In this document: positions 1 through 64,000 of the stretch, piece by piece
Numbering within the stretch: the stretch's first letter is position 1
Layout: every line of letters begins with the position of its first letter
DNA from: Fibrobacterota bacterium
GTDB lineage: Bacteria > Fibrobacterota > Chitinivibrionia > Chitinivibrionales > Chitinivibrionaceae
Assembly: GCA_051745755.1 (NCBI GenBank)
Contig: JBNJEI010000006.1
Location: forward strand, 1 to 64,000
DNA: 64,000 nt
Direction of reading: 5' to 3'
Translations under genes and position numbers: made by a program
The notes under the pieces: model-generated
The model's database searches: none
Seen by the model: only the letters and a program-made list of their open reading frames with translations
Told to the model about the DNA's origin: nothing

Positions 1-647
1 CGTTTTCCAAATAATTCCACTTCCGTTGAATATTCTGTTTCCTCGTCAAAAACCGTAAAGAGGAGCTCCTTTCTTCTGAGAGCGGCGTACATATCCAAAG
101 CGCCGGCGGTCTCTTTTTTTCCCAGTTCAATAAAATTTATTCGGGAAAAATCTGCGCTTTTTTCCATTTCCTGGGCATATGAGCGAATTTTACGGGACAG
201 ATCGGGGGTGGTAAATTTGAGAACAACATTTGTGGTATAGCCCATTTTTGCCAGAGTGGGGGTGGCAAATTCCACACCGCCGAAATGCGGGGTTGCCATG
301 AGTATGCCCGTATCTTCCGTGCAGCTTTGGAGTGTCTTCAGTGCATCAGAATAATCGATATTATCATCAATAAAGCGGGAAAACGTAGAGGGCGCGCAGG
401 AGAGGGCCATAATTTTTTCTGCATAATGAATAAGGATTCCTTCCCTGACTGCTTCCACAAGATCGGTGTCCGGTTTTTTTCCCAGGGCAGAGAGATTTCC
501 GATAATAAGATCTTCTTCTTCGGGATGGTTTTGATACCAGTGCCGGCCTTTTTCAAGGATAATGCTTTTTATGGTATGAAAATCCTTATTTTGTATTTCC
601 TCCAGAACAGATGGGGATTGCAGAAATTTACTTAAACTCATGGCCAT
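1..647 (-). CDS. LpxL/HtrB-family lipid A (Kdo2-lipid IVA) acyltransferase, N-terminal ~215 aa. The gene runs off the window start.
   Basis: The reverse-strand reading frame from ATG 647-645 has no stop down to position 1. A hand translation gives MAMSLSKFLQSPSV...ILMATPHFGGVEFATPTL..., with an HxGxxE-like motif (HFGGVEF) resembling the HxGNWE motif of lauroyl/myristoyl acyltransferases. It is absent from the ORF track only because it lacks an in-window stop. Confidence 0.45.
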   Translation of the reverse strand, partial: MAMSLSKFLQSPSVLEEIQNKDFHTIKSIILEKGRHWYQNHPEEEDLIIGNLSALGKKPDTDLVEAVREGILIHYAEKIMALSCAPSTFSRFIDDNIDYSDALKTLQSCTEDTGILMATPHFGGVEFATPTLAKMGYTTNVVLKFTTPDLSRKIRSYAQEMEKSADFSRINFIELGKKETAGALDMYAALRRKELLFTVFDEETEYSTEVELFGK

Positions 648-763
648 ACCCTCTTTTAAATGACGAAAATAAATATAAATCTCAAACAGATTTAATGCGG
701 CGGTTTGTGTGGATAATATATGTTTTAGAGGTATGCGTTACAGATTTTTTTCGTGAGGTTTTT

Positions 764-1279
764 ATGAATACGCCGATAATAACAACAGGTCGGACCTGGC
801 TGACTGAAGTTGAACACACGGATGTTGAAACGTTCCTGCCCCTTTTTTCAGATCCTGCGGCAATGAAATATTTTCCGGAGGTAATGGATACGCAGAAGGT
901 TGCTGAATGGATTGATATGGTTCGGGGGTTCTATGCAGATCAGGGATATTGTTTTTACAAGATGATCAGAAAAAGTGATGACGCAGTACTGGGATATTGC
1001 GGGCCCATTCTTCAAAAAGACGTGGACGGTTTTGATGAGATAGAGATCGGTTATGCCCTTATTCCTGCATACTGGAAACAGGGGTATGCTGCGGAAGCTG
1101 CTCGGGCCAGTATAAACTATGCCTTTGATGTGCTTAAAGCTCCACGCATTATTTCCCTTATTCGTCCCGAAAATACACCATCCGTCCGTGTTGCAGAAAA
1201 CTGCGGTCTTCGTTTTGAGAAAAATGTAGACCGCTGGGGGCATACCCATGCCGTATATGTGCGGGACAGTAAGATTTAA
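764..1279 (+). CDS. GNAT-family N-acetyltransferase (RimJ/RimL-like)
   Basis: 172 aa starting MNTPIITTGRTWLTEVEHTDVETF. The fold is typical of Acetyltransf_3/RimL-like proteins. It is transcribed divergently from the LpxL-like gene. The track ORF starting at 611 is an upstream extension. Confidence 0.55.
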   Translation: MNTPIITTGRTWLTEVEHTDVETFLPLFSDPAAMKYFPEVMDTQKVAEWIDMVRGFYADQGYCFYKMIRKSDDAVLGYCGPILQKDVDGFDEIEIGYALIPAYWKQGYAAEAARASINYAFDVLKAPRIISLIRPENTPSVRVAENCGLRFEKNVDRWGHTHAVYVRDSKI

Positions 1280-1404
1280 GGCTGTTTTTTTTCGGATTTA
1301 TGATAAAATAAACCGGAATGAAAAAAAGAGCTTTATATAATCGGTGCTGATAAGATATTTTTCGCGGGATCCCCTGTCAGGATCCTGCTCACGAGGAGGT
1401 GTGC

Positions 1405-2784
1405 ATGTCTGAGACGGCATATAAAAACAGCATTGAGGAATTGTTTGAGAACCATCAGTATTCTCAGATAAACGAATACTGCCGCGGAAAGCATCCGGCG
1501 GAGATTGCCGATATGCTTGCCTCTCTTGAACCGCGTAAAATCTGGGAAATACTTCTTTTGATTAAGTCCGATCTGCGCGTTGAGATCTTTGGGTATTTCC
1601 CCCTGGATACCCAAATCGAAATTACTGAATCCCTGAACAGGAAAGCTCTGTCACAGATTTTTACAGATTTGCCCGCCGATGACCGCGCCGATCTTTTTAA
1701 AGAGCTTTCGGAAGAAACTCAGAATCTTCTTTTGCCGGCCCTGGCCCAGGCCGAACGTGACGATGTGATTCGACTTTCCTCCTATGATGAGGGAACAGCA
1801 GGGTCGGTGATGACCTCAGAATATGTTGCCCTTTTAGCTCATGACACGGTGGATCAGGCCTTGGGTAAACTCCGGCTTCAGGCTCCCAATAAGGAAACCA
1901 TCTATTATGCCTATATACTGGATACACACCGGCGGCTTATGGGTTTTGTCTCTCTCAAGGATATTATTCTCGCTGCTCCCCGGGCGCGGGTTAAGGATAT
2001 TATGTCCCATGATCTTGTCTATTGCCATGTCATGGATGATCAGGAAAAAGTGGCCCGAAAAATTCAGAAATACGATCTGCTGGCTCTTCCCGTGGTAGAC
2101 GACAAGGACTGTCTGTTGGGGATTATTACCCACGATGACGCCCTGGATATTATCACCCAGGAACAGACCGAGGATATTGAAAAGCTTATGGCTATATCCG
2201 GCCAGCACGAAGCGCGTGCCTATTTGAAAAAATCAATCTGGACCCATTTTACCGATCGGATCGGATGGCTTGTGGGGCTTGCGGTTTTGAGCCTTGCCTC
2301 AGGGGTCATTATTCATCATTTTGAAGCAACCCTGGATCAGCTTATGATATTGGCCCTGTATATGCCCATGATGGCCGATACCGGGGGGAATACGGGGAGC
2401 CAGTCCGCCACCATTATAATTCGGGCCCTTGCCCTGAATGAAGTGCGTACACGTGATTTTATGCGGGTGGTATTCAAGGAATTGAGGATATCTCTTCTTC
2501 TTGCCACAGTGCTTGGGGTTCTTACGTGGGGCCGGGTACATTTTCTGTCTCATAATGTTGCCATACCGGAAAGCTTTTCCCTGCATATTATCGGCTTTGC
2601 CATAGCCCTCGGTCTTGCGATTCAGGTCATCAGTTCCACCGTTATCGGAGCCCTCCTGCCCCTAACAGCATCAAAACTGAAACTTGACCCTGCTGTTGTG
2701 GCAAGTCCTGCCCTTACCACCACCGTTGATATAACGGGGCTGCTTATATATTTTACAACTGCAAAGGCCGTTTTAGGAATTTAG
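1405..2784 (+). CDS. mgtE: Magnesium transporter MgtE (MgtE-N domain, CBS pair, TM domain)
   Basis: The RBS GAGGAGG sits at 1394-1400, 5 nt before ATG 1405. The protein has the MgtE N-domain, tandem CBS domains (...LLALPVVDDKDCLLGIITHDDALD...) and a C-terminal 5-TM domain ending ...PALTTTVDITGLLIYF. Confidence 0.85.
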   Translation: MSETAYKNSIEELFENHQYSQINEYCRGKHPAEIADMLASLEPRKIWEILLLIKSDLRVEIFGYFPLDTQIEITESLNRKALSQIFTDLPADDRADLFKELSEETQNLLLPALAQAERDDVIRLSSYDEGTAGSVMTSEYVALLAHDTVDQALGKLRLQAPNKETIYYAYILDTHRRLMGFVSLKDIILAAPRARVKDIMSHDLVYCHVMDDQEKVARKIQKYDLLALPVVDDKDCLLGIITHDDALDIITQEQTEDIEKLMAISGQHEARAYLKKSIWTHFTDRIGWLVGLAVLSLASGVIIHHFEATLDQLMILALYMPMMADTGGNTGSQSATIIIRALALNEVRTRDFMRVVFKELRISLLLATVLGVLTWGRVHFLSHNVAIPESFSLHIIGFAIALGLAIQVISSTVIGALLPLTASKLKLDPAVVASPALTTTVDITGLLIYFTTAKAVLGI

Positions 2785-2868
2785 ATCAAAGGATGTGTGA
2801 GTCCTCTCTTTGGTGCTTTATCGATGTATATTAGAGGTGTTGTGTACCGGGGCCGCAAGGGATTATAA

Positions 2869-5448
2869 ATGATTTTTTATCGCTATTTTCTGAAAACATT
2901 TCTCCGCCCCTTCCTCTATTCCTTTCTTGTGATAACCACCTTGTTTTTTATGCAGCTTGCTGCATCGATTCTTCCCCAGGTTATGTACCGCGGCGTGGCT
3001 CCTTTGGTTATTTGTGAGCTTATGCTTGTGCGCATGGCCGCGATTATTGTTCTGTCCATGCCTATGGCGTTTCTCGTCGCTATTCTTACTGTTTTTGGTC
3101 AGTTTTCGGCGCGCAATGAAATTGTAGCCCTGAAGGCTTCGGGAAAAAGTATTCTTGATTTTCTGCCGCCCTTTCTTTCCTTTGGGGCTTTAGTGGGGGT
3201 TCTGCTCTTTTTCTTTACGGACCAGATACTTCCCGAAGCAAATCATCATGCGGCAACTCTTTTCCGTGATATTATTCGCAAACGACCTGCGGCAATGATT
3301 GAAGAAGGGGTCCTTTTGGAAGATTTTCCCGGCTATGCGCTGCTGGTTGATTCTGTGGATCATTCCTCAGGTAAAATTAATGATATACGTATATTTGAAC
3401 GTGAGCAGGGGCAGATTAATTCATTGACCGTGGCCGACAGCGGAACAATTTTTCTGACGGAGGATGAGAAGTTTGTGGAACTGTCTCTTTTTTCCGGAAG
3501 TGTCTTCAGTAAGGGCCCTGACGGTAATTTTTATAATATGCGTTTTACCCGCCACCAGGTGTACATAGAGAACATCGAGAGTAATTTCAGCAGGTCCGCC
3601 GGTGGAAGCCGCGGGGGGCGGGAGAAAAGCACTGCTCAGCTTGTGGAGGGTGCCCGTGAAATGGAAGCGGATATCAGGGAATATACCGCAAGCCACAAAG
3701 AGGAGATTGACGGATATATTGAGTTTATTCAGTCGTATTATGATACTGCCCGCGCGTCTGATGACGCTGCATTTTCGTCTCTTCGGGGTTTTATCGACTC
3801 GTTGAAAAGCAGTGACAACCGTATTTATCCGCATCGTTCTCTGACTATGGAGCGAAGTGTTTCTGCTATGCGTGCAGGACGAATAGAGCGGCGGCAACGC
3901 GATAGTGACAGTTATATGGTGGAGTATCACAAAAAGTTTGCTCTCGGCGCAGCGGTGCTTGTTTTTGCTCTTTTAGGCCCTCCTCTGGGAATAATTACCA
4001 AAAGCGGGTCGGCTGTTATCGGCGCAGTTTACAGTTTTATTTTCTTCGTAATCTACTATGCGCTGCTTATTGCGGGAGAGTATTTCGGTGATGAAGGGAT
4101 CGTTTCTCCTGCGGTGGCGATGTGGTCCGGGAATATACTTATCACCTGTTTTTCTCTGTATCTGATCACTATACTCCTGCGGGGAAAAACTCTGTTTCTT
4201 CGGGGAATACTTCAAAACAAAATCCTTGTACCTCTCAGAAGAATCGCACAATTCCTTCTACGGGGAGAGCAACGGTTTGCTAAAAAGATAACTGAAAATA
4301 TACTGTATGCAGCAGGGTATTTATTCGCTTTTCCTTCCTGGGTTTTCAAGAAAATATTTAAAATTATTCCCGCCTATATTCTCGTTTTATTTATTACCAT
4401 GTTTGCCGTGATATTTTTGGGGCTGACGGGGCTTACTGTGGTTATTGACTATATTACGGATATGAATCGTCTGGAAGGGGCTTTATCTGGCGAGCTTGTA
4501 GAGTATTATCTTAACTTTCTTGCGGGATTTGTGGCCATACTATTTCCCATTACGGGACTTCTTGCCGCCATGATTACCATGGGGAGCCTTCAGGGGACAC
4601 GTGAGATTGATGCCATTCGTGCGGCGGGCAGGAGTATGGTCTCGGTGACCTTTCCCCTGGTGCTGTGTGGTGTGTTTTTGTCCCTCCTGTCATTTTTTAT
4701 TACGGATTTCGCCTTCCCCGAAAGGGACGCGGAGACCTCCCGGCTGCTCAGTGTATTCTCTGCCCGAAGACGAGGGGAGGAACTGCCTTCTCAGACACGG
4801 AAATACAACCATGATTTCTTCTTCTTCGACAGCCGTAACACCATGTATCATTTTCGCCATCTTCAGACGGTTCCGCCACGAGGGGATGATGTGACAATTT
4901 TTAATTTTTCCTCCGGCACGGCCCCTCAAAAAATTTCCTTTGTGGAAAAGGTTGAATATCTCACTGAAGAGTGGATGGCGTATAATGCCGATATATGGCA
5001 TATCAATCCCCAGGGGCATCTTGCGTATGAACAGAAGGATACGTCCACCCTGCGTCCTTTGGAAGAGGGACCGAAAAAAATGATTGAGACTGTGCATGGA
5101 AGCAGTAATGCCAGTATTGCTGAATTACAACGTGTTATAGAACAGTACGAGCAGCAGGGCAAAGATCCGGCAAAATATGAAGCCCGGCTTTACTTTCGTT
5201 TTTTTCTCCCCTGGATGAACCTTGTGGTTATATTTTTAGGTATTGCCGTTTCGGTAAAAACCGGCGGGGGAAACCGGGCGGTACATTTTGGAAAAGGGGT
5301 TGCTCTTACTCTTTTGTACTGGGTTTTGGTCCAGGTGCTGTTGATGATGGGAGAGAACGGTGTTATCCATCCCCTCATTGCAGCAGGCGGAGGTAATCTG
5401 TTTTTTCTGTTTCTCGGATTTTATATGTACTGGAGTGTTTCAAAGTGA
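2869..5448 (+). CDS. Fused LptF-LptG LPS-export ABC permease: two YjgP/YjgQ-family domains in one 859-aa polypeptide
   Basis: The N-terminal half has the LptF/G topology (TM1-3, a jellyroll region, then EYHKKFALGAAVLVFALLGPPLG... for TM4-6). The second half repeats this architecture (IIPAYILVLFITMFAVIFLGLTGL... through YEARLYFRFFLPWMNLVVIFLGIAV). Between TM3 and TM4 of domain 1 lies a charged, coiled-coil-like insert. Confidence 0.7.
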   Translation: MIFYRYFLKTFLRPFLYSFLVITTLFFMQLAASILPQVMYRGVAPLVICELMLVRMAAIIVLSMPMAFLVAILTVFGQFSARNEIVALKASGKSILDFLPPFLSFGALVGVLLFFFTDQILPEANHHAATLFRDIIRKRPAAMIEEGVLLEDFPGYALLVDSVDHSSGKINDIRIFEREQGQINSLTVADSGTIFLTEDEKFVELSLFSGSVFSKGPDGNFYNMRFTRHQVYIENIESNFSRSAGGSRGGREKSTAQLVEGAREMEADIREYTASHKEEIDGYIEFIQSYYDTARASDDAAFSSLRGFIDSLKSSDNRIYPHRSLTMERSVSAMRAGRIERRQRDSDSYMVEYHKKFALGAAVLVFALLGPPLGIITKSGSAVIGAVYSFIFFVIYYALLIAGEYFGDEGIVSPAVAMWSGNILITCFSLYLITILLRGKTLFLRGILQNKILVPLRRIAQFLLRGEQRFAKKITENILYAAGYLFAFPSWVFKKIFKIIPAYILVLFITMFAVIFLGLTGLTVVIDYITDMNRLEGALSGELVEYYLNFLAGFVAILFPITGLLAAMITMGSLQGTREIDAIRAAGRSMVSVTFPLVLCGVFLSLLSFFITDFAFPERDAETSRLLSVFSARRRGEELPSQTRKYNHDFFFFDSRNTMYHFRHLQTVPPRGDDVTIFNFSSGTAPQKISFVEKVEYLTEEWMAYNADIWHINPQGHLAYEQKDTSTLRPLEEGPKKMIETVHGSSNASIAELQRVIEQYEQQGKDPAKYEARLYFRFFLPWMNLVVIFLGIAVSVKTGGGNRAVHFGKGVALTLLYWVLVQVLLMMGENGVIHPLIAAGGGNLFFLFLGFYMYWSVSK

Positions 5449-5822
5449 GTGATAAAAAAACGGTGTTGGTGATTGATGATGAACCGGATATTCTGGATTT
5501 ATTTGAAATTTTTCTCTACGGGGAATTTGATATTGTAACTGCATCAAATGGGTTTGATGCCCTGTCCTTATTAAAAAAAGAGCTTGTTGACTGCATTCTT
5601 GTGGATATAATGATGCCTGTGATGGACGGCATTCAGTTTTTTACCCGCTGCAGGAATATGCCAGATACCGCTCATATCCCCGTCATTGTGGTTACGTCAT
5701 TCAATTCTGCCACCATACAGGAGAAGAGCCTTCGGGACATCGGTTTTTACGATGTTCTTCTCAAGCCTCTTTCCCAGACTATACTACTTGATACCGTACG
5801 GGGAGCTGTCAATGGCAATTAA
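5445..5822 (+). CDS. Stand-alone response-regulator receiver (CheY-like REC) protein
   Basis: 125 aa. It carries VLVIDDEPDILDL, the phospho-acceptor region DIMMPVMDG, and the T and K positions (VVTS, LLKP). Its start ATGA overlaps the lptFG stop. Confidence 0.75.
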   Translation: MSDKKTVLVIDDEPDILDLFEIFLYGEFDIVTASNGFDALSLLKKELVDCILVDIMMPVMDGIQFFTRCRNMPDTAHIPVIVVTSFNSATIQEKSLRDIGFYDVLLKPLSQTILLDTVRGAVNGN

Positions 5823-7632
5823 TACTAAAATTCTGATCGGCGGTATCATCACTGCCCTGGGAGTTTATTTTATTACCCCCGTGTTTTCACTGGTTGTTTT
5901 GGTGGTTTTGCTGATTTACTGTGGCTTTATCAGTGTTGGACGGGATTTTCGCAGCGAATATTCCTCTCAACAGAATACAGAAGCCGGCCGCGACAGTATT
6001 TATGATAATGCCCAGCGGATTGCCTCGCGGGAGATTTCCCCCGCAGCTACGTCCCTGGGAGGAGCTCATCAGATGCGCGAATGGCAAAGCTTTGAAAAGG
6101 ACATTGAAGACTATATTTCAGATTTTCTGGTGCTTGTGGAAGAAAAGTTTCACCCCCATACGGCGGCGGTTTTTTTGCCCCGATCCGGTACAGCCTATGT
6201 ACTGCGGAGCTGTATCAGCAAGTCATCTTCACTTATCCCCCGTGCTGTTATTTCCGAGGGGGAGGGGCTTTTGGGCTCATATATCAACGGTGATGTATAT
6301 GACGTGTGCATTCCGGATATAAAAAAGAGTCAGCGTATAGACTATTATTCGGATTGCAAGAATGTCAAATCACTGATGATGGTACCGCTTAAGGCGGTGA
6401 AAAATTCGGGGGTTATCGTGGTTGACAGTACAGAAAAAGAAGCCTTTGATACAAATGATACCGAGTGGCTTTCCGCGGCGGGGAAACTGTTGGGCAGATC
6501 TCTGTACTATGCGTATCTGTACAAGATGCACAGCCTGGTTCATGAAGAGGTGGCTGTGGTGAATGAGTGGTCGCAAAAATGCATGGCTCGAAAAAATCTA
6601 TCAGATCTCTTTGCGGATTTGTCTCATATTCTGCACGAAACATTCGGGTATGACCGGTTGTCTATTTCTGTCAAAAATGCTGATTCCCAAACTGCGCAGG
6701 TTGTATTTGCCCAGGGGGAAGGAGCTCAGAATTTTGAAAATTTAAGCTTTTCCACAAAGGATTCATCCATCGTTTCACTCTTTTATCACTCGGAAGTGGA
6801 CGAGGGCAGAGATTTGGATGTTCTATGCCGGGATTTTTTGCAGGGATCATACGAGGTCCGCTATTCTTCCAGCGAAATAAAGGACAGTGGTTTCAGATCT
6901 TTTGTTGCATTCCCCCTGGGGCTGGGAAACAATACCGGGGTAATTCTCCTTGAATCCCGAGTGAAAGGTAAATACGGAGCCAAGGATATAACAAATATGA
7001 AGCAGTTGGTTTCATCTGCCAGTATAGCCATGGAAAAAATTCTGCTTTTGCGGCAGCAGGAGAATCTGGCTATTCGTGATGGATTGACCGGTCTCTACAA
7101 TCATCGGCATTTCGAACGGCTCCTTCATGAGGCCATCGTACGGTCCCATCGTCTTACCTCTCCTGCGGGAAAGAACGGCTCCACTGTTCAGAAGATCCCC
7201 GTAGCCCTGGTAATCTGCGATATCGATTTCTTTAAACTGGTAAACGATAATTACGGACATAAGTTTGGCGATGCTGTGCTGGCCAAAATCGGTGCGGTTC
7301 TGAGTGGAGGTATACGCGAGGGGGTTGATTTTGCAGCCCGTTACGGCGGTGAGGAATTTGCCCTTATTCTGTATGGCAGTATTCTTTCAGAGGCGTATGA
7401 AACCTCCGAGCGTATACGAAAAGACGTGGAATCCCTGGTGTTTAAAACCAGTACGGGGGAGACTGTTCATATTACCATGAGCTTTGGTGTTGCCCTGTAC
7501 GATCGGGATGCTCAGAAGCAGGAAGACCTGATAAAAAAGGCGGATAAAGCTCTCTACCGGGCAAAAGACGCGGGGAGAAACCGGGTTGAGCTCTATGGGC
7601 GTATTGAAGATGCCGGTGGAGCACCTGAGTGA
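5812..7632 (+). CDS. Membrane-anchored diguanylate cyclase (2 TM, GAF, GAF, GGDEF)
   Basis: The likely start is MAINTKILIGG at 5812, overlapping the RR stop by 11 nt. Two N-terminal TM helices precede GAF-like regions. The C-terminal GGDEF domain has an intact RYGGEEF active site and no RxxD I-site five residues upstream. Confidence 0.8.
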   Translation: MAINTKILIGGIITALGVYFITPVFSLVVLVVLLIYCGFISVGRDFRSEYSSQQNTEAGRDSIYDNAQRIASREISPAATSLGGAHQMREWQSFEKDIEDYISDFLVLVEEKFHPHTAAVFLPRSGTAYVLRSCISKSSSLIPRAVISEGEGLLGSYINGDVYDVCIPDIKKSQRIDYYSDCKNVKSLMMVPLKAVKNSGVIVVDSTEKEAFDTNDTEWLSAAGKLLGRSLYYAYLYKMHSLVHEEVAVVNEWSQKCMARKNLSDLFADLSHILHETFGYDRLSISVKNADSQTAQVVFAQGEGAQNFENLSFSTKDSSIVSLFYHSEVDEGRDLDVLCRDFLQGSYEVRYSSSEIKDSGFRSFVAFPLGLGNNTGVILLESRVKGKYGAKDITNMKQLVSSASIAMEKILLLRQQENLAIRDGLTGLYNHRHFERLLHEAIVRSHRLTSPAGKNGSTVQKIPVALVICDIDFFKLVNDNYGHKFGDAVLAKIGAVLSGGIREGVDFAARYGGEEFALILYGSILSEAYETSERIRKDVESLVFKTSTGETVHITMSFGVALYDRDAQKQEDLIKKADKALYRAKDAGRNRVELYGRIEDAGGAPE

Positions 7633-8234
7633 TTCCTGAGCATCAATGATATGCGGAAGGAAGATCCTTTTCAGTTCTGAAGCTGGTATCCCTGTCAGTA
7701 ACTATGAAGACGGAGGATGTCAGCATTTATGTTCAGGGCCATTATCTGCGTTTTTCCAAAGTAGGCAGGACATTTCCATACGGGCCAATGAAAACTCCCA
7801 GTGCCCCCGTATTAAAATCCGGTACTTTTGTGTGTATTCTGTATATTTCTTCAGCAGTAACGCCAGCCGGTATGAGCAGGTATAAAATGTTCCTCCCGGC
7901 AGGAATATAACCGGTGTTGGCAGTGAGGATTATCCTCAGTAATGCGTATACCTCTCACGTTTTGTGGGTGCGGAACACACGTGCATACCTGTATCCTAAA
8001 ACATATTTTCCGGGCTGCAGCAGTACCGCTGAGATGGTACCGGAACGGGGTGTGTTTTCCGGGAAATAGAATTTTCTGCTGGTATTCAGATGGGAAAAAG
8101 GTGTGATTTTAGAATATAGTCGTATTTGCAAATGGCAGGGTATCCTGGGATGGGGAAAAACACCCTATCCAGACCAGAGGTAAGTCAGGAGAGGAGAAAA
8201 CATGGTTTTTCTTCTCTCCTGTACAGCGATACGC

Positions 8235-8837
8235 TTATTTGATTACCAGGTGTTTTACTGAAAGGGTGCTTTCCCCGCCGACCTGGGGATCCAATTGGGG
8301 GGTCAGATACAGGGCATCACAATTTTCAAGCTTCAGAGGAATGTCACGTGATTCAGCAGGGGTCCATTCCGGTTGCTCAAAATCAGAAATATGTACGGTC
8401 TGCTTTGACCAGTCTTCTGTTGCAGGGAGAACATATTCATAATGCGCATAGGTCTCATTACCTTCATAGCCAAAGTCACTTTGAGACAATTTGAGAATAA
8501 GCGGAGTATCGCATGTGTAGGTTATGGTAATGGTTTCCGTATTCCTGAAATCGTCTTCCGTATCGCAGATAAGCTCCACATAGGGCCATTCTTCGGTTGT
8601 TTTTTGGGCAAGAGTAAAATGTACGGTGATAACAGAATCAATCTGCATGGCATCTCCGGTATCGATTAGAGAGCCTGTGGTATCCGCCGCGGGATGCCAA
8701 TCTGCCCCGCTATGAAGGAGGTTTGGACCATCTGCTTCTGCTGCGGGCGTGTGTGGTTCCGGCGCGTCAAATTCAGCATTGTCGTTTTGGCAGGAAAAGA
8801 ATGCAATGCAGAGAGAAAGGATAAGGATGGATTTCAT
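8235..8837 (-). CDS. Hypothetical lipoprotein
   Basis: It starts MKSILILSLCIAFFSC, a signal peptide with a lipobox Cys. It has no recognisable catalytic motifs and is acidic. Confidence 0.45.
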   Translation of the reverse strand: MKSILILSLCIAFFSCQNDNAEFDAPEPHTPAAEADGPNLLHSGADWHPAADTTGSLIDTGDAMQIDSVITVHFTLAQKTTEEWPYVELICDTEDDFRNTETITITYTCDTPLILKLSQSDFGYEGNETYAHYEYVLPATEDWSKQTVHISDFEQPEWTPAESRDIPLKLENCDALYLTPQLDPQVGGESTLSVKHLVIK

Positions 8838-8949
8838 AGGTACCTGTCCTGATAGGGTTAACAATTTACTGCACTCTGAAAAATAGTATTTAAAAAAAGA
8901 AAATGGCGGCAGTTTAAAGCAATTGTGAAAAAAAGTTTTATTTTATAAC

Positions 8950-8978
8950 TTGACACTGAATGTGTTATGATTATATAT
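8950..8978 (+). promoter_or_regulatory. Sigma-70-type promoter driving the tRNA-fMet gene
   Basis: TTGACA at 8950-8955, a 16-17 nt spacer, then TATATA(T) at 8972-8978. The tRNA 5' end lies 16 nt downstream. Confidence 0.4.
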
Positions 8979-8993
8979 TTGGGGCATCAATAT

Positions 8994-9070
<77 letters not shown>

Positions 9071-9151
9071 CAAACTTTCTTATTTTCAATAGTCCAAATC
9101 AGCCGTTTATTATTTTCTGTATACAGACATTGTTTCAGTTGTGTCATATTA

Positions 9152-9181
9152 CAAAAAAAAGAGCCGTCCACGGGACAGCTC
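9152..9181 (-). terminator. Rho-independent terminator of rpsT
   Basis: On the minus strand there is a hairpin GAGCTGTCC-CGTG-GACGGCTC (9161-9181) followed by a U8 tract (A8 on the plus strand at 9152-9159). It sits immediately after the rpsT stop. Confidence 0.6.
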
Positions 9182-9208
9182 CTAATGAGTTTTTACAGCG
9201 GGGAATTA

Positions 9209-9463
9209 TTATGCCAGTTTTGATACCGCCGCGGAAAGCTTTGATTTTTGGTTGTTCGCCTTGTTTTGATGAATAACCTTCTTTTTAACTGCCTTGTCAA
9301 GTACTGAAAAGGCTTTTACCAATGCAGTACGGGCATCTTCAGTGGATTCGGCACGTTTGACGTTTCTGATGGCAGTTTTAACTTCTGAGCGAACCGCTCT
9401 GTTGCGTACACGGGCCTTGGCACTTACACTCATTCTTTTTTTACATGATTTATGCTGAGGCAT
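9209..9463 (-). CDS. rpsT: 30S ribosomal protein S20
   Basis: 84 aa: MPQHKSCKKRMSVSAKARVRNRAVRSEVKTAIRNVKRAE..., basic, a typical S20. Confidence 0.9.
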   Translation of the reverse strand: MPQHKSCKKRMSVSAKARVRNRAVRSEVKTAIRNVKRAESTEDARTALVKAFSVLDKAVKKKVIHQNKANNQKSKLSAAVSKLA

Positions 9464-9605
9464 AATATCCTGTTCTCCTTATGTAGTATTATTTCGACAG
9501 AAAATAAACAATGCACGGTAAATATGTCAATATAAATAATATGTTTGATATTTATTTGTCTCAGAGGTATTTTTACTGAGGCTTTAGCGGATACCTGAAG
9601 GAATT

Positions 9606-10571
9606 ATGAAACAGTTTTTTTTACATATATGCGATATATTCTTCCTGTGCCGTCCCGTATTGCTCATTCCCGTGTGGTCTGTGCTTGTTCTGGGGCTTGT
9701 AACAGGATCTGATATTGTGTTCTTTCAGCCGCTCAGCACAATCCCCTGGCAGTTTTTTGCTCTTTCAGCAGCCTTTACACTCTCGGTAATCTCCATTTTT
9801 GTTCTTAACCAGATTACGGACATAGAGACTGATAAAAATAATAATAAGCTTTTTCTTCTCCCGCGAAACTACATTTCCCAGGCAACGGCATGGACGCTTG
9901 TTGTATGTTCCGCCGCTGCAGCGCTGGTAATTCCCGTGATTTTTCTGGACCGCTTCAGTGTCTGCATAATAGGTGCCTCGCTTATTTTAGGATACCTTTA
10001 CAATATGCCGCCCTTTTCTTTGAAGGATCATCCCCTGGGCGGCGTGGTTGCTAATTTTCTCGGTCACGGAGTATTAACCTATCTTGCCGGCTGGTACGGA
10101 GCACAGTTTCTTGAGCCCAATGTTCAGATTTTTTCAGGTGTGTTTTATTCTCTTGCCGCAGGATTTGCCAATGCTGCGGTATACACGGCCTCAACCATTG
10201 CTGATGCAGAAGGGGACCGCCTCTGTGGAAAAAGAACCTTTGCCGTGGTCTTTGGCGAAAGGAATGCCGTGGTGTTTTCTGCCCTTTTGGTTACCTTTTC
10301 CCTTATCTTTTCGTTTTTTCTTCCGCATAATTCATGGGTAATGATTCTCACCTCCGCGGTGAGTGTTATTCTTTTCTGGCGCTCTGTTTTTGTATATGAC
10401 AGTACCCGGGCCTTTGTGCTGTTCCGCTGGCCCGTGCTTTTTCTGTCACTGATACTCAGTGTATATATTCCTCTCTATGCCCTCGTGGTTTTTATTGTTG
10501 TTTTTTTGAGCAGAGTGTATTACCGGAGACGTTTCTTACTGTGTTATCCTGCTTTCGGCCAGGAGCGATGA
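9606..10571 (+). CDS. UbiA-family integral-membrane prenyltransferase (paralog 1)
   Basis: 321 aa with about 8-9 TM helices. The first Asp-rich motif is VLNQITDIETDKNN (NxxxDxxxD) and the second is TIADAEGDRLCGK (DxxxD). Confidence 0.7.
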   Translation: MKQFFLHICDIFFLCRPVLLIPVWSVLVLGLVTGSDIVFFQPLSTIPWQFFALSAAFTLSVISIFVLNQITDIETDKNNNKLFLLPRNYISQATAWTLVVCSAAAALVIPVIFLDRFSVCIIGASLILGYLYNMPPFSLKDHPLGGVVANFLGHGVLTYLAGWYGAQFLEPNVQIFSGVFYSLAAGFANAAVYTASTIADAEGDRLCGKRTFAVVFGERNAVVFSALLVTFSLIFSFFLPHNSWVMILTSAVSVILFWRSVFVYDSTRAFVLFRWPVLFLSLILSVYIPLYALVVFIVVFLSRVYYRRRFLLCYPAFGQER

Positions 10572-11506
10572 TGAAATTTATTCTCGATCTCATTTTTATA
10601 ACGCGTCCTGTTCTCTTTATACCTGTCATCGGATTTGCTCTTTTCGGATTTCGTGCTGCTGAAGCTGCGAATGGATTTTTGAATCCGCTTTCGTGGGAGG
10701 TTTTGTACAAAATATTTCTCTTTTGTCTTTCCGTTGCAGCCGTATATGTTTTAAATCAGCTCGTTGATTACAGGGTGGACCGTGAAAACGGCGGTTTTCC
10801 CCTCCTGCTTAAAAGCAGAATATCCCCCGTGGCGGCATTCCTCTGGATGAGTATCCTTGCTCTTGCTTCCCTTGCCCTGCCATTGTTTCACGGGTTGTAT
10901 GACCTTTTTTTCCTTTCAGCAGCCAGCCTGATACTCGGCCTTGTTTATTGTGTCCGCCCCTTTTATTTCATGGGCCGTCCGGTTCTTGATTTTCTTTCCA
11001 ACGGCCTTGGATATGGCGGGATTGCCTTTTTTGCAGGATACATGAGCAGTTTCCGGGGGCACTTCGATACGGCTGCAGTTTTGGCTTCACTGCCCTATAT
11101 ATTTTTTATGTGTGCAGGATCTGTGAGCTCCACCATACCGGATATACCAGGCGATAAAATGAACAGTAAAATTACAACAGCGGTGTATATGGGGTCATTC
11201 AGAGCCCATATTCTTGGGTTTCTTCTTCTTGGGTGTGCATTTTTTCTTGCCCTCTGGCAGGGTGATGCTGTGGCGCAGATAATCAGCCTGGGGGTAATGC
11301 CCTTTTATATTGCATATATCCTGCGTCAGACCCGTTTTCTAATAGAGCTTGTGTATAAGGGCGGCGGAGCTGTTTCCATGCTGGTGATCGGCCTTGTGTA
11401 TCCTCTGTTTATTATAGTTGCAGGAATAATCGCAGCTGCAACAGTGCTGTATTTCAGGACAGTGTATCATGTCTCCTATCCCTCCCTTGTTCCCCGCGAT
11501 GAATAA
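10568..11506 (+). CDS. UbiA-family integral-membrane prenyltransferase (paralog 2)
   Basis: The start ATGATGA overlaps the paralog-1 stop. Motifs are VLNQLVDYRVDREN and TIPDIPGDKMNSK. It has the same length class and topology as paralog 1. Confidence 0.7.
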   Translation: MMKFILDLIFITRPVLFIPVIGFALFGFRAAEAANGFLNPLSWEVLYKIFLFCLSVAAVYVLNQLVDYRVDRENGGFPLLLKSRISPVAAFLWMSILALASLALPLFHGLYDLFFLSAASLILGLVYCVRPFYFMGRPVLDFLSNGLGYGGIAFFAGYMSSFRGHFDTAAVLASLPYIFFMCAGSVSSTIPDIPGDKMNSKITTAVYMGSFRAHILGFLLLGCAFFLALWQGDAVAQIISLGVMPFYIAYILRQTRFLIELVYKGGGAVSMLVIGLVYPLFIIVAGIIAAATVLYFRTVYHVSYPSLVPRDE

Positions 11507-12485
11507 GGTTGTTTTCGGTGTGCTGTTTTTGTGCGTTTCGGGATATTCCTATGTAATTTCCCCCCGTGAAGTTACAATGGCGTCGCAGATAAATGACCTT
11601 CTGGTAAACTGCCGCTTCAGCAGGGCTGATCACCTCAGTGATTCTTTGCTGCGTTCTGCCCCGGATAATCTCCTGTACTATTATATGCGCGTTGCTGTCA
11701 TCGGTCTTGAATCTCTGGACCGCAATAAAACCGTGCATAAGGATGTGTTTGATTCTGTTTACGAAGCCGGTATGGAGCGTATTGATACCGTTTCACGCAC
11801 AACATCTGATGTGGTGATGATTGAAGGATTTCTTCAGGCATCCTATTTTTCCTTTCTTCTCCTTGATGGCCAGTATCTTCGCGGCATACGGCTGGGTCGT
11901 GGAGCTCTTGAGACAATTGAGAGATCAAAATCAATGAATCCCCGAAATTATGATGCAGATTATTTTATTGGGTTCTACGGCTTTGCGCGCGGGGAAATAC
12001 AGAATCGTTTGCGGCTGTTGCTTTTCTGGCTTCCCGATGCTACACAGGAAGGTATTACGTCTCTTATTGAGTGTATGGATAAATCACGATTTATGTCCAC
12101 TGCCGCGGCAATGGTTTTGGCTGATGTATATATTCGTAATGGCCAGTTGGAAAAGGGAAAACCTCTTCTGGACTCGCTTTTGAACGAGTATCCCGACAGC
12201 AGATTTTTGTATTGGAGCCGGGCGCGGTATTTTGATGCGCTGAAGGAAAACTATCTTGCCGGAGATGTGTATGCTCTGCTTGCCCGTCGGTATATGGCTG
12301 CTTCATTTCATCATAACGCACTCAATACTGCAACCCTCGCTCTTGAGCGGTATGCTGCCCATAATCCCCGTCCCCGGGAGGATATGCAGGATCTTATCGA
12401 TTCAGTCAAAACAGAAATTTCTCCCCATGAACTTGATTCATCCGATCGCGGCATATATGAGAATATTATTACTTATTTTAAGTAG
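11499..12485 (+). CDS. Secreted helical-repeat (TPR-like) protein of unknown function
   Basis: The signal peptide is MNKVVFGVLFLCVSGYSYV. The body is helical-repeat rich. It overlaps the 3' end of UbiA paralog 2. Confidence 0.45.
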   Translation: MNKVVFGVLFLCVSGYSYVISPREVTMASQINDLLVNCRFSRADHLSDSLLRSAPDNLLYYYMRVAVIGLESLDRNKTVHKDVFDSVYEAGMERIDTVSRTTSDVVMIEGFLQASYFSFLLLDGQYLRGIRLGRGALETIERSKSMNPRNYDADYFIGFYGFARGEIQNRLRLLLFWLPDATQEGITSLIECMDKSRFMSTAAAMVLADVYIRNGQLEKGKPLLDSLLNEYPDSRFLYWSRARYFDALKENYLAGDVYALLARRYMAASFHHNALNTATLALERYAAHNPRPREDMQDLIDSVKTEISPHELDSSDRGIYENIITYFK

Positions 12486-12494
12486 GAGGACCCA

Positions 12495-12704
12495 ATGGTG
12501 AGTGTGGATGTATCCAAATGTGACAGGTGCGGTACCTGCATTGCAGTATGTCCCGTCATGGCTTTGTCCATGGAGCGGCATTTGTCCGTGGACTATTCTG
12601 CATGCACGGAGTGCCGAAACTGTGTAAATATCTGCCCCTTTGGTGCACTCAGAATTTCAACGGTCAAGGATGCGGTCCATGAAGCAAATTATTCTACCCG
12701 ATGA
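12495..12704 (+). CDS. 2x[4Fe-4S] ferredoxin (69 aa)
   Basis: It has two motifs, CDRCGTCIAVCP and CTECRNCVNICP. The RBS is AGGAGGA. Confidence 0.7.
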   Translation: MVSVDVSKCDRCGTCIAVCPVMALSMERHLSVDYSACTECRNCVNICPFGALRISTVKDAVHEANYSTR

Positions 12705-13983
12705 AACGGTGTTTTCCTGCGATTATCTTGCCCTGCAGTATAATTACGGGCCGCGACAGCTGGTGCTTACATTGGATGTTTTGGAAGCTGTGTCCCAAAA
12801 TCGGCATAAAAACGGAGCTTCAGGACGTAATTCCCGTGAGTTCTTTTCTCTTTTTCGGCGTCTGAAAACAGAGGGGTTTATTTCCACTGACCTTGCGTCC
12901 TCAGCTCCCATTATCGTCTATGTTCCCCACAGTTCCCATGGCCCTGACGCCGATGCAAAGCAGCCACATTCATCAGCGCATCCTACGATTATTACCACGG
13001 CGCAGGAATTTGCAAAGAACAGGTATGACGTAGTACTCTCCACACGAAACAGTATTCAGTATATGCGGGCTGAAGCAGTATCTCTTCGCGTGTCGTATTT
13101 TCAGCCGCGAAAATTCTGTGCTGAAGATCTCTACCCGGGGTATACTGAACTGCGGGTTGGAGAGGAGCAGGTGAGTAAAATTCAGAACCGTGCCCCCCTT
13201 GCCCTTTCAAGCTCCTTTTATCCCAATGAATACAGTAAACTGACCGGTGAGAATGACGGCACTGCCTATTGCCGATATGATACACATCAAAATGCTTTGG
13301 TTCCACTTGTTACTGCCTCATCACGGATACCTGAATGGCTGACTCCCCGAAATATTGAACAGTCCTTTGCCCTTGATGCGCTTCTTAACGATGATATTTC
13401 TCTGGTCTCCCTTATCGGCAAAGCCGGAACGGGGAAAACGCTTCTTGCTCTGGCTGCCGGCCTGTATAAAAGTCTTGACTGTGATGTGTATGATAAGGTG
13501 CTGGTCTCCCGGCCCACCCTCCCCCTGGGTAATGATATCGGATATCTCCCCGGTTCTGTGGAAGAAAAGCTGGGGCCCTGGATGCATCCCATATCGGATA
13601 ATGTTGATCACCTGCTCAGAAATCGCAGGGTGGGGCGCACAAACCTGCGTAATTTTGCCGATCTTGTGGAAATGGGCTTTATAGTGGCAGAGCCGCTGAA
13701 TTTTATTCGCGGGAGATCCATTCATAACCAGTTTCTCCTCGTTGATGAAGCACAAAATCTTACCCTGCACGAAATTCGCACGATTTTGACCCGTGCCGGA
13801 GAAGGAACAAAGATTGTTCTTGCCGGAGACCCGTATCAGATTGATAATCCGCAATTAACATCCATCACAAGCGGTCTTATGCAGGTTGTGGACAAATTCA
13901 GAGATACCTCCGCGGCTGCTCATATTACCCTCACCAGGGGTGAACGTTCAACCCTGTCTCAGCTTGCGGCGGATCTTTTGTAA
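12670..13983 (+). CDS. PhoH-like (PhoH2/YlaK-type) ATPase with a divergent N-terminal domain
   Basis: The Walker A motif is IGKAGTGKTLLALAAG and Walker B is FLLVDEAQNL. The PhoH C-terminal region reads ...IVLAGDPYQIDNP.... The roughly 220-aa N-terminal region lacks the canonical PIN DTNV motif. The start is ambiguous between 12670 and 12679, and the gene overlaps the ferredoxin 3' end. Confidence 0.7.
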   Translation: MRSMKQIILPDETVFSCDYLALQYNYGPRQLVLTLDVLEAVSQNRHKNGASGRNSREFFSLFRRLKTEGFISTDLASSAPIIVYVPHSSHGPDADAKQPHSSAHPTIITTAQEFAKNRYDVVLSTRNSIQYMRAEAVSLRVSYFQPRKFCAEDLYPGYTELRVGEEQVSKIQNRAPLALSSSFYPNEYSKLTGENDGTAYCRYDTHQNALVPLVTASSRIPEWLTPRNIEQSFALDALLNDDISLVSLIGKAGTGKTLLALAAGLYKSLDCDVYDKVLVSRPTLPLGNDIGYLPGSVEEKLGPWMHPISDNVDHLLRNRRVGRTNLRNFADLVEMGFIVAEPLNFIRGRSIHNQFLLVDEAQNLTLHEIRTILTRAGEGTKIVLAGDPYQIDNPQLTSITSGLMQVVDKFRDTSAAAHITLTRGERSTLSQLAADLL

Positions 13984-14185
13984 AAGAGTTATATTTGCCC
14001 CGGTATCTCACAAAAAACAGGGTGCCGGGATCAGGAATATTGCCGGATTCCTCCGAATGATACACGCCGTATTGACTGTAGTTACTATGCTTTTTTTACA
14101 GTGTTTTTTGACAAAAGTGAGAAAAAACATTCGTTTTATTACATTTGAAGTACATTTACAGTAACGTGTAACGTGGGAGAGTACT

Positions 14186-14545
14186 ATGACACATGCCGCC
14201 AATACTGATCTTGAACGCGAGGTGCTGCAGCTTAAGCGGGAACTGCATCTTATGAAGAGTATTATAAAAAAAGAGCTGCTTCGCTTTAATCGGGAATTTC
14301 TTGTACACAAAAAGGAATGTGAACGCCGATTCGGGGTCCTGCATTCACGTCTGGATTCTGCGGTTGGTCAGATTGATACTGGCCACAGTGAAACAAAGGC
14401 GGTGCCTCTTGACTATTCACAGGAAAACCGTGCCGGAAACGCTTTCTTTCAGGATGTTGAAGCACTCCATCCAAGAGGCAGAAGACAAAACCGTGCTTCT
14501 GCCAATATGAATTACCGACAGATTATTCCTCCGTCTTCTCAGTAG
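14186..14545 (+). CDS. Hypothetical small coiled-coil protein
   Basis: 119 aa, with an N-terminal coiled coil (LEREVLQLKRELHLMKSIIKKELLRF). The RBS GGGAGAG lies 6 nt upstream. No known domain was recognised. Confidence 0.35.
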   Translation: MTHAANTDLEREVLQLKRELHLMKSIIKKELLRFNREFLVHKKECERRFGVLHSRLDSAVGQIDTGHSETKAVPLDYSQENRAGNAFFQDVEALHPRGRRQNRASANMNYRQIIPPSSQ

Positions 14546-14972
14546 CCGGATCCTGTGTTGGATCGTAATAATCCTGATAATAGTCGGGTATTCTGAAAAG
14601 ATCGGGATACCATTGGCCGTCTTCTTTTCGCAGGTAGGCTCTGTTATCGTTTTCAAATCCTTCTTCCCAGCTGGATCTGAGAATAATCATCATTTGAGTG
14701 CTGTCGTCAAAGATGGAATCACGAATGATTTTAAATTCTGCTTCTGCAAAGGATTCCGTTGCTTCCCCGGTGAAATCACCGGCAAACTCTTTTTTAAATC
14801 GCTCAACGTCATCGGGGTGCACCAATTCTGCAGCCTTGTCAATATCACCTTCCTGCATTGCCGTAAAATATTTAAGGACAATCTCATGAGGGTCCCTGGG
14901 AGTTTCTGTGCAGGAAATCATTATCCCTGCCATCATACATATCAGTGTTGCAAGACGTGTTTTAAGGAGCAT
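14523..14972 (-). CDS. Hypothetical lipoprotein
   Basis: It starts MLLKTRLATLICMMAGIMISC, with a lipobox. The protein is acidic. Its 3' end overlaps the convergent gene at 14186-14545 by 23 nt. Confidence 0.45.
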   Translation of the reverse strand: MLLKTRLATLICMMAGIMISCTETPRDPHEIVLKYFTAMQEGDIDKAAELVHPDDVERFKKEFAGDFTGEATESFAEAEFKIIRDSIFDDSTQMMIILRSSWEEGFENDNRAYLRKEDGQWYPDLFRIPDYYQDYYDPTQDPATEKTEE

Positions 14973-15036
14973 AATCCCACCTTTCCTTTTGTAAAATATT
15001 CTCTGTAAAAATAAATACGAAGCCCCTGCATGGGTA

Positions 15037-15720
15037 TTAAAAAATTTGATTTTGTACAAAATAGGCTATTTCACGGGGGAGGAGCAGACTGTTCCAGAAC
15101 CTAAACCAGGGAGTAAAAATCGGGCCAACTATCAGGGTGGAAAAAACAGGGTATCTGGTGAGCCATTCAATCACAAGCAGGCCCAGAAAAATGTGTGGTG
15201 CATGGCGGGTGTATCGCGCATAGGCCAGTGCCGTATCCTGTGGCAGCAGACCGGTAATGATATTAAATCCGTCCAGAGGGGAGACGGGGATGAGATTAAA
15301 CAGAGCGAGCCCCAGATTAATAATATAGAGAAAAACGAAAAAGAAGATAGTGTAGCCCTGGGCGTTTCCCAGAATTGCTCCGGCATAGGAAGTGGTAACC
15401 CCATGCAGGAGTATTCCCGTGATTACCGCAAGAATGATATTTGATACGGGGCCGGCTAAACCGACATGGACCATGCTTTTTCGGGGATTTTCCATACGTC
15501 CCGGCTGCACGGGAACGGGCTTTGCCCAGCCAATGGGGCCGAAAAACAACATCAGGGTTCCCAGAAAAGAAAGATGGGGAAAGGGGTTGAGGGTGAGCCG
15601 CCCCTGTTCAAAAGCAGTGGTGTCGCCCTTGCGGTATGCGATATATCCGTGAGCATATTCATGCACGGTGAGGGCAATAAGTATGGCCGGTATGCGGAGA
15701 ATAATTTCTGTGGTATTCAT
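15037..15720 (-). CDS. Peptidase M50 family (small site-2-protease/SpoIVFB-like) membrane metalloprotease
   Basis: It has the HExxH motif in LTVHEYAHGYIA inside a TM helix, a downstream LDG motif (NLIPVSPLDGFNII), a multi-TM topology and no PDZ domain. Confidence 0.75.
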   Translation of the reverse strand: MNTTEIILRIPAILIALTVHEYAHGYIAYRKGDTTAFEQGRLTLNPFPHLSFLGTLMLFFGPIGWAKPVPVQPGRMENPRKSMVHVGLAGPVSNIILAVITGILLHGVTTSYAGAILGNAQGYTIFFFVFLYIINLGLALFNLIPVSPLDGFNIITGLLPQDTALAYARYTRHAPHIFLGLLVIEWLTRYPVFSTLIVGPIFTPWFRFWNSLLLPREIAYFVQNQIF

Positions 15721-15764
15721 AGGTATTATCCGAAAAGACAGCGCATCGCGCTGTCTTTAGATAA

Positions 15765-16694
15765 TTATTTCTTTTCGATGGGCCATTTTTTATTGAGATA
15801 TATCAGGGTTGGAGTGGCCACAAAGATCGAGGAATATGTACCGGAAATTACCCCGATCATAAGAGCTGCGGAAAAATATTTCAGAACATTTTCTGTGGGA
15901 AGAAATACTATGAAGATTGCCCCCACAACAACAAAGGTTGTCAGAGAGGTGATAAGCGTACGGGAGAGAGTTTGATTAATACTGATATTTAATGTATCGG
16001 AAAGGCTGAGAGCCTTATCCTTATGTTCATTGAGGTTCTCCCGGATTCTGTCAAAAACAACAATGGTATCGTTCAGGGAATACCCGACAACGGTGAGAAG
16101 TGCCGCGATTATCGGGAGAGAAATCTCCCAGTCGAGAATCGAAAAAACACCGATTACAATAATTATGTCATGAACAAGTGCCGATATGGCACCGAGGGCG
16201 TAGGCAAATTTGAACCGTACGGCAATATAGGCAATGATTACTATAAGAGAGAGAATGATTGCCTTTACGGCATTTCCGCGAAGTTCCTGTCCAACACGGG
16301 AGCCCACAACTTCTGCAGATATTTCACGGTCGCCGATACCCGGGTAGGTGTTATTCAGCTGTCCCACGATACTTCGGCGGATCTGAGTGGGATCGTCTGT
16401 ATCCTTTTGGCTTACAGTAATCTGCAGCATGGATGATTCTCCATCTGACAGGGTCTTGGTTTCATAATCATTGAAATTGAGATCATTCAGAATTTCTTCG
16501 GTCTTATCCCGGGCCTGGCTTAACTCATCTTCCGGAAAGGGAATAATCAGTGAAACACCGCCCGTAAAATCGATGCCGTAGTTCAATCCGCCGCGAACAA
16601 GTAATGAAATAAGCGTGGCAAGGATAAAAACAGCTGACACAAAAAATGCCGTTTTTCGGTTTCCGATAAAATTAATATTAAATTCCTTATTCAT
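15765..16694 (-). CDS. secF: Protein translocase subunit SecF
   Basis: 309 aa. The SecF periplasmic and TM architecture is present and it lies directly downstream of secD. Confidence 0.85.
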   Translation of the reverse strand: MNKEFNINFIGNRKTAFFVSAVFILATLISLLVRGGLNYGIDFTGGVSLIIPFPEDELSQARDKTEEILNDLNFNDYETKTLSDGESSMLQITVSQKDTDDPTQIRRSIVGQLNNTYPGIGDREISAEVVGSRVGQELRGNAVKAIILSLIVIIAYIAVRFKFAYALGAISALVHDIIIVIGVFSILDWEISLPIIAALLTVVGYSLNDTIVVFDRIRENLNEHKDKALSLSDTLNISINQTLSRTLITSLTTFVVVGAIFIVFLPTENVLKYFSAALMIGVISGTYSSIFVATPTLIYLNKKWPIEKK

Positions 16695-16709
16695 AATACC
16701 TTCTTATTT

Positions 16710-18437
16710 TTATATGCTCAATTTCGTAATTTTATTAGATTTACCGCCATATCCGAGAACAAAATGGAATACCATTTTTGTAAAGGTGAGGGCAGTAAAG
16801 AGGGATACGAGAATACCGCTTATGAGGGTTACGGCAAAGCCGCGGATTGGGCCGGAACCGACATTATAAAGGATAAATGCCGTTATAAGCGTGGTGATAT
16901 TGGCATCCATAATTGCAACAAAAGCCCGGGCATAGCCGTTATCAACGGCTTTGGCCGCACTTTTTCCCACAGATAATTCCTCCTTTATGCGTTCAAAGAC
17001 GATTACGTTGGCGTCAACCGACATACCGACAATAAGAATCAGACCGGCAATCCCCGGCAGGGTAAGGGTGGCACCAAAACTCGCCATGATTGCAATAACA
17101 AAGATGATATTCAATATCAGGGCTGTAACGGCTAGAATTCCTGAGAGTTTATAATAAAAAACCATGAAAAGCATTACTGCAAGCAGGCCGCCAAGCCCTG
17201 CAAGGAAGGCACTTTTTACGGCATCACGGCCCAGTGAAGGACCCACGGTGCTGGATTGTTCAATACGCAGAGGGGCTTCAAGATCACCTGATTCGAGAAC
17301 TATGGCAAGCTGACGCGCTTCTTCACGGGAGAAATTTCCGCTTATGGAAGCCTGCCCACCGCTGATGCGTTCGTTAATATTCGGAGCGGAGTATACGGTG
17401 TTGTCCAAAACTATGGCCAATTGTCTCCCCGTGTTTCTTCCCGTAACGCGTCCGAATTCCCGCGCACCCCGAGTATTGAACTTGAGTGATACCTGATATC
17501 CGATCCCCTGGTGGGACGGAGTGGCCTCGGCCTTTTCCATATCGGTTCCGCTCATGCTTGGTTCCTCATTCAGAAAATAGAGCCGGTAGAGCGGGCTGCC
17601 TGAATCATTGCGGAGAGTGTCTTCGCTTCCGCCCTGGTAGTTGACTATGGGAGTCTGCTCCCAGCGGAATATGCCGCCCTGTAAGGCGTTTTGCACAGAG
17701 GGGATATCAAGAATGGAGTCGATTGTATGCTTTTGGGAATGAGGGGCTATGGCACTCATTTCATCAATTTCAGAAATCAGATCGGAAAAAACGGGCTCGT
17801 AGTCATCATCCTGTGAAAGCGTATCTTCCTGAGAATCTGCGGTGTCAGATTCTGTTTCGTCCATAGCTTCAAGGGATTCAAGTTCGTCGAGTTCATCAAC
17901 TTCGTCGGAAGCACCATCTTCCTGCCCCTGGTCTGAACCTGCCGAAAGGGCCCGGTCAATGCGGTCAAGGACGTTTCGTATCTGCTGGTCTTCATTGGTG
18001 CGCACCAAATGAAAATCAAGGCGGGCGGCACGGCCAAGCATTTCCTCTGCGATGGTTTCGTCACTGAGACCGGGAAGCTCTACTATAAGACGGGAATCCC
18101 CTTCTATCTGAATAATAGGCTCGGTCAGGCCCAGGGCGTTTACCCGGTTTTGTATGACCGTATAAATCTTATCCATGGTTTGGTCATCACGGCGTATACG
18201 CTCCTGTTCCTCTTTGGATAGATTGGAAAGATCAAGGCCGAGAACCATGCGCACCCCTCCCCGTATATCCAGGCCCAGATTGAGAATCTGATTACCCAAA
18301 CGGGGGTTTTCCCGCAGGATCTCCTTCTGTTTTTCCGGGGATTCCCGGTAAACTCGGTATGAGGGGATAAGAAAATATACTGCCATTATGCTGAAGAGCA
18401 GGGTAAAAAGTAATCCCCAAATAGTGCTTTTTCTCAT
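16710..18437 (-). CDS. secD: Protein translocase subunit SecD
   Basis: 575 aa. The protein shows the SecD topology (N-terminal TM, periplasmic domain, C-terminal TM bundle) and sits directly upstream of secF. The acidic periplasmic insert is DELDELESLEAMDETESD. Confidence 0.85.
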   Translation of the reverse strand: MRKSTIWGLLFTLLFSIMAVYFLIPSYRVYRESPEKQKEILRENPRLGNQILNLGLDIRGGVRMVLGLDLSNLSKEEQERIRRDDQTMDKIYTVIQNRVNALGLTEPIIQIEGDSRLIVELPGLSDETIAEEMLGRAARLDFHLVRTNEDQQIRNVLDRIDRALSAGSDQGQEDGASDEVDELDELESLEAMDETESDTADSQEDTLSQDDDYEPVFSDLISEIDEMSAIAPHSQKHTIDSILDIPSVQNALQGGIFRWEQTPIVNYQGGSEDTLRNDSGSPLYRLYFLNEEPSMSGTDMEKAEATPSHQGIGYQVSLKFNTRGAREFGRVTGRNTGRQLAIVLDNTVYSAPNINERISGGQASISGNFSREEARQLAIVLESGDLEAPLRIEQSSTVGPSLGRDAVKSAFLAGLGGLLAVMLFMVFYYKLSGILAVTALILNIIFVIAIMASFGATLTLPGIAGLILIVGMSVDANVIVFERIKEELSVGKSAAKAVDNGYARAFVAIMDANITTLITAFILYNVGSGPIRGFAVTLISGILVSLFTALTFTKMVFHFVLGYGGKSNKITKLSI

Positions 18438-18528
18438 ATATTACCTTTCGAAAATCTGTTGCGGTTGTTTTATTCCGGTGTAAAATATATTCATAGATAT
18501 GTTTATTCAACAATATGTGATAAAAAAG

Positions 18529-19743
18529 TTATGTGTGATACTCGGCATTAATTCTGACATACTCGTAGCTGAAGTCACAGGTATGTGCAACGGCATGTGT
18601 ATCAGTTTTAAAACCCAGATCAATATCAATTTCAACCACCGCGCCATGCAGCTTCCCGGAAAGTTCTTTTTCAAAGAAATCTGTGGGGCGTCCCGCGGAA
18701 AATACCGGAGTGCCGCATACGGAGACATTCAGCCTGTCCCCGGTGAGTTCTGCCCCTGAATATCCGACAGCGCAGAGTATCCGTCCCCAATTGGGGTCAT
18801 TGCCGAACATTGCTGTTTTAACAAGATTGGAATTTGCCACAGCTTTTGCCGCCAGGCGGCAGTCTTCATTGGTCTTTCCACGACGAACATTGATTTCAAT
18901 GCGCTTTGTGGCCCCTTCTCCGTCCTGGGCAATGCGGGCGCACAATGTATTGTATACCGCAAAAAACGCCTGTTTTAAGAGAGTGAGATCTGCGCTGCTT
19001 TCTGCCCTGACATTGGCGGCTCCGTTGGCCAATACCACTACCATGTCATTGGTGGAGGTGTCTCCGTCAATGGTGAGATTATTAAATGTGTTCTGAACTG
19101 TCTCCCTGTGAATATCGGAAAGTACAGAGCTGTCCACGGCGGCATCTGTAGTAATAAATCCAAGCATTGTTGCCATATTGGGCTGAATCATACCCGCTCC
19201 CTTGCATACTCCGCCGATTCTTACAGTTCCGCTGCTGAGATCTACGGTGAGGGCGTATTCCTTTGGAACTGTATCGGTGGTCATTATGGCTGTGGCAAAT
19301 TCCAGGGACCCCTGATGTGACAGGTTTTCTACAGCTTCCCCAAGGGAATCTGTAATTTTCTCGCGGGGCAGAAATTCGCCGATTACCCCTGTGGATGCTG
19401 TGAGAACAGTGTCGGCGGGGATATCAAGGGCTTCTTCACAGGCCCGGGTAATGTAATCAACGTCGGCGACCCCCTGTGCGCCGGTACAGGCATTGGCGTT
19501 GCCGCTGTTGCAGACAAGGGCGCGTATGGTATCAGCGGGAAGCATGGTTTTGTTTTTTGTAACGCAGGGAGCGCAGATTCTGTTTGTTGTAAAGGTACCC
19601 GCGGCAGTACAGGGGGAAGAGCTGAGTAGAAGAGCCAGATCTTTTTTCCCTGATTTTTTTATTCCCGCGGCAATACCACTGGAAGTAAACCCCCGTGGTG
19701 CAGTGATGCCGCCCTCTGTTGTAATAAAATCTTTGTGTTTCAA
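18529..19743 (-). CDS. argJ: Bifunctional ornithine acetyltransferase / N-acetylglutamate synthase ArgJ
   Basis: It contains ...ITAPRGF... and the ATMLGFITTDA self-cleavage region. The true start is probably a non-ATG codon (TTG) near 19743. The track ORF extends to 19833. Confidence 0.75.
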   Translation of the reverse strand: MKHKDFITTEGGITAPRGFTSSGIAAGIKKSGKKDLALLLSSSPCTAAGTFTTNRICAPCVTKNKTMLPADTIRALVCNSGNANACTGAQGVADVDYITRACEEALDIPADTVLTASTGVIGEFLPREKITDSLGEAVENLSHQGSLEFATAIMTTDTVPKEYALTVDLSSGTVRIGGVCKGAGMIQPNMATMLGFITTDAAVDSSVLSDIHRETVQNTFNNLTIDGDTSTNDMVVVLANGAANVRAESSADLTLLKQAFFAVYNTLCARIAQDGEGATKRIEINVRRGKTNEDCRLAAKAVANSNLVKTAMFGNDPNWGRILCAVGYSGAELTGDRLNVSVCGTPVFSAGRPTDFFEKELSGKLHGAVVEIDIDLGFKTDTHAVAHTCDFSYEYVRINAEYHT

Positions 19744-19846
19744 AAATACTCCGATCCGTTCCTGATGTTGTAACCATATAAAATAACAGTTGTAATAGAA
19801 AACCGGTATTATATAATTTAAGCGTATAACCATGAGGAGCGATATT

Positions 19847-20911
19847 ATGAGAAGTACGATTGCAGCAGCTGTGTTTCTTTTGACATGCAGTGTACTGCTA
19901 TTTTCCCGGGACTACCAAATAGTTCCCGCGGACAATCTATGGAATCTTTCTGCTGAATTCTACGGTGACGGGTTTCGGTGGGAACACATCTGGGAGCATA
20001 ACCGCTATATACAGAATCCTCATCTTATTTACCCCGGGGATGTTCTGTTTCTGCCTGACATAGGACCTGTCAGGGTTGCAGACACAGTGGTATCAGGTCG
20101 GGCCAGCCAAACACCTGAACCCGATTTTTCAGAAGCTGTTGCTCCGTTATTTGATGACAATACTGAAGATTCGAATGAAAATAAACCTTCAGAACCGGTA
20201 CAAAAGGACCGGGAGCTTTCACGTTTTATTTCACCCCGGGCATTCAGCTTTATCTCCAGCTCCGGGTTTTATCAAACCCTGCCGTATATTACAAAAGATA
20301 CAGGGTATGACGGTGCGCTTCTTCTTGATCGTCGGATACTTTCGGCATCCAACAAAAATCTGCCCGTTCGGTTTGGGGCGGATAATGCTTCCCAGGGGGA
20401 GTATTACTCTGTTGTCGATCTTTCCCAAAGCTTTCAGGATGAGAATCGCGAGGAGATTACCCTGGCAAAACCCGTGGCATTAGGGTATGTAACTTCGCCG
20501 GACCGCAATGATACGGCACAGTTTCATATTGAGCGAAACTGGGATGTTATTCCTGCCGATGCCCGGCTTATCAAATTAGCGGATTATGAGTCACGGGGGT
20601 TTGAACTGGGTGAATTTCAGGATCGGGCCGATTTGGAAGCTGGTCTTGTTGCACGGGTCAGTGAAAAGCCCTTTGTGCACCCCTTTGAGTTTATGTTTAT
20701 TGACAAGGGGCGCCATCAGGGAGTCGATCCGGGAGATCTGTTTGCTCTCTCAGATGCCGATGGCGGTCCAGCAGATCAGGAGGAACCGGAAGTGTTTGCC
20801 ATGGTAGTCGCCAGTGAAGATACTACTGCAACGGTGATGATAACTAATGTTCATGAGGCATTTTCCGCTGACAGGTATCGGTTTATCCGATATGGAACAA
20901 TGAAAAAATAG
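19847..20911 (+). CDS. Secreted LysM-domain protein
   Basis: The signal peptide is MRSTIAAAVFLLTCSVLLFS. The LysM motif is DYQIVPADNLWNLSAEFYGDGFRWEHIW...GDVLFLPD. Confidence 0.6.
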   Translation: MRSTIAAAVFLLTCSVLLFSRDYQIVPADNLWNLSAEFYGDGFRWEHIWEHNRYIQNPHLIYPGDVLFLPDIGPVRVADTVVSGRASQTPEPDFSEAVAPLFDDNTEDSNENKPSEPVQKDRELSRFISPRAFSFISSSGFYQTLPYITKDTGYDGALLLDRRILSASNKNLPVRFGADNASQGEYYSVVDLSQSFQDENREEITLAKPVALGYVTSPDRNDTAQFHIERNWDVIPADARLIKLADYESRGFELGEFQDRADLEAGLVARVSEKPFVHPFEFMFIDKGRHQGVDPGDLFALSDADGGPADQEEPEVFAMVVASEDTTATVMITNVHEAFSADRYRFIRYGTMKK

Positions 20912-20921
20912 TGCGTTCACA

Positions 20922-20950
20922 TTGAATTTGCAATGTGCATGTTGTATATT
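20922..20950 (+). promoter_or_regulatory. Sigma-70-type promoter upstream of the sigma-factor gene
   Basis: TTGAAT at 20922-20927, a 17-nt spacer, then TATATT at 20945-20950. A 7-bp palindrome, CACATTG-n6-CAATGTG (20918-20937), overlaps the -35 element. Confidence 0.4.
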
Positions 20951-21078
20951 CCCACGCTCCTCTACCTTCTGCCTTAAAGCAGGGTGAGAAAATATATAAT
21001 CCACGGGTGAAACTTACGAAATGTACCGTGGCAGACGTAATATCAATTTTAAAACGAACACTAATAAAACGGATACAT

Positions 21079-21945
21079 ATGGCTAAAAGAAGTGACAAAA
21101 GTATGTTTTTTGTGGAAGAGGGAAGTCTGGGGTTATATCTTAAGGATATAGCCAAGCATGAGTCCTTAACCCAAAAAGAAGAGCAGGTCTGCGCCCGAAA
21201 GATCCGCAAGGGCGATAAAAAAGCGGTGGAAAAACTGGTTCGGGCGAATTTGCGGTTTGTTGTCAGTGTTGCACGAAATTATCAGAATCAGGGGATGCCC
21301 CTGGCTGATCTGATTAATGAGGGTAACCTCGGTCTGATTCGGGCTGCGTACCGCTTTGACGAAAAGAAGAACTTTAAATTTATTTCCTATGCTGTCTGGT
21401 GGATCCGTCAGGCGATTCTGCAGGGGCTTGCAGATCATTCCCGGATTGTTAAGGTGCCCCTGAATCGTGTTGCCACTATCCATAAGGTAGGTAAGGCCCG
21501 GGTGCGGCTGGAACAAAAATATCGGCGTCTGCCCAATGACAAGGAAATAGCCGACGAACTTGAGATCTCAGAGCGGGAAGTAACGTCCACCCTGAAGATC
21601 AGTAACCGCCATGCCTCACTGGATGCTCCCATCAAGGATGAAAACGGCGGCAGCCTCTTTGATATAATCGGCAGCGATGAAGGTGAGGATACGGATCAGC
21701 GGGCCATGGACACCTCCATAACCCGGGAAGTAAAAAAGGTTCTGGAGAGTCTTACCGAGCGTGAGCAGAATGTTGTCTGCATGTATTTCGGTATTAATGA
21801 AGACACAAACTATACCCTTGAGGAAATCGGTCAGCAGCTCCAAATAACCCGCGAGCGGGTCCGTCAGATTAAAGATGCGGCTCTTCGAAAACTGCGTCGT
21901 TCCGGTAAGGCACAGAAGTTAATTAAAAATGCACTTTTTTCGTAA
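21079..21945 (+). CDS. Sigma-70-family RNA polymerase sigma factor (RpoD/RpoS-like, 288 aa, no region 1.1)
   Basis: Region 2 reads LVRANLRFVVSVARNYQNQGMPLADLINEGNLGLIRAAYRFD...ISYAVWWIRQAI. Region 4.2 reads TLEEIGQQLQITRERVRQIKDAALRKLR. The start is MAKRSDK at 21079, and the track ORF extends upstream. Confidence 0.8.
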   Translation: MAKRSDKSMFFVEEGSLGLYLKDIAKHESLTQKEEQVCARKIRKGDKKAVEKLVRANLRFVVSVARNYQNQGMPLADLINEGNLGLIRAAYRFDEKKNFKFISYAVWWIRQAILQGLADHSRIVKVPLNRVATIHKVGKARVRLEQKYRRLPNDKEIADELEISEREVTSTLKISNRHASLDAPIKDENGGSLFDIIGSDEGEDTDQRAMDTSITREVKKVLESLTEREQNVVCMYFGINEDTNYTLEEIGQQLQITRERVRQIKDAALRKLRRSGKAQKLIKNALFS

Positions 21946-21970
21946 TTTACATTTGAGTGCGGTATATTTT

Positions 21971-22003
21971 AAGGGATCTTTGGAAACTAAGGATCCCTTT
22001 TTT
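21971..22003 (+). terminator. Rho-independent terminator after the sigma-factor gene
   Basis: An 8-bp stem, AAGGGATC...GATCCCTT, encloses a 13-nt loop and is followed by TTTT. Confidence 0.55.
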
Positions 22004-22017
22004 AATGGAGTGATGTA

Positions 22018-22605
22018 ATGCGAAATTTTATCTGCCTTCTGCTTTCTTTGTGGGCAATTGCGTGCAGCTCGTCTCCATCAGAAGAACACGACCGGGCTGA
22101 AATCACGGATTCTCTTTTTTTTGTGTATGATACAGAGGTGCCCGAGCTGTATGAATATTACTTCGATGATACGGTACTTGCCCTTTCGGAAGAAGATGCC
22201 TGGAATATGTACCGGAAACTTCGGGCTGAGGCTATTGCCGCAGAGGAATCCGGTGATGTGCCGGCCGCTCTTTTCAACCGGCTTCGGGCAGCGGAAGTAC
22301 AGGTGCATCTCCAGCGTCCCGGCATCGCTTCCTGGCAGTTTAATAATGCGGGGAATCTTATGATGACCCTTATCTCCAAAATCCAACAGTGTGATACTGC
22401 GTCCACGGACACCGCCGGTTCAACCCATCGGGATATTCAATCCATTGCCCGGTATATTGGTACAGAGACACACCATCTGTACCAGTGGGCTTTTCTGTTT
22501 TTTACGACTGCCTACGATTTTAATGCTGATAATCCCGACGCGCAGCGGGAGCGTATTATCAAAGGCAATATTGCCCATGTGAAACAACAATTGCAAACCC
22601 CGTGA
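22018..22605 (+). CDS. Hypothetical lipoprotein
   Basis: It starts MRNFICLLLSLWAIACSSS, with a lipobox, and has no recognised domain. Confidence 0.45.
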   Translation: MRNFICLLLSLWAIACSSSPSEEHDRAEITDSLFFVYDTEVPELYEYYFDDTVLALSEEDAWNMYRKLRAEAIAAEESGDVPAALFNRLRAAEVQVHLQRPGIASWQFNNAGNLMMTLISKIQQCDTASTDTAGSTHRDIQSIARYIGTETHHLYQWAFLFFTTAYDFNADNPDAQRERIIKGNIAHVKQQLQTP

Positions 22606-22612
22606 GGATTTT

Positions 22613-23212
22613 ATGAAACTCTTTGTCAATATTCTTACCATAGCCCGGCTTCCCCTGATACTTGGAGCTGTTATACTTAATCTCCTGTGTGATGTGCGGG
22701 GATCAGTTTCGCTTTTTCTCCTGAGTGCATCGGTTTTGGTTTTGTGTGGAGTAACAGACTATCTGGATGGTTATTTTGCCAGAAAATATCATGTTGAATC
22801 AAATTTCGGCGCCCATGCAGACCCCATGATGGATAAGCTTTTTTTTGCCGGCATTCTGCCTCTGCTTATCTTCCTTACGGCGACCCAGGGCCATGATACC
22901 CATGCCCTTGTATTGACACTTGTAACCATCAGTTTTGTCTTTCGTGATCAGCTGGTGACCTTTCTCCGCATGATTGGTGAAAAGCATAATATTTCAGGCC
23001 GGGCTTCACTGTGGGGTAAGCTGCGAACGGCAACGGCATTTCCGGCACTGCTTATTATTTATTACAGCGTAATGGTTCCTCCGGAATTGGCGCCCCCTGT
23101 TCCGCTTATGTGGCTGTATTTCATTGAAATATATTTAATTGCCATAACTGTGGTAACCCTTGTGCTGTATCTGAAACGGTATATGCCGGCCATACAGAAA
23201 GAATTGGCCTGA
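22613..23212 (+). CDS. CDP-alcohol phosphatidyltransferase family protein (PgsA-like)
   Basis: It has the DYLDGYFAR(K) part of the D-G-x2-A-R-x8-G-x3-D motif and about 5-6 TM helices. Confidence 0.7.
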   Translation: MKLFVNILTIARLPLILGAVILNLLCDVRGSVSLFLLSASVLVLCGVTDYLDGYFARKYHVESNFGAHADPMMDKLFFAGILPLLIFLTATQGHDTHALVLTLVTISFVFRDQLVTFLRMIGEKHNISGRASLWGKLRTATAFPALLIIYYSVMVPPELAPPVPLMWLYFIEIYLIAITVVTLVLYLKRYMPAIQKELA

Positions 23213-23214
23213 TT

Positions 23215-24003
23215 GTGGATATTATCGCCTCCACACGGGTGTTTCTCATTGATCTTGATGGAACACTCTACCTTTCCGGTGCTCTGTTGCCCGGAGCACG
23301 TGAATTTATGGATCGTGTACAGGAATCAGGCCGGCGTTTTTTCTATCTTACGAACAATTCATCCCAATCAAAAAAAGAGTATGAAGTAAAACTGAAGAAT
23401 TTCGGACTACCGGTGTATGAGGACTCCGTTATAACCTCCGGGATGTCGGCAGGACGCTATCTGGAAAGGCATTTTCCCGGAAAAAGGATCTATGTTTCGG
23501 GAACCGCTGCCCTGGTTGATGAGCTTTCTGCCTACAATATACAGGTATGTACCCAATGTTCTCACGATGCAGATGCGGTGCTTCTTGGCTTTGACAGAGA
23601 ACTAACCTACGATAAGCTCACCCATGTGTGTGATCTTGTCGCCCGGAATCGCCCGTTTTTTGCGACAAACGAGGATCTTGTCTGCCCCCTGGAGAACAAT
23701 AGATTTATTCCCGACTGCGGTTCCATGGTACAGCTTATTACCGCTGCAACGCAAGTGTATCCCGTTTTTCTTGGAAAACCCCGTACGGCAATTCTTGATG
23801 TGGTTTTTTCTGCCGTATCCTGCAAAAGTACTGAAATAACACTTATCGGTGATCGTTTATACACTGACATTGCCCTGGCTGAGAATGGAGGGCTCCGCTC
23901 AATACTGGTACTTACCGGAGAGACATCCCGTTACACGGGCAATGAAACACATGTTCCGCATTCCGTTGTTTCAGATTTGCGCAGTATCACTCCCTTTCTA
24001 TAA
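23215..24003 (+). CDS. HAD-IIA family hydrolase (NagD-like sugar-phosphate phosphatase)
   Basis: The N-terminus LIDLDGTLY is HAD motif I. YLTNNSS, GDRLYTD and a distal D are also present. Confidence 0.7.
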   Translation: MDIIASTRVFLIDLDGTLYLSGALLPGAREFMDRVQESGRRFFYLTNNSSQSKKEYEVKLKNFGLPVYEDSVITSGMSAGRYLERHFPGKRIYVSGTAALVDELSAYNIQVCTQCSHDADAVLLGFDRELTYDKLTHVCDLVARNRPFFATNEDLVCPLENNRFIPDCGSMVQLITAATQVYPVFLGKPRTAILDVVFSAVSCKSTEITLIGDRLYTDIALAENGGLRSILVLTGETSRYTGNETHVPHSVVSDLRSITPFL

Positions 24004-24100
24004 TTTCTTTTGCGATTAAATTCAGATAGGTCTTTACAGACTATCAGTGCACAGTGTATTTCTTCTAGAGACCGTACATATACTCATAAAGGAGTTTTCT

Positions 24101-24448
24101 ATGGCACATGAAGGATTTCATGAAGAGAATCTTCCCGAAGAGGTTCGGGATTATCATCGGATGATTCAAAGTGTAATTGAGGAATTGGAGGCTGTGGATT
24201 GGTATAATCAGCGCGCTGCGGCAACCTCAGATGCACAGGTTAAGGCCATTGTGGAGCATAACCGCGATGAAGAAATTGAACATGCCTGCATGGGTCTTGA
24301 ATGGCTGCGTCGGGCGGCCCCTGCCTGGGATGAGAATCTCAGAACCTTTCTCTTTACCGCAGGGGATATTACCGCCGTAGAGGAAGGCTCAGAAAATGAA
24401 GAAGATGTTTCAACACAGGACCAGTCCCTTGGAATAAAGGGGCAGTAA
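24101..24448 (+). CDS. Encapsulated ferritin-like protein (EncFtn-type cargo) with a C-terminal encapsulin targeting-peptide-like tail
   Basis: 115 aa. The RBS AAGGAG sits 8 nt upstream. The protein carries a ferritin-like Glu/His diiron set (EELEAVDWY, DEEIEH, EWL). It has an acidic flexible linker and a C-terminal ...QSLGIKGQ tail resembling family-1 encapsulin targeting peptides. Confidence 0.65.
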   Translation: MAHEGFHEENLPEEVRDYHRMIQSVIEELEAVDWYNQRAAATSDAQVKAIVEHNRDEEIEHACMGLEWLRRAAPAWDENLRTFLFTAGDITAVEEGSENEEDVSTQDQSLGIKGQ

Positions 24449-24461
24449 CAGGAGGTTTTTT

Positions 24462-25256
24462 ATGTCACAGCTAAACAGAAATCTGGCACCATTTAATGAA
24501 AATATCTGGAATATTATTGATGATGAGATTCGGACTCGTCTGACAAATCGCTTAAAACTTCGCAGGATACTCGATTTTAAAGGGCCCTATGGATTTGATT
24601 ATTCCGCGGTCAATACGGGGAAGCATGTTCTCCTTGAGGGAAACACATCTGATGTTACCTATTCTCTCAGAAAAGTTCTGCCCCTTGTTGAGATAGAGAC
24701 TTCCTTCACCGTGGACCGAAAGGAAGTATCCGCCCTGGAACGGGGGGCTGTTGACCTGGAATCAGAATCGCTTCCTGAGGCAGTGGAGCGCTTTGCAGCA
24801 GCAGAGAATTCGGCAATATTACACGGCATACAGGGTGCGGACTTTCAGGGTCTTATGGATTCATCTGAAAATGATGTGATCAGTGTGGATAAGGATGATC
24901 TGGTTGTGTCCAGCGCTATGGCTGTCCGTGCCCTCAATGATCAGGATGTGGAAGGACCGTATGCTCTTTTTGTGGGGCCGGATCTCTACTCATACATCTA
25001 TACTGCTGACGACAAGGGGTACCCCATAAAAAAACGTCTGGAGGAAATACTTAACGGCCCGGTTCAGGTGCTTTCCGACCTGGCAGATGAAGGCTTTTTG
25101 TCAAGCAGTCGGGGAGGGGATTTTGAATTTATCTCCGGTGAGGATGTTTCCGTGGGATACAGCCATACCGACGCTGATAAGATTCACCTCTTTATCCGCG
25201 AGAGTTTTACCGTGAGGGTTCATTCTCCTGAAGCGGTTATTGCCCTGAAGGCGTAA
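24462..25256 (+). CDS. Family-1 encapsulin nanocompartment shell protein (HK97-fold, linocin-M18-like)
   Basis: 264 aa. It begins MSQLNRNLAPFNENIWNIIDDEIRTRLTNRLKLRRILDFKGPYGFDYSAV.... The sequence pattern and length are those of family-1 shells, and it lies immediately downstream of the cargo gene. Confidence 0.8.
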   Translation: MSQLNRNLAPFNENIWNIIDDEIRTRLTNRLKLRRILDFKGPYGFDYSAVNTGKHVLLEGNTSDVTYSLRKVLPLVEIETSFTVDRKEVSALERGAVDLESESLPEAVERFAAAENSAILHGIQGADFQGLMDSSENDVISVDKDDLVVSSAMAVRALNDQDVEGPYALFVGPDLYSYIYTADDKGYPIKKRLEEILNGPVQVLSDLADEGFLSSSRGGDFEFISGEDVSVGYSHTDADKIHLFIRESFTVRVHSPEAVIALKA

Positions 25257-25273
25257 TGTCTTTTAGCATGACA

Positions 25274-25296
25274 GAAAGACCCCGCTGGGGTCTTTC
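25274..25296. terminator. GC-rich hairpin shared by the convergent encapsulin (+) and rnfB (-) 3' ends
   Basis: The stem is GAAAGACCCC-GCT-GGGGTCTTTC, a 10-bp stem. The plus-strand downstream sequence is U-rich (CTGTTATGTGTTT). Confidence 0.5.
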
Positions 25297-25299
25297 CTG

Positions 25300-26298
25300 T
25301 TATGTGTTTCGGGTAATACCGACGCTTCCCCAGATAGCAATGGCATCAACGGGGCACACCTTAATGCACCGGCCGCATCCAATACAGCGGGATTTATTTA
25401 CACGATGCCGTTCTTCCGGCTCCCCTTCAATTGCACCTTTTACAGGGCATGCCTCTATACATTTACCGCATCCGATGCATTTTGTATTTATATTTGCCTT
25501 TGGCCGCCCTTTGAGATGATCAGAAAAACAATTTGAAGGGCATTTATAGGCAGAGGTAAGGAAGTTTTCCTCAGAATTGTAATCCAGAACGGGAAGATTA
25601 TCCTTCATATATATTGCTCCCTCCACCTCAGCGGCTTTTACGCAGAGGGTACAGGCGGTGCATCCCACGGAGCAGTATTTTTTGACCTTCGCTCCCCGGT
25701 CGTGATTATTGCAGGCGATAAATATGTTTCTGCTTCGGGGCATCATCTCAATAATATTTCGCGGACAGGCGGGAACACAGGCTTTGCACCCCGTGCATTT
25801 TTCAGGATCCACCTTGGCTATGCCGTTATCTGTAATGGTAATGGCATCGTAATTACAGGCTTTGACACAGGATCCCAGGCCAAAACAACCGTAGAGGCAT
25901 TCCTTTGAGCCCCGGGATACAAGCTCGGCGGCATTGCAATCGGTCAGTCCGTCGTACTGAGCCCGTTCACGAGCCTCTTTGCGCCCGCCCTTGCACTTGA
26001 CAATGGCCGTATACTCCTCAATCTCTCCGGCATCAACTCCCATTATTTCTGCCACTTTGTCTGCCGTGGCACTGCCGCCGGCAATACATCCGCTTACGGA
26101 AGCTTCGCCGCGCACCACGGCTGCGGCAAATTGAGCGCAGCCGGGGTATCCGCAGGCACCGCAGTTTGTCTGGGGCAAAACACCTTCCACTTTCTGTACC
26201 TGGGGATTACCTGATACCTTGAATTTCTTCGCACTGATACTGAGGATAACGCCGAAAAATAATCCTGTTCCTGTGAGAATAAGTATGGGTACTACCAC
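25300..26298 (-). CDS. rnfB: Rnf complex subunit B (polyferredoxin-type RnfB, 332 aa)
   Basis: It has an N-terminal TM helix, then multiple Cys clusters (CGACGYPGC, CxxCxxCxxxCP repeated about 4 times). It is the last gene of the rnfCDGEAB array. Confidence 0.8.
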   Translation of the reverse strand: MVVPILILTGTGLFFGVILSISAKKFKVSGNPQVQKVEGVLPQTNCGACGYPGCAQFAAAVVRGEASVSGCIAGGSATADKVAEIMGVDAGEIEEYTAIVKCKGGRKEARERAQYDGLTDCNAAELVSRGSKECLYGCFGLGSCVKACNYDAITITDNGIAKVDPEKCTGCKACVPACPRNIIEMMPRSRNIFIACNNHDRGAKVKKYCSVGCTACTLCVKAAEVEGAIYMKDNLPVLDYNSEENFLTSAYKCPSNCFSDHLKGRPKANINTKCIGCGKCIEACPVKGAIEGEPEERHRVNKSRCIGCGRCIKVCPVDAIAIWGSVGITRNT

Positions 26299-26313
26299 AA
26301 TTACGGTCCTTTG

Positions 26314-26940
26314 TTAAAAACGCATTCCGGAAAAACCAAGAAATGCAATGGAAATGAGTCCGGCGGAAATAAATGCTATGGGCAGTCCTTCAAGTGGTTT
26401 GGGTATATCCGCCAGTTCAAGTTTTTCACGTATCCCTGCCATTAAAACAAGGGCAAGGGTAAAACCCACACCGGACATCACGGCATTGATCAGGGCCTCA
26501 ATAAAGGTAAACGGATCTCCGCCTGCGGTGAAAGTATTGGGGCCGATATTCAGAATGGTCACACCGAGGATTGCGCAATTTGTTGTTATCAGAGGAAGAA
26601 AGACCCCGAGGGATTCATACAGTATTGGCGAGTGTTTTTTGAGGGCCATTTCCACAAGCTGGACAATTGACGCAATTACCAGTATAAAAACAATTGTCTG
26701 CAAGTAGGCTGTATCCGTTTTTACGAGGATGAATTTCTGGATGGGCCAGGTAAACATGGTCGCAATTGTCATTACAAATATCACCGCCATGCCCATGCCC
26801 GTGGCAGTGGACAGTTTTTTTGAGACCCCCATAAAGGGACACAGACCGAGAAATTTTGTAAGGACGAAATTCTCTATAAAGATTGCTCCTACGGAGATCT
26901 GGAGGATTCGAATAAACATATCTGCCAGGTTAATTTCCAT
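26314..26940 (-). CDS. rnfA: Rnf complex subunit A
   Basis: 208 aa, a 6-TM NqrE/RnfA-family protein: ...FVLTKFLGLCPFMGVS.... Confidence 0.85.
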   Translation of the reverse strand: MEINLADMFIRILQISVGAIFIENFVLTKFLGLCPFMGVSKKLSTATGMGMAVIFVMTIATMFTWPIQKFILVKTDTAYLQTIVFILVIASIVQLVEMALKKHSPILYESLGVFLPLITTNCAILGVTILNIGPNTFTAGGDPFTFIEALINAVMSGVGFTLALVLMAGIREKLELADIPKPLEGLPIAFISAGLISIAFLGFSGMRF

Positions 26941-27544
26941 GGGGATTGCCTTCCTTTCTGATATGAATGAAATTTATCAGGGCAATAACAAAGCCGATAG
27001 TGAGAAACCCACCTGGAGGGAGTGTGAACAGGGATATGGGCGCAATGCCCGGAATGACGGTGAGTCCGAAAAAAGAATTTGATCCAAGGATTTCGCGGAG
27101 GGCGCTGAGAATAAAGAGGCTTACCGTGAAGCCGGCTCCCATGGCAAAGCCGTCTATGATGGAATCTGCCAGGCTGTTTTTTGAGGCAAAAGCCTCAGCG
27201 CGGCCCAAAATAAGGCAGTTTACCACGATAAGGGGAATAAATATCCCGAGGGTGTCGTTTAATGCGGGAAAATACGCCTGCATCACAAGCTGAACAATGG
27301 TTACAAAGGTAGCGATAATAATAATAAAGCAGGGTATGCGTACCTCGTGGGGTATAATTTGCTTTATGAGGGATACAATGGTATTTGAAGACACAAGGAC
27401 AAAGGTGGTTGCTGCACCCATCCCCAGTCCGTTTTCAACTGATGTGGAAACCCCCAGGGCCGGGCAGAGACCCAGAGCCAGAACAAAGATGGGGTTTTCA
27501 TGTATTATGCCGCGGCGGAGGGCTTTTTTTATTTTTTCCATCAT
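26930..27544 (-). CDS. rnfE: Rnf complex subunit E
   Basis: 204 aa, an NqrD/RnfE-family protein: ...NPIFVLALGLCPALGVSTS.... Confidence 0.85.
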   Translation of the reverse strand: MMEKIKKALRRGIIHENPIFVLALGLCPALGVSTSVENGLGMGAATTFVLVSSNTIVSLIKQIIPHEVRIPCFIIIIATFVTIVQLVMQAYFPALNDTLGIFIPLIVVNCLILGRAEAFASKNSLADSIIDGFAMGAGFTVSLFILSALREILGSNSFFGLTVIPGIAPISLFTLPPGGFLTIGFVIALINFIHIRKEGNPHGN

Positions 27545-28227
27545 CGGCCGGTTCCTTTATTGCGCAAAATCCTGAGCATTTCAGACACATCCTCTTCCAG
27601 GGAACTTACCACTGCTTTTGTGGTTATGGTAGCCCCCGTAATGGCGGTTATGGTATTCTCAGCGTGAAGCTCCTGCTGCTTTTCTGCAGAAAGGCTGTAC
27701 CACTCACCTTCGTTTTTTTCTATGGGTATTTCATCCTGCACTGAGATTGATTCAAACTGATGGGGAAACCACGGACGCGATGCATGTTCATCTTCAGAGG
27801 GAGTTCGCCGGAGAAGGACATCCCAGATGGTTCGTTCTGAGGGGGTTTCCTCCATACGGGCTCCCAGGCCGGGGGTTTCCTCCTGGGAAAGAATTGACAG
27901 ACCCAGAATGGTCCCGGCAGGAGAGATGCCGGCAAGATATTCGATAGGTCCCGCATAGCCCCGGGGGGACTTTACACGAAACGCATAGGCCGTAACCGTA
28001 TCTGCAGAAAGAGCTGTCCAGCAGGTATGGGGACTTTCCTCATACAAAAAGGTATCTTTCACAAGGCTGTCATGGTCGGGGAGTACTTCCCGGAGTGCCC
28101 GGGCTTCTTTTTCGCGTTTTTGTTTCTCCCGTACGGGGCTGGTTTTGTTATTCACGGAGGACACAGCAAGGGCTGAGATAAGGGCTATTATGCTTAAGGT
28201 CATTGTCATGCGCAGGGTGGGATTCAT
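27541..28227 (-). CDS. rnfG: Rnf complex subunit G (FMN-binding)
   Basis: 228 aa. It has an N-terminal TM anchor and an FMN-binding region with a conserved S/T-G-A-T (ITGATITTKAV). Confidence 0.75.
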   Translation of the reverse strand: MNPTLRMTMTLSIIALISALAVSSVNNKTSPVREKQKREKEARALREVLPDHDSLVKDTFLYEESPHTCWTALSADTVTAYAFRVKSPRGYAGPIEYLAGISPAGTILGLSILSQEETPGLGARMEETPSERTIWDVLLRRTPSEDEHASRPWFPHQFESISVQDEIPIEKNEGEWYSLSAEKQQELHAENTITAITGATITTKAVVSSLEEDVSEMLRILRNKGTGR

Positions 28228-29243
28228 GCTGCCTCCCTGTGGCCGTAGACTTTGGGTTTGATGTAGCGGTCAATAAGGGGCACGGAAATATTCATGAGCA
28301 ACACTGCATAGGTGACCCCTTCGGGATAGCCGCCGAATGTGCGGATGATGAAGGTGAGGATACCGCATCCGACGGCAAAGATCGCCTGACCCTTTGCACT
28401 GATGGGGGAGGTGACCATATCAGTGGCCATAAAAAATGCCACCATAAGCAATCCTCCTGCAAGAATCTGGTACAGGGAGTAATGAATGCTGAGAATGGAA
28501 AAGGCTGAAGCGGGGGTGCTGAAGTGGATGGTTATGAAATTGAGAAGAAATACGGTGCCGATAAAAATCAAAGGAATACGTACGGAAATAACCCGTCGTA
28601 CAATCATATAGATCGCACCTATGAGTATGGCCAGGGCGGAAACCTCTCCCATTGAACCGGGGATGTTTCCCCAGAAAAGAGCGGCGATACCGCTTCGCAG
28701 TCCTTCCGTATCAAAGTTTTCCATACCCATCAGCGGAGTGGCGCCGCTCAGAGCATCGAGCTGTGTTGCAGGGATTTTACCCAAAAGCCCCGTTTCAAGA
28801 TACGCGGCTCCCGTGGTGTATGCGGGGTAGCTTGCGACCAGAAATGCGCGCCCTGCAAGGGCGGGATTGACGATATTGTTGCCCAGTCCGCCAAAGGAAA
28901 ATTTGACCACACCGATGGCAAACATATTGCCAAGGATCACAAGCCAGACCGGTGTGCTTACGGGGAGGCTCAGTGTGAGGAGAATTGATGTTATGGCGGC
29001 GCTGTAATCCTCAAGAGTACCCAGGGGGGCAGTTGATTTCAGAAGTTTTTTCGATATGATGTATTCCGTGGCAAAGGCGGCAACAAGTCCGGCGGAAAGA
29101 AGAAAAAGGGTGCGTAACCCAAAAAAAAGAGTTGCGGCAATAATTACGGGCACCAAGGCGATAACCACGTCTTTCATTATTCGGGGTACATCCCTGGTGT
29201 GCCGAATATGGGGAGAAGAAGAAATATGCAGCCTGTTTTCCAT
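28224..29243 (-). CDS. rnfD: Rnf complex subunit D
   Basis: 339 aa, a polytopic NqrB/RnfD-family protein: ...LDALSGATPL.... Confidence 0.85.
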   Translation of the reverse strand: MENRLHISSSPHIRHTRDVPRIMKDVVIALVPVIIAATLFFGLRTLFLLSAGLVAAFATEYIISKKLLKSTAPLGTLEDYSAAITSILLTLSLPVSTPVWLVILGNMFAIGVVKFSFGGLGNNIVNPALAGRAFLVASYPAYTTGAAYLETGLLGKIPATQLDALSGATPLMGMENFDTEGLRSGIAALFWGNIPGSMGEVSALAILIGAIYMIVRRVISVRIPLIFIGTVFLLNFITIHFSTPASAFSILSIHYSLYQILAGGLLMVAFFMATDMVTSPISAKGQAIFAVGCGILTFIIRTFGGYPEGVTYAVLLMNISVPLIDRYIKPKVYGHREAA

Positions 29244-29247
29244 GTTG

Positions 29248-30570
29248 TTATACCTGTTTCTTTTTCAGAGTGTCCTTACCGAGTTTTATGGCATGGGCAA
29301 TGTTGATTTTTGCTGGACAGATATAGGTGCATGATCCGCAGTCCATGCAGTCAGTAATATTATGCTCCCGTAATTCATCAAATTTTTCTGCCCCTGCAAG
29401 TTTTGCAAAATGAGAAGGTATGAGACCCATGGGACAGACGCTGACGCAGCTGCCGCAATTGATGCAGGTATGGGTTTTCCGTGCGGGCGGAATCTCCGTT
29501 AAGGAGATAATACCCGATGTTGCCTTGATTACAGGGGCGGAAAGATCGGCCTGACTGATCCCCATCATGGGACCGCCGAGCACGATTTTTTTTATTTTAC
29601 TTACGTCCGCACCGCAGTGGGAAAGGATTGTTTCAATTGCAGTGCCGATGGGGATGATATAATTCCCCGGTGATTTTATATGCGCGCCTGCAACGGTTAC
29701 AATCCGTTCATACAGGGGTTTTCCCTCCACAACGGCATCAAATATCGCCTTGGCTGTACCTGTATTGACAACCACTGTGTTTACTGCCAGAGGAAGCTGG
29801 CCGCTGGGAACTTCCCTGTGGGCAACCACCTTTATGAGCTGCTTTTCCGCTCCCTGGGGGTACTTTGTTTCAAGCTCGACTATTTTAATAAAGGAGTATT
29901 TGCTGTGACGTTTAATTTCACGCCTGACAGCCTTGATCGCCCGGGGCTTGTTTTTTTCCACGGCAATAATAACTGTCTGTACATCGAGGATTCTCTTGGT
30001 AATGGCGACCCCGTCCAGAAATTCCTGTGTAAATTCAATCATCAGGCGATTATCGGATGTCAGATATGGTTCACATTCGGCGGCGTTAATAATGAGGGTA
30101 TCTATATTCACTCCCGGTGGGGGCGATAATTTCACTGCCGTGGGGAAGCTGGCCCCGCCCTTGCCGATAATACCCGCCTCGGCAATTCGCTGAATAAGTA
30201 TGTCTGAGGCAGTTTCATGCCACTTATCAATGCGCGGCAGCCGTACTGTCTCACCGGCGAAATCATTCCTGATCTCAACTCCAGTAATTTTTCCACCCAA
30301 AGGATGAGGAAATAGGCCCACCGTGGTAACGGTTCCGGAAACTGAGGCATGGACGGGGGCTGAAATTTTGCCCGTTGATTCACCGATCTGCTGTCCCGCC
30401 TTTACGGGGTCATTTTTTTTGACCAGAATCCGTGCGGGGGCACCAATATGCATACTCATGGGAATCACCACCTTTTCCGGAGCGGGAAAGGGAGTGGTTT
30501 TCATATGTGCCGTATCGTTATGGTCCTGGGGATGTATTCCACCGGAAAATGTTCGCTTTTTAAACAGCAC
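29248..30570 (-). CDS. rnfC: Rnf complex subunit C (NADH-binding, 2x[4Fe-4S])
   Basis: 440 aa. It has an NADH-binding GxGGAxFP motif (GKGGASFPT) and C-terminal clusters CINCGSCVSVCP and CMDCGSCTYICP. Confidence 0.85.
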   Translation of the reverse strand: MLFKKRTFSGGIHPQDHNDTAHMKTTPFPAPEKVVIPMSMHIGAPARILVKKNDPVKAGQQIGESTGKISAPVHASVSGTVTTVGLFPHPLGGKITGVEIRNDFAGETVRLPRIDKWHETASDILIQRIAEAGIIGKGGASFPTAVKLSPPPGVNIDTLIINAAECEPYLTSDNRLMIEFTQEFLDGVAITKRILDVQTVIIAVEKNKPRAIKAVRREIKRHSKYSFIKIVELETKYPQGAEKQLIKVVAHREVPSGQLPLAVNTVVVNTGTAKAIFDAVVEGKPLYERIVTVAGAHIKSPGNYIIPIGTAIETILSHCGADVSKIKKIVLGGPMMGISQADLSAPVIKATSGIISLTEIPPARKTHTCINCGSCVSVCPMGLIPSHFAKLAGAEKFDELREHNITDCMDCGSCTYICPAKINIAHAIKLGKDTLKKKQV

Positions 30571-30584
30571 GAAGCTCCTCAGTA

Positions 30585-31136
30585 TTAGTGGTTTGCGATA
30601 AGGGCTGCAGTCAATTTTTCGGCAACAGACTCACCACAGAGATTTTCAACTATCTTCAGGGCAAATAGCTGTGCTGTGCCCGGCCCCTTTGATGTAATAA
30701 CTGTTCCGTCCTGTTCAAGAACACGCCCCGTGGAGCTACCGGCATCAATAGCAGCATCCGCTCCGGGGTAGGCAGTAAACACCGTGTCTGCAAGGATTCC
30801 CGCTGTGTCTAATACTGTGGGGGCAGCGCAGATTGCGCAGCACAGTTTTCTATTTGTATAATGCTCCTGTACCAGCTTCAGTACCATTTCGCTTTCCCTG
30901 AGGTGTGTTGTCCCCGGACCGCCGGGAAGAATAATTGCATCGTAGAGGGTATGGCTGCATTTTTCCAGGACTGTATCACAGTGAACCTGAAGGTTATGAG
31001 CTGCAGTTATCTGCGGGGTGTCAAGTCCGGCGACGGTTACGTCAACCCCAGCCCTGCGCAAAACATCAACGCAGGTAATACCTTCTATTTCCTCAAATCC
31101 CGATGCAAAGATGATTAATGCTTTTTTCGTGTTCAT
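30585..31136 (-). CDS. DJ-1/PfpI (ThiJ) family protein
   Basis: KALIIFASGFEEIEG... with the nucleophile elbow AICAAP. About 183 aa. Confidence 0.7.
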   Translation of the reverse strand: MNTKKALIIFASGFEEIEGITCVDVLRRAGVDVTVAGLDTPQITAAHNLQVHCDTVLEKCSHTLYDAIILPGGPGTTHLRESEMVLKLVQEHYTNRKLCCAICAAPTVLDTAGILADTVFTAYPGADAAIDAGSSTGRVLEQDGTVITSKGPGTAQLFALKIVENLCGESVAEKLTAALIANH

Positions 31137-31184
31137 GGCAATCATCCTTTTCTATAAAACATGTACCGGTTCTTTAACACTCGA

Positions 31185-31517
31185 TTATGTCCTGCTTTTG
31201 AATTCATCAAAGTCGCGATATACGGTTATCCGCTGAGGCAGCCGTACCGTGTCAAATATGCTTGATATCGCTTCATTGGCACCGAATACACAGACATATC
31301 CTCCCTTTTTCGAGATGCTCTTATGGGCGGTAATGATCTTTCCCAGGGCGCTTGAATCCAGAAAAGGCACGTCAGAGATATCTATAGCCAGGAGCGGATG
31401 CTCCTTTTCAAGGGTTTCATCGATAATTTTTTGAAATTTATTTACCTTTTTAATGGTAAATGCTCCATGCAAAGAAGCCACGGTCCAGTTATTAACTGTA
31501 TCTACGCTTATTTCCAT
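31185..31517 (-). CDS. STAS-domain anti-sigma-factor antagonist (SpoIIAA-like)
   Basis: About 110 aa. It contains ...VDTVNNWTVASLHGAFTI...FLDSSALGKI..., which includes the phosphorylatable Ser region. Confidence 0.6.
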   Translation of the reverse strand: MEISVDTVNNWTVASLHGAFTIKKVNKFQKIIDETLEKEHPLLAIDISDVPFLDSSALGKIITAHKSISKKGGYVCVFGANEAISSIFDTVRLPQRITVYRDFDEFKSRT

Positions 31518-31560
31518 ATGTACCTCCGTTATTACAAGCAAATAATATAATTTGCTCAAT

Positions 31561-33495
31561 TTAATTGCAAGTTCTTTTGCGCAAAGTGATCAATTGCTTT
31601 TGTCCTCTGTAATCATGTGTGAAATGCGGGGTATTGCTGCAGGTCATAAAAATATCGTAGTCCGCGGTTTTAATCAGCGTGTTATCCGGAAGGCTGTACT
31701 GCTTCATCGCAGTGAAACCACTGTCCGGAGTATGGGTATATATGTGCTGAATCCCCGTGTGTTTTCTGAGATATTCACGGGTATGACGGTAATCCCGGCT
31801 GGGTGTATCCAGAAAGAGAGTGCGCAGTCTTTTCTGCGCTGCAAGCCAGTTGGAAAATCTTGTGCGGGTAAGAAGATGTGTAACATCTCCGGAGATAATC
31901 AGCAGTCCCCGTACGTTATCTGAAAACAGCAGGGTGTTATGTGTTTCATAGTATACCAACGCGTCTTTATGAGGTATCTGCCGTGAATGCAGTTTCCACA
32001 ACGAGAGTGCACAGAGGGTGCAGTACAGATATGTGAGAAACATACGTCTTCGTACAAAATAAAAAGTCATGAATATATACGAAAGAGCGATAATCAGTCC
32101 TCCCGTAGAAAGTGCTGCGGGAAGAGGTGTGATATTCAGGGATCGGGCAAGGTCTGCCATGGCAGAAAACAGCTTAATATCCACAGTAAGAGCCGCCGTT
32201 GACAGTAATTGGGCAAGGGGAGCGCTGATAATCTGCAGAAAAAGGGAATAGATAATAATTTGAATATTGAGTATAATAAGAGGAAGAAACAGAATATTTC
32301 CCCAGAGTGCAGCCGGGGCAATTTCCTGAAAATGAAATGCCAATACCGGCCAGGTGGAAAGGCTTATAAGCGGAGGCAGTATACAAAAGAGGACGAGGGA
32401 ACGAACGGAGGGAGGAGAGAAATCCTGTAGTATGGGTGCAGCCAGGAGAATGGTGAGAGTTGCCGTAATGGTCAGGTGGAATCCCGCCTGAAACAGTTGT
32501 GAAGGATCCTGAATAAGAATGATGATAATTGCAACTGCAAGGCTGTTGAGTGCGTTTGGTTTTCTCTGAAACAGGGGGGCGCTGAAAAAGACAGTTGCCA
32601 TAATGAGTGCCCTGAGGGTTGAGGCTGTCATGCCGCACAGGGGGAGAAGTATCCATGCAATACAAACGGCTGCGGCCCTGATAACATGACCCGGAAGAGG
32701 AAGAATGGAAAGGATAAGCCAAAGGGAAAACAGGAGTATTCCGACATGAAGCCCTGAAACCGCTGTTATATGCATAAGGCCGTAGGCACTGAATGTATCT
32801 TTTATCCAGGAGGGCAAAAGATGTCGCTCCCGCAGCAGCACAGCCTGATAATAGGGAGAAAGGGAAGGGTGAAAGGTTGTGATGGAGCTTTTAATGGCAC
32901 CATACATTTCGGTGACAAATGAATTTTCCCGTGTGTCCGGGATGATTCGGGCTGTGCCGGTGATATTCCGTCGGGACAAAAAGGTGTATTCATCAAATTC
33001 CCAGGGAGCATGGTGGCGGGGTGAAGGGTATGTTTCACGGTGGATCTCACCGGTCAGTGTCTGTCCCGGAAGAAGGGGGGAGGAAAGCCCCTGCAGCAGC
33101 AGCAACCCGTATGAACTCTGTACGATCTGATTATATCCGTCATAACTTTTGAAAAGAGGGGGCTGAAAAAAACGCACCTGTTCCTGTGTTGTGTCCTGCT
33201 GATAAAAGTCCTGGTGGTGGTTGGTAAAAGATTGCTGCTGTGCTGCGGCACAAAATATTCCGCAAAAAATAAATGTTCCAAGAAAAAAGGGCTTGTAAAA
33301 ACTTATTATTATTGTTAGAATACATATCGTATATACAATACTGTGCGGCGGGGCAACGCATTGTGCGGGTGAAACAAGTATGCCCACGCACAGAAGGCAG
33401 GCGGTTTTCTGTGCACGTGTGGCATGGGGGCGTATTTTTGTCAGTTTTTTCATGTGTGTGTACTGCAAAATTATGGGTACTGTCAGTAATAACAA
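31561..33495 (-). CDS. ComEC/Rec2-family polytopic membrane protein
   Basis: Its competence-domain signature is GLMHITAVSGLHVGILL, and it has many TM helices. No clear metallo-beta-lactamase HxHxDH motif was seen in the C-terminal region. The start may lie downstream at MKKLTKI (33453). Confidence 0.6.
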   Translation of the reverse strand: MLLLTVPIILQYTHMKKLTKIRPHATRAQKTACLLCVGILVSPAQCVAPPHSIVYTICILTIIISFYKPFFLGTFIFCGIFCAAAQQQSFTNHHQDFYQQDTTQEQVRFFQPPLFKSYDGYNQIVQSSYGLLLLQGLSSPLLPGQTLTGEIHRETYPSPRHHAPWEFDEYTFLSRRNITGTARIIPDTRENSFVTEMYGAIKSSITTFHPSLSPYYQAVLLRERHLLPSWIKDTFSAYGLMHITAVSGLHVGILLFSLWLILSILPLPGHVIRAAAVCIAWILLPLCGMTASTLRALIMATVFFSAPLFQRKPNALNSLAVAIIIILIQDPSQLFQAGFHLTITATLTILLAAPILQDFSPPSVRSLVLFCILPPLISLSTWPVLAFHFQEIAPAALWGNILFLPLIILNIQIIIYSLFLQIISAPLAQLLSTAALTVDIKLFSAMADLARSLNITPLPAALSTGGLIIALSYIFMTFYFVRRRMFLTYLYCTLCALSLWKLHSRQIPHKDALVYYETHNTLLFSDNVRGLLIISGDVTHLLTRTRFSNWLAAQKRLRTLFLDTPSRDYRHTREYLRKHTGIQHIYTHTPDSGFTAMKQYSLPDNTLIKTADYDIFMTCSNTPHFTHDYRGQKQLITLRKRTCN

Positions 33496-33522
33496 TATAT
33501 AAAAGTTTGAAAGAGGTGTGCC

Positions 33523-33879
33523 ATGAAAATTTTACTTGTTGATGATTCAAATACCATGCGAAGAATTCAGGCCAATCAGCTGAAGCAATTGGGTATTGAT
33601 ACCGTGATAGAAGCAGAAAACGGCAAGGATGCTCTGGAAAAACTGGCGGGGAATATGCCCGTTGATCTTATGCTGCTTGACTGGAATATGCCTGTTATGA
33701 ACGGCATTGATTGTCTTAAGGCCATTCGCAGTGATGACACCTATAAGGGTGTTAAGATTTTTATGTGTACCTCAGAATCAGAAAAATCCACCGTTATGGA
33801 GGCCTTAAAGGCCGGGGCAAATAATTATATCGTAAAACCCTTCACTCCCGATGTGCTGAAAGAAAAACTTGGGTTGTAA
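33523..33879 (+). CDS. Stand-alone CheY-like receiver protein
   Basis: 118 aa: MKILLVDDSNTMRRI...DLMLLDWNMPVMNG...MCTSE...YIVKPF. Confidence 0.75.
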   Translation: MKILLVDDSNTMRRIQANQLKQLGIDTVIEAENGKDALEKLAGNMPVDLMLLDWNMPVMNGIDCLKAIRSDDTYKGVKIFMCTSESEKSTVMEALKAGANNYIVKPFTPDVLKEKLGL

Positions 33880-33919
33880 TCTGTAAATTTTTACGGGGTT
33901 GCTACTATTGTGTTATAAG

Positions 33920-33949
33920 AGACTGTATATTATATGCAGTCTTTTTTTC
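33920..33949 (+). terminator. Rho-independent terminator after the receiver gene
   Basis: The stem AGACTG and CAGTCT encloses an 11-nt loop and is followed by T7 at 33943-33949. Confidence 0.6.
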
Positions 33950-33964
33950 ATAAGGAATTGAGCA

Positions 33965-36658
33965 ATGCCACGGAATTTAGTGATTCTTGATTGTCATGCC
34001 CTGTTGTTCAGGGCCTATTATGCAATGATACGTACCCCTCTTATTAATTCAAAGGGGGTCAATACCAGTGCTCTTTTTGGTTTTTCAAAATATCTGCTTC
34101 ATGTTATGGAGTATTTCCCCGGGGCTCTTTTTGCAGCCACCTTTGATTCAAAGGGGCCAACACTCCGTAAACAGCGATATGATGCATACAAGGCAAATCG
34201 TTCTGAAGTACCGGAGGACCTGAAGGTTCAGCTTGGCCGCTCCCGTGATCTGGCTAAAGCTCTGGGGATTGCCTGTTTTCATAAAGACGGGTACGAAGCG
34301 GATGATATTATTAAGGATATTGCCTTCTGGGGCAGAGACAGGGGATATGAGGTAAAGATCGTTTCAAAGGATAAGGACCTTATGCAGCTGGTGGATGATA
34401 CGATTCACCTGTTTGCACCGGCCAAAAACAATTCCTTTACTGACATAGGGCCCGCAGAGGTTTTTGAGAAGATGGGTGTGTACCCCGACCGCGTGGTGGA
34501 TCTTTTGGCATTGATGGGGGATTCCTCCGATAATATTCCCGGAGTCCCCGGTGTCGGTCCCAAGACTGCAGTGAAAATACTGGAGGCCTGCGGCAGTGTA
34601 CAGAATGTTATCAACGATCCCTGGTGTGCACACACAAAAAGAACTGGTGATAAGATTCATGATAATCTCGATAAACTGAAGATATCTCTGGAGCTCGTAC
34701 AGTTTCACGATACAGGCATAGCCCCAGATGAAGAAATGCTGACTCCTGATATTCCTGTTATGGAAGAGGTTACACGGCTTTTTGAGGAGTTTGAATTTGA
34801 ATCCCTGTATGAGCATTCCTTTTTTGATACTATGCCGGAAGTGGAGAAAAAAAGCACCCTGACCTTTTCTCACCATACGGTGACATCCCTGAATGATCTG
34901 AACCATCTGGTGGAAACAATACAGAAGCAGGGGTATTGTTCCTTTGATACGGAAACCACTTCTCTGGATTGTCATGATGCGCAGCTGGTGGGGATTTCCC
35001 TGGCACTGGAGAAGGATAGGGGGTACTACATTCCCCTGGCACATGATGAGGAGGGAAATCTTGCCGTTACAGAGGTTTTAAAAACCCTGCGTGTTGTCCT
35101 GGAAGATTCGGATGTGGAGATAATCGGGCAAAATCTGAAATACGACATGCAGGTATTGTTTAAATACGGAATACACCTGCGGGGTATGATTTTTGACACC
35201 ATGATTGCCGCCTATCTGGTATCTCCCGATGAAGGACGGTTTAATCTTGATTTTCTCGCCCGTAAATGGCTGAATTATGAGATGACCCCCATTGAGGATC
35301 TTATCGGCACTAAGAAAGAAGGGCAATTGTCCTTTGCACAGGTATCCAGAAAAGATGCGGCGTTTTATGCTGCAGAAGACGCGGTAATCCCGCTTGTGCT
35401 CAAAGATATTCTTCTGAAGAAACTGGAAGAAAGTGATCAGAAAAATCTTTTTTATACCATAGAATCTCCCCTTATCGCAATTCTCGCATCCATGGAATAC
35501 ACCGGGTTTCGTCTTGATACGGCATATCTCAATTCTCTGCGTACGGAGTATGTGCGGGATATCGCCCAGGTTGAAAAAGAAATATTTGATATGGCGGGGG
35601 AATCATTTAATCTGAACTCCCCCAAACAGCTTGCGGCTGTGCTTTTTGAAAAACTGCGTCTCCCGGCGGGACGGAAAACCAAGACGGGGTATTCAACAGC
35701 GGTTGAAGTATTGGAAAAGCTGGCTCCAAAATATCCCATTGTGGAAAAGATTCTGTGCTATCGGGAAAAACAAAAGCTGTATTCCACATATATCAACGCA
35801 TTACCCCAGAAGGTGCACAGCCGGACCGGCCGTCTTCACACCAGTCTTAAACAGACCGGCACCGCCACGGGACGGATTTCAAGCAGGGATCCAAACCTGC
35901 AGAATATCCCCGTTAAGACCAGTGAGGGGCGAATGATTCGGAAGGCCTTTATTGCCGATGATACTATGCGTATTCTCTGTGCAGATTATTCGCAGATTGA
36001 ACTGCGTCTTCTGGCTCATTTTTCCCGGGATCCCATTCTGGTAACGGCTTTTAAAAACGGAGCGGATATTCACCAAGAAACCGCAGCGGCATTTTTTGAA
36101 GTTCCGACGGAATTTGTATCCCCTGAGATGCGGCGTACAGCAAAGGTGGTGAATTTTGGTCTTATGTATGGTATGGGCGCCTATAAGCTCTCCACTGATC
36201 TGAATATTCCCTTCGGCCGGGCAAAGGAGTTTATATCCCGGTATTTTGAGCGGTTTGCCACGGTGAAGGATTTTATGGATGCATCTGTTCAAAGGGCCCG
36301 TGAAAAGGGGTATAGTGAGACACTGATGGGGAGAAAACGATGGATCCCGGGCCTGAATGCATCCAATCAGCGGGTACGTGAGGCAGCACAGCGTCTGGCA
36401 GTGAATACCCCTGTTCAGGGATCGGCGGCAGATATTATAAAAAAGGCAATGATTGATATTGAGGAAACACTGAAATCAACGTATCCTGATGTGCGGCCCC
36501 TGCTTCAGGTTCACGATGAACTTATCTTTGAGGTTCCCGGGGAATCGGCAGCGGGGGTGGAAAAACTGGTCTGTGAAAAGATGGAACAGGCCGTGGAAAT
36601 TTCTGTTCCCCTGGATGTTTCCTCAAATATTGCGGATAACTGGAGTGATGCTCATTAG
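33965..36658 (+). CDS. polA: DNA polymerase I (5'-3' exo, 3'-5' exo, pol domains)
   Basis: 897 aa. The DYSQIELR motif, KxxNFGxxYG (AKVVNFGLMYGMGAYKL) and QVHDELIFE are present. Confidence 0.9.
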   Translation: MPRNLVILDCHALLFRAYYAMIRTPLINSKGVNTSALFGFSKYLLHVMEYFPGALFAATFDSKGPTLRKQRYDAYKANRSEVPEDLKVQLGRSRDLAKALGIACFHKDGYEADDIIKDIAFWGRDRGYEVKIVSKDKDLMQLVDDTIHLFAPAKNNSFTDIGPAEVFEKMGVYPDRVVDLLALMGDSSDNIPGVPGVGPKTAVKILEACGSVQNVINDPWCAHTKRTGDKIHDNLDKLKISLELVQFHDTGIAPDEEMLTPDIPVMEEVTRLFEEFEFESLYEHSFFDTMPEVEKKSTLTFSHHTVTSLNDLNHLVETIQKQGYCSFDTETTSLDCHDAQLVGISLALEKDRGYYIPLAHDEEGNLAVTEVLKTLRVVLEDSDVEIIGQNLKYDMQVLFKYGIHLRGMIFDTMIAAYLVSPDEGRFNLDFLARKWLNYEMTPIEDLIGTKKEGQLSFAQVSRKDAAFYAAEDAVIPLVLKDILLKKLEESDQKNLFYTIESPLIAILASMEYTGFRLDTAYLNSLRTEYVRDIAQVEKEIFDMAGESFNLNSPKQLAAVLFEKLRLPAGRKTKTGYSTAVEVLEKLAPKYPIVEKILCYREKQKLYSTYINALPQKVHSRTGRLHTSLKQTGTATGRISSRDPNLQNIPVKTSEGRMIRKAFIADDTMRILCADYSQIELRLLAHFSRDPILVTAFKNGADIHQETAAAFFEVPTEFVSPEMRRTAKVVNFGLMYGMGAYKLSTDLNIPFGRAKEFISRYFERFATVKDFMDASVQRAREKGYSETLMGRKRWIPGLNASNQRVREAAQRLAVNTPVQGSAADIIKKAMIDIEETLKSTYPDVRPLLQVHDELIFEVPGESAAGVEKLVCEKMEQAVEISVPLDVSSNIADNWSDAH

Positions 36659-37794
36659 GTTTTCCGTGTAAGGGACTGATCCTTCCAGGAAAACCGACCG
36701 AAAACGCCACGAATCACAGAATAGAGCACTATACCAAGCTGCAGAAAAGAGGCGGCAATAAACCCTGTGAAGGGAATGCGTATATTGAATATTCGTGCCC
36801 CGGGAAGCATAAAAACAGCTTCTCCCAGAAGTTTTATACCGAGCAGAACAACCGGTGCAGCGGCGGGCACTATTCCGGCAAAGGCAAGGGGAAATGACGC
36901 CGCAAGGGTGAGATAAAAAAGAAATATGCCGATGAGATACAGCCGCTGGGGCAGGGAGTAATACACGGTTTTTGAGCCCCATCGTGCACGCTGATTCAGC
37001 AGGGCTTTCCAGCTGTAGCAGGGAGTTGTCCGGACCCGGGCAGAGGGGGCGGCACAAAAATGGATATCCCACCTTTTTGATTCCCACATTTTCTGAAGCA
37101 GGAAATCATCGTCTCCTGAGGTTATGCGGTGGGTGGAGGAGAATTCTGTAAGACCATCCAGGGCGCTTCTGCGATAGGCAAGATTATTTGCATTGGCGCT
37201 TATGGGGAAATTCTGTCCGATCGCTGCGGCGGCGATTATATCGTAGGAAAGAAAATCAATACTTTGATATGTTTTTAAAAAGAAAGATGTTTTCTGCGTG
37301 AAATTATACAGCGTTATTCCCTGCACCAGTCCGGTGGATATATCCTGAAAGGGAGCGGTCATAGTTTCAATCCAGCGCTTGGGAACCTCGGCATCGGCAT
37401 CAGTCTGAAGTATTATTGAACCTTTGGTTGCCTGTATGGCGTGAGCCAAAGCGTTTTTTTTTGGCGGAATGGAAGTGGGACAGGACGTGATGTCCAGGCG
37501 TGAGAGGTTCTTCATATCCCGTGCATATGTGTCAATAATTTCCCCGGTTTTGTCAGTGGATCTGTCATTAACCACGGTAATGGTGAAGTTTTTGAAGGTC
37601 TGCTTTTTGAGTGATTCCAGCAGGCGGGGCAGGTTTTTTTCTTCATTGCGGGCTGCCACTATGATATCAACTGAAATGGCGGGAGAGTGAGCTGGTGCCT
37701 GGAACGTTTTCCCGCGGCGGATTTTTTTCAGGCCGCGTGCAAGAAATACACACTGCAGAAGATAGAGGCAGCCTATTGTCAGGGCAATACTCAT
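36655..37794 (-). CDS. Family-2 glycosyltransferase (membrane-associated)
   Basis: It has an N-terminal TM helix, VVNDRSTDKTGEII with the DxD-like DADAEVP, and C-terminal TM helices. Its stop codon overlaps the polA stop (tTAg). Confidence 0.7.
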   Translation of the reverse strand: MSIALTIGCLYLLQCVFLARGLKKIRRGKTFQAPAHSPAISVDIIVAARNEEKNLPRLLESLKKQTFKNFTITVVNDRSTDKTGEIIDTYARDMKNLSRLDITSCPTSIPPKKNALAHAIQATKGSIILQTDADAEVPKRWIETMTAPFQDISTGLVQGITLYNFTQKTSFFLKTYQSIDFLSYDIIAAAAIGQNFPISANANNLAYRRSALDGLTEFSSTHRITSGDDDFLLQKMWESKRWDIHFCAAPSARVRTTPCYSWKALLNQRARWGSKTVYYSLPQRLYLIGIFLFYLTLAASFPLAFAGIVPAAAPVVLLGIKLLGEAVFMLPGARIFNIRIPFTGFIAASFLQLGIVLYSVIRGVFGRFSWKDQSLTRKT

Positions 37795-38528
37795 TGTGTA
37801 TGCTCTACTCCTGCAGCGATAATCCTGTGGAGTGTAATATGCAGGTTTTCACGCTCATGGGCACTCATTGTGGCAGTATACACCGGCGGGTGAACAGTAA
37901 TGGTTATATGCGCCCTCTGAATCAGCCGTTTTTCTTCAAATATTTTGTAGCTGCCGCATATGCTGACCGGAACAACGGGGACGTCCGATTTTTTTGCAAG
38001 CTTCATGCTTCCTTTTTTAAAGGGGGCTACAGCCCCTCCTTTGCTTCGGGTACCTTCAGGAAAGATTACCAGAGGATCGCCTGCCTGAAGTTGGCGTACA
38101 CCCTGATTGATGGCAGCGATAGCCTGCCGTTTGCTGGAGCGGTCGAGAAAGACAACGCCCAGGTGCTGCATCCACCAGCCTATTATGGGAGCTTTTTTTA
38201 GCTCCTTCTTGGCAATAAAAGCGATTTTCCAGGGCACCACAGACATAATCAACGGAATGTCGAATAGTCCCTGATGGTTTGCAACAATGCAATAGCGGTG
38301 GTCCTTGGGGAAAAATTCCTTTCCCCGCACCTCAAGGGTGCTTCCGGTGAGAAATACAAGCATTCTGGCCCAGAATTTCCCCAGAAGGATTGTAATTTGC
38401 TTTTGAAGGTGTCCAAGACGAAGAAACCGCAATATTTTCAGTGGAATAAAAAGTGCTATGCTGGCAACCATAAAAAAAATCAGAAAGGTAAGAAAGAATG
38501 CGGTATGGATGTAATGAAAAATTCTCAT
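37791..38528 (-). CDS. 1-acyl-sn-glycerol-3-phosphate acyltransferase (PlsC family)
   Basis: HxxxxD (VANHQGLFD) and FPEGTR motifs are present. Confidence 0.75.
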   Translation of the reverse strand: MRIFHYIHTAFFLTFLIFFMVASIALFIPLKILRFLRLGHLQKQITILLGKFWARMLVFLTGSTLEVRGKEFFPKDHRYCIVANHQGLFDIPLIMSVVPWKIAFIAKKELKKAPIIGWWMQHLGVVFLDRSSKRQAIAAINQGVRQLQAGDPLVIFPEGTRSKGGAVAPFKKGSMKLAKKSDVPVVPVSICGSYKIFEEKRLIQRAHITITVHPPVYTATMSAHERENLHITLHRIIAAGVEHTQ

Positions 38529-38539
38529 GGAAAGTCCTT

Positions 38540-39007
38540 TTATGCTCGGGTTATAACCATTGCGCCCAGGGTAATAAGAACGGTACCGCCAAGAAGAGGC
38601 AGTACGGAAACATCAGTATGTTCCTGAAAAAGAATGATGCTGAGTACCGCCGCAATTATTGCATTGGTGGCTGCCAGTGAGGCGGATACGGACATGGGCA
38701 GGTTAAAGGTATCCACGCTGTAGCTCATAAGAAATGTTCCCGAAGCCCAGAATACACCAATGAGAAGACCGCCCGCAACACCCCTGAGTGACAGGGTGTT
38801 TTCACCGCTTCGAAACAGAAACAGGAAAAGCCCGGTACAAAGAACTCCAAGGCCGGTGAGAACAATTACGCCCTGGGGTGATATACCTTTTTTCAGGGTA
38901 TATTTTATGCTTGTGAGGGCTATGCCGATACACACTGCCGGCAAGACCCCGCCCAGAATATAACCTTTCATACCTGCTCCGAAAATAAAAACTGAAATAT
39001 ATATCAA
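38540..39007 (-). CDS. Small DMT/EamA-like membrane protein
   Basis: 155 aa with 4-5 TM helices. It is glycine-rich and shows no catalytic motif. Confidence 0.4.
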   Translation of the reverse strand: MIYISVFIFGAGMKGYILGGVLPAVCIGIALTSIKYTLKKGISPQGVIVLTGLGVLCTGLFLFLFRSGENTLSLRGVAGGLLIGVFWASGTFLMSYSVDTFNLPMSVSASLAATNAIIAAVLSIILFQEHTDVSVLPLLGGTVLITLGAMVITRA

Positions 39008-39015
39008 TGGGAATA

Positions 39016-39363
39016 TCAGACGGTGATTATATCAAATCCCTCCCGTATGTATCGCTCCATTGAAGGATGGCCGGACATATCCGCTCCCAGGGGCAGGCCC
39101 TGTTTTTTCGCCTCTTCAAGACTGCCGAGCTTTGCACAGCAGGCTTTGCATACACAGCTGAGAAGATCCTTTTCAATAATCTGACGATACTGGGTATGAA
39201 AGGGGGTGCCTTCTGTATTGAGTTCTTTCAGTAGTTTGCATGATGCCCCCTCAATTACCAGCGTTGATTCATAGCCCTTTGCGTGAAGGTCAAGGACATT
39301 GAGCAACGCATGGGCAAAGCAGGTCAGATTTCCGTTGAAGGCAAAAACTGCAGTTTTTTTCAT
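39016..39363 (-). CDS. DsrE/DsrF-like family protein
   Basis: 115 aa: MKKTAVFAFNGN...VIEGASCKLL...SCVCKACCAKLG. The size and Cys pattern are those of the DsrE/YchN-like fold. Confidence 0.45.
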   Translation of the reverse strand: MKKTAVFAFNGNLTCFAHALLNVLDLHAKGYESTLVIEGASCKLLKELNTEGTPFHTQYRQIIEKDLLSCVCKACCAKLGSLEEAKKQGLPLGADMSGHPSMERYIREGFDIITV

Positions 39364-39364
39364 A

Positions 39365-41365
39365 TTACCTCTTTTGTGGTATAATTGTATTGATTTTTCC
39401 AGTAAGAATTTTCTGTGTTGCCGGTTTTTTCAGAAAATCCGTATGGTTTTGCTGAAGCAGTTTTTCCATGATTTCTGAATCATAGAAACCGGTGTGCAGG
39501 AGTATGGGGATGTTTGATTGAATTTCACGCAGTTTATAAAAGCATTCATCACCATTCATACCGGGCATAATCATATCAAGAATCACCAGATCGATTTCTG
39601 CGACCTGTTTCTGAAATATCTCAATGGCTGTTTTCCCTGTTTCCGCAGTGAGAATATGATGACCGGATTTTTTAAGCATGTGCGAGAGGGCAAGACGGAT
39701 GGTACTCTCGTCGTCCACGACAAGAATTGTTCTGCCTGAAGTGTGGTCCGGGGAGTGAACAGCTGTATGATCCGGTTGTTTTTGCTTATGTTTATCCGGT
39801 GATACCAGAGGGAGATAGATATGAAATACCGTACCGCGTCCGGGCAGTGATTTTACATTTACGGCTCCCCGGTGAATCTGGATAATACCATACACCCGGG
39901 CAAGCCCAAGACCTGAGCCTCCGGCATTTCGCCGGGTGCTGTAAAAGGGTTCAAAAATCCGTTTCTGGATCTCCGGTTTCATACCCTTTCCCGTATCACG
40001 GATACTGATTTCAATATAGCGGCCCGGCACAACCCGGTAGCCTGTAACGTCAGAGAAATTTTCATCCAGTTCGATATTCCGTGTGGATATATATATCTGT
40101 CCATTTCCCTCAATGGCGGATCTGGCATTTATAAGAATATTCGAAAAGAGATTGTGCAGATCTGTTGTGTTTCCCCGAATCAGGGAGGATTCGGCTTCGG
40201 GAAGAAACCGTGTAGCCGGGGCAGTTGTTGCGCTCAGTCTGTTAAAATCAAGGGTCTGCTCAAGCACAGAGTGAATATCGACTTCCTCCATTTCGACATT
40301 TTTGTTTTTTGAGATGTCAAGGAGCTGATTCGTCATTTCTATTGATTTTGAGACTCCCTGTTCTATGATGTGTATGATATCAACGAATTCATGATTTGTG
40401 TCAGCATCTTCAAGCAGCTCCAATGCAGAGCGGACACTGCACAGGGTGTTATTAAAATCATGCGCTATGCCCCCGGCCATTCGACTCAGGGAATCCATTT
40501 TTTTCTGCTGTTCCTCAATTTGTTCTCTTGATATGTCAGTGGCAATAACATAGGCCATGTGTGAGTCTATGGGTATCAGGCTTACCCGGTAATGGTGCGG
40601 CAGATATCCCTGTACGCTGATATTGCGAAATTCACGGGTCTGTTCTGTGGTTAAAAGGTGGGTACGCATTTCCTCGGGAGCGGAGAAAATATCGAAGACA
40701 GAGGCCTTGTTTTCACCGCTGTGGGGAGCAATTTTTTCCCACTCGGGATTGCAGGCGTGAATAATTCCCGTACTGCGTTCAACCACCCCGATTGCATCGG
40801 TTGACTCCTCAAAGAGGAGGGATACTTTTTTTTCCGCTGTTATCCGTGCCGTAATATCTATGAGCAGGGAGAGGATTTCCGTATCTGAATTTTTTATACT
40901 CTTCATCAGGATATGCGGTTCGTTTTCTGTATTGAGCTGAACCTCGCATTCCCGGGGTATGTCACTGTGTAAGGTTGCCCGTATGTGGTGGTAGAGAATG
41001 TCACGGCTGCGGGGATGTAAAAATGCTGTGAGCTTTCCTCCTTCCAGTGCTGTTGCCGAAGTTGCCATAAGGCTGGCAGCCTCTGTGTTTGTTTTGAGTA
41101 TTTCGTAGCTGCTGGAGAGGGTGATATACGGTGCGGGGGCGTTCTGATAGAGATTGATATATCTTCTGTTTGCCCGTTCAAGATCCTTGTAGGTATTTTG
41201 CAGTTCTTCGTTTTGGGTTTCAAGCTCTATTTGATGAATACGTAATTCTTCAGAAACTGTATCGAGATCATTATACGCCTGTGAAGGAATTGTTTCGCTG
41301 TTTTTCTGTAAAATCCTCAGTGCTTTTTCCCGAAGTTTGTCTGTTTTCTTACCCATTCTGTCCAC
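39365..41365 (-). CDS. Cytoplasmic hybrid sensor histidine kinase (coiled coil, PAS, HisKA, HATPase, REC)
   Basis: N-terminal heptads HQIELETQNEELQNTYKDLE. The H-box is MAGGIAHDFNN. G1/G2 boxes are DTGKGM and GGSGLGLA. The C-terminal receiver is ILVVDDE...ILDMIMPGMNG. There is no TM helix. Confidence 0.8.
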   Translation of the reverse strand: MDRMGKKTDKLREKALRILQKNSETIPSQAYNDLDTVSEELRIHQIELETQNEELQNTYKDLERANRRYINLYQNAPAPYITLSSSYEILKTNTEAASLMATSATALEGGKLTAFLHPRSRDILYHHIRATLHSDIPRECEVQLNTENEPHILMKSIKNSDTEILSLLIDITARITAEKKVSLLFEESTDAIGVVERSTGIIHACNPEWEKIAPHSGENKASVFDIFSAPEEMRTHLLTTEQTREFRNISVQGYLPHHYRVSLIPIDSHMAYVIATDISREQIEEQQKKMDSLSRMAGGIAHDFNNTLCSVRSALELLEDADTNHEFVDIIHIIEQGVSKSIEMTNQLLDISKNKNVEMEEVDIHSVLEQTLDFNRLSATTAPATRFLPEAESSLIRGNTTDLHNLFSNILINARSAIEGNGQIYISTRNIELDENFSDVTGYRVVPGRYIEISIRDTGKGMKPEIQKRIFEPFYSTRRNAGGSGLGLARVYGIIQIHRGAVNVKSLPGRGTVFHIYLPLVSPDKHKQKQPDHTAVHSPDHTSGRTILVVDDESTIRLALSHMLKKSGHHILTAETGKTAIEIFQKQVAEIDLVILDMIMPGMNGDECFYKLREIQSNIPILLHTGFYDSEIMEKLLQQNHTDFLKKPATQKILTGKINTIIPQKR

Positions 41366-44279
41366 CTTTACCGGAGTGCTTCATCACAACTCCAACTACT
41401 TTCACAGGTTTTCCGTCTACACCGGTTTCAATTACTCTGCCCCGGTCTGTATACGTGTCGTATGCCCCGTCTTTTCGGCGAATTCGATAGGTGGTTTCGT
41501 ATTGCGGCTGTTTTCCCGAAAGATGATCCTTCATGGCCTTCATGGTTTTTTCATAGTCCTCCGGATGAATACGTTCCACCCAGCCCTGGTATCCCTCTCC
41601 GATTTCATCAGGTTCATAGCCCAGCATTACAGATTTTGCCGGACTTGCGGTGACGACGTTGTGGGTAATATCCCATTCCCACCACGCCATATTCCCCATT
41701 TCCAGGGCATGCTCCAGCTGGGAGATGAGAATATCCCGTTTCATTTTTCGACCGTATTCCTCAGTGGTATCAATAAAGGAAACAATAAGGCCGTTTACTG
41801 CGTCCATGGAATCCCGATAGGGCAGTATTTTTATGCTGTACCACCGGTCTTTAAAAAGATTAATCTGTTTCTGTTTTGACTCAAGGCTATCGGCGACGTC
41901 CTGAATATCCTGTGTAAAGCCGGGATAGATGGAGTCTGTTGCCAGATCTTCAAGGGGGCGGCCGATATCGTTTTTCTGAATGGGGGTGATTGATTCCACT
42001 ATTTCTGTGTATTTCCGGATATTAAGGTCATTATCCAGAAAAAGGCAGCCGATCTGAGTATTTCGCAGCAGATTATTCATATCGCTGTTGAGGTCTGATA
42101 ATTCCTGAATCTTTTCCTGGTGCTCTGTGTTTACCGTATAGAGCTCTTCATTGACCGATTCCAGTTCTTCATTGGTGCTCTGCAGCTCTTCATTGGATGC
42201 GATCAGTTCTTCATTGGAGGTCTGCAGTTCCTCGTTAGAGCTTTCCAGTTCTTCTATCGTAGCCTGCAGACTTTCGCTTTTGTGGTGCAGCTCCTGTTCC
42301 AGGTGTGTGATACGGTCCCGGTAATCCTGCAGAACGGAATGGGTATTCTCATCATTTTTACTGTCGGTTGCTGTGTGCTGTTTCTTTCGGTATTCTCTGA
42401 AACTGATGCTGTAGTATTCATGTCCCGACTGACTGCTGATGTGTTTTTTTACAATAAGAGAGACAGATTCGGAGGAAGAGAGTGCGACATTTGAGTATTG
42501 TTGCTGCCGGGTATCGCTGTCCGCTTTTTTTAAAAGACTTGTTACGGCAATTGAAAGGGTGTCATTCTGAATCATCTGGCCGATATTCAGGTTCATTTCG
42601 CCACGGGGTATTCGGAGAAATCGGGAGCAGTCTGTCACGGTATAGAGGAGATTGTGTTTTTTGTCAACAATAATTGTGGGAGGCAGCAGGGGGCCGAGAA
42701 GCTCATGGAAAGTGTCACTGCCAATAGAGAAATCATCCGGCTGTCGTCGCCTGGGTACATTGAAATTCTCTGGAAGGGAGGCCGTCCTGAGAGTACCCTT
42801 ACGTGAGATAAGGGGCATGGTCATGGATTCGGCGAGTTTGCTGCTCCTATTGTATTTGTAGATTTTCCATTTGGTATCCACGGTCTTAAAGCCGTCCACG
42901 AGGGTGCCCACGGCTTCGCTGTTTCCCAGAAAAAGATACCCCTCAGGCTTCAGGCAGAAATAGAGGAGATTGAGCACTTTCTTCTGGGTTTCCCGCTTCA
43001 GATATATCATCATATTGCGGCATGTGACCAGATCTATCCGTGAGAAAGGAGGATCTTTGAGGATATTGTGCTTTGCAAAGACCACCATATTGCGAATGCT
43101 TTTATGGATCCGGAATCCCGCTTCTGTCTGAATAAAATATTTTGCGATAATCTCAGGGTTTACATCGGAAATAATATTCTCCGGATATACCCCGGTACCG
43201 GCAAAGGCTATGGATTCTTCATCTATGTCTGTAGCAAAAATTTTGACATTTTTGTAGATATCATTTTTCTCCATATATTCCTTAATGAGAATTGCCAGAG
43301 AATAGGGTTCTTCTCCCGTAGAGCAGCTGATTGACCAGATGCGTATGGCTTCATCTTTTCTTCCGGAGGTAAATAATGCGGGGATTACCCGTTCCTGCAA
43401 AACATCAAAGGCTTCGGGATCACGAAAGAACCGGGTTACCCCAATAAGGAATTCCTTATACAGGGTATGTATTTCATGTGTATTTTTTTCCAGAAATTCT
43501 ATATAGTCTTTCAGGGATGTGAGCTGATTTATGGCAACGCGTTTTTCCAGCTGACGGAGTATTGTACTTTCTTTGTACAGGGAGAAATCAATACTGTGAT
43601 GCTCCCGCAGCAGATGAAATATGCGTGAAAGATAATCCTCTCCGTTAGTAATACCGGACTCAAGAAAGCTTTCTTTTTTTACAAAGGGGTGATGAGAGTA
43701 TTTTTTTAATTCCCCTGCCATTTGCTGCGGTGTAAGAATATAATCAACATTTCCCGTGGCAATGAGGCTTTCGGGCATACCGTCAAATTTTGCCGACTGA
43801 TTATCCTGGCACATAATCATGCCGCCGAATTCCTTGATGGTCCGACAGCCGAGGGTACCGTCGCTTCCCGTCCCGGAGAGTATCATGGCTACGGCGGATG
43901 TGCCCGCATCCCGCGCAAGGGAGCGAAGGAAGATATCTATGGGAAGATTAAGCTTCTTATCTTTTGCGATAGGGTTCAGTATAAAGGTGTTATGGAAAAT
44001 TTCAAGGTTTTTCCCCGGAGGAATAAGGTAGACCCTGCGGGGTACTATCTGCATTTTATTTTCGGCATAGGTTATGGGAATGCTGGTATAGCGCCTGAGC
44101 AGTTCATCCATAAGGCTTTTAAAATCAGGAGACAGATGTTGTACGATGATGTATGCTGCAGTAAGGTTCGGGTCAAGATTCTCAAAAAAAGCCTGCAGTG
44201 ATTCCAGTCCGCCTGCTGATGCGCCGATTCCCACACGAAGAAATTCGTTCCGGGAGGATTTGTTTTTATTGCCTGCCAT
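41349..44279 (-). CDS. CheB methylesterase - CheR methyltransferase fusion with an NEEL-heptad coiled coil and a C-terminal PAS domain
   Basis: The N-terminal CheB_methylest region is [13 protein letters not shown]...SGTGSDG. The CheR SAM-MTase region is ...[18 protein letters not shown].... The linker is (S/T)NEEL x6, followed by a PAS domain (WWEWDITHN...). The gene overlaps the downstream kinase by 17 nt. Confidence 0.8.
42143..42268 (-). repeat. In-frame 21-nt tandem repeat (x6) encoding xxSNEEL heptads of the CheBR linker
   Basis: On the plus strand GTTCTTCATTGG recurs at 42164, 42185 and 42206. Variants occur at 42143, 42227 and 42248. Confidence 0.7.
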
Positions 44280-44754
44280 TCTGCATATCCTTTACCCTTT
44301 TTATAAGACGATCCCGTGGGGCTGTATATACTTCCTCAGTATCACCTTTGTTTCCGGTTACCACCTTGATAATCAGGCGGTGGAGAAAATTCATTTTGCT
44401 CAGATAATAGCCGAATCCAACATGAGCGGTCTCAATTATGGCCGGAGTAATCTCCCGGGGAATAAATTTATTCAGCACTCCGGGAATCTGATTTTCTTCT
44501 CCGGCACTGACGAAGAAGAACAGTTTTCTTTTTTTTAGTTTTTCCTTTTGGTTTCTAAGAAAGGTGATGACCTCCTTTGGCGGACGTCCCATGATAATGG
44601 GGAAACCAATGATTATTATTTCAGCAGGATCGGGAGAAGAAGGGCCTCTGAGTTCTTTCAGCGTGCTGATATCCGTACCGATGCCCCGGTGTATTTCTTC
44701 TGCCCGGTTTTGCGTAAAGCCATATCTGGTTGCATAGAAAATCTCAATATTCAT
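44266..44754 (-). CDS. Flavodoxin-like protein
   Basis: MNIEIFYATRYGFTQNRAEEI.... This is a flavodoxin fold with T/S-x-T-G-x-T-like loop logic. Its 3' end overlaps the CheBR start by 14 nt. Confidence 0.55.
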   Translation of the reverse strand: MNIEIFYATRYGFTQNRAEEIHRGIGTDISTLKELRGPSSPDPAEIIIIGFPIIMGRPPKEVITFLRNQKEKLKKRKLFFFVSAGEENQIPGVLNKFIPREITPAIIETAHVGFGYYLSKMNFLHRLIIKVVTGNKGDTEEVYTAPRDRLIKRVKDMQNGRQ

Positions 44755-44756
44755 AC

Positions 44757-46223
44757 TTACGACCGTCCATAAATCCGGGTGAAATGCTTCAGCTGTTCAA
44801 AATAGTCGTGGTTGATCATATCCCAGGTAAAACGAAATCCCCAGTTGTTTTGTGTTGTTCCCGGTGTGTTGAATCGGTAGGGGCTGCCCAGACGCAGAAT
44901 GTCCTGCAGGGGAAGAATGGCCATTCTGCTTACTGATGCAAGGGTCTCGCGGATAATTTTGTCAGGTATTTCCTCTGGTGCGCAGTCAAGATATTCCCGC
45001 ACACGGGTGTGGGTTTCTGCATCAAGGGAGGCAATCCAGCCCGTAAGGGTATCGTTATCGTGGGTCCCGGAATACATAATGCTGTTTTGTCCGCAGTTGT
45101 AGGGAAGATACCAGTTTTCCGGATTTCCGTCAAAGGCAAATTGCAATACCTTCATGCCCGGAATATTATGGCTCATGCGCAGATCTATAACATCCTGGGT
45201 TATGGTGCCCAGATCCTCTGCAATAAGGGGTAAATCCCCGAGCTTCTGCTGTACCACGGAAAAAAAATCGTCTCCCGGGCAGGGTATCCATTCACCGTTT
45301 CTGGCGGTGGTGCTGTCTGCAGGAACTGCCCAGTATGCTTCAAATGCCCTGAAATGATCTATGCGGATAAAGTCGGTATAAAAATGAAGCCGCTTTATAC
45401 GTTGTATCCACCAGTGATACCCGCTTTCCTTCAGGGCATCCCAGTCATACAGGGGATTTCCCCATAATTGGCCGTCTTCGCTGAAATAATCCGGCGGAAC
45501 TCCGCCCACCCGCTGCGGAGAGCCCTGGGAATCCAGCTCAAAAAGTCCGCGGTGAGCCCAGACATCGCTGCTTGCATAGGCAACATAATACGGTGCGTCA
45601 CCGAACAGGGAAATACCCTTCTCATTGGCATACATTTTCAGATCAAACCACTGGGACTGAAACATAAACTGAAGTATGCGGTATTGCCTGAGTTCTGTGC
45701 GGTGATCATCCTTCCATTGTTCAAGAGAGGCTGTATCCCGCAGGGCATATTCCTGAGGCCATGTGCTCCAGTCATTTGTGCGAAAATGACGGGAAAGGGA
45801 GAGGAAAAGGACATAATCATCCAGCCAATACGCCTCATTGGAACAGAATTCCCGGTATTCAGGTGTGGGGGAGAACCGTTCACAGGCTTTTTTATGAAGC
45901 CTGTTTTTCAGGGTATCGACGGCGGAAAAATCGACAGAGTTTTCAGGGAGGGCGGGTATATCAGCCAGATCTTCATCGGTTAGATATCCCCAGTCTTTAA
46001 GCACCTTCGGAGAGAGAAGCAGGGTGTTGCCTGCAAAGGCGCTGAGGGTCATATAGGGTGAATATCCAAATCCCACCGGCCCCACGGGGCATATCTGCCA
46101 AACGGACTGATTGTTTTTGGCAAGAAGGTCAATCCATGAATATGCAGCGGGACCAAGGTCGCCGATGCCATACTCAGATGGCAGGGAAGTGATATGGAGA
46201 AAGAGTCCGGACATTCGTTTCAT
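44757..46223 (-). CDS. malQ: 4-alpha-glucanotransferase (amylomaltase, GH77)
   Basis: It starts MKRMSGLFLHITSLPSEYGIGDLG and contains ...DHFRAFE... and ...LGDLPLIAEDLG.... Confidence 0.85.
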   Translation of the reverse strand: MKRMSGLFLHITSLPSEYGIGDLGPAAYSWIDLLAKNNQSVWQICPVGPVGFGYSPYMTLSAFAGNTLLLSPKVLKDWGYLTDEDLADIPALPENSVDFSAVDTLKNRLHKKACERFSPTPEYREFCSNEAYWLDDYVLFLSLSRHFRTNDWSTWPQEYALRDTASLEQWKDDHRTELRQYRILQFMFQSQWFDLKMYANEKGISLFGDAPYYVAYASSDVWAHRGLFELDSQGSPQRVGGVPPDYFSEDGQLWGNPLYDWDALKESGYHWWIQRIKRLHFYTDFIRIDHFRAFEAYWAVPADSTTARNGEWIPCPGDDFFSVVQQKLGDLPLIAEDLGTITQDVIDLRMSHNIPGMKVLQFAFDGNPENWYLPYNCGQNSIMYSGTHDNDTLTGWIASLDAETHTRVREYLDCAPEEIPDKIIRETLASVSRMAILPLQDILRLGSPYRFNTPGTTQNNWGFRFTWDMINHDYFEQLKHFTRIYGRS

Positions 46224-46264
46224 AAGAAAAATTCCTTATTAATCAGCATTCAGGTATACAGGTA

Positions 46265-47395
46265 TCACAGCAGCGTTTTAAGTTTTTTCAGTTTTTTCAC
46301 AGGAGTATAATAATGCGGAGAGAAGCGGATTGTATTACTGCGGAAGGTTGCAGTTACCCCGCCCTTTGCAAGCGTCCTGTAAAGCGTTTTTGTGCCTTCT
46401 TCTGTGGCTGCTGAAAAGGTAAGTATCGGGCTGAGTGCCGATTTCACTCCGGGGGAATGAATGGTGTAGCCTTTTTCTATCAGCAGGTTGCACAGATAGT
46501 TCCGTTTTTCCATGGCGGTGGTATAAATATAGTCTGTTGTTTTCTCTTCGATAATATCAAGGGCTTCAGCCAGTGCATAAAATAGAATAAAATTCATGGT
46601 GCCGCTTTCAAATTTTTTTGCCGTGTACTGAAATTCAAGGTGCTTCTCCTGCGGTGCGAGTGGGTTACGGACTGAAAAGGCTCCCGTGATAACCGGTGTA
46701 ATTTCATTAAGCAGGTGTTTGGCGATATATAATACACCGATTCCGGGAGGAGCAAGAAGCCACTTCTGGCTACCGAAGGCCGCAAAATCGATCCCCAGGC
46801 GCGATACATCAACGGGGAGCACACCCACGGACTGAATCAGATCTGCAAAGGTATAGATATTCTTCTTTTTACAGATTTCAGCGATGCCTGCCAGATCAGT
46901 AGTATGTCCTGCCAAATACTGGACATGGCTCAGGGCGACAAGGCGGGTTTTCCGGGTGCAGTACTCTTCAATTGTCCCGGGAGACGGCGTGGGTTCATCC
47001 GCAGGTAGTTCTGTTATTTTTATTCCCCGACGGGACAGATGTTTCCAGGGATAGTAATTTGCGGGATATTCCACGGGGGAGACCAGAATCTCATCTCCCT
47101 TTTTAAGATTGAGTCCCTCGGCCACAAGAGAAACAGCATGGGAGGTGTTTTGGGTAAATCCGATGGATTCGGGGCTGCAGTTGATACGTGCAGCAGTTTT
47201 TTTCCGACATTCCTCCATGATATTTACCCAGCCCTTCAGATCCGGCCTCTTCCGGGAAAGCTCTGCGGCAGCATCAGAAAGGCGGCGGGCAACACGGCGG
47301 GGTACAGGGGAAACCGCTGCGTGGTTCAAAAATATCTCCTTGCGATGCAGTCGGGGAGTGCTGTCGTATTTACTCATACTTTTCTTCTTCATCAA
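46265..47395 (-). CDS. Aminotransferase class V / cysteine-desulfurase-like PLP enzyme
   Basis: ...LNHAAVSPVP..., a fold-type-I PLP enzyme with the lysine in ...FGSQKWLLAPPGIG.... Confidence 0.65.
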   Translation of the reverse strand: MMKKKSMSKYDSTPRLHRKEIFLNHAAVSPVPRRVARRLSDAAAELSRKRPDLKGWVNIMEECRKKTAARINCSPESIGFTQNTSHAVSLVAEGLNLKKGDEILVSPVEYPANYYPWKHLSRRGIKITELPADEPTPSPGTIEEYCTRKTRLVALSHVQYLAGHTTDLAGIAEICKKKNIYTFADLIQSVGVLPVDVSRLGIDFAAFGSQKWLLAPPGIGVLYIAKHLLNEITPVITGAFSVRNPLAPQEKHLEFQYTAKKFESGTMNFILFYALAEALDIIEEKTTDYIYTTAMEKRNYLCNLLIEKGYTIHSPGVKSALSPILTFSAATEEGTKTLYRTLAKGGVTATFRSNTIRFSPHYYTPVKKLKKLKTLL

Positions 47396-47543
47396 TCTCA
47401 GCTTCCACTTCCAGGGTGCCGATAATTTTGGACCGGTCCTCCCACAGTGTTTTGTAAAAGCAGTAGGCAGTAAGACTCAGTATGCTGCCCCAGGTAAGTA
47501 TCATAAAAACAATACCGGCACCGGTAAATTCCGTTGATTCCAT
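47370..47543 (-). CDS. Small single-TM protein, possibly an NSS-transporter accessory subunit (MetS-like)
   Basis: About 57 aa: MESTEFTGAGIVFMILTWGSILSLTAYCFYKTLW..., with an acidic tail. Its start lies 2 nt after the NSS transporter stop. Confidence 0.4.
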   Translation of the reverse strand: MESTEFTGAGIVFMILTWGSILSLTAYCFYKTLWEDRSKIIGTLEVEAEIDEEEKYE

Positions 47544-47544
47544 A

Positions 47545-49089
47545 TCAGGCCTCACCTTTGTTAAAGGCACGGTAAATAGTGATGTTAATTGCGGCAAACA
47601 ACCCTAAAAAGAGCGTACGTAGAAAAAGTATAAAATTCTTTTCTCCCACCTGCCGGCCGAGAACCTCCACGGTTTGTTCCGAACCTATATCAAGAAGAAG
47701 TAACTGGCGCAGACCTCCGTCATAGAGCCAGAATACCAAAAGCAACAGTATAAAGGTGGGCGTTATCCAGGTGATAATGTACTGATATATGCGGGGGACC
47801 GTTATGTCGGCGCCTCTGTGAAGTTCTTTCCAGCCCTTTTTGACCCCAAGAACCCAGGCAAAAAGAACGGCCTCCACGGCCCCGAAAACAAGGAGGGACA
47901 GCTGAAAACCAAGTATGTCTGCCTGGTCTATTGCCGTGGTTCCTCCCGCTATTATGATGAGAGAAAACACCAGGGTGACTGCTCCGAGGATGGAAATGGC
48001 TTTTTTTCGTTTCATATTAAGTTCATCCTCTATGAAAGAGAGCCCCGGCTGAAGAATTGATATTGATGAGGTAACCCCCCCGATAAACAACAGTATAAAC
48101 CAGGTAAGCTGAACAATATATGCGGTTATTTCCCCCATTTCAATAAAGAGCATGGGCATAGTGATAAACCCGAGAGAAAAAATTCCTCCCGTGGTCACGT
48201 CCTGTGCCTGGGCTGCTCCGAGGAAAATAACCGCAGGGATTATGACAATTGTTCCGCCCACAATAACTTCTATAAAAATATTTGTACTGTTTGCCGTTAG
48301 GGAGGACAGGGCAATATCCTGATCCTTTTTGACATAGGATGCATAGGTAAGAATGGCACCGATACCTACGCTGGTTGTAAAGAAGACCTGGCTGGTGGCG
48401 TCAAACCATACATTGGCATTGAGAAGCATGGAAAAGTTCGGATTCCACATAAAGGCAAGGCCCCGGGAAAGATTATCCAGAGTAAGCACTTTGATTACAA
48501 GCCCGATTCCCAGAATAATCAGCAGCGGCATCAGGATCTTTACGGTTTTTTCAATGCCCCTGCGTATACCGAAATAGATAACAGAGAAATTAATTATAAA
48601 GGTAATAATAAAAAAGAATAACGCTGCGGGTATACCGAGAACAGTAGCTTTCATGGATATGTAATTCTCAAAGAATTCCGCCGTGCTTCCCTGGCGGGCG
48701 GCGGCACTTAACATACCGGTGATACTGTACCAGATATATCCCAGAATCCATGATTCAAGATATACGTAGAGGAAGAAAATCAGCAGCGGTCCCATAACCC
48801 CCAGGCTTCCCAGATATTTTGCATAGGGCCTGCCAATGACCGCATGAAGTATTCCCGGACCTGATCCATGGTTTTGTCTTCCTCCGTACCGTCCAAGAGT
48901 CCATTCAACCCAGGCCAGAGGTATGCCGATAAGAATAAACGCTGTCAGGTAGGGTATCATAAAGGCCCCGCCGCCGTTATCAACAACCCGCCCGGGGAAA
49001 ACAAGAAAGTTCCCCAAACCAACAGCACTTCCTGCAACTGCAAGTATTACGCCGATTTTTGATCCCCATTTTTCCCGGTTCTGATTCAT
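47545..49089 (-). CDS. Sodium-dependent transporter of the NSS (neurotransmitter:sodium symporter) family
   Basis: The TM1 signature is GLGNFLVFP. About 12 TM helices. Confidence 0.8.
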   Translation of the reverse strand: MNQNREKWGSKIGVILAVAGSAVGLGNFLVFPGRVVDNGGGAFMIPYLTAFILIGIPLAWVEWTLGRYGGRQNHGSGPGILHAVIGRPYAKYLGSLGVMGPLLIFFLYVYLESWILGYIWYSITGMLSAAARQGSTAEFFENYISMKATVLGIPAALFFFIITFIINFSVIYFGIRRGIEKTVKILMPLLIILGIGLVIKVLTLDNLSRGLAFMWNPNFSMLLNANVWFDATSQVFFTTSVGIGAILTYASYVKKDQDIALSSLTANSTNIFIEVIVGGTIVIIPAVIFLGAAQAQDVTTGGIFSLGFITMPMLFIEMGEITAYIVQLTWFILLFIGGVTSSISILQPGLSFIEDELNMKRKKAISILGAVTLVFSLIIIAGGTTAIDQADILGFQLSLLVFGAVEAVLFAWVLGVKKGWKELHRGADITVPRIYQYIITWITPTFILLLLVFWLYDGGLRQLLLLDIGSEQTVEVLGRQVGEKNFILFLRTLFLGLFAAINITIYRAFNKGEA

Positions 49090-49145
49090 GAAAGGGGCTC
49101 CTTCTGTTTGGATTTATGGTACACTACTATAAAGATAGTATATGA

Positions 49146-50009
49146 TCACCACTGAGGAAACACCTTTTTGGGATGTATCAGGGAATTTTGCAGCAGTGCC
49201 AGGGCCCGTGGGATGTTATCCCGGTACAGCAGCAGAGGCTTTTGATCCGTTTCATCCGGGCTGGATGGGATGGGGTTGCCATGGATGATTTTTTTTTCTT
49301 CATCGGCGGTAATCTCCCGTGGAGTCCAGTCGTTACAACAGTGCAGAGGGGAGAGGAGCGATTTTCTTTCCACACTGTCTGTTGCCTGCGCTGTTTCCAC
49401 ATGGTATGTGCCGATTTCCTCCCGGTGAATGGATGCTGCGTGAGCGGCACTGCCCAGGGCTCGCCCCATATCCCGGGCAAGGGAGCGTATATAGGTGCCG
49501 GAGGACACCTGTGCCCTGAACCGGGCTTTCCCGCAGAGGGATTCATAGTGAAGTAATTCCAGCCCGGATATGGTTACTGAGCGTTCCAGCGGAGTAAAGT
49601 CCTCTCCCCTGCGGGCTTTTTTATATGCCCGGTTTCCCGCAATTTTAATTGCTGAATACTGCGGAGGAATCTGCTTCTGATCACCGGTGAAACGGGGAAG
49701 AACGGCTTCAATATCCTGACGGTCGGGAAGAATCCGGGTATGTATCAGAATTTCACCTTCCCGGTCATCGGTGGTGGTTGAGTATCCAAATTGGACGTCA
49801 AACACATAGGTCTTGGTATCTGTCGTGAGGAAGGGCAAAAGCTTTGTTGCTTCCCCCACGGCAATAATCAGCAAACCCGAGGCAAGGGGATCAAGGGTGC
49901 CCGCGTGGCCCATTTTTTTTATATTGAGTTTTTTCCTGAGGCTGCGAATGATATCAAAGGAAGAGGGGCCGCATGGTTTGTTGATAAAAAGAAATCCGGA
50001 GGATATCAC
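49146..50009 (-). CDS. truB: tRNA pseudouridine(55) synthase
   Basis: GHAGTLDPLASGLL, which includes the catalytic Asp motif. Confidence 0.85.
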   Translation of the reverse strand: MISSGFLFINKPCGPSSFDIIRSLRKKLNIKKMGHAGTLDPLASGLLIIAVGEATKLLPFLTTDTKTYVFDVQFGYSTTTDDREGEILIHTRILPDRQDIEAVLPRFTGDQKQIPPQYSAIKIAGNRAYKKARRGEDFTPLERSVTISGLELLHYESLCGKARFRAQVSSGTYIRSLARDMGRALGSAAHAASIHREEIGTYHVETAQATDSVERKSLLSPLHCCNDWTPREITADEEKKIIHGNPIPSSPDETDQKPLLLYRDNIPRALALLQNSLIHPKKVFPQW

Positions 50010-50974
50010 AGCACCTCTTTTATACGGTCAATCATACGATGTTTTGCCTGATCCAGAGAAATATCCCGGAGATCACAGCCTGCTGCACAGCTGTGGCCGC
50101 CTCCACCCGGAACACCTGCCGCAATGGCGCCCACATCAACAGTGCCGTCTGAGCGAAATGAGAAGTGAATTGAAGAATCCTTCTTTTTAATAAGCATGCT
50201 GACTCTGACACCTTCGGCATTTTTTGCAACGTCGGCCATCCCTTCCGTGTCACCGCGATCGGCTCCAAGCACTGATATCCGCTGGGCATCCATGGACATA
50301 ACTGCGATACGGCCGTTTTCAAAAAACTCAAGGGTGGACCAGATTTCTGCACGGAGTTTCATTGCCTGAATGGAATGTGAAGAAAAGAGCTTTTTGTATA
50401 CCGCTACATTCCGGGCCCCGTTATCAATAAGGACAGCTGCATCGCGAAGGAGTTCTGCAGTGGTGTTTTCAAACTGAAATCCCCCGGTATCTGCAAGTAT
50501 CCCCGCATAAAGAGCATCGGCCACAAAGGGGGGGTAGTCGATATTTCCCTCCGCAAAAAGCCTGGTGATAATCTGACAGGTTGCGGCAGCATGGGGGTCA
50601 ACAATGTTGAGGGTGCCGAAATTACTGTTGTCCCGATGGTGATCAATGTTTATACTGTTTGAATAATACTTTTCTGCATCTTCCCAGTCTATACGGTTGA
50701 GGTTTGAGGAGTCAAGTATAATAAGAGTATCAACAGCAGCCCTGGGAGGACTGGCGGAAATTTTATCGGTGTTTTGTATAAATGAAAATTTCCGGGGAAC
50801 CTCATCGGTATTATAGAGTTGCACGTCCTTGTTAAAATAGGAAGATATCAGCCAGTACATTGCCGTCTGAGCGCCGATATTATCAGCATCCTGACTGATA
50901 TGAGAGGTGATACAGAAGGTGGTGTTGTCCCTGATGTGCTGCGCCAGTTTATTCCAGGTCATCTTGTATGTCAT
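50006..50974 (-). CDS. DHH/DHHA1 phosphoesterase (NrnA-like bifunctional oligoribonuclease / pAp phosphatase)
   Basis: TSHISQDADNIGA, DHH (IDHHRDN) and a DHHA1 GGGH motif (GGGGHSCAAG) are present. It overlaps truB by 4 nt (ATGA). The start is ambiguous between 50974 and 50962. Confidence 0.7.
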   Translation of the reverse strand: MTYKMTWNKLAQHIRDNTTFCITSHISQDADNIGAQTAMYWLISSYFNKDVQLYNTDEVPRKFSFIQNTDKISASPPRAAVDTLIILDSSNLNRIDWEDAEKYYSNSINIDHHRDNSNFGTLNIVDPHAAATCQIITRLFAEGNIDYPPFVADALYAGILADTGGFQFENTTAELLRDAAVLIDNGARNVAVYKKLFSSHSIQAMKLRAEIWSTLEFFENGRIAVMSMDAQRISVLGADRGDTEGMADVAKNAEGVRVSMLIKKKDSSIHFSFRSDGTVDVGAIAAGVPGGGGHSCAAGCDLRDISLDQAKHRMIDRIKEVL

Positions 50975-51308
50975 CCAGGATGGAAGTAATATTTTCCCAG
51001 TTTTCGTAGGATAGATCCGCTTTAAAAAGAAGACGGGGAAAATGTTTAATGCGGATTCGTTTTGATACCTCACGCTGAATAAAGGGGGCGGCAGAATTGA
51101 GAACCTTTACCGCCTCTTCCTTTATTTCAATCCCGTCAACGGCGGAAATAAAAACCGTGGCATTGCGGGTATCCGGCGACAGTTTTATATCGGGTATGGT
51201 AATAAAATCCGGAAGTCGGGGGTCTTTCACCCGATTGGTTATGACCCAGAGAATCTCCCGCCGAAGATTCTCCTTCACCCGTTTATTATGCCATTTATGT
51301 GCAGCCAT
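50949..51308 (-). CDS. rbfA: Ribosome-binding factor A
   Basis: 119 aa: ...RVKENLRREILWVITNRVKDPRL..., a KH-like RbfA. Confidence 0.8.
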   Translation of the reverse strand: MAAHKWHNKRVKENLRREILWVITNRVKDPRLPDFITIPDIKLSPDTRNATVFISAVDGIEIKEEAVKVLNSAAPFIQREVSKRIRIKHFPRLLFKADLSYENWENITSILDDIQDDLE

Positions 51309-51313
51309 TCAGA

Positions 51314-53716
51314 TTACCCCTCAAGGCTGGTGCGTTCAATTTCAATTTCCCGATAGGCTTCTATCCTGTCACCGGTCTGATACTGGGTAACACCCTTGAG
51401 GATAATACCGCAATCATATCCTGCATGTACTTCCTTTGCCTTGTCTTTTCCGCGCTGCAGTGAGTCTATGGTGGTTTCCTTGACAATCACATCATCCCGA
51501 ACCAGGCGTATCCGTGAATCCCGGGTGATCTTGCCCTCAATAACATGGCATCCGGCAATCTGCCCGATTTTTGACACCTTGAAGATATCCCTGACTTCTG
51601 CTACGCCGAGAGCTTCCTCTTCCACCTTTGGTGCAAGCATGCCGATCATGGCTTTTTTCACATCATCAATGGCTTCATAAATGACAGGATAGGTACGGAT
51701 CTCAACACCGGCCTGCTTTGCATGCTCTTTTATCTTGGGATTGGGACTGATGTGGAATCCGACAATAATGCCATGGGAAGCCTGGGCGAGCATAATATCC
51801 GCCTCGGTTACTCCACCCACACCCTGGTGAATCACCGTAACCTTTACCTCCTCTGTGGAGAGCTCCTCAAGAGACGCGGCAAGGGCCTGTACAGAGCCGT
51901 CCACATCACCTTTTACGATGACATTAAGACGCTGAACCTCGCCGGCTTTGATGGTGTCATAGAAATTATCCAGAGATACGGTATTGCGGTAGCGCATTTC
52001 ACGCTCCTTTTCAGCAAGACGGCGCTTCAGCGCAATTTCACGCGCTTCCTTGTCTGTTGCGGTAACCCGAAAGGAGTCACCCGCCTGAGGGGTTCCGGAA
52101 AGCCCCAGAACAATCACCGGTTGTGAGGGACCTGCTTCTTCCACCTTTTGCCCGTGATCATCGAGAAGTTCCCGTACGCGGCCGCTGTGATTGCCTGTTA
52201 CAAAGGGGGCACCCTTTTTCAGGACGCCTTTTTTTACCAGTATCGTGGCAATGGCGCCCCGGCCGGGATCCAGTTCTGATTCGATTACAACACCGCGGGC
52301 AGCTGTCTCCCGTGGAGCTTTGAGTTCCAGCAGTTCGCTTTCAAGGGCGAGCATTTCCAGAAGTTCGTCAACACCGGCACCGGTTTTTGCTGATATTTCT
52401 ATGCTTGAGATCTGGCCGCCGTAGTCTTCAACAACCACATTATACCCGGCAAGTTCAGATTTGATTTTATCAACATTTGCAGTGGGAAGATCGGTTTTGT
52501 TAATGGCTATAACAATGGGGACATCGGCAGCCCGCGCATGGTCAATAGCCTCTTTTGTCTGGGGCATAACACCCGAATCGGCAGCGACGATAATAACCAC
52601 CACATCGGTGATCTGAGAACCCCGTGCCCGCATTGCCGCAAAAGCTTCGTGACCGGGAGTATCCAAAAAGGTAACGCTGCCCTTTGCCGTTTTTACTTCG
52701 TAGGCAGCAATATGCTGGGTTATTCCACCATGTTCTCCGGATGTTACATTTGTCTTGCGGATATAGTCCAGAAGAGAGGTTTTACCGTGATCAACATGGC
52801 CCATTATTGTGACAACGGGAGCCCGGTGAACCTCTGGAACATTCTCTTCCTCTTCAGCTTCTTCTTCAGTAACTTCAGCAAACTCATCCATAAGTTGAGC
52901 CGTATATCCCCATTCTTCTGCCAGAAGCTGGATTGTATCAAAATCGATACGCTGATTGATGGTTACAAAAAGACCGAGTTCAAGACATTTTGCGATAACC
53001 TTGGAAGGATTGACATCAATCATATTGGCAAATTCATTAATTGAAATAAACTCACTAACGTGGAGGATATTTTCGTTTGCTGCGCCCTCATCTTCTTCAC
53101 GACGTTTCTTTTTGTGTTTTTTCTTTGAACTGCCCGCTCCGATTTTTGCCATGGTCTGTTTGATATTCAGCTGCAGATCCTTTTCGGAATAGGCCGGGGC
53201 TTCCTTTGGTGTATCGTATTTCTTCTTCTTTTTTCTTTTATTCTTTTTTCGTGTATCCTCTTTGGGAGGAACTGCACCGGAGGGAGGGGGTGTGGGAATA
53301 CCCTTCTTGCCACCGACAGCAGGCTTTCCAGCTGCAGGTTTAGGGCCCATGGGCGGCCGTTTTCCGGGGTGAGGCTTTGAGGATGACTGAGGTGAGTGGG
53401 CCTTTTTTGCATCCTTCTGTGGAGTTGCCGCGGTGTCGGCTGCGGCTTTTTCTTCCTTTTCCTTGATTTCTTTTTTTCTGTCCACAGCCCTTCTGCTCCG
53501 TCTGCGGCTCTTGAGACGTTCCTTGCTTTTTGCATATCGTTTCTTAATAGCAGCACGTTCACTGCTTATTTTTTCAAGAACCTGTTTTTTGACGCTTTCA
53601 TCGATGGTGCTGCTGTGTGATTTTGCCGGTACTCCAATGGAACGGAGTATTTGTACCAGGGCATCGCTGGATATTTTTAACTCTTTTGCAAGGGTTGATA
53701 CTCTAATCTTTGACAT
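51314..53716 (-). CDS. infB: Translation initiation factor IF-2
   Basis: 800 aa. The GTPase G1 motif is [12 protein letters not shown] and DTPGHEAF is present. The N-terminal region is Lys/Pro-rich. Confidence 0.9.
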
Positions 53717-53814
53717 AATTTCCTCTCATGAAGAGATGCTTTTTAACTCTCTTTTAAAATACTTATCCGCGTCGAAATCGATATTCCGGCGCTTTTTATA
53801 CCCCGCGCCCGTTT

Positions 53815-54969
53815 CTATGCATTCTCTTCGGCACTACGCTCTTCAGGCGACTCGGCGTCTTCTGCCTGTTTTTCTTCTTCAACGGGAGTCAACAGCTTTT
53901 CTTTTTCTTCCTCATTCAACTCTTCAAATTGATCTTCTCCAAAAATATCTATGTCATAACCGATAAAGCGTGAGGTCAGCTTGACATTTTTCCATTCTTT
54001 ACCAATGGCGCGGGCCAGATCTTCGTCATCAACAATAATGACGATCCTGTTTTCACCCACAGGGATAACACGGTTGATATCCACCGCTGCAAGAGCCCGG
54101 CGGGCCAAAAGGGATATTTCATCGGTCCAGGTCATAATATCCATGCGTTCATTATTGACTTCACGCACAATGGAGCGGATGCGATTCCCCCGCATTCCCA
54201 CACAGGCTCCGACGGGGTCAATGCGGTCATCGTTGGTGTGTACAGCTATTTTGGCCCGATATCCCGGTTCGCGGACAATCTTTGTGATTTTTATGACACC
54301 TTCAAATATTTCAGGCACTTCAATCTCAAAAAGGCGCTCAAGAAACATTTCACTGGTGCGGGAGATAATCACCTGGGCACCCTTTGCATTATCCTTAACA
54401 TCGATTATTACGCCTTTTACGGTACCGCCCTGATGAAATTTTTCACCGCGGATCTGATGGCTTTTGGGAAGGAGGGCTTCGGTTCTTCCCAGATCAATAA
54501 TAATATTCCCCCGCTCTATCTGGCGGATTTTGCCCGTAACCATTTCTCCGATTCGTTCTGAGAAGTCGTCGTATATTTTTGTCCGTTCATGCTCGCGAAT
54601 TCGCTGAATAATTATTTGTTTTGCTATCTGGACAGCGGTTCGTCCAAATTCGGATATATCCAGATTTTCATCAAATACAACTTCGTCGCCTATTTCAAGA
54701 TCGGCATCAACATCTTCCTGCGCTTCGCTGAGAGGAATTTCCTGATAGATGTCCTCCAATTCTTCGTCGGCAACAACTTTCTGGTAGGAGTAGGCAGAAA
54801 TGTCCCCGGTCTCACGATCAATTTCCACACCGATTGCCGGGGCGTTCCTCATACCCTTTCGGGCCGCCTGTGACAGGGCTTCCCTGAGTGAATCCGATGC
54901 AAGCTCCCATGAAATGCTGCGTTCTTTTGTAATGGCTTTTAATCCTTCGATTATTTCGGCGCCATTCAT
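53815..54969 (-). CDS. nusA: Transcription termination/antitermination factor NusA
   Basis: S1 and KH domains are present and the C-terminus is acidic. The start is probably MNGAEIIEGL. Confidence 0.9.
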   Translation of the reverse strand: MNGAEIIEGLKAITKERSISWELASDSLREALSQAARKGMRNAPAIGVEIDRETGDISAYSYQKVVADEELEDIYQEIPLSEAQEDVDADLEIGDEVVFDENLDISEFGRTAVQIAKQIIIQRIREHERTKIYDDFSERIGEMVTGKIRQIERGNIIIDLGRTEALLPKSHQIRGEKFHQGGTVKGVIIDVKDNAKGAQVIISRTSEMFLERLFEIEVPEIFEGVIKITKIVREPGYRAKIAVHTNDDRIDPVGACVGMRGNRIRSIVREVNNERMDIMTWTDEISLLARRALAAVDINRVIPVGENRIVIIVDDEDLARAIGKEWKNVKLTSRFIGYDIDIFGEDQFEELNEEEKEKLLTPVEEEKQAEDAESPEERSAEENA

Positions 54970-55022
54970 TTTAAATTTTCTTTTTCGTACCATTTATACC
55001 TCTCATTTCCTCAGGGTGAGGA

Positions 55023-55472
55023 TTATATATCCAATTTTCCACTTAATATATTATCTATGCTGACCCGCTCTTCTCCGTCTTTGGTTTTGAGAACAAGAGT
55101 ATTGTCATCTATAGAGAGAAGTGTTCCCCGGGCCCGGGAGTCACTTTTTTTTGCATAGTCTTTTTTTCGCAGGCGAAGATCTTTCCCGATGCACTGTTCA
55201 AACTCCCTTTTCTTTGTCAGACACCGGTCAATTCCGGGTGACGACACTTCAAGGGTATAGGGTGTGGTGGAGAAGTCCTGACTGTCAAGATACGCCGAGA
55301 CATCTCTGCTGATAGCAGCACATTCATCAAGGGTTATTCCCTCTGCAGTATCAGCGATGATGCGCAGGATTCTGTTTCCACCTGCGGAAAAATATTTTAT
55401 GTCCGAGATCAGGGCACCACGGGAGCGGGCTGTTTCCTGAATGGAATCTTCAATTTTTTTGTCCAGTTTCAT
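55023..55472 (-). CDS. rimP: Ribosome maturation factor RimP
   Basis: It starts MKLDKKIEDSIQETARSRGALISDIKYF. The RBS is GGAAAGAGG. The track ORF is extended upstream. Confidence 0.8.
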   Translation of the reverse strand: MKLDKKIEDSIQETARSRGALISDIKYFSAGGNRILRIIADTAEGITLDECAAISRDVSAYLDSQDFSTTPYTLEVSSPGIDRCLTKKREFEQCIGKDLRLRKKDYAKKSDSRARGTLLSIDDNTLVLKTKDGEERVSIDNILSGKLDI

Positions 55473-55569
55473 CCTCTTTCCCCCGTAGATTTTTGTATAA
55501 ACAAAGAAAATCGGACAAATGCCCGACTTTTCACAGCTAAATATAATATATGGATGCTTCGGGGTGTAT

Positions 55570-56244
55570 TTATTCTGCTGAATATATTTCAAGCCCCTTT
55601 CGGGCAATTGTGCGGAAATAATACACCCCCGGGGTATGAATGAATGCCAGGTTTTCCGGGAAGGAGGTGGTATCATTGCGGGGTATGAAATCTGTAACCA
55701 CAGTGAGGCGGGGGCGAAGTTCTGTGCGAAGATTGTACACAGTCTCCAGTGAATCGGGTGCTATGAGCACCAATATATCCGGAGGGGTCTGGGAAAAGAA
55801 CTTCTCATGAGCCCTGGATGGGCTGTAAAGCAGCAACACAGTTTCATTCGCTGTTTCCACAATGAGCTTGTTGGTATGATGCCGTATGAGGCCTGCGGGA
55901 GTATGAAGCGTTGAGATTCTGACAGGGGAATCTTCCTTGTGATCTTGGAAATAAAGTTCTGTGGAAGATGTATACTCTATGCGGGGAAAAAATGATTCAT
56001 CCGGCTGTGTCGGTGTCAAAGCAGCCTGAACGTATAGATGGTCGGAATTTTCAAAGCTTGAGGCACGGTACAGATGGAGGAGTGTATTGTCTTTTGTTTT
56101 GATCAAGCGGTATTCTGGATGCTTTCTTCCCGGGTTTGTATATTGCTGGTGGGCATACCATGTAATAAAGGGGGTAACAAGCACCAAAAATATCAGGCGT
56201 ACTTTGTTTGCTTGTGGGGAGATGGGTATGCCGCGTTTTTTCAT
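55570..56244 (-). CDS. Hypothetical secreted or membrane-anchored protein
   Basis: N-terminal hydrophobic segment LIFLVLVTPFITWYA. No recognised domain. Confidence 0.35.
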   Translation of the reverse strand: MKKRGIPISPQANKVRLIFLVLVTPFITWYAHQQYTNPGRKHPEYRLIKTKDNTLLHLYRASSFENSDHLYVQAALTPTQPDESFFPRIEYTSSTELYFQDHKEDSPVRISTLHTPAGLIRHHTNKLIVETANETVLLLYSPSRAHEKFFSQTPPDILVLIAPDSLETVYNLRTELRPRLTVVTDFIPRNDTTSFPENLAFIHTPGVYYFRTIARKGLEIYSAE

Positions 56245-56566
56245 AGGTTTATTGATCCTTGGATATAAAATAATTCAATTCCGGCATAAGAATTAGCTTT
56301 AGAAGAAATAAGACTTGAATTTTATACCCGTGGGGTTATATCTTACTGTGTGGTGGAACGTGAGTGGATGGACGGTTTTTCTCAGTATATGAGCAACAAA
56401 GCATTATATTATATCATGGGTATAACGTAATTGTGGGGTTTTCTTGATAAAAAAACGTATACTCTTGCCATAAATCACAGTGTGATAAAAATGGGTGGTG
56501 TTGTAGTTACATATTTTATATTTATGTGTTGTGAGCAATGAAAGAAATACAAAAATAGGAGTGTTT

Positions 56567-58708
56567 ATGAAACGTTTGTTGTGTGCGTACCTTATTTTGC
56601 TGACCGCAGCATCAGCAGCTTTTGCGTCGCGGGACGATGTAAAGTTAATTAATCGATTTGGGCAGGTTGGGCTGTGGCATACTCATTCTGCAAAAACCCT
56701 TAATCGATACGGGTTGCAGGTGAATTTCTGGGGTGCCTACGGAGAAGACAGCGATTTTCTTCAGAATGCCTGGTATGTTGATGATGATGGAGAGGTGAAC
56801 ACTGCTCGTACGGACTATTTTTACACGGGAAAAATGAACCTTTCCGTTGGGTATGGGCTGACAGATTTCCTTGACTTTTCTGTTATGGTACCTCTCTATT
56901 TTGATGAAGGGCCGGCGGGGGTTGAGGAAGATCCCGAAAGCCCCTCGGGAGAAACGGAGCGGGGATATGGTGATGTTGAGGTTTCAATGAAATTTCAGTA
57001 CCCCCCTTATCCACACCGTGACTTCTTTAAAATGGCCTATCATGGTGGTGTTACCATTCCTTCAGGCCTGGATAACCGCGGGACCTACCCCCGTCATAAT
57101 TACTACTACGATAAAAATACCTCCTATTTCTTTACGAGCGGTTCCCCGGAAGTGGATATGAAAATGCTTTGGACATGGGATTTTCGTGAGCTCTCCGAGG
57201 AATTCCCCGTTCTTTTTCATATAAACTACGGTCTTCGCTGGATTACGGAAGCAGATCTTGATCATATTTTTATGTTTAATGCAGGTCTGGATATTCGACC
57301 CCGGGACTGGCTCAAGATTTTTGTTGACTATAATTCCCAGCCCAGCTTCTCTTCCGTTGAAAGAACTCGGGTAGTTCTAGAGCGGCCCGGCGAACCGGAT
57401 GAGAAAGATACTCTCGGCTTTCGCCATGATCCGATGCGCATATCTCCCGGTCTGGCATTTCTTACCCCAGGCGGTTTCAATTTCAGTGCCGGTGCACAGA
57501 TCAGCCTTGCCAACACGGATGGTCAGTTTTTTACCTCCGGTAATCATTTATACGAGACTGGTGTTGAGCCCAAGGCGCAGTTTGTCGCCTCCCTGGGTTG
57601 GAACGGCCCCGTATATGAAGAGTCAGATCCGGAACCTACCGGAAAGACAGAGCCCCGCGTGTATTCCTGGCCCGGTGCAGAAAGTATAGCCTTCGGACAA
57701 TCCCTGAGTGAAGCAAGTCTGTACGGCGGTTCTGCAGAGATAGACGGCTCCTTTGACTTTGTTCATCCCGATTCAGTTCCCGATGCGGGAACGCGGCAGT
57801 ATTCCGTGAGCTTTACCCCCAATGATACCGTGCATTATGCGGCAGTATTCAATGATGTTTCCGTTGAGGTTGAAAATGTTGAGACATCAGTTGAACACTG
57901 GCCTGAAGCAACCAAAATTACGTACGGTGATGCCCTTGAGGATTCGGAACTTCGCGGGGGCCGTGCCTCTGTGGAGGGTGAATTCTTCTTTGTTGACCCT
58001 GATAAGACACCTGATGCGGGACAAAAGGAGCATGCGGTTCGATTTATGCCTGAAGATACGGTGAATTATACTATTTCCGATCGTGACATTTCCGTGGAAG
58101 TGGAAAAAGCGGTTCCCGAAATAGACAGCTGGCCTAAGGCTGAAACGATAAAGGAAAATAATACACTGGCTGATGTGTCCTTTTCAGGTGGAGATGCTTC
58201 TGTGAGAGGGCGGTTCTCCTTTGTCAATGAAGATAAGGAACTCAGTGAGGGCGTGAGAAATCATGATATGGTATTTACTCCTGATGACAGTGATAATTAT
58301 ACCACCGTTGAGGGCAGCATAGAAGTGGAAGTAGAGCGTGAGGCTCCCCGTGCAGAGAAAATTGAGCGTGGTGCTGTGGTGCTTGAGGGTGTTAATTTTG
58401 AAACAGGAAAGGCTGTCCTGACCTCCGAATCCTACGATATTCTGGATCGGGTTGTGGAGTCCTTGGAAGACTGGCCGGAAATTGAGTTGCGCGTGGAAGG
58501 GCATACGGATGCTACGGGATCCCGTTCTCTGAACCAGCGGCTTTCGTATGAACGGGCTAAGGCTGTGGTTGATTATTTTATTTCCCAGGGAATTGCCGGG
58601 GGCCGTCTTCGCGCAGTGGGCAAAGGTCCCGATGAGCCTGTGGAAAACAATGCCACTGCAGAGGGGCGTGCGGCTAATCGACGTGTCGAACTTCACCGTA
58701 TCGACTGA
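56567..58708 (+). CDS. OmpA-family outer-membrane protein with three tandem Ig-like repeats and a C-terminal OmpA_C peptidoglycan-binding domain
   Basis: The signal peptide is MKRLLCAYLILLTAASAAFA. The OmpA_C domain reads ...LEGVNFETGKAVLT...NRRVELHRID. Confidence 0.7.
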   Translation: MKRLLCAYLILLTAASAAFASRDDVKLINRFGQVGLWHTHSAKTLNRYGLQVNFWGAYGEDSDFLQNAWYVDDDGEVNTARTDYFYTGKMNLSVGYGLTDFLDFSVMVPLYFDEGPAGVEEDPESPSGETERGYGDVEVSMKFQYPPYPHRDFFKMAYHGGVTIPSGLDNRGTYPRHNYYYDKNTSYFFTSGSPEVDMKMLWTWDFRELSEEFPVLFHINYGLRWITEADLDHIFMFNAGLDIRPRDWLKIFVDYNSQPSFSSVERTRVVLERPGEPDEKDTLGFRHDPMRISPGLAFLTPGGFNFSAGAQISLANTDGQFFTSGNHLYETGVEPKAQFVASLGWNGPVYEESDPEPTGKTEPRVYSWPGAESIAFGQSLSEASLYGGSAEIDGSFDFVHPDSVPDAGTRQYSVSFTPNDTVHYAAVFNDVSVEVENVETSVEHWPEATKITYGDALEDSELRGGRASVEGEFFFVDPDKTPDAGQKEHAVRFMPEDTVNYTISDRDISVEVEKAVPEIDSWPKAETIKENNTLADVSFSGGDASVRGRFSFVNEDKELSEGVRNHDMVFTPDDSDNYTTVEGSIEVEVEREAPRAEKIERGAVVLEGVNFETGKAVLTSESYDILDRVVESLEDWPEIELRVEGHTDATGSRSLNQRLSYERAKAVVDYFISQGIAGGRLRAVGKGPDEPVENNATAEGRAANRRVELHRID
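57662..58336 (+). repeat. Three tandem ~72-aa Ig-like (Big-like) repeats within the OmpA-family ORF
   Basis: Each unit follows the pattern WP.AE....L.GG.A.V.G.F.FV.PD..PDAG.....V.F.P.DT.NY......SVEVE, at ORF residues 378-452, 456-526 and 533-602. Confidence 0.55.
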
Positions 58709-58713
58709 TCGGT

Positions 58714-60282
58714 ATGAGAAACCTTCCTGCAGGTATTTTTTTGCTGGTGCTTCCGCTTATCGCGGGGGCACCGCTTTCCTTTACCTCACATCTGCACAGT
58801 ATCAATTCACAGGCCGGATACATGTGGTTCAGAACCCATACGGGGCTGATGTCCCACAGGTTGGCATCGTCATCTGAGAAGAATCTCTCCCTTACTCCAA
58901 CTGACGCGATACCCGGATTTATGCACGCTGTTTCAGAGAACACGTTTCTTCGTATGGAAATCCCTCTTCATGTGGATAATGTACAAAGTGACATCTCTTC
59001 CGAGCGCTATTTCGGTGTGGGTGATATGAGTTTTCAGGCAGATTTTGAACCTTCAGGGGATCTTATTTTTCCTTCCCCGACTTTTCATTTGGGGGTGTCC
59101 CTCCCCACAGGCAGCGGAGCCCATGCAGTGTACCCCCGTTATTTTACGGGGAATATTCCTGCCTATTCTGCCCAGACCCTTAGGATATGTCCCGGAATAT
59201 CCTCCCGGGTTCATCCCTTTGCAGAATTTCCCCTTGAGATGAATATCTCCCTTCAGGGTGATATTGGGGTGGAAGGTACGGATTATATGCGTTTTGGTAC
59301 GGGGCTTTTGTTTCCCCATGACCGCTATCCACTCTCTCTTTTTACGGATCTTGATATATCTGTACAAAGTGATGTTTTCTCCACTGGATATTACTGGGGA
59401 TCCGCTCCTGCTTCTCTTTCAATGGGGGTCTTCTTCCTGCGGGGGAACAATATTATTGAATCCGCTGTGAGCATCGGTCTCAACAGGGACCGATACATGG
59501 AATACAGCAATCCGCTGATGGCGGAATACGGTATCGATTCAGTCAGAATTGTTCCCGATCTGGCCGTGAACCTTTCATATATATTCGGTCTGGGAAGCCG
59601 GTCTGAATCTGATTCCGCACTGCTGTCACATACTGAACCTGACAGCGGGGAAATTAAGGACTTTCTTTCTGTAGATACGGGAGGTGTTTTTTTGAAAACA
59701 GATGATGCTGTTTCCCCTGTTTCAGAAGACGATGCAGAGACGATACTAACCGATACGGTATCCCTGAAGCTGGAAGATATATACGATGAGCCCGTTGCTG
59801 ATGATGATGTCTGTCGTGATTCAGATGAGAATATGGACGAACTGGCCGCATTTATATTCAATAATACACCCTATATGTCCGAAAATGAGGCTGGCTATAC
59901 GAAGCCTCCAATATGCGGGGAGTCTTTGCGGGACACACTTGATCCTGTAGTACTGTACGGAATCCAATTTAATATGGGGAGTGCTGAGATTCGTTCAAAT
60001 ACCCTTTTTCGACTTGATGCCCTCGAAAGAGTTCTCCAGACACATTCTCAGATCAGGGCTGTAATTACAGGATACACCGACGCCAGCGGGAGTTTTGAAC
60101 GAAATAAGGAACTTTCCCGAAAGCGTGCTCAATCTGTCAAAAACGAATTGATACATCGTGGTATTGAAGAGGGGCGCTTAGTTGTTACCGGGCGTGGTCC
60201 TCTTAATCCCGTGGCAGACAACCGGTGCCGTCTCGGGCAGAATATTAACCGTCGTATAGAGCTAACCTTCTACGCGGAATGA
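58714..60282 (+). CDS. OmpA-family outer-membrane protein (porin-like N-domain and OmpA_C)
   Basis: The signal peptide is MRNLPAGIFLLVLPLIAGAP. The C-terminus reads ...NRRIELTFYAE. Confidence 0.7.
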   Translation: MRNLPAGIFLLVLPLIAGAPLSFTSHLHSINSQAGYMWFRTHTGLMSHRLASSSEKNLSLTPTDAIPGFMHAVSENTFLRMEIPLHVDNVQSDISSERYFGVGDMSFQADFEPSGDLIFPSPTFHLGVSLPTGSGAHAVYPRYFTGNIPAYSAQTLRICPGISSRVHPFAEFPLEMNISLQGDIGVEGTDYMRFGTGLLFPHDRYPLSLFTDLDISVQSDVFSTGYYWGSAPASLSMGVFFLRGNNIIESAVSIGLNRDRYMEYSNPLMAEYGIDSVRIVPDLAVNLSYIFGLGSRSESDSALLSHTEPDSGEIKDFLSVDTGGVFLKTDDAVSPVSEDDAETILTDTVSLKLEDIYDEPVADDDVCRDSDENMDELAAFIFNNTPYMSENEAGYTKPPICGESLRDTLDPVVLYGIQFNMGSAEIRSNTLFRLDALERVLQTHSQIRAVITGYTDASGSFERNKELSRKRAQSVKNELIHRGIEEGRLVVTGRGPLNPVADNRCRLGQNINRRIELTFYAE

Positions 60283-60731
60283 TTTGTTCTGTTAAAAAAC
60301 TGCATTGATACAGGGTAACGGTCATCAATAATATATGCGAGGGTCATAATGGGTTTTCCGGCGTCCATGGGCTGGTTTTTCCATCCCGTTTCGGGCGGAG
60401 TGAGGGAAAATCCCTGTATTTCATCTTCTGTTTCCAGTAGAAAATTCCCCAGGATTGTATTGAGTATTTCACCGGTCATGTCCCGGCAGTCCTGTTCAGA
60501 GATACTCTTTTTTTCCGGTATAAGTGCTGTCACCAAGCGAGGTGCCAGGGTGTGAGAAAGCATGAGCCTGACAGAGTATTCTGCGGTTTCATTTTCTGAA
60601 TACAGTTGAATTGTGCTGTAATAGAAGGGAGTCATATTGTGAGAAAACAGGTGCCGGGGATACTCTTCTGCCGCAATAACCTCGCTGAATGCCATGACTT
60701 CAAAGACCTGGGATATCTGGTCTTTCAGCAT
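60270..60731 (-). CDS. CheC/CheX-family CheY-P phosphatase (CheX-like)
   Basis: An ILNTILGN motif and an N-terminal (M)LKDQISQVFEVMAF helix are present. The start choice is ambiguous between 60731 and 60767. Confidence 0.55.
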   Translation of the reverse strand: MLKDQISQVFEVMAFSEVIAAEEYPRHLFSHNMTPFYYSTIQLYSENETAEYSVRLMLSHTLAPRLVTALIPEKKSISEQDCRDMTGEILNTILGNFLLETEDEIQGFSLTPPETGWKNQPMDAGKPIMTLAYIIDDRYPVSMQFFNRTNHSA

Positions 60732-60756
60732 ATGCTTCCTTTTTTTAATACAGGTG

Positions 60757-61164
60757 CTAATATCCATATTCCGAATTTTCCTGAGGAGTGTTGGGCAGTG
60801 CACTGAGATGATTAACAAGCTCCTTCATCTGCTCGTGAGTTACGGGTTTTGTAAGTATATGCGTGATACCCAGCAGGTCAAGATTACGGCGCGCCTCTTT
60901 GTTTCCTGAGCTGGTGATAACGATAATCTGTTTTACGGGATAGGTATTCTCCTTTAGTTTTTCAATGAGAGTGAGCCCATCCATTTCCGGCATGGTGAGG
61001 TCCGTAAAAATATAGTCTGGGTTCACATTCCGGCAGAGATCAAGCACTTCTTTTCCATTGGCTGCTTCAATAAAATTCACATTTTCACAGCCGGACATCT
61101 TCAGTAATTTAATAATAAATGCCCGTGCCAGGGCAGAGTCATCGGAAACAATACAGGTAGTCAT
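60757..61164 (-). CDS. cheY: Chemotaxis response regulator CheY
   Basis: 135 aa: IVSDDS...IFTDLTMPEMDG...VITSS...LTKP. Confidence 0.75.
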   Translation of the reverse strand: MTTCIVSDDSALARAFIIKLLKMSGCENVNFIEAANGKEVLDLCRNVNPDYIFTDLTMPEMDGLTLIEKLKENTYPVKQIIVITSSGNKEARRNLDLLGITHILTKPVTHEQMKELVNHLSALPNTPQENSEYGY

Positions 61165-62009
61165 TCGTCCTCCTCCAGATTAAATCGGCGTATAATGGTT
61201 TTGTACGATTCCTCTACATGAATCAGGGCGCGGGAGAAATCGTCCCGGGACAAAGGAAAAAACTGAATATAATCCTGTTCCAGATAATAGGAGAAATTGT
61301 CTATTCCTGTACCGGAGCCCGATATCATTGAAGTAATATCTCCCAGGTGCACAGCGTAGACCAATTTCCTGTAGTGCAGGGTTGCCTGTGACGGATCATG
61401 GTGAAAGCAGATTGCTTCCCGTAGTGACAGAGGGAGATTCCAGGCCTGGGAAATAATACAGCCCACTTCACTGTGTGATATTCCTGTGATATCCCTTTCT
61501 TTTTCCTCAAAATTAACAGCGCGGGATAATTCTTCCTGCCGGTGAATCAGATATTTCGACAAAACACGTTTGCCGATATCATGGAGCAGACCTCCTGTAT
61601 AGGCGATTTTGGCCTGTTCTTTGTTCTCATCAAAGGTATTCATAAAATATTTTGAATAGAGTGCGGTCTTCAGTGAATGTTTCCACAGGGAGTCATGGGC
61701 GGAAACATAGCCGGGAAGATCCCCGTATATATGGCCTTCTCCAGAAAGTACGATGGTAAGAATTGTGGCGTCTCCCATATAAAAAACGGCATCTTCCACG
61801 GTTTCTATTTTTTTCCCCGCACCGATGGAAAAAAGGTTTGCCTGCTTCAGGACCTTCAGGGACAGTGCTGAATCTGTCCGAATCAGCTGTGAGACGTCTT
61901 TCAGGGAATGGTGTGTATCATTCAGTATATTGATAAGCTGTACGGCAATCCGTGAAATAGGAGGGAGCGATTGTGCTGTTTCAATTATTTCTTTTTTTAT
62001 TTCATACAT
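61161..62009 (-). CDS. HDOD-domain signalling protein
   Basis: An HD-related region, ...GLLHDIGKRVL..., sits in an HDOD-type context. The RBS is AAGGAAGG. The track ORF is extended upstream. Confidence 0.65.
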   Translation of the reverse strand: MYEIKKEIIETAQSLPPISRIAVQLINILNDTHHSLKDVSQLIRTDSALSLKVLKQANLFSIGAGKKIETVEDAVFYMGDATILTIVLSGEGHIYGDLPGYVSAHDSLWKHSLKTALYSKYFMNTFDENKEQAKIAYTGGLLHDIGKRVLSKYLIHRQEELSRAVNFEEKERDITGISHSEVGCIISQAWNLPLSLREAICFHHDPSQATLHYRKLVYAVHLGDITSMISGSGTGIDNFSYYLEQDYIQFFPLSRDDFSRALIHVEESYKTIIRRFNLEEDE

Positions 62010-62022
62010 AACAGGGCCTTCC

Positions 62023-62520
62023 TTATAATTTCCAGTCTTTTTTCCCCGGGCTTTTGATATGCGCAATCCCCGTACTTTGTTCCAGAGTTACGGTGCGGCT
62101 GAATCGTTTTCCCGTATCCTCCGCCTTTACCGTAAGATTCTCTTTCCATAACGCCTTTTTCAGGGCAAGGGTGTTTCGTTTGCCGATATTGAAGGTGTTA
62201 TTGCCGTCGGATATACTGGCACCGCCGCAGAGCTTTACTATAAGCCGCTGGTTTCTCGAGAGAGAATTGTTTGTTACCTGCCTCATACGTGTGAGAAGCG
62301 CGGGCACTGCCGTATCAGCAAAATATCCAGGCAGAGTTGCAGCCTTTGAGGGGCTTATGGATGATTCAGGCAGTGCCACATGGGCCATGCTGATGCATTT
62401 TTGTGCCGGGTCAAGAATCATTAGGGCAACACAGGAGCCAAGAGCAAAGGTTTTTAATATGCCGCCGGGCGTATTTGTTGCATCAAGGTCTCCCACCCGG
62501 ATTATAATGTTTGAACTCAT
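62023..62520 (-). CDS. cheD: Chemoreceptor glutamine deamidase CheD
   Basis: ILKTFALGSCVAL, with the catalytic Cys. Confidence 0.8.
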   Translation of the reverse strand: MSSNIIIRVGDLDATNTPGGILKTFALGSCVALMILDPAQKCISMAHVALPESSISPSKAATLPGYFADTAVPALLTRMRQVTNNSLSRNQRLIVKLCGGASISDGNNTFNIGKRNTLALKKALWKENLTVKAEDTGKRFSRTVTLEQSTGIAHIKSPGKKDWKL

Positions 62521-62537
62521 AGCATATCCCCGGTGGT

Positions 62538-63377
62538 TCAGCCGTGAAGCGGTTTTTTGTAGATGGCAGACTGTACGGTGGAGAATCCATGGGTAAGACC
62601 GCTTAATGATTCAGAATGTCCGGTGAACAAATATCCCCCGGGACGAAGTTGATCATAGAGCTTCTGAACCAGTCTGTTTTTTGTGTCCCGGTCAAAATAA
62701 ATCATGACATTACGACAGCTGATTAAGTCAAAATTTCCCCGCAGGGGGAATGACGTATCAATAAGATTGAGGGTTTTAAAGAGTACTTCCTTTTTGACAA
62801 AATCCTTTATCCGGTAGGAATCTGTATCAATTTTATCAAAATAGGAATGCAGCAGATAGGGAGGAATTGTTTTTATTCTGTCTGCTGTGTACACACCGTT
62901 TTGTGCCTTTCCCAGAGCATTTTGGCTGATGTCGGTGGCCAGAAGGCCGGCGTGCCAGTTTCTGTAGTCTCTTCCGAAAAATTCCAGTATCTCCATCATC
63001 AGGGAATAGGGTTCCTCTCCCGTTGATGCAGCGGCACACCAGAATCGTACCGTGGAAGAGTTTTTCCGGCGGTGATAGGATTTTACTTCGGGAAGGAGTA
63101 CATCCTTAAGAAATTCAAAATGCTTAATTTCCCGAAAGAAAAAGGTGTGATTTGTGGAGATTTTGTTTATGAGCTCCGTAAGGGCTTCGGGATTTTTCCT
63201 GTTTTCCACATGGGTAATGTATTCAGAGAAACTTTTAAATTTGTATTTTCGCAACAGGCTTTGCAGTCTGCTGTTTACCAGGGTCTTTTTCTTTTCCGTA
63301 AGATTGATGCCGAATTTGGCATATACTATTCGGGAAATTCTGGTAAATTCTTCATCCGTGGCGGTGATCATTTTCAT
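62538..63377 (-). CDS. cheR: Chemotaxis protein methyltransferase CheR
   Basis: 279 aa. The N-terminal helical domain is followed by the SAM-MTase FFRE...[14 protein letters not shown]. Confidence 0.85.
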   Translation of the reverse strand: MKMITATDEEFTRISRIVYAKFGINLTEKKKTLVNSRLQSLLRKYKFKSFSEYITHVENRKNPEALTELINKISTNHTFFFREIKHFEFLKDVLLPEVKSYHRRKNSSTVRFWCAAASTGEEPYSLMMEILEFFGRDYRNWHAGLLATDISQNALGKAQNGVYTADRIKTIPPYLLHSYFDKIDTDSYRIKDFVKKEVLFKTLNLIDTSFPLRGNFDLISCRNVMIYFDRDTKNRLVQKLYDQLRPGGYLFTGHSESLSGLTHGFSTVQSAIYKKPLHG

Positions 63378-63401
63378 GGCAGAATCCGGATTGTAAAATG
63401 A

Positions 63402-64000
63402 TTAGAAGGGTACTGATTTTCTTTTGTTTTGCTCTGACATCTCATCGGCAATTTCCATAAGGCTGCGGATATCGAGTATCAGTGATACGGAACCATCGCC
63501 GAGAATGGTACATCCCGATGTACCGCGGGCTTTTCCCAGATATTCGGAGAGTCCCTTAATTACGGTTTGCTGCTGTCCAATTATTTCATCCGCCAGGAGT
63601 GCGATCTGTTGTGCACCCTGTTCAACAATAATGACGATCCCCTGGGTTGTATCCTGAATGGCATCCTTTTGTCGGAGTACCGCGCCGAGTTTGATTATGG
63701 GGAGAAATCCATTATCAATATTGAGTATCTCATTTCCTTCAGGGGAATAATTAATCATATCCTGCGTACAGGTTATGCTTCGTTTTATGGAGAGGGTTGG
63801 GATGGTATATTTGTTATCACCGATGCGAATGAGCATTCCGTCAATAATCGCAAGGGTAAGAGGGATGCGAATAATAAAGGCACTGCCCTTTCCCGGAGTG
63901 GAGCGGATATCAATTTCACCGCTCATTTTCTCAATATTTTTTTTCACCACATCCATACCGACTCCGCGTCCGGAAACATCTGAAATGCTCTCGGCGGTGG
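63402..64000 (-). CDS. cheA: Chemotaxis histidine kinase CheA: HATPase C-terminus plus CheW-like P5 domain. The 5' part runs off the window end.
   Basis: The in-frame upstream sequence reads ...SGRGVGMDVVKKNIEKMSGEIDIRSTPGKGSAFIIRIPLTLAI..., and the reading frame remains open to position 64000. Confidence 0.8.
   Translation of the reverse strand, partial: TAESISDVSGRGVGMDVVKKNIEKMSGEIDIRSTPGKGSAFIIRIPLTLAIIDGMLIRIGDNKYTIPTLSIKRSITCTQDMINYSPEGNEILNIDNGFLPIIKLGAVLRQKDAIQDTTQGIVIIVEQGAQQIALLADEIIGQQQTVIKGLSEYLGKARGTSGCTILGDGSVSLILDIRSLMEIADEMSEQNKRKSVPF

Follow-up and report, generated by a model that had tools for sequence, protein, structure and literature searches.

The DNA between positions 24101 and 25256 appears to form a two-gene, translationally close-coupled operon that encodes a classical (family 1) encapsulin nanocompartment with an encapsulated ferritin-like (EncFtn) cargo, a reading to which we assign a probability of about 0.92. 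The operon lies in a 64-kb window (the whole stretch of 64,000 nucleotides that was analysed) from a Fibrobacterota bacterium. The locus is an ordinary example of a compartment well known in bacteria for iron storage and stress. EncFtn-type family 1 encapsulins form a class in which thousands of members have been catalogued and several structures solved; this locus adds one member to it and is of little importance beyond annotation. It also extends the system to a Chitinivibrio-like Fibrobacterota lineage, for which no literature record was found.

Both open reading frames claimed in the original prediction are real, and their coordinates are right (Table 1). The start codon chosen for the EncFtn gene agrees with homologues, which open with M-x-x-EG[FY]HE. 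The shell gene lies immediately downstream of the cargo gene on the same strand in 49 of 82 related EncFtn loci, and the cargo-then-shell order and its spacing are canonical. The end of the locus had been placed at 25296, and this position is the 3' end of a perfect hairpin; the sister contig (L002) retains a hairpin there with sequence changes. On the upstream side, a consensus scan of the 97-nt gap before the EncFtn gene found no plus-strand promoter, and no inverted repeat was detected in 23990–24110.

Table 1. Features of the encapsulin locus (positions are those of the window).
Feature	Position	Strand	Details
RBS of EncFtn gene	24090..24094	+	AGGAG, 6 nt before ATG; direct sequence reading
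EncFtn gene (encapsulated ferritin-like)	24101..24448	+	ATG 24101, stop 24446-24448; 115 aa + stop
Ferroxidase-centre and metal-gateway codons	24179..24283	+	E27, E28, E30, W34, Y35, H53, E57, E58, E60, H61
Acidic, predicted-disordered linker TAVEEGSENEEDVSTQDQ	24371..24424	+	residues 91-108, 18 aa
C-terminal targeting peptide SLGIKGQ	24425..24445	+	residues 109-115; LGI core followed by Lys
RBS of shell gene	24450..24455	+	AGGAGG, 6 nt before ATG, in the 13-nt intergenic gap
Family 1 encapsulin shell gene	24462..25256	+	ATG 24462, stop 25254-25256; 264 aa + stop
Terminator-like hairpin	25274..25296	+	perfect 10-bp stem, 3-nt loop; between the convergent shell gene and rnfB

The second gene encodes a family 1 shell of the linocin-M18/HK97-fold type, as had been predicted. 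The protein scores above the cutoffs of the curated models PF04454 (E 1.1e-64, 218.6 bits against a cutoff of 24.3, covering profile positions 1–253 of 253) and the NF041155 equivalog (232 bits, cutoff 100). Solved family 1 shells, 23 in number, match it at 1e-37 to 1e-54; among them are PDB 7odw (9.5e-54) and the Thermotoga maritima encapsulin 3dkt (1e-46), with which a comparison had been proposed. The AlphaFold2 (AF2) model has a pLDDT of 95.2 and a pTM of 0.90, and its N-terminal helix and P-domain are modelled at a pLDDT of at least 90. By AF2 and Foldseek, the protein has the HK97 fold, complete with A-domain, P-domain, and E-loop, and carries no extra domain fused to its N-terminus. The original prediction had staked its case on structural homology to HK97-fold encapsulins, and that homology is present. 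The top 27 Foldseek matches are all T=1 encapsulins, with TM scores of 0.85–0.95 and an rmsd of 1.7–3.3 Å over about 265 columns, whereas T=3 and T=4 shells reach TM scores of only 0.74–0.81. The length of 264 aa falls within the range of T=1 shells (258–280 aa), not that of EncA-type shells (281–301 aa). Because the best structural matches are all T=1 shells and the length agrees, a T=1 60-mer is the probable assembly. The pore residues described in Haliangium ochraceum (PMC8791618) are conserved in part. Tyr187 and Lys191 correspond to Y188 and K192 of that shell, but its pore Asp186 aligns with Lys185, which is flanked by Asp183 and Asp184, and therefore the electrostatics of the pore may differ.

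The first gene encodes an EncFtn-like ferritin, again in agreement with the prediction. It matches PF22277 far beyond chance (E 1e-38, 131.4 bits, cutoff 27) and TIGR04535 at 141.7 bits (cutoff 125). Five solved EncFtns match the cargo at 1e-25 to 1e-29 (for example, PDB 33bf at 2.7e-29); the Rhodospirillum rubrum EncFtn (PDB 5da5), which had been named for comparison, does so at 1.4e-28. The two motifs noted from the sequence, EELEAV (residues 27–32) and DEEIEH (residues 56–61), are present. Residue roles, the ExxE entry motif, and the HxxxEExEH motif were taken from the R. rubrum protein in its numbering (PMC11202242), and an ungapped alignment with an offset of 4 was used to carry them over to the cargo. 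E27, E28, E30, W34, and Y35 of the cargo are equivalent to E31, E32, E34, W38, and Y39 of R. rubrum, and H53, E57, E58, E60, and H61 are equivalent to H57, E61, E62, E64, and H65. In R. rubrum numbering the ferroxidase-centre ligands are Glu32, Glu62, and His65 together with Tyr39, and mutational evidence exists for E32, E62, and H65 (PMC11202242). The ExxE motif of the cargo is E27/E30, and its HxxxEExEH motif is intact as H53-NRD-E57-E58-I-E60-H61. Across 121 sequences all ten ferroxidase and gateway positions are invariant or nearly so.

The AF2 prediction of the cargo, made as a monomer, shows two long antiparallel helices and one short C-terminal helix (residues 13–41, 45–72, and 74–86), half of a four-helix bundle; from residue 96 onward the tail is disordered. 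The top Foldseek matches of this model are EncFtn crystal structures (5da5, 3k6c, and 5n5f), among them those of R. rubrum and H. ochraceum, with target-normalised TM scores of 0.73–0.83. Membership of the Myxococcus xanthus-type EncB/EncC cargos was considered and rejected, the scores being 68.9 bits on NF058679 (cutoff 90) and 23.1 bits on NF058678 (cutoff 210). By these profile scores the cargo is related to the EncB subfamily but falls outside it. In comparison with the sister contig, purifying selection on both genes is strong, with a dN/dS of 0.03 for the cargo and 0.06 for the shell. The dS of the cassette (0.23–0.35) is similar to that of the flanking housekeeping genes.

The tail of the cargo was expected to carry an unusually long acidic linker. 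The acidic stretch TAVEEGSENEEDVSTQDQ is indeed present, with residues 96–107, and the whole of 96–115, below a pLDDT of 50, but it is not long. Counted from residue 86, the tail has 29 aa against a median of 36 (range 22–45) in 114 close homologues that bear a targeting peptide, and 95% of these relatives have longer tails. The claim of unusual length was thus dropped: by lengths and acidic content in 120 homologues, the tail is among the shortest 5% and its eight acidic residues equal the median. For orientation, the literature gives 10–40 aa for disordered tails (PMC11202242) and 10–20 aa for linkers (PMC7925596).

The tail ends in ...QSLGIKGQ, which resembles a targeting peptide, as had been noticed, in that it has the LGI-plus-Lys core in common with known ones. 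The native T. maritima peptide is NTGGDLGIRK, in which LGI and a basic residue govern binding (PMC7925596). The H. ochraceum peptide is GSLGIGSLR, with the bound motif GxLGIxxL (PMC8791618). A broader consensus is L-x-[VI]-x-x-[LI], with L-x-[IL]-x as the minimum (PMC11202242). LGIK of the cargo conforms to the minimum form, and Q replaces the last L or I of the six-residue form. Of GxLGIxxL, neither the leading Gly nor the final hydrophobic residue is present in SLGIKGQ. This third hydrophobic residue is also absent in 43 of 115 close homologues, some of which end in LGIK, LGIR, or LGIG. Among relatives L110 never varies, and S109 and G111 are kept in at least 90%. The nearest relatives end in SLGIKGLKK or SLGIKGKKK, and SLGIKGQ is the shortest variant among them. 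From sequence, it may represent a natural minimal targeting peptide that could interest cargo-loading engineers.

Among known systems, H. ochraceum provides the best solved shell match (7odw/7oe2; 37% identity, TM 0.93). It has the same cargo-then-shell operon, an EncFtn (5n5f) that matches the cargo at 1e-25, a shell of 266 aa, and the SLGI core and pore Tyr and Lys in common with the locus described here. It differs in the pore Asp mentioned above, in a peptide with a third hydrophobic anchor, in a longer-tailed EncFtn (131 aa against 115 aa), and in its host, an aerobic myxobacterium, whereas the present host is presumed to be an anaerobe. The shell of the T. maritima system (maritimacin, 3dkt/7kq5, with Flp) has 35% identity and a TM of 0.90. 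In our reading of the alignment, the Trp of its LDLWELD segment, which we take to be the flavin-binding residue, aligns with Lys87 here. The two pore loops differ in sequence. Its ending ...DLGIRK shows the same pattern of LGI followed by a basic residue as SLGIK, and its host is anaerobic (PMC7925596). The R. rubrum EncFtn (Rru_A0973) aligns without gaps over residues 9–98 and is identical to the cargo at all ferroxidase-centre and gateway residues, including HxxxEExEH (PMC11202242), but with 140 aa it has a considerably longer C-terminal tail. M. xanthus EncA with EncB/EncC (4pt2, 7s20, 7s5c, 7s8t) follows the same principle of an HK97-fold shell with ferritin-like cargos that bear targeting peptides. 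It is distant, however (shell 1.8e-06, about 21% identity, TM 0.75–0.79; EncB/C 1e-3 to 1e-4), and its EncA of 287 aa forms T=3 shells with several cargos.

The closest relatives for both genes together are found in Orenia marismortui (GCA_000379025.1) and in metagenome-assembled genomes (MAGs) labelled 'Thermotogaceae' (loci L006 and L007), with 72–73% identity for the cargo and 45–47% for the shell. The gene order, acidic linker, and SLGI motif are as here. These loci belong to other phyla and have other neighbours (a desulfoferrodoxin and an IS110 transposase gene in Orenia), their linkers are 2–3 aa longer, and their peptide ends in ...SLGINNLR with the third hydrophobic anchor present. 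FLP-type family 1 systems have already been catalogued in Orenia (O. metallireducens) and Halanaerobium (PMC8346489 supplement).

By homology to the R. rubrum, H. ochraceum, and T. maritima systems, the compartment would work as follows. The 264-aa protein would self-assemble into a 60-subunit, T=1 icosahedral shell of about 24 nm. The 115-aa protein would form D5 decamers, with di-iron ferroxidase centres at the dimer interfaces of the decamer formed from E28, E58, and H61 (plus Y35). Through the short, acidic, disordered linker, the C-terminal SLGIK motif of each subunit would be tied into a hydrophobic pocket at the inner shell face, and by this tethering a few decamers would be packaged during assembly. 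Fe2+ would pass the shell pores and be oxidised at the EncFtn centres, and the Fe3+ mineral would be held inside the shell, since EncFtn alone cannot store iron. For its host, a presumably anaerobic Fibrobacterota bacterium of the Chitinivibrio type, the compartment would serve to store iron and to clear Fenton-active Fe2+ and oxidants. The host is probably a strict anaerobe, given its relatedness to Chitinivibrio alkaliphilus, which we take to be one.

Other readings of the locus concern the tail, the neighbours, and the shell gene. It is unlikely, with a small residual chance, that the shell and EncFtn are made but the shortened SLGIKGQ loads poorly, so that EncFtn would serve chiefly as an unpackaged ferroxidase, with a shell that is largely empty or filled with another cargo encoded elsewhere in the genome. 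The loss of the initial Gly and final Leu of GxLGIxxL (PMC8791618) and the brevity of the peptide relative to its nearest relatives would fit such poor loading. However, the core of LGI and a basic residue, which governs binding in T. maritima (PMC7925596), is retained, the two-anchor form is common among close homologues, and the sister strain has the very same tail although dS is about 0.3. In addition, no real gene in the 64-kb window other than that of EncFtn ends in a targeting-peptide-like C-terminus. As the original prediction stated, the cassette follows genes for a CDP-alcohol phosphatidyltransferase and a HAD-IIA hydrolase on the plus strand and abuts the Rnf operon, a convergent rnfBAEGDC on the minus strand. 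It could be imagined to belong to a wider module with a membrane or energy function, either by co-transcription with the lipid/HAD genes, with which it shares a strand and from which no terminator-like hairpin separates it in the 97-nt gap, or as an iron source for the Fe-S-rich Rnf complex, with its many 4Fe-4S domains in rnfB and rnfC. The sister contig has the same arrangement. Such coupling is even less probable than poor loading, as the gene order is preserved in C. alkaliphilus, where the cassette is missing, related cassettes in Orenia and in further genomes adjoin unrelated genes, and rnf is on the opposite strand. The lipid-gene and Rnf neighbourhood is incidental and has no demonstrable link to the cassette, which is an independent unit.

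The least credible reading, and one we give almost no weight, is that the shell gene derives from a prophage, as a leftover HK97-type capsid gene, or encodes a 'linocin-like bacteriocin'. The Pfam family was historically called 'Linocin_M18', and the protein weakly matches the major head protein family phrog_10 (E = 0.0015, 18.6 bits), but a match of this size is expected from distant HK97-fold kinship (PMC8346489), and the equivalog model for family 1 encapsulins gives the protein 232 bits. A tblastn search of 50,697 phage genomes gave no match, the 64-kb window holds no terminase, portal, or protease genes, no tail or other phage genes lie nearby, the neighbours are housekeeping genes, and a dedicated cargo gene with a targeting peptide lies directly upstream. 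Phage origin was therefore rejected in favour of a bona fide encapsulin shell.

The cassette sits in the convergent gap between the HAD hydrolase gene and rnfB. In C. alkaliphilus, the closest cultured relative, the region is collinear around the site and lacks the cassette: sigma70, an unknown gene, the CDP-OH transferase gene, and the HAD gene are kept, convergent with rnfBAEGDC across a 221-bp gap, and tblastn of this locus found no cassette remnant (best E = 0.23). This contrast of presence and absence is a tidy example of two genes moving together. Halanaerobiales and Thermotogaceae-labelled MAGs carry the nearest cargo-plus-shell pairs, which points to a probable lateral acquisition of the cassette. 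GC content is 0.43–0.50 across the cassette and 0.42–0.52 in the flanks, with no step. A more specific proposal, for which we judge the odds to be somewhat below even, is that this is the first recorded Fibrobacterota encapsulin, transferred as a unit from Halanaerobiales- or Thermotogae-like halophilic anaerobes into the convergent gap between HAD and rnfB, and working with a minimal two-anchor targeting peptide (SLGIK) and an unusually short linker. If true, it would offer a natural case showing how small a peptide can be and still load cargo, and an instance of encapsulins spreading through anaerobic communities of hypersaline habitats.

The relatives of the shell looked few at first because the word index was limited. 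The word-indexed search gave eight shell relatives at no more than 40% identity, against 72–75% for the cargo, whereas an exhaustive HMMER search yielded 1,122 representatives. Scanning the genome collection with the shell protein turned up no close relative. Discordant evolution of cargo and shell, that is, a shell swap, was rejected: the Orenia shell is 47% identical by direct comparison, and the same loci rank at the top for both proteins.

Two adjacent genes on the forward strand encode an encapsulated ferritin-like protein (EncFtn) and the shell protein of a family 1 encapsulin. Both open reading frames lie where the original prediction placed them and can be read directly in the sequence. 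The predicted end of the locus, 25296, is the end of a hairpin that separates the shell gene from the convergent rnfB. The expected context is also present: upstream, on the + strand, a sigma-70 factor, a 195-aa protein without family match and the lipid genes (CDP-alcohol phosphatidyltransferase and HAD-IIA hydrolase), and downstream, on the - strand, rnfB-A-E-G-D-C.

Features of the cassette and of other parts of the window
Feature	Position	Strand	Detail
ORF with LptF/LptG matches	2869-5448	+	859 aa
Sigma-70 factor, mechanical ORF from GTG	20935-21945	+	336 aa
Protein without Pfam, NCBIfam or PHROG match	22018-22605	+	195 aa
Region upstream of EncFtn	24004-24100		97 nt
EncFtn ribosome-binding site AGGAG	6 nt before ATG 24101	+	sequence
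EncFtn cargo ORF	ATG 24101, stop 24446-24448	+	115 aa
Shell-gene ribosome-binding site AGGAGG	within 13-nt gap between cargo and shell genes	+	sequence
Shell ORF	ATG 24462, stop 25254-25256	+	264 aa
Hairpin	25274-25296		perfect, 10 bp
Hybrid histidine kinase/response regulator	39365-41365	-	
CheB/CheR protein	41349-44279	-	976 aa

The assignment of the cargo to EncFtn is borne out by Pfam EncFtn-like PF22277 (1e-38), NCBIfam TIGR04535 (encapsulin-associated ferritin-like protein; 141.7 bits, cutoff 125) and the solved EncFtn chains of R. rubrum, H. ochraceum and N. europaea (1e-25 to 1e-29). The motifs EELEAV (residues 27-32) and DEEIEH (residues 56-61) are present as predicted. The alignment with R. 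rubrum EncFtn has no gaps and an offset of four: E27, E28, E30, W34 and Y35 of the cargo correspond to E31, E32, E34, W38 and Y39, and H53, E57, E58, E60 and H61 to H57, E61, E62, E64 and H65. The R. rubrum protein has the ferroxidase-centre ligands E32, E62 and H65, plus a Tyr, an ExxE entry motif and an HxxxEExEH motif (PMC11202242). All ten cargo positions are invariant or almost so among the query and its 120 best homologues. An AlphaFold2 model built from 19 sequences has helices at residues 13-41, 45-72 and 74-86, with pLDDT <50 over residues 96-115, and is closest in fold to EncFtn crystal structures.

The shell protein is likewise assigned to the family 1 encapsulins. It matches Pfam Linocin_M18 PF04454 end to end (1.1e-64), the NCBIfam equivalog NF041155 (family 1 encapsulin nanocompartment shell protein; 232 bits, cutoff 100) and solved shells of H. 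ochraceum (9.5e-54), T. maritima (1e-46) and R. rubrum, mycobacterial and other family 1 types. Searched exhaustively with HMMER, 1.84 billion representatives contain 1,122 relatives (E ≤ 1e-3), of which the closest is 41% identical; the family is thus large and the shell moderately divergent within it. AlphaFold2, given 59 sequences, predicts its fold with mean pLDDT 95.2 and pTM 0.90, and structural homology to HK97-fold encapsulins, whose absence would have spoken against the original prediction, is clear. In Foldseek against the PDB, T=1 family 1 encapsulins take all of the top 27 places (TM 0.85-0.95, rmsd 1.7-3.3 Å), ahead of T=3 and T=4 shells (TM 0.74-0.81, ~20% identity); from this ranking and the length of 264 aa, a T=1 shell of 60 subunits is the best-supported prediction. 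Tyr187 and Lys191 align with Tyr188 and Lys192 of H. ochraceum, which are among the five-fold pore residues of that shell (PMC8791618), whereas H. ochraceum Asp186 aligns with Lys185, preceded here by Asp183 and Asp184.

An HK97-type gene may also be a remnant of a prophage capsid, but this reading is excluded: the 64-kb window holds housekeeping genes only, the shell has no tblastn match in 50,697 phage genomes, and its PHROG major-head family match of only 18.6 bits is the expected distant HK97 kinship. Another reading is that the short targeting peptide makes EncFtn a cargo that is not loaded. The H. ochraceum shell binds GSLGIGSLR, with the core motif GxLGIxxL (PMC8791618); the native T. 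maritima peptide NTGGDLGIRK binds via the two hydrophobic residues of LGI and a C-terminal lysine (PMC7925596); the consensus is L-x-[VI]-x-x-[LI], with a minimum of L-x-[IL]-x (PMC11202242). The predicted tail QSLGIKGQ is present and resembles these peptides in part: the SLGI core and the Lys behind it are kept, while the Gly at the front and a third hydrophobic residue, whose loss favours a non-loading cargo, are missing. The third hydrophobic residue is also missing in 43 of 115 peptide-bearing sequences (query and close homologues), some of which terminate at LGIK, LGIR or LGIG. Its absence is thus not peculiar to this locus as judged from the sequences, and a non-loading cargo is unlikely. 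No other ORF of the window has a targeting peptide-like C-terminus, so EncFtn is the sole cargo candidate visible there.

The stretch ahead of the peptide, TAVEEGSENEEDVSTQDQ (residues 91-108), is present too, but is not the unusually long acidic linker it was taken for. The tail comprises 29 aa when counted from residue 86; homologues have 22-45 aa (median 36), and 95% of them are longer. Its eight acidic residues equal the homologue median, and its acidic fraction is 0.35 versus a median of 0.31; TAIEDDEEEDSEDLSTSSDNSLGINNLR is an example of the tails in the closest relatives. Disordered EncFtn tails of 10-40 aa (PMC11202242) and linkers of 10-20 aa (PMC7925596) have been described.

RnfC is 67-68% identical to that of Chitinivibrio alkaliphilus and a Fibrobacterota MAG, and the next matches (≤56%) are mainly from Chitinispirillia and Fibrobacter; this ranking assigns the window to a Chitinivibrio-like member of Fibrobacterota. 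C. alkaliphilus is collinear (ComEC, STAS, DJ-1, rnfCDGEAB, convergent HAD, CDP-OH transferase, a gene of unknown function, sigma-70, a further gene, ArgJ, SecD). However, where the window carries the cassette (24004-25299), C. alkaliphilus has only a 221-bp terminator-like gap between rnfB and HAD (L003 15266-15486), in which tblastn with both proteins finds no remnant. The presence of the same neighbours without the cassette contradicts a functional link between the two, and indicates a lineage-specific indel relative to this closest cultured relative. The cassette is also missing behind rnfB in two more relatives, whose downstream genes differ.

Both genes jointly have their nearest relatives in Orenia marismortui (cargo 72%, shell 47%), in two Thermotogaceae-labelled MAGs (73/46% and 72/45%), in a MAG of Bacillota (69/43%) and in Halanaerobacter jeridensis (66/42%). 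Fibrobacterota is not represented in the 80 top-ranking EncFtn loci, which come from a set of at least 592 GTDB species genomes. Judged by these comparisons, the contrast with C. alkaliphilus is probably a lateral gain, the alternative being loss in the relatives. Most simply, both genes would have come in together by lateral transfer into a gap between convergent genes, in agreement with the frequent horizontal transfer of family 1 operons (PMC8346489); base composition speaks neither for nor against transfer. Since the cassette would have arrived as a unit, and its relatives elsewhere stand among unrelated genes, its position beside the lipid genes and the rnf genes, although correctly described, is incidental. 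In Orenia, the neighbours are a desulfoferrodoxin (superoxide reductase-type) gene and an IS110-family transposase (L001 4668-5015 and 7502-8785), a hint of an oxidative-stress context and of cassette mobility. A more distant relative (RnfC 56% identical) has the gene of a 147-aa rubrerythrin convergent with rnfB (L005 15503-15946), so that the corresponding place is taken by another di-iron protein of oxidative stress. Thirty-three of 82 EncFtn loci, among those numbered L024-L085, have no shell gene within the flanks covered by tblastn with the window shell (E ≤ 1e-5), and many of these EncFtn matches end near residue 91-99; they may represent the tail-less 's-FLP' class or pair with divergent shells.

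A sister metagenome contig (JGI 3300060338) has the same locus with 97-98% identical cassette proteins, indicating that the cassette was in place before the two strains diverged. EncFtn differs by 20 synonymous and 3 non-synonymous changes (dN/dS 0.03) and the shell by 37 and 8 (dN/dS 0.06), ratios that indicate strong purifying selection on both genes. Cassette dS (0.23-0.35) is the same as that of the flanking HAD, CDP-OH transferase and rnfB (0.26-0.30). The region upstream of EncFtn is 92% identical (89/97) despite a dS of ~0.3 at synonymous sites of the flanking genes, which suggests constraint by a promoter or operator; neither a consensus sigma-70 promoter nor an inverted repeat was detected in it.

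By homology, EncFtn subunits would assemble as D5 decamers whose dimer interfaces hold the di-iron centres, and their disordered acidic tails would dock SLGIK in a pocket on the inner face of the shell protomers during assembly. About four decamers would fit into a T=1 shell; the H. ochraceum shell holds four (PMC8791618) and that of T. maritima up to five (PMC8346489). Fe2+ would enter via dynamic five-fold pores, be oxidised, and be laid down as ferric mineral retained by the shell only. In a presumed strict anaerobe, the system may be as important for clearing Fenton-active iron and oxidants when oxygen is encountered as for storing iron; the two roles are not exclusive.

The locus belongs to a well-known kind: among the cargo classes of classical encapsulins, that of the FLP/EncFtn-type family 1 operons ranks second in size, with reports from 23 bacterial phyla (PMC8346489). 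The accessible part of the supplementary catalogue of that study contains Halanaerobium and Orenia FLP systems, and the names 'Fibrobacter' and 'Chitinivibrio' are not found in that part. A full-text literature search returned no paper connecting encapsulins with Chitinivibrio, and encapsulin and Fibrobacter were co-mentioned only in a general study of viral origins and evolution. The locus thus possibly extends EncFtn-type encapsulins to another phylum.

Elsewhere in the window, the 195-aa protein has an N-terminus, MRNFICLLLSLWAIACSS, that resembles a lipoprotein signal, and similar-sized genes without Pfam match lie between sigma-70 and CDP-OH transferase in C. alkaliphilus (184 aa) and the sister contig (160 aa). 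The 859-aa ORF has two LptF/LptG permease matches (PF03739, 1.4e-125), which suggests a lipopolysaccharide export permease with LptF and LptG fused. In the 976-aa protein, a CheB methylesterase is joined to a CheR methyltransferase and a pair of PAS domains; its gene adjoins that of the hybrid kinase. The sigma-70 ORF is longer than its counterparts (248-288 aa), and translation probably begins at an internal ATG (MAKRSDKS...).
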